Below are positions 1 to 32,000 of a stretch of DNA of 32,000 nucleotides, in pieces. The notes under the pieces were generated by a model. That model was not told the origin of the DNA. It ran no database searches and saw only the letters and a list, made by a program, of their open reading frames with translations. Source of the stretch: Candidatus Saccharimonadota bacterium (GTDB taxonomy: Bacteria; Pseudomonadota; Gammaproteobacteria; Enterobacterales; Enterobacteriaceae); NCBI RefSeq assembly GCF_014857065.1, contig NZ_CP046533.1, positions 90,001 through 122,000 on the forward strand, in the 5' to 3' direction. The translations under genes and the position numbers were made by a program. How positions within the stretch are numbered: position 1 is the stretch's first letter; each line of letters opens with the position of its first letter.

Positions 1-124
1 AAATGGACAACACTTGAGCTGCTTTAGAAGAGAATCCACAACTAGGTGAAGATGGAGTACCCTTCATGTATAATAGGATTTTATTATTTTGAATTTGTTG
101 TTGAATTTTTTTAATAGCTGACAT
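1..124 (-). CDS. grxD: monothiol glutaredoxin Grx4, N-terminal part (gene runs off the left edge)
   Basis: The reverse complement starts with ATG (122-124) and reads MSAIKKIQQQIQNNKILLYMKGTPSSPSCGFSSKAAQVLS. This matches the E. coli GrxD N-terminus, including the CGFS active-site motif. It is absent from the ORF track because the window edge truncates it. Confidence 0.85.
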   Translation of the reverse strand, partial: MSAIKKIQQQIQNNKILLYMKGTPSSPSCGFSSKAAQVLSI

Positions 125-392
125 TAGAAACTGCCCAAAATTTGAAAGCAATAAACATTATTTTTATATTTTATGGGGTTAAATACACTTATCGTATAAA
201 GCGATGATGGATACAAAACCCCAGTTTTTGTTTATTTATATACAATGCTGCTTTTGCATATGTTTATTAACTACTTAGTTAACAATCTATTGTAATTAAA
301 TGTAAAAATCAAGAAAAATATAATAAAATTAAATAAAATGTTTCATTATTATGAATAAATTTCTATGATTTAAATCTAGAAGTTAAAAATAT

Positions 393-1031
393 TTAATAAG
401 AATTATTTTGAATTATTTTTTTAGTAAAAATTGACATCATACGTTCAGCGGTATTTATAATAATACGAGTTTGTATGTCAATTTCTATATTTACAATATC
501 ATCTATTTTTTTATTTCCAAGAGTAGTATATTCTAAAGTTTTCGGAATTAATGCAACACAAAAATAATTTTTAATGACTTTACATATTGTTAAACTAACT
601 CCATCTATTCCAATAGATCCCTTATATAAAAGGTATTTTTGCATTTTTTTCTTATTTATTTCAAACCAAATTTTTCTGTTATTTATTGCGAATATAATTT
701 TTCTAAGTGTTGCTGTGCAGGTAATCTGTCCATACATTAAATGTCCACCAATTTCTTTATTAAAGAATATAGCTCTTTCTAAATTAACAATATTACCTAC
801 ATTTAGTATTTTTAGATTGGTTATTTTAAGAGTTTCTTTTATGATGTCGAAACTTACTAATTTTTTCTGAATATTACTAACAGTTAAACAACAACCATTA
901 TAAGAAATTGATGAACCAAGTTCTAAACCCTGTAATAAGAATTTAGGTAATAGTATTGTATGAATATGAAAATTGGTTTTTTTGATGATAGAAACAATTG
1001 GTACAGTAGTTTTTATAATACCAGTAAACAT
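393..1031 (-). CDS. ribE: riboflavin synthase (alpha chain; ribC/ribE)
   Basis: 212-aa ORF with an ATG start. MFTGII...SYNGCCLTVS...GGHLMYGQI aligns end to end with E. coli riboflavin synthase (MFTGIVQGTA...NGCCLTV). Confidence 0.93.
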   Translation of the reverse strand: MFTGIIKTTVPIVSIIKKTNFHIHTILLPKFLLQGLELGSSISYNGCCLTVSNIQKKLVSFDIIKETLKITNLKILNVGNIVNLERAIFFNKEIGGHLMYGQITCTATLRKIIFAINNRKIWFEINKKKMQKYLLYKGSIGIDGVSLTICKVIKNYFCVALIPKTLEYTTLGNKKIDDIVNIEIDIQTRIIINTAERMMSIFTKKIIQNNSY

Positions 1032-1241
1032 ATATTAAGATCCTTTGTGAAAATAAGAAATTTTATATTATTATCTGCTATGTTGGTTTTTTATTTGTTT
1101 TTACGTATTAGATATATAAACTATTAGAAGATTAGATAATTGATAATATAATTTATTAATATTTAAAAGAAAATTTATTTTTTATAAAAGATCATTATAG
1201 TTATTTAATTTTAATAATTTATTTAATAAATATATCAGTAT

Positions 1242-1269
1242 TTGACTTTATAATTAATTAATTTACAAT
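1242..1269 (+). promoter_or_regulatory. candidate sigma70 promoter for tRNA-Val (TTGACT, 16 nt, TACAAT)
   Basis: TTGACT at 1242-1247 and TACAAT at 1264-1269 are separated by a 16-nt spacer. The -10 element ends 25 nt upstream of the tRNA 5' end. -10-like hexamers are common in this AT-rich DNA, so the call rests mainly on the good -35 element. Confidence 0.3.
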
Positions 1270-1294
1270 ACAATATAAATTTAGGTTTAGTATT

Positions 1295-1368
1295 GCGTTC
1301 TTAGCTCAGTCCGGTAGAGCACTATCTTGACGTGATAGGGGTCGATGGTTCGAATCCATTAGAACGCA
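1295..1368 (+). tRNA. valV: tRNA-Val, anticodon GAC; 3' CCA not encoded
   Basis: Folded by hand into a cloverleaf. Acceptor GCGTTCT/AGAACGC, D stem GCTC/GAGC, anticodon stem CTATC/GATAG with loop TTGACGT (anticodon GAC). T stem GATGG/CCATT with loop TTCGAAT, discriminator A. Near-identical in layout to E. coli valV/valW, which also lie next to ribC. Followed by TGA, not CCA. Confidence 0.95.
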
Positions 1369-1683
1369 TGAATTTGTCTAATTACTACTATTTTCAATTT
1401 AAACGCAAAGAGAAACTCAAAAAAATTTTAAAATATTAAATATAAATTTAATTATTTTGCAGTGTATAATAGTATTAGTATTTACAGGTTGTAGATTAAT
1501 AATGATAAATAACTAGAATTTTATTAAGTGTTTGGTATTTAAATAATCATATTTCAAAAAACATATAGATATAAATCAATAAATCTGTTGCAAATATAAT
1601 GATTGATATAATAGTTTGGTTTTAAATATTAAATTTTTAGGGATGAATTTATTGTTTTATTTACAAGATTGGAAATAAAGGGT

Positions 1684-2097
1684 TTATACTAAATTTTTTA
1701 CTTGATTAAGTAATGTGCTTACGATGGACTGTAGTCCTTCTGACCTAGCGAAGGTAAAATTTTCGTTTAAGTTTAATTTTTTAATTATAAATCTAATTTT
1801 TAATTGGATAATTTCTTTTGGCGTTAATCCTTGATAAATAATAAATACAATAGCAATTATACCTTTAACAATAGAAGAATTGCTGTCTCCGTATAATTTT
1901 ATAATCCCGTCGTTATCAACTAGAACAGTTATCCAGGTTCGACTTTGACAACCAGGTACTAAATATTTAGGAATGTCCGTATTATTTGGTATGGGTGATA
2001 AATGGTTTCCTAAAGTGATTATATACGAGTATTTTTCTTCCCAGTTTCTACACCGTAAGAAATTTTGTAATAATTTTTTTTTATTCGGTAAATTCAT
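1684..2097 (-). CDS. sufE: cysteine desulfuration sulfur acceptor SufE
   Basis: 137 aa. LRCRNWEEKYSYII...VPGCQSRTW...GDSNSSIVKGIIA match E. coli SufE, including the GCQS active Cys. Last gene of the suf operon. Confidence 0.93.
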   Translation of the reverse strand: MNLPNKKKLLQNFLRCRNWEEKYSYIITLGNHLSPIPNNTDIPKYLVPGCQSRTWITVLVDNDGIIKLYGDSNSSIVKGIIAIVFIIYQGLTPKEIIQLKIRFIIKKLNLNENFTFARSEGLQSIVSTLLNQVKNLV

Positions 2098-2110
2098 AAA
2101 GAATTTATAT

Positions 2111-3349
2111 TTATTTTGATAATTTATTGAGAAGATGTTGTGTTTTTATTAAACTACTTATTAATTTGTCAATATCTTCTTTATTATTATACATTGCTAA
2201 TGAAATACGACACATACTTGATGTGCGAAAATAATTCATTAATGGTATTGCGCAATGATGTCCAGTGCGTATGGCAATGCCGTCTTGATCTAAAAAACTT
2301 CCAATGTCGTAAGGATGATGTTTACCAATATTAAAAGATAGAACTCCTATACGGCTTGTAGGACCATAAATTATTATGTTAGGGATATTTTCTAATTCTT
2401 TTGTTGCATAATACATCAATTGAAGCTCGTAATTATAGATTTTATCTAAACCTATGCTATTAATGTATTTAATGGCAGCATCTAAGCCTAAAATATTGGC
2501 TATATTTGCTGAACCAGCTTCAAATTTCCAAGGAGCATCTACAAAAGTTGTACCTTTAGTTAAACTAACCGTTTTGACAATACCTCCTCCAACTTCCCAT
2601 GGGGGCATACTTTGTAATAAGTGTTTTTTGCCATAAAGAACACCTACACCATTAGGTCCATAAAGTTTATGACTAGAAAATACATAAAAATCGCAGTTTA
2701 TTTTCTGTACATCTACTTTGGTATGCACTATGCCTTGTGCACCGTCTACTAATACTACAGTATCTTTTATATTACGTATCAAATGTATAATTTCAGATAA
2801 AGGATTTAAAGTACCAATAACGTTAGAAAGTTGAGTAATAGCAACTAATTTAGTTCGTTCATTAATTAAATTCGGTAATTGATTAATATCTAACATGCCA
2901 CTTAATGTTAGAGGAATATATTTAATAATTAATCTTTTCTTTTTAGCTAACATTTGCCAAGGAACAATATTAGAATGATGTTCCATTTCAGTAATAAGAA
3001 TGTTATCACCTTTTTTAAAATACTTTCCTCCATAGCTATTAGCCACTAAGTTGATTCCTTCAGTAGCACTTTTGGTAAAAACAATTTCTTCTAATGAAGA
3101 TGCATGAATAAATGTTGCTATTTGTTTTCTTGCTTGCTCCATTAATTCAGTGGCTTGTCTGCTTAGTTGATATATACTACGATGAGCGGTTGCATATCTG
3201 TTGCGATAGAAATTATTCTGACAATTAATAACGTCATTAGGTTTTTGAGCACTTGCAGCACTGTCCAAGTAAATCAATGGTTTATTATTTATTAATTTAG
3301 TTAATACAGGAAAATTAGATCTAATTTTTACTATGGGATATTCGTTCAT
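2111..3349 (-). CDS. sufS: cysteine desulfurase SufS (PLP-dependent)
   Basis: 412 aa. Contains the SSHKLYGP (PLP lysine) and RTGHHCAIPLM (active-site Cys) motifs, as in E. coli SufS. Lies between sufD and sufE. Confidence 0.95.
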   Translation of the reverse strand: MNEYPIVKIRSNFPVLTKLINNKPLIYLDSAASAQKPNDVINCQNNFYRNRYATAHRSIYQLSRQATELMEQARKQIATFIHASSLEEIVFTKSATEGINLVANSYGGKYFKKGDNILITEMEHHSNIVPWQMLAKKKRLIIKYIPLTLSGMLDINQLPNLINERTKLVAITQLSNVIGTLNPLSEIIHLIRNIKDTVVLVDGAQGIVHTKVDVQKINCDFYVFSSHKLYGPNGVGVLYGKKHLLQSMPPWEVGGGIVKTVSLTKGTTFVDAPWKFEAGSANIANILGLDAAIKYINSIGLDKIYNYELQLMYYATKELENIPNIIIYGPTSRIGVLSFNIGKHHPYDIGSFLDQDGIAIRTGHHCAIPLMNYFRTSSMCRISLAMYNNKEDIDKLISSLIKTQHLLNKLSK

Positions 3350-3361
3350 TTTATAAACCTT

Positions 3362-4633
3362 TTATAGAATATTTATAATACGTTTAGCAATAACATCTTC
3401 AATAACTTTATTTTTAATTTTACCAAGTATTTCAATAGTAAATGCATAAATAATCATCTTTATAGCATTTTCGTATGCAATACCTCGCGTGCATAAATAA
3501 AAAATTTGATTCTTATCAGGATTGCCAATAGTAACACCATGACTACATTTAACATCATCAGCATAAATTTCTAATTGTGGTTCGCTTTTAATTTTTGCAT
3601 TACCATTCAAAAACAAATTATTATTTAACATTAATCCATCAGTTTTAATTGCATGCTTAGCAACTTTAATAAAACCATTAAATACACTTTGACTATCATC
3701 AGAAACAATTGTTTTATGCAATTGTCTGCTTATGCAACATTGTTTATTATGCTCTAAATAAGTAAATATGCTACTAATATCTCTTTGCTTAAGAAATGCT
3801 AAACTATTAATTGATAAAGATGATCCTTTACCGTTTAATTTTACGCTTGTTTGATGATGATTAAATCTAGCGCCTAAAATAATAAATAAATTGCTTTTTA
3901 CTTTAGTTTCGCATCCAATATGTATATCATTATGTGCTAAATGATAACTATTTTGGTTTTCAAAAAATAGCTTAATATGATCAAATTGAGAATGATCTCC
4001 TATTACTGTATATGTACGTGCGCCGCTAAAATGACCATGAGAATCCATGCTTACGAAGTGTTCTATTACTTGACCATTAGCACCGTTTGCAATTTCGATC
4101 TGATGGTAATAATGTGAAGTCGCCAATGTATTTTTATTTTTATTACCTGAATTAATATGTAATAAATATAACGGCTTATCCGCTGTTATATCAGCAGGTA
4201 AGAAAATATGAGTAATTTCATTAGCTAATGCTTCAGTTAAATGCAAAAAAAAATCCGATTGGATTGGCGACGGTAACAGTTGACGATTTATCTTTTTATT
4301 CGATATCACTTGCCATAATCCAGTATTTGTATCACTCAACAATGAAGAAAATAAGCCATTTATGAATACTAATCGATACGCATCAATATTTAAAGAAAGT
4401 TTATTTACTTTAATTATATTTATCATTTTGTCAAAGGGCGTAACAAAAGAATTAGATAAAAAATGTCCTATATAAACATTGTTCCATTTTTTGTCTTTAT
4501 GAAGCGATCTGCCAGAATCTTTTACTTTTTCCCATTGTTTATTTGCTTGAGGTGAAAGGTTTTTTTCATTTTTTTCAAATAAGATACGCCATTGTTGTAA
4601 TGCATGTTCATTATTGTTTATTAAAGCATCCAT
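3362..4633 (-). CDS. sufD: Fe-S cluster assembly protein SufD
   Basis: The C-terminal region QLEIYADDVKCSHGVTIG...QIFYLCTRGI matches E. coli SufD. I place the start at ATG 4633 (MDALINNNEHALQQW, compare E. coli MAGLPNSSNALQQW), which gives 423 aa as in E. coli. The ORF-track start at 4648 is a TTG five codons upstream. Either start overlaps the sufC 3' end. Confidence 0.9.
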   Translation of the reverse strand: MDALINNNEHALQQWRILFEKNEKNLSPQANKQWEKVKDSGRSLHKDKKWNNVYIGHFLSNSFVTPFDKMINIIKVNKLSLNIDAYRLVFINGLFSSLLSDTNTGLWQVISNKKINRQLLPSPIQSDFFLHLTEALANEITHIFLPADITADKPLYLLHINSGNKNKNTLATSHYYHQIEIANGANGQVIEHFVSMDSHGHFSGARTYTVIGDHSQFDHIKLFFENQNSYHLAHNDIHIGCETKVKSNLFIILGARFNHHQTSVKLNGKGSSLSINSLAFLKQRDISSIFTYLEHNKQCCISRQLHKTIVSDDSQSVFNGFIKVAKHAIKTDGLMLNNNLFLNGNAKIKSEPQLEIYADDVKCSHGVTIGNPDKNQIFYLCTRGIAYENAIKMIIYAFTIEILGKIKNKVIEDVIAKRIINIL

Positions 4634-5354
4634 AACCTTGTTCCTCAATAAATTTTACTAAATGTAAATCTCCAGATTTTATAATATGACCTTTATATAA
4701 AATATGTACACAATCAGGTTTTACATATTTTAAAATCCTTTGATAATGGGTAATTATAATAAATGAACGATTTTTATTATGAAGTAGATTGATTCCATAA
4801 GCTAAAATTTTTACCGCATCTATATCTAATCCTGAATCAGTTTCATCAAGAATACACAATGTTGGTTCTAACAAAGTCATTTGTAAGATATCATTAAGTT
4901 TTTTCTCTCCTCCAGAAAAGCCTACATTTACTGAACGATTTAGTAAATTTTTAGATATTTTTAATAATTTTATTTTAGATTCGATAAGATCCACACATTC
5001 AAAATGATCCAAAGGTAGCTGATTCCGATATTTTCTTATCGCATTAATAGAACATTCTAAAAAAAATTGATTATTTATGCCTGGTATTTCTACAGGATAT
5101 TGAAAAGCTACAAAAATTCCTTCTCCTGCTCGTTCTTCAGGATTTAACATTAATAAATTGCGTTGTTTATACAATATTGTACCATTGATTATTAAATAAT
5201 TTTTTTGACCAGCAAGAATAGCCGCAAGAGTACTTTTACCAGAACCATTAGGACCCATAATTACGTGTATTTCACCTAATTTTACATTTAAATTTATTTT
5301 ATGGAGGATAATTTTATTCTCTATGCTAATTGTTAAATCATTTATTACGAGCAT
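4611..5354 (-). CDS. sufC: Fe-S cluster assembly ATPase SufC
   Basis: 247 aa ABC ATPase. Walker A GPNGSGKST, signature FSGGEKK, Walker B CILDETDSGLD. Operon position between sufB and sufD. Confidence 0.95.
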   Translation of the reverse strand: MLVINDLTISIENKIILHKINLNVKLGEIHVIMGPNGSGKSTLAAILAGQKNYLIINGTILYKQRNLLMLNPEERAGEGIFVAFQYPVEIPGINNQFFLECSINAIRKYRNQLPLDHFECVDLIESKIKLLKISKNLLNRSVNVGFSGGEKKLNDILQMTLLEPTLCILDETDSGLDIDAVKILAYGINLLHNKNRSFIIITHYQRILKYVKPDCVHILYKGHIIKSGDLHLVKFIEEQGYGCFNKQ

Positions 5355-5383
5355 TAATATTTGTTTCCTTATTATTTTTGATT

Positions 5384-6859
5384 TTAACCAACACTATGTT
5401 CAAGACTAATACTTAGTAATTTTTGAGCCTCTATAGCAAATTCTAAAGGTAATTTGGAAAAAATATCTTTACAAAATCCATTTACAATCATAGAAATAGC
5501 ATCATCCTCACTAATTCCTCTTTGTTTACAGTAAAATAATTGATCATCACTAATACGTGAAGTGGTAGCTTCATGTTCTAATTTGGCGCTGTTATTTCTT
5601 ACATCTATTAATGGAAAAGTATGTGCGCCAGATTTATCACCAATTAACATCGAATCACATTGTGTAAAATTTCGTGCTTTAACGGCAGTTGGCATAATTT
5701 TAACTAACCCGCGATATGTATTATCGCTATTACCAACAGCTATGCCTTTTGAAATAATAGTAGAGCGAGTATTTTTGCCAATATGAATCATTTTTGTCCC
5801 AGTATCTGCTTTTTGATGATTATTGGTTATAGCTACTGAAAAAAACTCTCCAATGGAATTGTCGCCTTTTAAAATGACACTAGGGTATTTCCATGTAATG
5901 GCAGAACCGTTTTCTGATTGAATCCATGACATTTTTGAATTTTTTCCATCGCATAATGCTCTTTTAGTAACAAAATTTAGCACTCCTTCTGTAGTTTTAT
6001 TCCCAGAAAACCAATTTTGTACCGTAGAATATTTTACAACAGCATTTTTCATTAAAATAACTTCTACGACTGCAGCATGAAGTTGATTCATATTATGTGT
6101 TGGTGCTGAACATCCTTCAATATAACTGACATAACTATTTTCATCAGCAATTATAATAGTACGTTCAAATTGACCTGTTTTAGAGGAATTAATGCGAAAA
6201 TATGTTGAAAGTTCCATGGGACATTGTGTATTTTTTGGTATATATACAAAAGTTCCATCAGAGGCTACTGAAGAATTTAAAGCTGCAAAAAAATTATCGT
6301 TAAAAGGGACTACACTTCCTAAATATTTACGCACTAAATTTGGATATTTATGAATTGCCTCATTAAATGAACAAAATAAAATACCTTGTTTAGCTAATTT
6401 CTTATGATAGGTAGTAGCTACAGATACAGAATCAAAGATGGCATCCACAGCTATTCCTGCACCCTCATGTATTGGTACACCTAATTTATAAAATGTTTTT
6501 TTTACTTCATTAGTTAAATATTTTTCTTTATTTAACTCATTATTTTTTTTTTCATAAAGAGGTGCTGAATAATAACAATAATTATCATAATTTAATTTTG
6601 GATAATGTGCTTTTAACCAATGTGGTTCCTGCATTTTTAGCCAAGCCTTATAAGCATTAATACGAAAATTAAACATCCATTCTGGCTCATTTCTTTTTGT
6701 TGAGATAGCACATATTGTTTTTTCATCAATACCATATTCTAGTTCTTCATTTTTGAGATTTGTAAAAAAACCTTCTTTATATTTCTTTTTTACAACCATC
6801 CACGGATTAATGACATCATTATTTTTTTTATCATCATTCCTAATTTGATTTTTTTTCAT
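5384..6859 (-). CDS. sufB: Fe-S cluster scaffold SufB
   Basis: 491 aa, colinear with E. coli SufB. Examples: ...SWIQSENGSAITWKYPS..., ...HEATTSRISDDQLFYCKQRGISEDDAISMIVNGFC... Confidence 0.95.
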   Translation of the reverse strand: MKKNQIRNDDKKNNDVINPWMVVKKKYKEGFFTNLKNEELEYGIDEKTICAISTKRNEPEWMFNFRINAYKAWLKMQEPHWLKAHYPKLNYDNYCYYSAPLYEKKNNELNKEKYLTNEVKKTFYKLGVPIHEGAGIAVDAIFDSVSVATTYHKKLAKQGILFCSFNEAIHKYPNLVRKYLGSVVPFNDNFFAALNSSVASDGTFVYIPKNTQCPMELSTYFRINSSKTGQFERTIIIADENSYVSYIEGCSAPTHNMNQLHAAVVEVILMKNAVVKYSTVQNWFSGNKTTEGVLNFVTKRALCDGKNSKMSWIQSENGSAITWKYPSVILKGDNSIGEFFSVAITNNHQKADTGTKMIHIGKNTRSTIISKGIAVGNSDNTYRGLVKIMPTAVKARNFTQCDSMLIGDKSGAHTFPLIDVRNNSAKLEHEATTSRISDDQLFYCKQRGISEDDAISMIVNGFCKDIFSKLPLEFAIEAQKLLSISLEHSVG

Positions 6860-6874
6860 ATACTGTCGAACCCT

Positions 6875-7261
6875 TTATATATTAAAGCTTTCACCGCATC
6901 CACATGTATATTGAGCTTTAGAATTGTGGAATTTAAATGAATAATTTAATCCTTCTTTAATGTAATCTAGTTTAGTCCCATTAATAAATAAAATTGCTTC
7001 CGGAGATATAAACAATTTTACTCCATCATATTTATAAATTAAATCTATATTATTAAACATGATAACTTTATCCATAGTAAAACTTAATCCTGCACATCCA
7101 TATTTTTTTATATTTATACGTATACCTAATATTTCAGTATTATTTTTTATTAAATGTTTAATCTGTTGGATCGCAGAATCACTAATGCTAAAATTCAAGT
7201 TTTGCCAATTAATTTCTTTATTTAAGTAATCTTTGTTATTTTTTTTTAAATTATTTTTCAT
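6875..7261 (-). CDS. sufA: A-type Fe-S carrier SufA
   Basis: 128 aa. Central GCAGLSF and C-terminal CGCGESF cysteine motifs. First gene of the operon, with AAGGA 8-12 nt upstream of the ATG. Confidence 0.9.
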   Translation of the reverse strand: MKNNLKKNNKDYLNKEINWQNLNFSISDSAIQQIKHLIKNNTEILGIRINIKKYGCAGLSFTMDKVIMFNNIDLIYKYDGVKLFISPEAILFINGTKLDYIKEGLNYSFKFHNSKAQYTCGCGESFNI

Positions 7262-7334
7262 ATTTTATCCTTTTTATGTTTCGAATTTGGTCTTTATAAG
7301 CTATAAGACACTAATTTATAAAATAAACAACAAG

Positions 7335-7360
7335 TTTTTGTATCTTATGAAATACAAAAA
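7335..7360 (-). terminator. candidate intrinsic terminator after lplA
   Basis: 9-bp stem TTTTTGTAT/ATACAAAAA with an 8-nt loop. On the minus strand it is followed by the T-rich CTTGTTGTTTATTTT. Lies between the lplA stop (7526) and the sufA start (7261). Confidence 0.35.
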
Positions 7361-7525
7361 TTACTACATTTTTAAATAATTATTTTAACATAACCTAAAG
7401 ATATACTTTTGCCTAAAAGCTAATTAAAAATTTAATCATTTAACAATTTCGAACACTGAAATAGTTTAAATCTAAATGCAAAATATTAACAAATAAATTA
7501 ACTATATTTTTAATAATTTTAAATT

Positions 7526-8542
7526 TCATTGTAAATTAGTGATTAACCAATCTACTACATCGGTTAAATAATCATGTTGAGTCCACATTAATAACCATTG
7601 TTTGCAACAACTTTTAATTTCATCAGCATTATATAAAACTCCAACTAATTTTTTAGATAATGACTCTAAAGGTTCTGGATATAGACTATCAGTAAAAATA
7701 CAACTTCTATTAATAATTCCGTTTTTAATATCAAAGTGTAATGCTACACTACCCCAAGTAAAATAATTGTCTAAATAATGCGTAAACATTGGTGCAGCTC
7801 CAAAATTCCAATCCCAGCAACTTTGATGAGTTAATTGTTTTGAAAATCCTGGTATTTTTTTTAGTACATTTTCTAAAGAAATAATTTCTGGATTTATTTG
7901 TTTTTTATAAAAATTACAAAATTCTTTTTGTAAAGCATAACAAAGTTGTTTATGGTTAATATTTGAATTTAATTCATTTAAATTAGCAACACGAGAACGC
8001 ACTGACTTAATGCCTTTAGTTTGTAATTTTTTAATATCCGGATTAAGATAGTATGCTAGTTTGGTGAGGTCTGTTTGTAATAACAAAGTTCCATGATGAA
8101 ATTTACCATAGGATGTTTCTCTATAAGCTGAACCGCTAATTTTGCGCTCCCCTGCTTTGGTTTGTACAAGAAGATCGTTACGTCCGGATATTTTTGCATG
8201 AATATCGAAGTATTTTAATCCATCTAAAATAATAGTAGTAGAAATATTTTTATTATAGTCTTTCTTACTTGATAAAAATGTAAAACATGTATTACCTAAG
8301 TCGTGAAAAACGGCACCACCTCCACTACTTCTTCTAGCTAAACGAATTCCATCTCTTACCATACGACGAGTATTACACTCTTTCCATGGATTTTGTGCTC
8401 TACCAATAATTATTGTATTATAATTACGCCATAAAAATAGTATACTTTGATTATTTTCTATATTATGGAAAATACATTCCTCTATTGCCAAATTAAACCA
8501 TGGATTGTGAAAATTAGACACCAACAATCTTAAAGACGTCAT
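7526..8542 (-). CDS. lplA: lipoate-protein ligase A
   Basis: 338 aa, the same length as E. coli LplA. MTSLRLLVSNFHNPWFNLAIEECIF...RRSSGGGAVFHDLGNTCFTF...SGSAYRET...HHGTLLL is colinear with E. coli. Confidence 0.95.
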   Translation of the reverse strand: MTSLRLLVSNFHNPWFNLAIEECIFHNIENNQSILFLWRNYNTIIIGRAQNPWKECNTRRMVRDGIRLARRSSGGGAVFHDLGNTCFTFLSSKKDYNKNISTTIILDGLKYFDIHAKISGRNDLLVQTKAGERKISGSAYRETSYGKFHHGTLLLQTDLTKLAYYLNPDIKKLQTKGIKSVRSRVANLNELNSNINHKQLCYALQKEFCNFYKKQINPEIISLENVLKKIPGFSKQLTHQSCWDWNFGAAPMFTHYLDNYFTWGSVALHFDIKNGIINRSCIFTDSLYPEPLESLSKKLVGVLYNADEIKSCCKQWLLMWTQHDYLTDVVDWLITNLQ

Positions 8543-8803
8543 AACTTACTGACTCCAAGTTATAATTTTTTATGAAGATCATCTTTTATAAACAAAACAT
8601 CTGGATTATACCATAAAATTTAAAACAAACCAGACTATCCATATTTTATAATAAAATACTCTATCTAATTTAATAATATCATAAAAAATTTATCTTTTAA
8701 AATATGCAAGAATATTATTAATCTTTATGAGTATTTTAATAATTAAAGTATCAATAATTTTTTATTAATTTGAAAATTAGAATTGATTTCATTTATATAT
8801 ACA

Positions 8804-11200
8804 TTATCTTTTTAAAGAGGCTTTAAATTTTAATTTTAAACGTTGTAAGCATTTTTCAAGCATTTTTGTAATTTCAATTTCTTTTAAAGTATAATTATTA
8901 TTATATAAAAATAAACTAATAGCTAAACTTTTGAATTCTTTATTTATACCGATACCACGGTATATATCAAATAATTTTATATCAATTAATTCTTTTCCTA
9001 AAGATTTTTTGCATTCATTAATAATATCTATAGCAGCAATCTGTTCCGAAACTATGATTGCAATGTCTCTACGATTAATAGGAAATCGAGGAATGTCTTT
9101 TATTTTGCTAGTTCTATATTCAGCTATTTTATCCCAAATAATTTCAAAAACCAATGTATGATTCCTTAAATTCAATTTTTTTTCTAAGGAAGGATGTATC
9201 ATCCCAATACATCCAATATATTCATTTTGAAAAAATATACTAGCACTTTGTCCTGGATGTAATGCCGGATTGATTTGTATTTTAAATTCTACATCATTTA
9301 ATTTACCAAGCATGTCCAGAATTGCTTCAACATCACCTTTTATATCATAAAAATCCATAATATTATTTTTTTTGCAATCCCAATGTTCTTCATATCGCAC
9401 TCCTGTTATAATGCCCGATAATGTCAAATATTGATCAACTTTCATATATGCCATTTTATTTGGTGAAAAAGACATTCCACTTTCAAATAAACGTATTTGC
9501 TGTTGTTGACGATTTTGATTATAAATAACTGTATTTACAAGACCACTCCATAAAGATAAACGCATAACAGACATTTCTTTTGTAATAGGGTTTATAATTC
9601 GTAATGCTACTTGTTCAGGATGCAGCAAATTTTGAATTTTTGGATCTACAAAGCTATAAGTAATCACTTCTTGATAATCACGATCTACAAGTAAATTTTT
9701 TATTCTTAATAAAGGTAATTTATTTTTATTAATATTGTATTTCGTTTGTAGCGCCGTATATATTGAAGTACTAGGAAGCATATTATAGCCATAAATTCTA
9801 ATTATTTCTTCTATTAAATCTTCTTCTAATTTTAAATCGAAACGCCAAGTAGGTGTTAATACTTTCCAACCATCCTTAAAACGTTTTATGATGCATCCAG
9901 TGCGTTTTAAAATTTCATGTACTTTATTATCTGAAATAAAATAACCGATAAATTTTTTTATTTTATTACGTCTTAAAATTATAAAATTTTTTTTGGTTAT
10001 TGTTTTTTCATTTATTAAATTTATTACTGGTCCAGGATATCCTCCACAAATTTTAATTAAAAAATATGTGACACGTTCAATAGCTAATTTGATTAAAGTA
10101 GGATCTATTCCTCTTTCATAATAGTGTGAGGAAAAAGAATAATCTAAATTATATTGTTTAGTTTTACCTATAATAAAAGATGGATGAAAAACAGCGCATT
10201 CCAATAAAATATTACACGTTGATGAATCAATAATTGAATTTTCTCCATTTAAAATACCTGCTAAAGCTAATGGTTGTTTTGCATCTGCTATTATTAATGT
10301 ATCTGTGTTAATATTTATTAAGATATCTTTGGGTACTTTTATAGTTTCATGTTGATGAGCCAAACGTACGCAAATTCCTCCATGTATCTTATCTAAATTA
10401 AATATATTTATAGGACAACCTAATTCTAAAATAACGTAATTACTTATATCTGTTATTGGATTAACAAAGCAGATTCCACTTTTTCTTAATTTTTCACGCA
10501 TCCATAATGGAATGCGAACAGTATTATCAATACCTTTGATGATTCTACTTAAATAATAAGGGCATGCATTAGGTTCTTCAATTTTAATTAACAATGTATC
10601 ATTAAGAGTTGGTATTACGAAATTTGTTTTTGGTTGTTTTAAAGATGTTTTATTAATTATTGATAAATCACGAGCAATACCATATAATCCAAAACAATCA
10701 GCTCGGTTTATAGGGATATTTATATCAAGAATGTTATCATCTAATTTTAAATAATCTTTAAAATTTGACCCTATAGGCGCATCTTTAGGTAACGTTGTTA
10801 TGTCAATATCATTGTAAACAATACCCAGTTTTTTAAAAGAACATAATGACCATTCAGGTAGTAATCCGTATTTATTATTATTTTTTTCCTTCTTATTACC
10901 GAGTGCTATTGAATCTGATTTTGCTACTATAATTTTTGAATTTACACAACAATTGTCTATATTAGATATTATACTCAAGTTATTTATGTCACCGATATCT
11001 ACTGTTAATATCCACGCGTCAGCAACATCAGGATGTTTTATGCGTTTTAAGACCAAACCAATTATTATCTTACTAAAATAATTAAAATAAGGAGTTATTA
11101 AATTAGTTTTTAATCCTGCCATGGTCAATTTTTCAGTTAGCATATTACTGTTAATATCTAAATTAATCCATTCTCGTAACCAAAATTCACTAAATTTCAC
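8804..11200 (-). CDS. pheT: phenylalanine--tRNA ligase beta subunit
   Basis: 798 aa. GTG start (11198-11200) at the position of E. coli Met1 (MKFSEFWLREW versus MKFSELWLREW). Colinear throughout. Confidence 0.95.
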   Translation of the reverse strand: MKFSEFWLREWINLDINSNMLTEKLTMAGLKTNLITPYFNYFSKIIIGLVLKRIKHPDVADAWILTVDIGDINNLSIISNIDNCCVNSKIIVAKSDSIALGNKKEKNNNKYGLLPEWSLCSFKKLGIVYNDIDITTLPKDAPIGSNFKDYLKLDDNILDINIPINRADCFGLYGIARDLSIINKTSLKQPKTNFVIPTLNDTLLIKIEEPNACPYYLSRIIKGIDNTVRIPLWMREKLRKSGICFVNPITDISNYVILELGCPINIFNLDKIHGGICVRLAHQHETIKVPKDILININTDTLIIADAKQPLALAGILNGENSIIDSSTCNILLECAVFHPSFIIGKTKQYNLDYSFSSHYYERGIDPTLIKLAIERVTYFLIKICGGYPGPVINLINEKTITKKNFIILRRNKIKKFIGYFISDNKVHEILKRTGCIIKRFKDGWKVLTPTWRFDLKLEEDLIEEIIRIYGYNMLPSTSIYTALQTKYNINKNKLPLLRIKNLLVDRDYQEVITYSFVDPKIQNLLHPEQVALRIINPITKEMSVMRLSLWSGLVNTVIYNQNRQQQQIRLFESGMSFSPNKMAYMKVDQYLTLSGIITGVRYEEHWDCKKNNIMDFYDIKGDVEAILDMLGKLNDVEFKIQINPALHPGQSASIFFQNEYIGCIGMIHPSLEKKLNLRNHTLVFEIIWDKIAEYRTSKIKDIPRFPINRRDIAIIVSEQIAAIDIINECKKSLGKELIDIKLFDIYRGIGINKEFKSLAISLFLYNNNYTLKEIEITKMLEKCLQRLKLKFKASLKR

Positions 11201-11215
11201 AAATAAGACTCTTTA

Positions 11216-12223
11216 TTATTTAAATTGTTGTAAAAAACGTATATCATTCTTAAAAAATGTTCGTAAATCTGTCACGTTATAATTTAACATAGTTAATCTT
11301 TCTACTCCCATACCAAAAGCAAAACCTGAAAATTTTTCTGAGTCAATATTCATGTTTTGCAGTATACTAGGATGCACCATACCACAACCTAATATTTCTA
11401 ACCAATGATCTTTTTCTCTCGTTATATCTATTTCTGCCGAAGGTTCTGTAAATGGAAAATAAGACGGTCTGAAACGGATTTTTATATTTTTTGTGAAAAA
11501 ATAATTTAAAAAATCATATAATATGCCTTTTAAATCGGTAAATTTACTATAATTATCAATCATTAATCCTTCTATCTGATGGAACATTGGGGTATGCGTT
11601 TTATCGTAATCCTTACGATAGACGCGACCATATGTAATAATACGTATAGGTGGTTTTTGTGATTTCATGACACGAATTTGTATCCCAGAAGTTTGGGTAC
11701 GCAATAATCGGGTATCATCTAACCAAAAAGTGTCCTGCTCAGTACGAGATGGATGATGCACAGGAATATTTAAAGCGCTGAAATTATGATAATCGTCTTC
11801 TATTTCCGGGCCTTCTACTATAGTAAAATTTAGTTTTTCAAAAAAATTTTTAATTTTTATATTGGTTAAAGTTAAAGGATGCAATCTACCCTTTGTCTTT
11901 TTTCGTCCTGGTAATGATATGTCAATTTTTTCTTTTAATAGCCTTTCTTGTATTAAGATAGATTCTAATATATTTTTTCGTATATATAACAACTTTTTAA
12001 TTGTTTTTTTAACGTTATTAATAATATTACCTATTTCTGCTTTTTGTATAGAATTTAAATTACGCATTAGTACTATTTGTTGATTTATATATCCATTTTT
12101 GCCTAAAAAAGCAATACGTACCGATTCTAATGCACTCAAGTTATGAGATTGCTGAATTGATTGCTCTGCTTGTTTAATTAAATCTTGCAGATTTGATTTT
12201 TTAATTTTTTGTTGGATTACCAT
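11216..12223 (-). CDS. pheS: phenylalanine--tRNA ligase alpha subunit
   Basis: 335 aa. Class II motifs FRPSYFPFTEPS and GFAFGMGVERL. Immediately upstream of pheT. Confidence 0.95.
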   Translation of the reverse strand: MVIQQKIKKSNLQDLIKQAEQSIQQSHNLSALESVRIAFLGKNGYINQQIVLMRNLNSIQKAEIGNIINNVKKTIKKLLYIRKNILESILIQERLLKEKIDISLPGRKKTKGRLHPLTLTNIKIKNFFEKLNFTIVEGPEIEDDYHNFSALNIPVHHPSRTEQDTFWLDDTRLLRTQTSGIQIRVMKSQKPPIRIITYGRVYRKDYDKTHTPMFHQIEGLMIDNYSKFTDLKGILYDFLNYFFTKNIKIRFRPSYFPFTEPSAEIDITREKDHWLEILGCGMVHPSILQNMNIDSEKFSGFAFGMGVERLTMLNYNVTDLRTFFKNDIRFLQQFK

Positions 12224-12340
12224 AACGTAGATATTCTTATTACATATTATTGAATTTTTATTGTTTAATTTCGCTTTGGTTGTTTTACAATTAATTAAAT
12301 TTAAATCATCTTATTCATTAAAATAACTATAAATTTGATT

Positions 12341-12394
12341 TCAAAATAAAACAAAAAATTTACCAACAACTATAAATACAACAATAAACTCCAT
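12341..12394 (-). promoter_or_regulatory. candidate Phe-rich leader peptide ORF (pheM-like), 17 codons
   Basis: ATG GAG TTT ATT GTT GTA TTT ATA GTT GTT GGT AAA TTT TTT GVT-free reading: ATG GAG TTT ATT GTT GTA TTT ATA GTT GTT GGT AAA TTT TTT GTT TTA TTT TGA = MEFIVVFIVVGKFFVLF, with 5 Phe in 17 residues. It starts 10 nt after the rplT stop, in the rplT-pheS spacer where E. coli has pheM. I found no convincing downstream attenuator hairpin. Confidence 0.3.
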
Positions 12395-12404
12395 TTTAAC
12401 GTGT

Positions 12405-12758
12405 TTATTGTTGTATTTTTGATGCATTTACTAAGCTTTCGAAGGCATCTTTATCTAAAAATGCTATATTTGCGAGAATTTTGCGATTAACTTCGATTGA
12501 ATGTCTTTTAAAATTGTTAATTAATTTACTATAAGATATTCCATTTAGTCTAGCTGCAGCATTAATTCTTGAAATCCATAATCTACGAAATTGTCGTTTT
12601 TTTTGTCGTCGATCACGATAAGAATATTGATTAGCTTTAATAACGGCTTGAAAAGCAGCACGATATGTGCGTGAACGTGCACCGTAGTAACCTTTTGCTT
12701 GTTTTATTATTTTTTTATGACGCATCCGCGAAACAACACTATTTCTACTACGTACCAT
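12405..12758 (-). CDS. rplT: 50S ribosomal protein L20
   Basis: 117 aa. [49 protein letters not shown] is near-identical to E. coli L20. Confidence 0.97.
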
Positions 12759-12827
12759 TGTTACATTATATCTCCCATATTATATAAGTAATCCCTATTA
12801 AATTTAATTAATAATCAAAATAAAATT

Positions 12828-13025
12828 TTAAATATAAGGCAAACATTTTGCAATTAAAAACAAATTACTTTTAGAAATCATAGATTTATGTCGCAAACGG
12901 CTCTTACGTTTACTAGATTTTTTGGTTAAGATATGTCGTAAATAAGCATGTTTATACTTAAATCCACCAGAAGATGTTTTCTTAAATCTTTTTTTAAAAC
13001 TTTGAACTGTTTTAAATTTTGGCAT
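12828..13025 (-). CDS. rpmI: 50S ribosomal protein L35
   Basis: [36 protein letters not shown] matches E. coli L35 ([36 protein letters not shown]). I prefer ATG 13025, which gives 65 aa as in E. coli. The ORF-track start at 13031 adds MN and cannot be excluded. Confidence 0.9.
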
Positions 13026-13103
13026 ATTCATTTTTTCTATGAAACATAAATAATATAAATTTCATTATAGGCATACGATATTGCTTATCTTAATGTAGAT
13101 TTG

Positions 13104-13643
13104 TTATTTTTTTTTAGGAAGCAAAATCATAATTAATTGCTTGCCTTCAATTTTATCAGAAATATATTCAATTATTGATATATGTTCTAAGTCTTTACGA
13201 ATACGATTTAATATTTCAAAACCTATTTGTTGGTGAATTATTTCTCCTCCACGAAATCTTAAAGTTATTTTTATTTTATCACCATCGTTAAGGAAACGTA
13301 TTGAATGACGTAACTTCACTTGATAATCAGCTTCTTCAGTTCCTGGTCTAAATTTTATTTCTTTAACTTGAATAATTTTTTGTTTTTTTCTTTGTTCTTT
13401 AAAAGATTTATTTTTTTCATAAAGAAATTTTCCGTAGTTCATTAAACGACATACAGGAGGTAAAGAACTAGAACTAACTTCAACCAAATCCACTCCGGCT
13501 GTTTGAGCTCTCTTAAGAGCTTCATATAAACTAACGATACCAATTTGATTACCATTTATATCTGTTAATCTTATTTCATTAGCACGAATGTCTTGATTAA
13601 TACGATTAGGGCGTATCAGCTGATTTTTTTTGCTACCTTTAAT
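13104..13643 (-). CDS. infC: translation initiation factor IF-3, ATT start codon
   Basis: The ORF track shows only the part from an internal Met (129 aa). The frame continues upstream as (ATT)[57 protein letters not shown]. This aligns with E. coli IF3 [39 protein letters not shown]. ATT lies at 13641-13643 and GGAGGAG 7 nt upstream, inside the thrS 3' end. The result is 179 aa, against 180 in E. coli. Confidence 0.9.
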
Positions 13644-13646
13644 AAA

Positions 13647-14861
13647 TTACTCCTCCAGTTGATTAAGATTGTAATTTTTAATTTCACATAATACTTTTTT
13701 TATAAATGTATTAATGTCATAATGTCCTAATGTTTTCCCGCGAAATGTACGTACGGATACTTTTTTTATATTCATTTCTTCATTACCACAAATTAACATA
13801 TAAGGTACACGACATAAAGTATGTTCCCTAATTTTAAAATTTATTTTTTCATTTCTTAAATCCAATTTTACTCTAATATTTTTTTTTGACATTTTATTTG
13901 CTAATTTTGAAACATATTTTGACTGTTTTGAAGTAATATTCATTAAAACTACCTGTATAGGAGCTAACCAAGTTGGATAAAAACCAGAATATTCTTCTGT
14001 TAAGATACCTATAAAGCGCTCGATAGATCCTAAAATAGCTCTATGAATCATTATTGGCACAACACGTCTGTTATTTTTATTGATATAAAAAGCGTTTAAT
14101 CGACGTGGAAGAGAAAAATCTAGTTGTACCGTACCACACTGCCAATTACGATTTAAACAATCAAGTAAAGTAAATTCAATTTTAGGACCATAAAATGCTC
14201 CCTCAAATTTTTGATACTCAAACGATACACCAATTTCTGTTAAGATGCTAGATAAATTATTCTCAGCCAGATCCCATATTGAATCGTCTCCAATACGTTT
14301 TTCTGGTCGAGTGGAAAGTTTCACTGAAATTTTATTAAATCCAAACGTACCATACACATCATACATCATTTTTATACAGTTTTTAATTTCATCATGTATT
14401 TGAGATTTAGTGCAGAAAATATGAGCATCATCTTGAATAAAACTTTGAACTCTCATTAATCCATGTAAGGATCCAGAAGGTTCATTGCGATGACAACTAC
14501 CAAATTCTGCTATACGTAGCGGTAAATCTTTATAAGATCTTATCTTATGGTTAAATATTTGAACATGTCCAGGGCAATTCATAGGTTTTATACAATACGT
14601 ATGATTTTCTGACATAGTAGAGAATATATGTTCTGCATAATTTTCCCAATGACCCGTTTTTTTCCATAAAACATGATCAATCATTATAGGTGTTCGCACT
14701 TCCTGGTATTCATAATTTTTTAGTTTTGTTCTTATAAATTTTTCTAATTCATGTAAAATAATCCAACCATTATTATGCCAAAAAATCATTCCAGGTGCTT
14801 CTTCCTGTATATGATAGAGATCTAATTGTTTATTTAGTTTACGATGATCACCAATATCCAT
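13647..14861 (-). CDS. thrS: threonine--tRNA ligase, catalytic core plus anticodon-binding domain only (no TGS or editing domains)
   Basis: 404 aa. [33 protein letters not shown] aligns with E. coli ThrRS from about residue 239 (..[31 protein letters not shown]) and stays colinear to the identical C-terminal QLEE. Zinc and catalytic motifs are retained: [26 protein letters not shown]. There is an in-frame TAA 10 codons upstream of the ATG, and only 244 bp separate the ATG from the kdsA stop. Confidence 0.9.
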
Positions 14862-14935
14862 TTTGATCGTAAGTATAAAAATTGTATTTTAGTGATTTAG
14901 TTATTAGTTTTGATATTATACATGAATAGTTAGAT

Positions 14936-14989
14936 AATATTAATTTTTCTTATAAATTTATTAATAAATTTATAAGAAAAATTAATATT
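14936..14989. repeat. 54-bp perfect palindrome (27-bp arms, no spacer)
   Basis: AATATTAATTTTTCTTATAAATTTATT|AATAAATTTATAAGAAAAATTAATATT. All 27 pairs checked by hand and complementary. Symmetry stops at 14935/14990. Lies between the kdsA stop and the thrS start. Confidence 0.95.
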
Positions 14990-15105
14990 TAGTGATTCTA
15001 GTATGTTTGAAATTTTGATGTCTTGGCAACCCTTAATTTTTAAGGCAAAATTACAAATCTTTAAGGCATCTGTTCTTAATTTTAGATACGGATCACAAAT
15101 GTTTA

Positions 15106-15966
<861 letters not shown>

Positions 15967-16174
15967 TTATTTTATATTTTATTGTAAATTATACAATAGT
16001 AAAATTTAATAAAAGATATTAATATTTAAATAAATTTTTTACTTTTCTTTGAATTAAATAAAATTCATAATATTTTATAAAATTTAAAATACTAATAAAT
16101 ATACTAGATATCAAAAATTAACATTAAATTAAAATTTGTAATAAAATAACTTATATCTTATTTTTTCTTTTGTT

Positions 16175-17011
16175 TCAGTTCAACCATTGACCACGAGTGA
16201 TTCGTTCATAGCTATTGTAATCATAAAATGTAGTAATATTTTTAAATTTTGAATCATAAAATAATTTACGTACACATTCTCCCTGTCTCCATCCATGTTC
16301 TAATATTAACCATCCACCATGTAATAAATATAAACTTGAATGTTGAATGATATATTTTAAATCTGCCAAACCATTTTCTTCAGAGATTAAAGATTTTTTA
16401 GATTCAAAATCTAAATTTTTAGGAGAAAAATATGGATCTTTAATATCAATATATGGTGGATTACTTACTATTACATCAAAATGAATTCCTTGTAGTAAAT
16501 CAAACCAATTTCCGTGTAAAAATAATATATTTTTGCAATTTAAATAAAAAGCGTTAATACGTGCAAGATTAATGGCTTGTATTTGACAATCTATAGCTAT
16601 TATTTTCCAATCTGGCTGTTCGGAAGCTATTGCTAAAGAAATAGCGCCAGTACCAGTACCTAAATCCAACATCCTAATTTTAGAAATTGTAAATAGATTC
16701 AATACTTGTTCCACTAATATTTCTGTATCTGGACGAGGAATAAAAATATTATGATAAACTTGAATATTTAAAGACCAGAATTCTTGTACACCCGTTATAT
16801 AAGCAATAGGTTCCATTTTTTGTCTTCGAAGAAGCAGCTTATCAAGACAAGACTTTTCAATAAAATTAAGTTTTGTTTCTCCAAAAGCCAATAAAAAAGT
16901 CCGTGACTTACCAAGCGTTTTGCTTAAAATAATTTCAGCGTCAAGTTTCGGTGTTGTAGAAACTTGTAATAATTGTATATTAGCCCACTGTAACCATTGT
17001 TTCCAATTCAT
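16175..17011 (-). CDS. prmC: release-factor glutamine N5-methyltransferase
   Basis: 278 aa. SAM-binding DLGTGTGAI and catalytic NPPY (VSNPPYI). Immediately downstream of prfA, as in E. coli. Confidence 0.92.
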   Translation of the reverse strand: MNWKQWLQWANIQLLQVSTTPKLDAEIILSKTLGKSRTFLLAFGETKLNFIEKSCLDKLLLRRQKMEPIAYITGVQEFWSLNIQVYHNIFIPRPDTEILVEQVLNLFTISKIRMLDLGTGTGAISLAIASEQPDWKIIAIDCQIQAINLARINAFYLNCKNILFLHGNWFDLLQGIHFDVIVSNPPYIDIKDPYFSPKNLDFESKKSLISEENGLADLKYIIQHSSLYLLHGGWLILEHGWRQGECVRKLFYDSKFKNITTFYDYNSYERITRGQWLN

Positions 17012-17027
17012 TTAATTTTATATATAA

Positions 17028-18095
17028 TTATGTTTTTAATTGATTTATTTCATATTTTTGCGAAATAGGTAAAATTAATAAATCTAATTTTCCTTCTATT
17101 ATTTCATTAAGTTTATATAGAGTTAAATTAATACGATGATCTGTAACTCGGCCTTGTTGAAAATTATAAGTACGTATTCTATCTGAACGATCACCTGTAC
17201 CTAATAAACGACGTCTAGTTAAGGTATCTTTTTCCCGTTGTCTCTGTATTTTAAGGTTATGTAAACGAGAACCTAATATAGCTAATGCTTTAGCTTTGTT
17301 TTTATGTTGTGACCTTTCATCTTGACATTCTACTGTCATACCAGTTGGTAAATGAGTAATACGAACAGCTGAATCAGTAGTATTAACATGTTGTCCTCCA
17401 GCTCCAGATGAACGAAATGTATCTATCCTCAATTCATTAATATCAATAACAGGTAACTCTACAATAGGTATTTCAGGTATTACGGCTATAGTACAAGTAG
17501 AAGTATGAATTCTACCTTGTGATTCCGTATCAGGTACCCTTTGAACTCGATGACCTCCAGATTCAAATTTTAATTTACCATATGCACCTTTATGAGGAAT
17601 TTTAATTATTATTTCCTTATATCCACCATATTCGCTTTCATTAACGTTAATAATTTCTATTTTCCAACATTTAGATTCTAAATAACGAGTATACATTCGA
17701 AATAATTGTCCTGCAAACAAAGAAGCTTCATGACCACCAGTTCCTGCCCTAATTTCAATAAAACAACCCCGATTATCATCAGGTTCTTTTGGTAGTAAGA
17801 AAATTTGTATTTGTTGTTCAATTTTATTTTTTTTTATTTTGGTTTTTTCTATTTCATCTAATACTAAATCGTGTAATTCTTGATCTGTAAGCATTTGTTT
17901 CATTTCGTTGATTTCTTTTTTAGCTTTCAACCAATTTTCGAAAAGAATTATAATATCATTTAATTTTGCATATTCTTTAGATAATGAAAAAATTTTTTTT
18001 TGATTTGATTTAGTATTTGTGCAATTAAGTAATGTTTCTATTTCTTTGAAACGATATTGCAATTGTTTTAGTCTATTTATTACAGGAAGCTTCAT
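17028..18095 (-). CDS. prfA: peptide chain release factor 1
   Basis: 355 aa. GGQ motif (SSGAGGQHVNTTDSAVRITH) and the PxT recognition tripeptide at residues 188-190 (here PDT). Colinear with E. coli RF1. Confidence 0.96.
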   Translation of the reverse strand: MKLPVINRLKQLQYRFKEIETLLNCTNTKSNQKKIFSLSKEYAKLNDIIILFENWLKAKKEINEMKQMLTDQELHDLVLDEIEKTKIKKNKIEQQIQIFLLPKEPDDNRGCFIEIRAGTGGHEASLFAGQLFRMYTRYLESKCWKIEIINVNESEYGGYKEIIIKIPHKGAYGKLKFESGGHRVQRVPDTESQGRIHTSTCTIAVIPEIPIVELPVIDINELRIDTFRSSGAGGQHVNTTDSAVRITHLPTGMTVECQDERSQHKNKAKALAILGSRLHNLKIQRQREKDTLTRRRLLGTGDRSDRIRTYNFQQGRVTDHRINLTLYKLNEIIEGKLDLLILPISQKYEINQLKT

Positions 18096-18515
18096 AATAA
18101 TATTTGTTAATGTTCACACAGAAATTTCAATTTTATTATTTTGAATGTTATTCTTGGATTTATTATATATTTTATTCAGTTAATAATTCTTTTTTACTAA
18201 TAAATAGATAATTGAATTATAATACGGTTATAAAATAAATTTTACATAAAATTAGTTAAAATATATACTTATATATCTTACGTCATGATATATATTCAAA
18301 ATACCATGTTTGTTATTATTATAAATTTTTTATTGGTTATATTTATTTATGTATATGATACATTAAAATTGAAATGTAAGTTATTAATCACTTAATCCTA
18401 TAAAGAATAAGATATTTGGATAATATTTAAACAATTTTAAATTTTAAGATGAGTATGACAAGAACTTAACATTTATTAAATAGAAATCGAAAATATTTAG
18501 AACAATTATATAAAA

Positions 18516-18567
18516 TTAACAAACATGAATTTGATTCTAACATTAGAATCAAATTCATGTTTGTTAA
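18516..18567. repeat. 52-nt perfect inverted repeat (25-bp arms, 2-nt centre)
   Basis: TTAACAAACATGAATTTGATTCTAA-CA-TTAGAATCAAATTCATGTTTGTTAA. All 25 pairs checked by hand. Lies in the 531-bp divergent prfA/ispE spacer and ends 59 nt upstream of the ispE ATG. Confidence 0.95.
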
Positions 18568-18626
18568 AGTAAGTTCTGGTTTTTTAACTATCGTAATTAA
18601 ATTCAAAAAAAAATTTTTCTAGTCAT

Positions 18627-19472
18627 ATGATAAAATGGCCATCACCTGCTAAGCTGAATTTGTTCTTATATATTATTGGTCGCCGTTTAGATGGGTATCA
18701 TATGCTTCAAACTTTATTTCAATTCATCAATTATGGTGATGATATAAGTATTTCTATAACTAATAATGGGAAAATAAACTTATTTAGTTCTATGGTTAAA
18801 ATAAAAAACAAATACAACTTAATTATGCGCGCTGCAAGATTATTACAACTTTATTGCTGGCAAAAAAATAAAAAAAATGTATTAGGAGCAAATATTTACT
18901 TAAATAAAGTATTGCCTATAGGTGGTGGATTGGGAGGTGGATCCTCAAATGCTGCTACAACACTTATAGCATTAAATAAACAATGGAGAACTAGATTAAG
19001 TTTAAAAACATTAGCAAAATTAGGTTTAAGATTAGGATCAGACATTCCTGCTTTTATATACGGACACACGTCTATTGTTGAAGGTATTGGAGAAATATTA
19101 ACTCCAATGAATTATGCTAAAAAATGGTATTTAGTATTGATACTTCCAATTAGTATTTCAACTCATTTGATTTTCAATCACAAGGAGTTAACAAGAAATT
19201 CAATTCATTCTCCTATTGTTAATTTACTAAATAAACCATTTCATAATGATTGTGAATCATTAGTAAGAAAAAAATTTCCTATAATTGATCAATATATAGC
19301 ATGGTTATCTAAATACGCTCCAACAAGACTTACAGGAACTGGTTCTTGTATATTTGCTGAATTTAATGATAAAAACAGCGCCATTGAAATTCAAAAAATA
19401 GTCTCTTCTGAAACACGTAATTTTATAGCTCAAGGTATTAATGTATCTCCATTGCATAGAATGTTACCATGA
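18627..19472 (+). CDS. ispE: 4-diphosphocytidyl-2-C-methyl-D-erythritol kinase
   Basis: 281 aa. WPSPAKLNLFLYIIGRRLDGYHMLQTLFQF and the GHMP-kinase loop PIGGGLGGGSSNAA. Colinear with E. coli IspE. Confidence 0.95.
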   Translation: MIKWPSPAKLNLFLYIIGRRLDGYHMLQTLFQFINYGDDISISITNNGKINLFSSMVKIKNKYNLIMRAARLLQLYCWQKNKKNVLGANIYLNKVLPIGGGLGGGSSNAATTLIALNKQWRTRLSLKTLAKLGLRLGSDIPAFIYGHTSIVEGIGEILTPMNYAKKWYLVLILPISISTHLIFNHKELTRNSIHSPIVNLLNKPFHNDCESLVRKKFPIIDQYIAWLSKYAPTRLTGTGSCIFAEFNDKNSAIEIQKIVSSETRNFIAQGINVSPLHRMLP

Positions 19473-19513
19473 GTTTTATTTACTAAGTTATTTTTTTGGA
19501 TTATTTATTAGTC

Positions 19514-20452
19514 ATGAAAATTTTTACAGGCAATGCTACTCCAGAATTAGCCAAACTAATTGTTAGAAATCTATCTATTAATTTAGGTAAAGCTTCTGTT
19601 GGACGATTTAGTGATGGAGAAGTTAATGTGCAAATTAATGAGAACGTGCGTGGTGGAGACATATTTATTATTCAATCCACTTGCGCTCCAACTAATGATA
19701 ATATTATGGAATTAGTTGTTATGGTAGATGCGCTAAGGCGTGCATCGGCTGGTCGTATTACAGCGGTAATACCATACTTTGGGTATGCTAGGCAAGACCG
19801 CAGAGTACGTTCTGCACGAGTTCCTATCACTTCTAGAGTTGTGGCAGATCTTCTCTCTAACGTAGGTGTTGATCGTATTTTAACTGTAGATTTACATACA
19901 GAACAAATACAGGGGTTTTTTGATGTACCAGTAGACAACGTTTTTGGTAGTTCTGTTCTTTTAGATGATATGACACGGCAGAATTTGTATAATCCTATTG
20001 TAGTATCTCCGGATATTGGCGGAGTAATAAGAGCTCGCGCGATTGCTAAATTATTTAATGATGTTGATATCGCTATTATAGATAAACGCAGGCCACGAAT
20101 TAATATCGCTCAAGTTATGCACGTAATAGGTGATGTAACTAATCGTGATTGCATATTAATAGATGATATGATAGATACAGGAGGAACATTATGTAAAGCG
20201 GCAGAGGCTCTTAAAGAAAGAGGAGCAAAAAGGGTTTTTGCCTATGCAACTCATCCCATATTTTCTGGTAATGCTTATAAAAATTTTAAAGAATCAATAA
20301 TTGATGAAATAATTATTTGCGATTCAATACCGTTAAATTCTAATATTAAGACATTATCAAATATACGAGTTCTAACTCTTTCAAAAATGTTAGCAGAAAC
20401 TATACGTCGTATTAGTAATGAGGAATCAATTTCTGCCATGTTTGAACATTAA
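19514..20452 (+). CDS. prs: ribose-phosphate pyrophosphokinase
   Basis: [20 protein letters not shown]...[34 protein letters not shown]...[11 protein letters not shown] is near-identical to E. coli Prs. I place the start at ATG 19514 (MKIF, compare E. coli MKLF). The ORF-track start at 19496 is a TTG six codons upstream. Confidence 0.95.
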
Positions 20453-20535
20453 TTTTTAATTTTTTAAAAATCTTAAAATACAATTTGGTTTTATATTATA
20501 ATAACTAAAATATTAAAATTTATTACAAATTTAAA

Positions 20536-21117
20536 ATGTTAATAAAACTAATCGTGGGTCTTGGTAATTATGGATGTAAATATGATGGCACTAGACATAA
20601 TTTAGGGTCTTATTATGTAAATTTACTAGCTAAGCGTTATAAATTATCTTTTGTGAAAAAGAAACAGTTTTCTAGTCTTGTTGGAAAATTTGTAATTTTT
20701 AATAATCTCATTCATCTATTGATACCTACTACTTACATGAATCTTAGTGGTGAAGCAGTTGCAGCTATGTCTTCTTTTTATAATTTTCTTCCTGCAAATA
20801 TTTTAATTGTACACGATGAACTAGATTTAATGCCTGGCATTATAAAGCTTAAATTCGGTGGTAGCCATGCTGGACATAATGGTTTAAAAAATATAATAAA
20901 TAAATTAGGTTGTAATCAATTTTACAGACTACGCATTGGGATAGGACGTCCAAAGCATAATAGTGAAATAGTAAACTTCGTTCTTAGTAAACCACCATTC
21001 AACGAAAAACAAACTATTCATAATATACTCAATAAAGTTATAAATTATACTGAGTATGTGGTGAATAAAAATATAATACAAGTGATGAATAAACTGCATA
21101 GTAATATTATTAATTGA
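20536..21117 (+). CDS. pth: peptidyl-tRNA hydrolase
   Basis: 193 aa. IKLIVGLGN...TRHN.G...PTTYMNLSGEAV...VHDELDL.PG..KLKFGG.HAGHNGLK match E. coli Pth (194 aa). Confidence 0.94.
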   Translation: MLIKLIVGLGNYGCKYDGTRHNLGSYYVNLLAKRYKLSFVKKKQFSSLVGKFVIFNNLIHLLIPTTYMNLSGEAVAAMSSFYNFLPANILIVHDELDLMPGIIKLKFGGSHAGHNGLKNIINKLGCNQFYRLRIGIGRPKHNSEIVNFVLSKPPFNEKQTIHNILNKVINYTEYVVNKNIIQVMNKLHSNIIN

Positions 21118-21139
21118 GCATCAATTAATAATATTACTA
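21099..21139. repeat. 41-nt perfect hairpin (19-bp arms, 3-nt loop) spanning the pth stop codon
   Basis: TAGTAATATTATTAATTGA-GCA-TCAATTAATAATATTACTA. All 19 pairs checked by hand. The left arm is the last 6 codons plus the TGA stop of pth (21115-21117). The right arm lies in the pth-ychF spacer. Confidence 0.9.
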
Positions 21140-21190
21140 ATAATAAATTTTAACTTCTTTCCTCTTATTATAGGATTATGCTAATCAGAT

Positions 21191-22252
21191 ATGGTCGCAT
21201 CATACGGCATTATTGGTTTACCCAACGTAGGAAAATCTACCCTATTTAATATATTAACTAATTCTAACGTAAAATCAGCTAATTTCCCCTTTTCAACTGT
21301 TAAACCTAATGTTGCTAGAGTATTAATAATAGATCAACGTTTAAATAGACTAGCTAAAATTGTTAATCCACGGTTAATAGTACCAACTGAAATAGAATTA
21401 ATCGATATAGCAGGGTTAATTAAAGGTTTTTCTCAAGGAGAAGGATTAGGAAATAAATCTCTTAATTATATTAGTAATGCCGATGCTATTATTCATGTTA
21501 TACGTTTTTTTAATGATGATTCCATAATTCACATAAATAACGAAATAAATCCTATTAAAGATATAAAGATTATTAATGATGAACTTATTTTAACTGATAT
21601 AATAAAATGTGAGAGTATTGTAAATTTTCTTACATTATATCTTCAATCCCACAAAAAGAAAGAAAATGAAAAATACAACTATTTACGTTTATCGGTAATT
21701 CATAAATGTTTAGATTATTTAGATAAAAATTTAATGTTACGTCAATTAAAAATCACTGAAGAAGAAAGAAACATTATTGATAATTATCGTTTTTTTACAT
21801 TAAAACCAAATTTGTATTTAATTAATTTTAAAGAAAAACAAGATTTGAAAAAACATTACTTAAAAAAAATAAAAAAAATTGCTGAAATTGACGGTTCTAT
21901 ACTACATAAATTTTGTATAACATCAATACAAGATGGGCACAATGATAAGATAAAAACTATTAATCAGTTAATTAATGTAATTTACAAATTATTAAATTTA
22001 CAAACTTTTTTTACTGTAAATAAAAAGGAAGTTCGATCGTGGACAATTCCTGCATGTAATACTGTTCTTCAAGCTGCTAGAAAAATACATAGTGATTTTG
22101 CACAAAAATTTATTTGCGCACAAATCATCAAATTTAACGATTTTCTAAATTATGAGGGAGAGCAAAAATCCAAAAAAGCAGGAAAAGTCTTTTTTGGAGG
22201 AAAAAATTACCAAGTTAAAGATGGAGATGTAATAAAGATCATTCATAGATAA
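21191..22252 (+). CDS. ychF: ribosome-binding ATPase YchF
   Basis: 353 aa. P-loop GLPNVGKSTLFN. The C-terminal LLNLQTFFTV..KEVRSWTIP......AARKIHSDF...FI.AQ matches E. coli YchF. Follows pth, as in E. coli. Confidence 0.93.
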   Translation: MVASYGIIGLPNVGKSTLFNILTNSNVKSANFPFSTVKPNVARVLIIDQRLNRLAKIVNPRLIVPTEIELIDIAGLIKGFSQGEGLGNKSLNYISNADAIIHVIRFFNDDSIIHINNEINPIKDIKIINDELILTDIIKCESIVNFLTLYLQSHKKKENEKYNYLRLSVIHKCLDYLDKNLMLRQLKITEEERNIIDNYRFFTLKPNLYLINFKEKQDLKKHYLKKIKKIAEIDGSILHKFCITSIQDGHNDKIKTINQLINVIYKLLNLQTFFTVNKKEVRSWTIPACNTVLQAARKIHSDFAQKFICAQIIKFNDFLNYEGEQKSKKAGKVFFGGKNYQVKDGDVIKIIHR

Positions 22253-22328
22253 AATGAAACTATTCCCTGTATTTTAAACAATTAGCAAATATTGAAAACG
22301 AAACAAAAACATGCAACACAAAAAGAGC

Positions 22329-22380
22329 AGAGATGTCCTTCTTCTTTTTCTTTATTTTTTATTTGAAGGACAAAATCTCT
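22329..22380 (-). terminator. candidate terminator in the ychF/ybhL convergent spacer
   Basis: AGAGAT-GTCCTTC...(23-nt T/C-rich loop)...GAAGGAC-AAA-ATCTCT, giving 13 paired positions with a 3-nt bulge. On the minus strand it is followed by GCTCTTTTTG. The loop is unusually large for an intrinsic terminator. Confidence 0.3.
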
Positions 22381-22435
22381 CTTTCCTCTATCCCAAATCT
22401 GTATACTTTCAAACAAGAACCCATAATCAAATGTT

Positions 22436-23146
22436 TTAACGTCTATTGCCAAAAATACGTAACATCATTAAAAATAGATTAATAAAATCAAGATAGAGAG
22501 TCAAAGCACCTATAATAGAATAGGTACGGAATTTTTCGTGATCTTCCATTGACAACGAAGAACCAATAGATTTTAACTTTTGAGTATCATAAGCAGTTAA
22601 TCCTACAAACACTACAATACCAACATAAGTAATTAACCACATCAAAGGTGTACTACTCATCCATAAATTCAACAATGATGCTAACATAAGTCCAATAACC
22701 GCCATTAATAATAAATTACCGAAACTACTTAAATCCGTTTTAGTAGTATAACCATACAAAGCCATTCCACCAAACATCCCAGCAGCAACCAAAAAAGTGC
22801 CAGCAATAGAAGAAGCGGTATAAACAATAAAAATGCTAGACAAAGTTAACCCAGTTAACACTGAATATAACATAAATAAAGTCGTAGCCAAAGAAGCACT
22901 AAGTTTAGTTACTATTCCAGATAAAATAAACACCAGTACCAATTGCCCAATAACTAAACTGAAAAAAACAACTTGATTAGAAAAAATTAACTGCAATACA
23001 GCTGGCGTAATTGAAGTATACCAAGCAACAAAACTTGTTAATAATAAACCACAAGTCATCCAACCAAAAACTTGAGCCATAAACGGTTGGACTATGCTTT
23101 TAATTCGTTCTTCAAAAGTAGTATGAAAACGAGGGAATCTATCCAT
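22436..23146 (-). CDS. ybhL: BAX inhibitor-1 family inner-membrane protein YbhL
   Basis: 236 aa. MDRFPR...MAQVFGWMTCGLLLTSFVAWY...LTGLTLSSIFIVYTA...GLTAYDTQKLK...LGALTLYLDFINLFLMMLRIFGNRR is colinear with E. coli YbhL. AAAGGTGAG lies upstream of the ATG. Confidence 0.9.
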   Translation of the reverse strand: MDRFPRFHTTFEERIKSIVQPFMAQVFGWMTCGLLLTSFVAWYTSITPAVLQLIFSNQVVFFSLVIGQLVLVFILSGIVTKLSASLATTLFMLYSVLTGLTLSSIFIVYTASSIAGTFLVAAGMFGGMALYGYTTKTDLSSFGNLLLMAVIGLMLASLLNLWMSSTPLMWLITYVGIVVFVGLTAYDTQKLKSIGSSLSMEDHEKFRTYSIIGALTLYLDFINLFLMMLRIFGNRR

Positions 23147-23321
23147 AATAACTCACCTTTAATAAGTAAAATGAAATAAAGACTGTACAGAAATCTTAAA
23201 CGTGTATTTCAAAAATCAATTACACACTTAATTACGATCCACGAAAGCATAACATATAAAAATAACTTAATACAAGATTATTTTTCAAAATGTTTTAAAT
23301 TTTCAAGGAAAATTTATTTAA

Positions 23322-24335
23322 TTAATAACTATTATTCGTTGTATTTAAAAAGATTACCCACATAGGTTCTGAATCCAAATTATATCTAGATAATAATTTT
23401 AAATATCCGTTACATAGAATAGTATAAACAGAAATATTTTTACCTTTTTGATTAGCTACTATTAAATAACACCCTGTATTATCAATTGCGAAGCTTCCAG
23501 GTTGTTGATCATCCATGGGTTCATATCCAATAAATTTCAATGTTCCATTAGAAAATACTTTAAAGTAACTAATGATATTAGCGGCGCGATCGGAACAATA
23601 TAACCAACGATTATTAGGAGTAACATGAATATTCGCAGCCCAATGTGTTTCATCATAACATCTAGGTATAATATTTAAAGTTTGAATAATTTTAGGTTTA
23701 TAGTAATCACTATGAATGTCAATAACACTAACAGTACTATTAAGTTCATTGATAACATAAGCATACTTTTCGTGATTACTAAATACCATGTGACGAGGGC
23801 CAGAGTATTTTTTAATTTTCACTAAGAATGAATACTTAATAAATTCTTTTGTTAAAGAAATGTCAAAAATACGAATACAATCTTCTCCTAAACATGGAAC
23901 CCATAATCTACTATTATCATTATTTTTTTCCACATTAACGGAATGACATTTAATCAATCCTTTTAATATTTTAATTGGTTTAATAAACTTACCTTCTTGA
24001 GTTAGCTTAATAACTGCAATTGAATTATTATGATATAAAGCGCAAAATAATTTTTTTTGATAATTGTCTATAGATAAATAAGTGGGACTTCCAGGTAACG
24101 ATATTTTATCCTTTATTGCAATTAATGTGCCATATTTATTAATTTTATAACCAATAATACTAAAAACAGGACGGATACCTATATACAAAACTCTTTTATT
24201 TGGATGAATCGTTAGCGGTTGTGCATTTCCGGGAGTATTTAGTATTTGCAATAACGTTAGCAGACCACTATAGTTAATGGAATATACGTAAAGCTTTTGA
24301 ATGTTCGGAATAGAAACGTAAAAAATTTGTGTCAT
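23322..24335 (-). CDS. pgl: 6-phosphogluconolactonase
   Basis: 337 aa. ...LPGSPTYLS...GPRHMVFSN.EKYAYVINELNSTVSV...WAANIHVTPNNRWLYCSDRAAN...PMWV matches E. coli Pgl (YbhE) along its length. Confidence 0.9.
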   Translation of the reverse strand: MTQIFYVSIPNIQKLYVYSINYSGLLTLLQILNTPGNAQPLTIHPNKRVLYIGIRPVFSIIGYKINKYGTLIAIKDKISLPGSPTYLSIDNYQKKLFCALYHNNSIAVIKLTQEGKFIKPIKILKGLIKCHSVNVEKNNDNSRLWVPCLGEDCIRIFDISLTKEFIKYSFLVKIKKYSGPRHMVFSNHEKYAYVINELNSTVSVIDIHSDYYKPKIIQTLNIIPRCYDETHWAANIHVTPNNRWLYCSDRAANIISYFKVFSNGTLKFIGYEPMDDQQPGSFAIDNTGCYLIVANQKGKNISVYTILCNGYLKLLSRYNLDSEPMWVIFLNTTNNSY

Positions 24336-24510
24336 TCTATGTGCATAAACTTATTCATAAATAATCCTTGAATCATACCATTAATCGTTATACAGTATAA
24401 TAGAATTTGATACTATACTTAAAGTACAGTTTAATCAATTTAAATTCTAAATAACTTACACAATAATAACTATTTTAAATATTAAGGCATTAAAGATTGT
24501 TAGAAACAAT

Positions 24511-25209
24511 ATGACTATCACCAAATTAGTTATGGTTAGACACGGAGAAAGTCAATGGAATAGAGAAAACAGATTTACTGGTTGGGTAGATGTTGATTTG
24601 TCTGATCAAGGTCGTGTTGAAGCTAAACGGGCTGGCAAGATACTGAAAAATAAAGGATTTATATTTGATCGTGGATATACTTCAGTATTAAAACGCGCCA
24701 TTCACACTTTGTGGCTTATAATTGACGAATTAGATCAAGCATGGTTGCCAATTAGGAAACATTGGAGACTCAATGAACGTCATTATGGTATGCTGCAAGG
24801 ATTAAATAAAGCTGAAACAATTAAAAAATTTGGAAATGATAAAGTACAGCAATGGCGGCGTAGTTTAAATGTTGCTCCGCCTAAAATTATTAATAATGAA
24901 AATTTAGGATATGATCTTCGTTATATGAACAATGGCTTAAATCAGCTACCTGATTCCGAAAGTTTGTCTTCTACCATAAATCGAGTACGTCTGTGTTTAA
25001 ATTATAATATCTTACCTAACATAAAGCGTGGAAGAAAGTTAGTTATAGTTGCTCACGGTAACTCTATACGAGCCATGATAGTCTTATTAAATAATCTGAA
25101 GGATGAAGAAGAAATTTTCCAATTGAATGTACCTACAGCAACGCCCTTAATATATGAGTTCGATGACAAAATGCAAATTGTCAGTCACTATTTTTTGAAT
25201 CTAAACTGA
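24511..25209 (+). CDS. gpmA: 2,3-bisphosphoglycerate-dependent phosphoglycerate mutase (C-terminal tail absent)
   Basis: 232 aa. KLVMVRHGESQWNRENRFTGWVDVDLS...YTSVLKRAIHTLW...WRLNERHYG.LQGLNKAET...AHGNS.RA is colinear with E. coli GpmA (250 aa). It stops at ...HYFLNLN, before the E. coli tail ADEIAAKAAAVANQGKAK. Confidence 0.93.
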   Translation: MTITKLVMVRHGESQWNRENRFTGWVDVDLSDQGRVEAKRAGKILKNKGFIFDRGYTSVLKRAIHTLWLIIDELDQAWLPIRKHWRLNERHYGMLQGLNKAETIKKFGNDKVQQWRRSLNVAPPKIINNENLGYDLRYMNNGLNQLPDSESLSSTINRVRLCLNYNILPNIKRGRKLVIVAHGNSIRAMIVLLNNLKDEEEIFQLNVPTATPLIYEFDDKMQIVSHYFLNLN

Positions 25210-25239
25210 AACAATTAACTACTGTTTTATTATATAAGA

Positions 25240-25440
25240 GATAACGTGAAAAGATCAGAATAAAATGGGACCTCACATGTATAAATGTGCAACAAAAACT
25301 ATCGGTTAGTTCGGAACGCGATCCTTGCGTCTTATCCGAAATTAAGTAAGACTCAGTTTCAATAAAATGACTAAACGACCTAGAATACTTATTTATCAAA
25401 GTAACATTCAGAAACCAAGCAAAACTCGCAAAATTTGTAA
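25240..25440. other. GC-enriched structured island in an AT-rich spacer (candidate sRNA or gene relic)
   Basis: Hand count gives 39 G+C in the 94 nt from 25268 (about 41%), against visibly much lower GC in other spacers. It contains the nested stem-loop TTCGGA-ACGC-GATCCTT-GCGT-CTTA-TCCGAA (25310-25340) and the small hairpin CACAT-GTATAA-ATGTG (25274-25289). I saw no tRNA cloverleaf and recognised no protein frame. Confidence 0.4.
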
Positions 25441-25672
25441 TGTAACATATTATAATAACTGAAGTCAAAATTTTATAGTCTGATATGTTTCCATTCTATA
25501 AATATAGATAGTTGTATTTAATTTAATTAAAGATATATTCGTATTCAAATAATATTAATGTAATCAAAAAAAATTAATTAAAACGCTATTAATTCGTATA
25601 TTTAATTTGATTTAAGATATTTGATAAAATCAAACATTAAAATAAAAAGTCATAGACAATTTATAACAAATT

Positions 25673-26434
25673 TCAAAGTTGTGTTAGATGCTTTTGTATT
25701 TGCTTAGCAGCATCACTATGAGGATATAATTTATTAATTCGTTGATATATTGCTTTCGCTTTGTCTTTTTGCCCTTTGTTTTGCATAATAATACCAAGTT
25801 TTAATAAAGCATCAGGTGCCTTCGAAGATTTAGGATATTTTTTCGCTATTATAGCAAAATAATAAGAAGCATCTTCTTGTTTGCCTTTGTTGTAATTCAA
25901 CTGTCCTAACCAATAATGTACATTGGGTGAATAAATAGAATTCGGATAATTTTGTAAAAAATTCTGAAATGCTATAATGGCTTTATCATGTTGTTTTTGC
26001 CTAATAACTAACGATAAAGCTGCATGGTAAGCATCGTGAATACTTTTATTATTCGAATTAATAATAGATTTTGTTTGTTCTTTTTGTGTAGGAGACTCTT
26101 TCTTGTGGGAAGGGATGCTGCTTTTATCAATATCATTAATTAATTTGTTGATCTGTTGAAAAATATTATTTTGTTTACCAACTATCAACTTTAGTTGATA
26201 TTGGTTTTCCTGAATTTGTCCACGTAATAAATTAATTTCTTCTTGATTATTTAATAATTGTTGTTGTAATTCAACTAAACATTGACTGTGAGCAATACAT
26301 ATTCGTTCTATTTGAAAGACTTTCTCATCCACGGAAGGAATATTTATTTTTTTTACAGAAACTTTAGCGACTGAACACCAATGCATTACGCTAAAACTTA
26401 AAATTAATATTCTCAATAAAAAATCATAACTCAT
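25673..26434 (-). CDS. cpoB: cell division coordinator CpoB (YbgF), Tol-Pal associated
   Basis: 253 aa with an N-terminal signal-like segment, a Q-rich coiled coil and C-terminal TPRs. YPNSIYSPNVHYWLGQLNYNKGKQEDASYYF...YPKSSKAPDALLKLGIIMQNKG matches E. coli CpoB. Follows pal. Confidence 0.9.
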   Translation of the reverse strand: MSYDFLLRILILSFSVMHWCSVAKVSVKKINIPSVDEKVFQIERICIAHSQCLVELQQQLLNNQEEINLLRGQIQENQYQLKLIVGKQNNIFQQINKLINDIDKSSIPSHKKESPTQKEQTKSIINSNNKSIHDAYHAALSLVIRQKQHDKAIIAFQNFLQNYPNSIYSPNVHYWLGQLNYNKGKQEDASYYFAIIAKKYPKSSKAPDALLKLGIIMQNKGQKDKAKAIYQRINKLYPHSDAAKQIQKHLTQL

Positions 26435-26447
26435 TTTTTAATAAGAT

Positions 26448-26957
26448 TTAGTTATTAAGATACACAAGTACAGCGCGACGATTTTTAGCATAAGCTTCTT
26501 CGTTATGCTCTGATACTACAGGTTTTTCTTTGCCGTAAGATACTATCTTTATTTGATTATTTAATACACCTCTAATTTGAAGGTACATTTTTACAGAATT
26601 TGCACGACGTTCTCCTAAAGCAATATTATATTCTGGAGTACCACGTTCATCAGCATGCCCCTCAATAATAACTTTAAATGATGGATTATTAGATAAAAAA
26701 ACAGCATGTTCATCCAATATTTTAGCAAACTCATAAATGATATTGTACTTATCTAAACCAAAATAGATTGTATTATTCTTGCGTAATTCTTGTATTTTTA
26801 AAATAATTTTTTCATCTGTAGAATTTTTTTGGATTTCATCATGCGTTACAATACTATTATTAATTATTTTTTTATTGGGAACGCAAGAAGCGATTGAAAT
26901 TATCAAAATTAATAATAATAATTTGCTTAATAACTTTGATATTTGAACTGATTGCAT
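26448..26957 (-). CDS. pal: peptidoglycan-associated lipoprotein Pal
   Basis: 169 aa. Lipobox ..SIASC, then an OmpA-like domain: IYFGLDKY......L.EHA.FL..NP...[28 protein letters not shown]...GV......VSYGKEKP...[14 protein letters not shown]. Confidence 0.95.
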
Positions 26958-27017
26958 TTTAGTTATTCCTTTTTGTGTTGTGCTAAATATATTTGACTAA
27001 ATTGAAAATTTTTACCA

Positions 27018-28331
27018 TCATAAAAATGGTGACCAAGCAGGAAATCTAACATCTTCATTTTTGTTAATTGTAGGCAAATAAGCTTTAAATATTCCATCAA
27101 TTGAAACTAACTGTAATGAATATATCTCACCATTCTGCATAGCGCTATAGATAATCATGAAGCCATTAGGAGAAATACTAGGAGTCTCATCCAATAATGT
27201 ATTTGTTAATATTTGTGTTACCCCTGTAGTTAAATTTAACCTAGCCACATGTTGCATGTTATCATTGTTCTTATTAATTAAGATTAAAAATTTACCATCC
27301 ATACTAACGATGGCATTTTGATTACTAATACCTGACCAAGATAATCTCTGGGAATTTCCTCCATTGGCATTAATTTTATATATTTGAGGATTTCCTCCTT
27401 GATCAGAAGTATAAACTAAATTTTGGCCATCTGGAAACCAACTAGGTTCAGTACTATTGTTGCGACTATTTGTAATTTGATGAATGTTTTTAGATATTAA
27501 ATCTATTATATAAATATTTAAACTTCCTGTGTTCGATGAAGCAAAAGCTAATTTCTTACCGTCAGGAGAAAAAGCAGGAGCACCATTATGCTGTGAAAAA
27601 TTCACTATTTGACGAATAATCCCATTACTCAAAGTATGTATCACAAGTACCGCATGTTTATTTACAAAAGTTACATACGCTAAATTATCACCATCTGCCG
27701 ACCAAGCCGGGGACATTAATGGTTCCAATGAGCGATTTATGACGACTGGATTATAACCGTCGTAATCTGCAACCCACAATTCATAAAGACATTGATTTTT
27801 TTTATTAATTCTTGCCACATAAGCAATCCGTGTACAAAAAGAACCTTGGATTCCTGTCAATTTTTTAAATACTTCATTACTAATAACATGTGCTACATGT
27901 CGTAACCATTCTTTATTTACATTATATTTATTACGTAAAAGGACCGTACTAGTTTGTCCTGCAATATCAATCAATTGATAAGCAATATCATAAGAATCAT
28001 TACCTTTTTTTTCTAATTGACCTATTATAATAGCATTAATATCTAATGACACCCAAAGAGCAGGCTGAACTTCGGAAGTATTGAATGGTTTTTGAGGTAG
28101 AAGAGACTCAGACAATACTTGAAACTTTCCAGTATTACAAAAATCATTACTAATGATTTTACTGATATCTTCTGGTTGTTCATCTATTCCTTTCCATTCA
28201 AAAGGCACGATCCCTATTGGATATGCTGAATTCACACCTTGTGTAATCTCGATATATACTTGCGCATATCCAAAATTTACATTATATATTAATAAAAACA
28301 AAACAACTAAAGATACTAATCTGAATTGCAT
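27018..28331 (-). CDS. tolB: Tol-Pal system periplasmic protein TolB
   Basis: 437 aa. Signal peptide, then repeated beta-propeller blades (SPAWSADG, APAFSPDGKKLAF, EPSWFPDGQNLVYTSD, PAWSPF). Colinear with E. coli TolB. Confidence 0.95.
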   Translation of the reverse strand: MQFRLVSLVVLFLLIYNVNFGYAQVYIEITQGVNSAYPIGIVPFEWKGIDEQPEDISKIISNDFCNTGKFQVLSESLLPQKPFNTSEVQPALWVSLDINAIIIGQLEKKGNDSYDIAYQLIDIAGQTSTVLLRNKYNVNKEWLRHVAHVISNEVFKKLTGIQGSFCTRIAYVARINKKNQCLYELWVADYDGYNPVVINRSLEPLMSPAWSADGDNLAYVTFVNKHAVLVIHTLSNGIIRQIVNFSQHNGAPAFSPDGKKLAFASSNTGSLNIYIIDLISKNIHQITNSRNNSTEPSWFPDGQNLVYTSDQGGNPQIYKINANGGNSQRLSWSGISNQNAIVSMDGKFLILINKNNDNMQHVARLNLTTGVTQILTNTLLDETPSISPNGFMIIYSAMQNGEIYSLQLVSIDGIFKAYLPTINKNEDVRFPAWSPFL

Positions 28332-28440
28332 ATTTCCAAAACTATTTTATAAAAAAATCATATCAATAATATTAAGTAATTGCTTTAGATTTATCAACTA
28401 AAACCTTAATGAAGTATCATATTTATCACCAACTTTAGAG

Positions 28441-29178
28441 TTATTTAGGTGAAAATCTAATTGTCGTATCTTGAAATAAAGTATAAATACGATGATTTGG
28501 TGGCTTAGGGATAATTGCTAATTTTGCTGCTAATATCGCGGATTGACACAAAGACGGATCACCAATAGCAGAAATTATATTAACTAACCTACCATCAGCT
28601 GTTATCTTGATTTGCAAATCGCAAGTTAAACCAATATAATTGGAAGCATTATAGAATTTATCACTGATAGCTTTATGTATTTTTTTTTTATATTCCGTGA
28701 CTAAATTACATTCTATGTTATTAAGACTTTTTTTTTCAGAGATATAAGAATTAGATCGCATGCCTTTATTGTTACTTAATTTATCCAATAAATCATCTAC
28801 GTCAAAATTTGTTTTTAAGTAATTATTTTCTTTTTTTGTAGTGTTTATTATGATTTTTTTAAGAACATTATCATCAACCTTTTTCCTTTTAAAATCTTGT
28901 ATTTGATCAAAACGATCGTTATTAACATTAACTAATTTTTTTTTCAAGATTCTAGATTTCTGTATACTTTGTTTATCATAATCATTATTACCAACCGTTT
29001 TAGGAAAATCTATCATATTGATATTTATCGATTCATTTATAATATAGTCGTTTATTTTTTTTGTATACTTTGAATGATTATAGCTTAAAAAAAACACTAA
29101 AAAAAAGTGTAATATAATTGATAAAATAATGGATATCCCAAATTGACTAACATATTTGTTAACAAATTTTAATGACAT
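28441..29178 (-). CDS. tolA: Tol-Pal system protein TolA (shortened central domain)
   Basis: 245 aa with an N-terminal TM helix (ISIILSIILHFFLVFFL). The C-terminal domain YKKKIHKAISDKFYNASNYIGLTCDLQIKITADGRLVNI...GDPSLCQSAILAAKLAIIPKPP matches E. coli TolA domain III. E. coli TolA is 421 aa, so the Lys/Ala/Glu-rich domain II is much shorter here. Confidence 0.88.
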   Translation of the reverse strand: MSLKFVNKYVSQFGISIILSIILHFFLVFFLSYNHSKYTKKINDYIINESININMIDFPKTVGNNDYDKQSIQKSRILKKKLVNVNNDRFDQIQDFKRKKVDDNVLKKIIINTTKKENNYLKTNFDVDDLLDKLSNNKGMRSNSYISEKKSLNNIECNLVTEYKKKIHKAISDKFYNASNYIGLTCDLQIKITADGRLVNIISAIGDPSLCQSAILAAKLAIIPKPPNHRIYTLFQDTTIRFSPK

Positions 29179-29237
29179 TAATTTTCTAACCTGTCAATAA
29201 GATAAAATTTAACTTAAAGATTCACATAAAATACCAT

Positions 29238-29666
29238 TCAGATAATCTTAGTCATCATACTAACTGATTTTATACCAGCTTTATGTAATAAATTTAATAT
29301 TTTTACAATTTCCTTATAGACTACATTTTTATCACCTCCTACCAAAAAGATTGTGTCAGAATTTGTATTGATTTCTTCACGCAACTTCGTGAAGATTTGT
29401 TCAGAGGATATTTTTTTTTCCTTTTTACCATTAATTATTAAATTATAATGTTCTCTTCCTAATACTTCAATGATTACAATAGAACTATCACTTGAATGAA
29501 TAATTTTTTTTGAATTTGTAGCAGTAGGTAATTCAACTTCAAGATTATGATTAAGAACTGACGGAACAATCATTAAAACAATTAATAAAACTAATAATAT
29601 ATCAAGAAGTGGTACAATGTTAATCTCAGATTTAATTTTTCTATACATCTGTCTTTGATAGTTCAT
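29238..29666 (-). CDS. tolR: Tol-Pal system protein TolR
   Basis: 142 aa, the same length as E. coli TolR. KSEINIVPLLDILLVLLIV at the same residue positions as E. coli KSEINIVPLLDVLLVLLLI. Overlaps the tolQ 3' end by 26 nt. An alternative ATG at 29648 would overlap by 8 nt. Confidence 0.92.
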   Translation of the reverse strand: MNYQRQMYRKIKSEINIVPLLDILLVLLIVLMIVPSVLNHNLEVELPTATNSKKIIHSSDSSIVIIEVLGREHYNLIINGKKEKKISSEQIFTKLREEINTNSDTIFLVGGDKNVVYKEIVKILNLLHKAGIKSVSMMTKII

Positions 29667-30369
29667 TTTTTACATCTTTTTTTACTTTTATTCTTAAAAT
29701 ACTGTAATTTTGTTTATACAAAATTTCAATAAATTCTTCCATAAAATTGTTATAAATTTTTTCAATTTTATTAATGCTAATATTAAGATGATTAAAAGCT
29801 ATAATTGCAGGAATTGAAGCAAATAAACCAATTGCAGTAGAAAATAATGCTTCAGCGATACCTGGTGCTATTATTTGTAAAGTAACATGTTGAATGTTGC
29901 CTAATTTATTAAAAGAATGAATTAACCCCCATATTGTACCTAGCAACCCAACATATGGACTTATAGAACCGATAGTTCCAAGAAAGGGTATATACCTATC
30001 CAATGTTTCTAATTCGAGGTCGATTGAAATACGTATAACACGTGAAGTACTATTAATTACCTGATCAAAGCTAATATTAGCTATACGTTCTAATCTAGAA
30101 AATTCTCTAAATCCAAAAAAAAATATTTTTTCTAAACCAATTAATTTACTTTTATATTTCAGAATATCTTGGTAAATTTTATTAATTTCTATACCTGACC
30201 AAAATTTAGTTTCAAATTTTTTGATTCTAACATTTAAACATTCAATAATAAATATTCGATGTATTATAATACTCCAAGATATAATTGAAAAACTAGCCAA
30301 TAACAATATGATCAATTTTACTATAAAACTGATTTTAATAAAGAAAGTTAGAATATTCCAATCAATCAT
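29641..30369 (-). CDS. tolQ: Tol-Pal system protein TolQ
   Basis: 242 aa. ...FWSGIE......IPFLGTIGSISPYVGLLGTIWGLIHSF......LQIIAPGIAEALFSTAIGLFASIPAIIAFN is colinear with E. coli TolQ (MotA/ExbB family). Confidence 0.94.
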   Translation of the reverse strand: MIDWNILTFFIKISFIVKLIILLLASFSIISWSIIIHRIFIIECLNVRIKKFETKFWSGIEINKIYQDILKYKSKLIGLEKIFFFGFREFSRLERIANISFDQVINSTSRVIRISIDLELETLDRYIPFLGTIGSISPYVGLLGTIWGLIHSFNKLGNIQHVTLQIIAPGIAEALFSTAIGLFASIPAIIAFNHLNISINKIEKIYNNFMEEFIEILYKQNYSILRIKVKKDVKNELSKTDV

Positions 30370-30525
30370 AAGATGTCATTTATTTCTTGAGTTTGCGCAA
30401 TTTTAATCAACTAAATTTCTTAAAATTAGATTTATTTAATTTATAAATTATGTTTTAAATTTAATATGTACTGTGTTTTTTTTAAATAATGATAAATAGA
30501 GAAATATGTTCTGTTAATAAACAAA

Positions 30526-30550
30526 TAAAACAACAAGACTCTTTGTTTTA
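30526..30550 (-). terminator. candidate intrinsic terminator downstream of sucD
   Basis: 8-bp stem TAAAACAA/TTGTTTTA with a 9-nt loop. On the minus strand it is followed by TTTGTTTATT. It lies 184 nt past the sucD stop, which is rather far. Confidence 0.3.
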
Positions 30551-30733
30551 AATATAAATAATAAAATAAATAATCTAAATTATAAAATTATTTGCACAAA
30601 ATCTAAAATATAAATTGATTCATCTTAATATTTGATATTTTAAAAGAAAAGACATGAAGCGAATCATATTCAATAAATTAATATCCAAATTATTAATTAA
30701 ATAATATTAAGATTCATAATCAACGGAAATTAC

Positions 30734-31609
30734 TTATTTAAAAGCAAAAAAACTTTTTACAGTTTTACCAATATCAAATAAATTATTTACAATTTTAACA
30801 CCTGCTTTTGATAATAAAGATACTTTTTTGTCTGCCATACCTTTATTCCCTGAAATAATAGCACCAGCATGTCCCATGCGTTTACCTTTAGGAGCGTTAA
30901 TCCCAGCAATATATCCAACCACTGGTTTATTAATAAATTTTTTAATATAAACTGCAGCTTCTTCTTCAAGTGAACCGCCTATTTCTCCGATCATTAGTAT
31001 TAAAGATGTTTTGGGATCTTGATTAAATAATTTTAAAATATCAACAAAATTTGATCCAAGTATAGGATCACCACCAATCCCCACGCAACTGGATTGTCCA
31101 CATCCAACGTCAGTAATTTGTTTTACTGCTTCATACGTCAAAGTACCAGAACGAGAAACAACACCAACTTGTCCTGGATAATGTATATCACTAGGCATAA
31201 TGCCAACTTTACTCTCACCTGGAGTTATTATACCAGGACAATTAGGACCAATCATACAAATATTATTCTGCTCTAATTTAGCTTTAATAATAACCATATC
31301 TAATATAGGAAGACCCTCGGTAATGCAAACAATTAATTTTATACCAGCATCAATTGCTTCCAAAACAGAATCTTTACAAAATTTTGCAGGCACATAAATA
31401 ACCGATGTAGTAGCTCCAGTATTAATTATAGCTTCATAAACGCTATTAAAAATTGGTAATCCAAGATGTTTTTTGTTACCTTTTCCTGGAGTGACGCCAC
31501 CTACAATTTTAGTTCCATATAACAAAGCTTGTTGAGAATGAAATGTGCCTTTTTTACCAGTAAAACCTTGACAAATCACTTTGGTATTTTTATCAATTAA
31601 AATTGACAT
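30734..31609 (-). CDS. sucD: succinyl-CoA synthetase alpha subunit
   Basis: 291 aa. [42 protein letters not shown], the phosphohistidine loop [10 protein letters not shown], and [10 protein letters not shown]. Near-colinear with E. coli SucD. Confidence 0.96.
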
Positions 31610-31612
31610 TCA

Positions 31613-32000
31613 TTACCTCGCCATAATAACTGCCTGTTGAATTGCAATTGTTAGATCAGTAAAAGTATGTACGTTAATTATATTGCTACTAGTCAAACGA
31701 TCGTACCCAAACTTAGCATTATTTCCTTCTAATCTTATGGCAACAGGTATTGTAATTTTATTATCTATAAGAGCTGCAACAATGCCAGAAGCTACTAAGT
31801 CGCAACATACAATACCACCAAAAATATTAATCAAAATCGCTTTCACTTTTGGATCAGATACAACAATCCTAAAAGCTTCTGTTATGCGCTCTTTGTTAAT
31901 ATTACCACCGATATCCAAAAAATTCGCTGCTTCGCCACCATAAAGTTTAATCATATCTATGGTGCTCATTGCAAGACCAGCTCCATTAACCATACAACCA
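31613..32000 (-). CDS. sucC: succinyl-CoA synthetase beta subunit, C-terminal part (gene runs off the right edge)
   Basis: The frame is open to the window edge (..[32 protein letters not shown]....[30 protein letters not shown]), matching the E. coli SucC C-terminal domain. Its stop lies 3 nt before the sucD ATG. The Met at 31993 in the ORF track is internal. Confidence 0.93.

Follow-up and report, generated by a model that had tools for sequence, protein, structure and literature searches.

In the Blochmannia endosymbiont of the ant Colobopsis nipponica, the thrS gene is predicted to encode a functional threonyl-tRNA synthetase (ThrRS) that lacks the proofreading half of the protein. The gene lies in the window analysed here, a 32-kb stretch of the 728-kb genome (Table 1). 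It is likely that this is the sole functional ThrRS of the Colobopsis-associated Blochmannia and that its N-terminus was lost in place. The enzyme would charge tRNA-Thr with no editing in cis, and a low level of serine-for-threonine substitution would be tolerated.

Table 1. Features of the thrS locus, numbered from the first nucleotide of the window
Feature	Position	Strand	Description
infC (IF3)	13104..13643	-	Assigned by translation and alignment to C. obliquus IF3
thrS	13647..14861	-	404 codons, ATG start; product is a minimised ThrRS, E. coli residues 239-642
Anticodon-binding domain	13686..13955	-	PF03129, E=5e-18, residues 303-392
Class II catalytic core	13989..14615	-	PF00587, E=1.3e-58, residues 83-291
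kdsA-thrS spacer	14862..15105		244 bp, 20% GC; without ThrRS N-terminal remnant
Sigma-70-like promoter candidate	14915..14943	-	TTAATA, 17-nt spacer, TATAAT; 10/12 positions match
Perfect palindrome	14936..14989		54 bp, 27-nt arms, no loop; within spacer, overlaps candidate -35 element
kdsA (3-deoxy-8-phosphooctulonate synthase)	15106..15957	-	NF009109, 476 bits; upstream neighbour of thrS

In a protein search, the 404-aa product is 100% identical to the NCBI entry for threonine--tRNA ligase from the Colobopsis nipponica endosymbiont Blochmannia. Its residues 5–404 align with residues 243–642 of E. coli ThrRS (PDB 1qf6), and the same residues align with the crystallised truncated ThrRS (1evk/1evl, 401 aa), both at E ~1e-200. 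Thus the initiating methionine falls at about residue 239 of the E. coli enzyme. The ORF call and the PDB alignment agree with the first-pass annotation, which had described 404 codons aligning from about that residue to the C-terminal QLEE, and a truncation of nearly the same extent as the engineered E. coli deltaN-ThrRS. The span given there, 13647–15105, comprises the thrS ORF plus the spacer, and the minus strand went unmentioned. The NCBIfam thrS equivalog TIGR00418 scores the product at 552.6 bits (cutoff 383.65), but the match covers profile positions 172–562 of 565 only, and the N-terminal part of the profile is unmatched.

Pfam detects tRNA-synt_2b and HGTP_anticodon in the product and nothing else; the TGS (PF02824) and tRNA_SAD (PF07973) domains were sought at E≤0.1 and neither was found. 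Relative to the canonical bacterial architecture (N1-N2-catalytic-ABD), the N1 TGS domain is missing, and so is the N2 editing domain with its HxxxH and DxCxxxH motifs, as seen from Pfam and from where the TIGR00418 match and the alignment begin. The original description of a ThrRS reduced to catalytic and anticodon-binding domains is therefore upheld. The product nevertheless has the features of a class IIa ThrRS, i.e. the TIGR00418 score, a catalytic core with the zinc triad and an HGTP-type domain. It also has those of a minimalist, editing-less ThrRS, which is the only ThrRS, has no cis post-transfer editing domain and is under selection.

What is left of the enzyme is well preserved. Each of CPGH, DDAHIF, HRAILGS and the QLEE at the C-terminus was found, so the zinc and class II motifs are intact, as had been proposed. 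The zinc triad C334/H385/H511 (E. coli numbering) is kept, as are D383, R363 and R520; their roles, in the zinc triad and the class II motifs, we take from the E. coli structures. The zinc ligands and motifs 2/3 reach slightly past the Pfam range of the catalytic core. The anticodon-binding domain keeps the equivalents of E600, R609, N575 and R583, which we take to be anticodon contacts in E. coli ThrRS.

The Blochmannia symbiont of C. obliquus, sequenced independently by another laboratory, carries a thrS truncated in the same way and beginning at the same point, MD(I/A)(G/R)DHRK. This indicates that the loss is ancestral to both Colobopsis symbionts and is no assembly artefact. The two genes are 81.4% identical, with a dN/dS of 0.13; neighbouring genes have values of 0.07–0.40, and thrS is among the lowest of ~20. 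By this measure, strong purifying selection has acted on thrS ever since the split of the two Colobopsis symbionts that have been sequenced. A pseudogene is made very unlikely by the dN/dS value, the ORF that is intact in two species and the retained catalytic residues. A protein search, made on proteins and not on the genome itself, returned one thrS alone for the C. nipponica symbiont, which speaks against a decaying remnant whose activity is provided from elsewhere. The first-pass annotation had favoured a working enzyme over a pseudogene, and the zinc, catalytic and anticodon-contact residues and the low local dN/dS are in keeping with this.

The short gene could also mislead if sequence in the AT-rich spacer had been dropped during assembly, and here one observation needs explanation. 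When the same reads were re-assembled independently (Logan), the sequence broke between kdsA and thrS, in the middle of the 54-bp palindrome, and the exact spacer length hinges on this palindrome. However, both Logan contigs terminate in one identical 30-mer within the palindrome. Assuming k=31, this 30-mer equals k-1, and we take the break to be the de Bruijn graph break expected at a perfect palindrome, with no missing sequence. The Logan re-assembly agrees exactly with the 104 nt that precede the thrS ATG and have stops in all frames, and the C. obliquus symbiont shares the architecture and start. On these grounds the break was rejected as a sign of artefact. A deletion during assembly, raised at the outset, is unlikely, and the chance that the gene is either such an artefact or dead is very slight indeed.

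The spacer offers no source for the missing N-terminus. All three of its forward frames contain stops, and a TAA in frame with thrS lies 10 codons ahead of the ATG. With residues 1–250 of three full-length ThrRS as queries, tblastn of the window gave a best E of 1.3 and nothing in the spacer, and the 21-kb C. obliquus locus was likewise devoid of a ThrRS N-terminal remnant by tblastn. A 59-aa ORF that overlaps the spacer (14930–15109) has no Pfam match. These results confirm two earlier statements, that nothing upstream of the ATG can supply the missing part and that no leftover similarity to it exists in the spacer. When the spacers from nipponica, obliquus and vicinus are compared (blastn, MAFFT), the result is low-complexity AT matches only, from which the end points of the deletion cannot be mapped.

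The end of the candidate -10 element is 53 nt upstream of the thrS start codon, but six sigma-70-like sites were found in the region against a shuffle expectation of 4.8, which is no enrichment, and the promoter remains a candidate. The promoter/terminator scan found no terminator in the kdsA-thrS spacer. In an Rfam scan, a single tRNA (tRNA-Val by ARAGORN) was the only match in the window; around thrS it revealed no leader or operator of a known family. A Shine-Dalgarno sequence is absent at thrS, which is uninformative since about half of the window genes also lack one. Downstream, infC begins with its classic ATT start 3 nt past the thrS stop, and GGAGGAG is present in the final thrS codons just upstream.

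The gene order prfA-prmC-kdsA-thrS-infC is also found in B. vicinus, where thrS is full-length (642 aa), and on a deep-branching Blochmannia contig with a full-length thrS of 647 aa. As two lineages with complete genes have this order, the kdsA-thrS adjacency is older than the truncation, and the loss took place in situ. The proposal that a rearrangement junction had removed the 5′ third of the gene is not sustained.

The 5′ ~715 bp of thrS would have been lost in the ancestor that the two sequenced Colobopsis symbionts share, downstream of a kdsA-thrS junction already in place. The lost stretch would have encoded N1/TGS, N2 (editing) and the greater part of the linker helix, and translation would now start at an ATG in the former linker. 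A likely route is suggested by Candidatus Providencia siddallii, a leech symbiont: the 5′ part is inactivated, an internal start comes into use, and the dead remnant is eroded and deleted. In P. siddallii, thrS is cut within the linker (410 aa), and a collinear, stop-riddled relic of N2 lies upstream of it in a gap of 8% GC; this relic reaches 29.3 bits, while the best of 200 shuffles gave 18.1.

Scanning of genome contigs with the 404-aa protein, which gave no Blochmannia genome among the matches, revealed a further case in the louse symbiont Lightella neohaematopini. Here thrS is cut within the linker in seven MAGs, and the three ORFs that were read encode 407–409 aa. Lightella and P. siddallii are obligate symbionts from the Enterobacterales that live in blood-feeding animals; their ThrRS, cut like that of Blochmannia in the linker helix, have 407–410 aa and 63–66% identity to the Blochmannia enzyme. 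Their thrS starts differ from that of Blochmannia, and a ydjM-like gene stands upstream where Blochmannia has kdsA. The upstream neighbour sets Blochmannia apart from these two but not the two from each other. In the ThrRS tree, an exclusive clade of the Blochmannia pair with Lightella or P. siddallii has 0–1.5% bootstrap; deep nodes of the single-gene NJ trees of the catalytic core stand at 40–55% and are unsupported, so that these trees neither prove nor refute independence of the truncations. That the three are independent is suggested by the published organismal phylogeny, the different starts and the different stages of decay. Neither the Lightella paper (PMC9376444) nor the two Colobopsis symbiont genome papers (PMC8086219, PMC4389277) mention thrS.

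One of the closest known counterparts is a laboratory construct, the engineered E. coli deltaN-ThrRS (residues 242–642; PDB 1EVK, 1EVL, 1FYF, 1KOG). The boundary is nearly the same, with the Blochmannia protein starting 3 residues earlier, and the two share ~69% identity over 400 residues with no notable indels, the same zinc site and the class II motifs. The Blochmannia enzyme, by contrast, is natural, under selection and probably the only ThrRS of its organism. Without its editing domain, E. coli ThrRS is a dimer with full amino-acid activation and less efficient tRNA charging (PMC4267643); deltaN ThrRS is null for editing, a reaction associated with the motifs HxxxH and DxCRGPH (PMC4787780). 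The yeast mitochondrial ThrRS (MST1), which has no editing domain and forms Ser-tRNA-Thr, also consists of catalytic core and anticodon-binding domain only, lacks post-transfer editing and serves a small proteome (PMC4267643). It differs in being eukaryotic, organellar and distant (PDB 3ugq, E=8e-83) and in having co-evolved with an unusual tRNA-Thr1. Reasoning from these two enzymes, the Blochmannia ThrRS would dimerise, activate threonine at the zinc site and charge tRNA-Thr, perhaps less efficiently. Deacylation of Ser-tRNA-Thr in cis and autorepression of the E. coli type would both be impossible. By analogy with the deltaN enzymes of E. coli and Anabaena (PMC4267643, PMC4787780), Ser-tRNA-Thr would be formed and not deacylated by the Blochmannia enzyme, and the lineage most likely tolerates low-level serine-for-threonine substitution.

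The other Blochmannia-clade ThrRS recovered are all of 642–649 aa (11/11), but in six of these the editing-site motifs are mutated (H73 to R/C/K/Q/N; C182Y or H186Q), and the motifs are mutated in Buchnera and Westeberhardia ThrRS as well. Such decay of the editing site in full-length relatives, as read from the motifs, favours tolerated mistranslation. It should be added that B. vicinus and some other Blochmannia have intact editing motifs, and therefore editing is not dispensable in every lineage.

Fidelity could instead be preserved in trans, by an editing module or another Ser-tRNA-Thr deacylase (AlaX-like or ThrRS-ed-like) encoded elsewhere in the genome. Split ThrRS systems do occur in archaea, e.g. 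the Crenarchaeota (PMC4267643, PMC4787780), where ThrRS-cat resembles the Blochmannia enzyme in being a catalytic protein without a cis-editing domain; a separate, unrelated ThrRS-ed restores its fidelity. The searches covered the 32-kb window of the 728-kb genome. Within the window there is no such partner: tblastn gave no N1/N2-like sequence there or in the C. obliquus locus, and no trans-editing family was found among the scanned ORFs of ≥100 aa. A static genome of reduced size would not be expected to have one. The two Colobopsis symbiont genomes are collinear, with no inversion between them according to the genome announcement (PMC8086219), which makes relocation of a gene fragment unlikely. 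The mutated motifs of the full-length relatives point to weak selection on editing, and N2 of P. siddallii decays in place and has not been relocated. A protein-database search with the N-terminal 241 aa of B. vicinus ThrRS gave short fragments of other taxa only and is uninformative, as the parent protein of the query was itself unlisted. Judged from the window, the C. obliquus locus and the relatives, a split system appears highly unlikely.

A further question is whether the truncated enzyme itself rejects serine, by having a more selective active site or by hydrolysing Ser-AMP before transfer, with little mistranslation as the outcome. Yeast MST1 provides a precedent, with tRNA-dependent pre-transfer editing shown experimentally (PMC4267643). 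In the Colobopsis pair, T380, which is otherwise invariant, is replaced by I/L beside motif 2. Their catalytic cores are also unusually conservative, with 72–74% identity to Sodalis-group enzymes compared with 69–70% to those of other Blochmannia. On the other hand, all threonine/zinc pocket residues checked are those of E. coli, and no convincing substitution is common to the truncated Blochmannia and Lightella lineages; only L628 changes in both (V/I). Moreover, pre-transfer editing alone leaves Ser-tRNA-Thr formation in the enzymes studied (PMC4267643). Compensated fidelity is therefore improbable, and a minimal ThrRS with some mistranslation stays the preferred reading.

This reading fits a known pattern. 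Host-restricted bacteria commonly lose aaRS editing, according to the parts of PMC10057733 and PMC7373986 that cite Melnikov et al. (2018), and the presumed consequence is a ‘statistical proteome’ (PMC4014445, PMC10057733, PMC7373986). The editing-defective ThrRS, PheRS and LeuRS of such bacteria, as in Mycoplasma, share with Blochmannia the setting of a reduced genome and relaxed selection for proofreading. The ThrRS cases described in these papers keep the domain but carry point mutations or insertions in it, whereas in Blochmannia the whole of N1 and N2 is gone. Colobopsis thrS is possibly among the genes listed in the Melnikov et al. survey, which is represented here through the papers that cite it.

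The published general picture, in which host-restricted organisms shed aaRS proofreading, is unchanged, and Colobopsis thrS is one more case. It probably represents the last stage in a broader loosening of ThrRS proofreading among obligate endosymbionts of insects and leeches. A bolder view, and an unlikely one, is that complete excision of the N-terminal module is recurrent and possibly selected in obligate endosymbionts of animals, having taken place on at least two occasions, probably three, each in the same linker helix, and that the cores may have adapted (T380I/L and unusually slow evolution in the Colobopsis pair) to keep fidelity or to exploit Ser/Thr ambiguity. If this is true, the lineages would form a natural series that measures the in vivo worth of ThrRS editing. 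The stages themselves are seen among close relatives: the editing motifs are intact in B. vicinus and altered within a domain that persists in other Blochmannia, Buchnera and Westeberhardia, P. siddallii has a relic in decay, and the Colobopsis Blochmannia and Lightella show clean deletion. These lineages are a comparative system for the tolerance of a reduced proteome to threonine-to-serine mistranslation, and are relevant as well to whether efficient charging and autoregulation depend on the N-terminal module in vivo.

The 404-aa product of thrS is identical to the NCBI 'threonine--tRNA ligase' of the Colobopsis nipponica Blochmannia endosymbiont, whose 728,116-bp genome (CP046533) was announced without discussion of thrS (PMC8086219). 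The first-pass annotation had described this ThrRS as lacking the TGS (N1) and editing (N2) domains, and on re-checking all of its sequence statements were borne out. Pfam matches are limited to the class II core (residues 83–291) and the HGTP anticodon-binding domain (303–392), with no Pfam match to TGS or tRNA_SAD. The NCBIfam thrS equivalog scores 552.6 bits against a cutoff of 383.65, yet only profile positions 172–562 of 565 are covered. Residues 5–404 pair with residues 243–642 of E. coli ThrRS (1qf6), in agreement with an alignment start put near residue 239, and the same residues match the crystallised truncated E. coli enzyme along its whole length (1evk, 1evl, 1fyf, 1kog; 401 aa; E value about 1e-200). 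The motifs CPGH, DDAHIF and HRAILGS and the C-terminal QLEE are all present. Judged by its sequence, the product retains the full apparatus for catalysis and for binding the tRNA anticodon, and carries no proofreading site in cis.

Coordinates of thrS and associated features (window positions unless a retrieved locus is named; L001, C. obliquus symbiont; L029, Lightella; L085, Providencia siddallii)
Feature	Position	Strand	Remarks
thrS (404-aa ThrRS)	13647..14861	minus	ORF
infC start region	13641-13649		ATT start
kdsA-thrS spacer	14862-15105		244 bp, 20% GC
Perfect 54-bp palindrome	14936-14989		27-nt arms, no loop; in kdsA-thrS spacer
Second perfect palindrome	18516-18567		25-nt arms, 2-nt loop
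pheT	8804-11200		
C. obliquus lost thrS stop	L001 11218-11245		
C. obliquus perfect palindrome	L001 15756-15806		24-nt arms
Lightella thrS	L029 ~3962-5188		
P. siddallii thrS	L085 4001-5233		
P. siddallii upstream gap	L085 2960-4000		1041 bp, 8% GC
P. siddallii N2 relic	L085 3414-3728		around former HxxxH motif

GC content across the window is 22–34%. The gene order is ribE, sufE-S-D-C-B-A, lplA, pheT, pheS, rplT, rpmI, infC, thrS, kdsA, prmC and prfA, followed by ispE, prs, pth, ychF, two more genes, gpmA, cpoB, pal, tolB-A-R-Q and sucD-C. The classic ATT start of infC is 3 nt past the thrS stop, and thus the operon is intact; GGAGGAG lies in the final thrS codons, just 5′ of this start. Stop codons interrupt all three forward frames of the kdsA-thrS spacer, and an in-frame stop lies 10 codons 5′ of the thrS ATG. 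The spacer also shows no similarity to the ThrRS N-terminus: the N-terminal 250 residues of three full-length ThrRS, used as tblastn queries, gave a best E value of 1.3 in the window and no match in the spacer. In C. obliquus the spacer is 408 bp with 14% GC, and an N-terminal remnant was likewise not found there.

The 54-bp palindrome of the spacer overlaps a candidate thrS −35 element. A rough estimate from ~80% AT puts its chance occurrence at 0.34^27, or ~2e-13 per position. It has no equivalent in the C. obliquus spacer and is therefore considered lineage-specific; putative roles are those of a terminator, an operator or a repair scar. The second palindrome is in the divergent prfA-ispE intergenic region, which falls within contig SRR12768939_5 of the Logan re-assembly of the nipponica reads (placed without alignment), and the one from C. 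obliquus is inside pheT. An Rfam scan of the window detected no operator family; we know of no thrS operator family in Rfam.

That the truncation is an artefact, or thrS a pseudogene, is scarcely credible. The C. obliquus symbiont (CP010049), sequenced by a different group, has a ThrRS of 414 aa with the same two domains. It starts with MDARDHRK at the position of MDIGDHRK in nipponica, and its 10 extra C-terminal residues stem from a lost thrS stop, such that the ORF runs 10 codons into infC. In the Logan assembly, one contig starts 104 nt 5′ of the thrS ATG and matches the window exactly, a second terminates 146 nt past the kdsA stop, and the two share a terminal 30-mer, oppositely oriented, that falls inside the 54-bp palindrome. 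We take this break to be an assembler effect with no missing sequence, because a de Bruijn graph of k=31 (the value assumed) would break at such a palindrome. Whatever the cause of the break, the Logan contig independently confirms the stops directly 5′ of the ATG.

Both Colobopsis ThrRS keep the residues (E. coli numbering) that we take to be the zinc ligands (C334/H385/H511), together with D383, as well as those of motif 2 (R363/E365/R375/F379/Q381), motif 3 (G516/S517/R520) and the anticodon side (N575/R583/E600/R609); Y462/K465/Q479/T482/Q484 are also conserved. Between the two species, thrS shows 81.4% identity (dN=0.112, dS=0.844, dN/dS=0.13), and 18 real neighbouring genes show 54–89% identity and dN/dS of 0.07–0.40. 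Strong purifying selection has therefore acted on thrS since its truncation. Conservation of all residues checked and the dN/dS value support the original view of a working enzyme. Separately, the least constrained gene of the neighbourhood is pheT (59% identity and dN/dS 0.40 versus C. obliquus, 48% identity to B. vicinus), which encodes the PheRS beta subunit, bearer of the B3/4 editing domain.

A rearrangement joining kdsA to thrS had been proposed as the cause of the 5′ loss, and this proposal did not hold. In B. vicinus, prfA-prmC-kdsA is followed by a 1303-bp spacer, a full-length thrS (642 aa) and infC; on a deep-branching Blochmannia contig (Logan assembly), lolB-prfA-prmC-kdsA is followed by a 485-bp spacer, a 647-aa thrS and infC. 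The adjacency thus predates the truncation. The eleven other ThrRS recovered from the Blochmannia clade all measure 642–649 aa and form a clade in the ThrRS tree with 100% bootstrap; the Colobopsis pair is separate, also with 100%. These comparisons place the 5′ loss at the locus itself, on the branch to the Colobopsis pair, whose thrS now starts within the former linker helix.

An exhaustive representative search yielded many ~400-aa ThrRS that match from their first residues, many from metagenomes. The closest is from Candidatus Providencia siddallii, a leech symbiont (410 aa, starting at about E. coli residue 233). The relic in its upstream gap is collinear with N2 and interrupted by stops (LKIIRYFYLLYINNKIKQIL versus a 20-residue counterpart), and scores 29.3 bits, whereas the best of 200 shuffles reached 18.1. 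The locus appears to represent an intermediate step in the same N-terminal loss. The stop-riddled relic suggests a route whereby the 5′ part of thrS would be inactivated, translation would begin at an internal start, and the dead 5′ part would then be eroded and finally deleted.

A genome scan found thrS cut in the linker in seven MAGs of Candidatus Lightella neohaematopini, a louse symbiont (L028, L029, L032-L036). The frame is open merely 18–21 codons 5′ of the DHRK motif in 7/7, three ORFs read out are 407–409 aa, and an N-terminal remnant was not found in these loci. In the ThrRS tree, bootstrap support for any clade made up solely of the three truncated lineages is 0–1.5%, and deep nodes lack resolution. 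Independence of the truncations rests mainly on start positions, decay stages, the upstream neighbour, which in Blochmannia differs from the ydjM-like gene present in both Lightella (on the opposite strand) and P. siddallii, and the published organismal phylogeny, where Blochmannia is monophyletic and Lightella groups with Puchtella (PMC9376444).

Two other arrangements were seen. DPANN MAGs (Woesearchaeota, Pacearchaeota; L073-L080) have a bacterial-type ThrRS with ~170–185 residues before the catalytic core, and probably lack TGS and keep N2. A single JGI contig of 30,458 bp has a Sodalis-like thrS annotated as two proteins (P0004, P0179): one of 225 aa carries TGS and SAD, the other of 429 aa the core and anticodon-binding domain. 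A frameshift in the gene, a sequencing error or a split at an early stage could each account for this.

The ThrRS editing motifs HxxxH and DxCxxxH (PMC4787780) were scored at H73 and H77, and C182 and H186, respectively. Six Blochmannia-clade ThrRS (P0244, P0246, P0247, P0248, P0255, P0260) have another residue in place of H73 (R, C, C, K, Q or N), and one of them also has H186Q and another C182Y. Buchnera ThrRS has H73Y, C182D and H186Q (L030), and that of Westeberhardia H73K, H77Y, C182F and H186Q (L031). The motifs are intact in B. vicinus, lgn243/245 and free-living relatives. Identity of the Blochmannia clade to Klebsiella ThrRS (P0107, which looks partly aberrant in N2) is 31–49% in the N-terminal domains and 62–66% in the core. 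In many endosymbionts the editing domain is retained but probably inactive.

Without its editing domain, E. coli ThrRS remains dimeric and activates amino acids fully, but charges tRNA less efficiently (PMC4267643), and a deltaN ThrRS is null in Ser-tRNA-Thr deacylation (PMC4787780). The zinc site shuts out valine, not serine (PMC4787780), and yeast mitochondrial ThrRS, which naturally lacks the editing domain, has pre-transfer editing but still makes Ser-tRNA-Thr (PMC4267643). Given this literature, it is plausible that fidelity is affected: the nipponica ThrRS would charge tRNA-Thr, now and then with serine, and the symbiont would tolerate the product. Compensation by the ThrRS core is unlikely. 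A split system, with Ser-tRNA-Thr edited in trans by a separately encoded factor, is quite improbable, and the window has no candidate for one. E. coli-type autorepression of thrS requires the ThrRS N-terminal domains to block the ribosome, and by this analogy it is also gone in the nipponica symbiont.

That host-restricted bacteria lose aaRS editing is well established (PMC4014445, PMC10057733, PMC7373986), and both aaRS of reduced genomes that naturally lack editing and minimalist ThrRS were known already. What is added here is that the same ThrRS truncation recurs in other obligate symbionts, together with a series of intermediate stages of decay.
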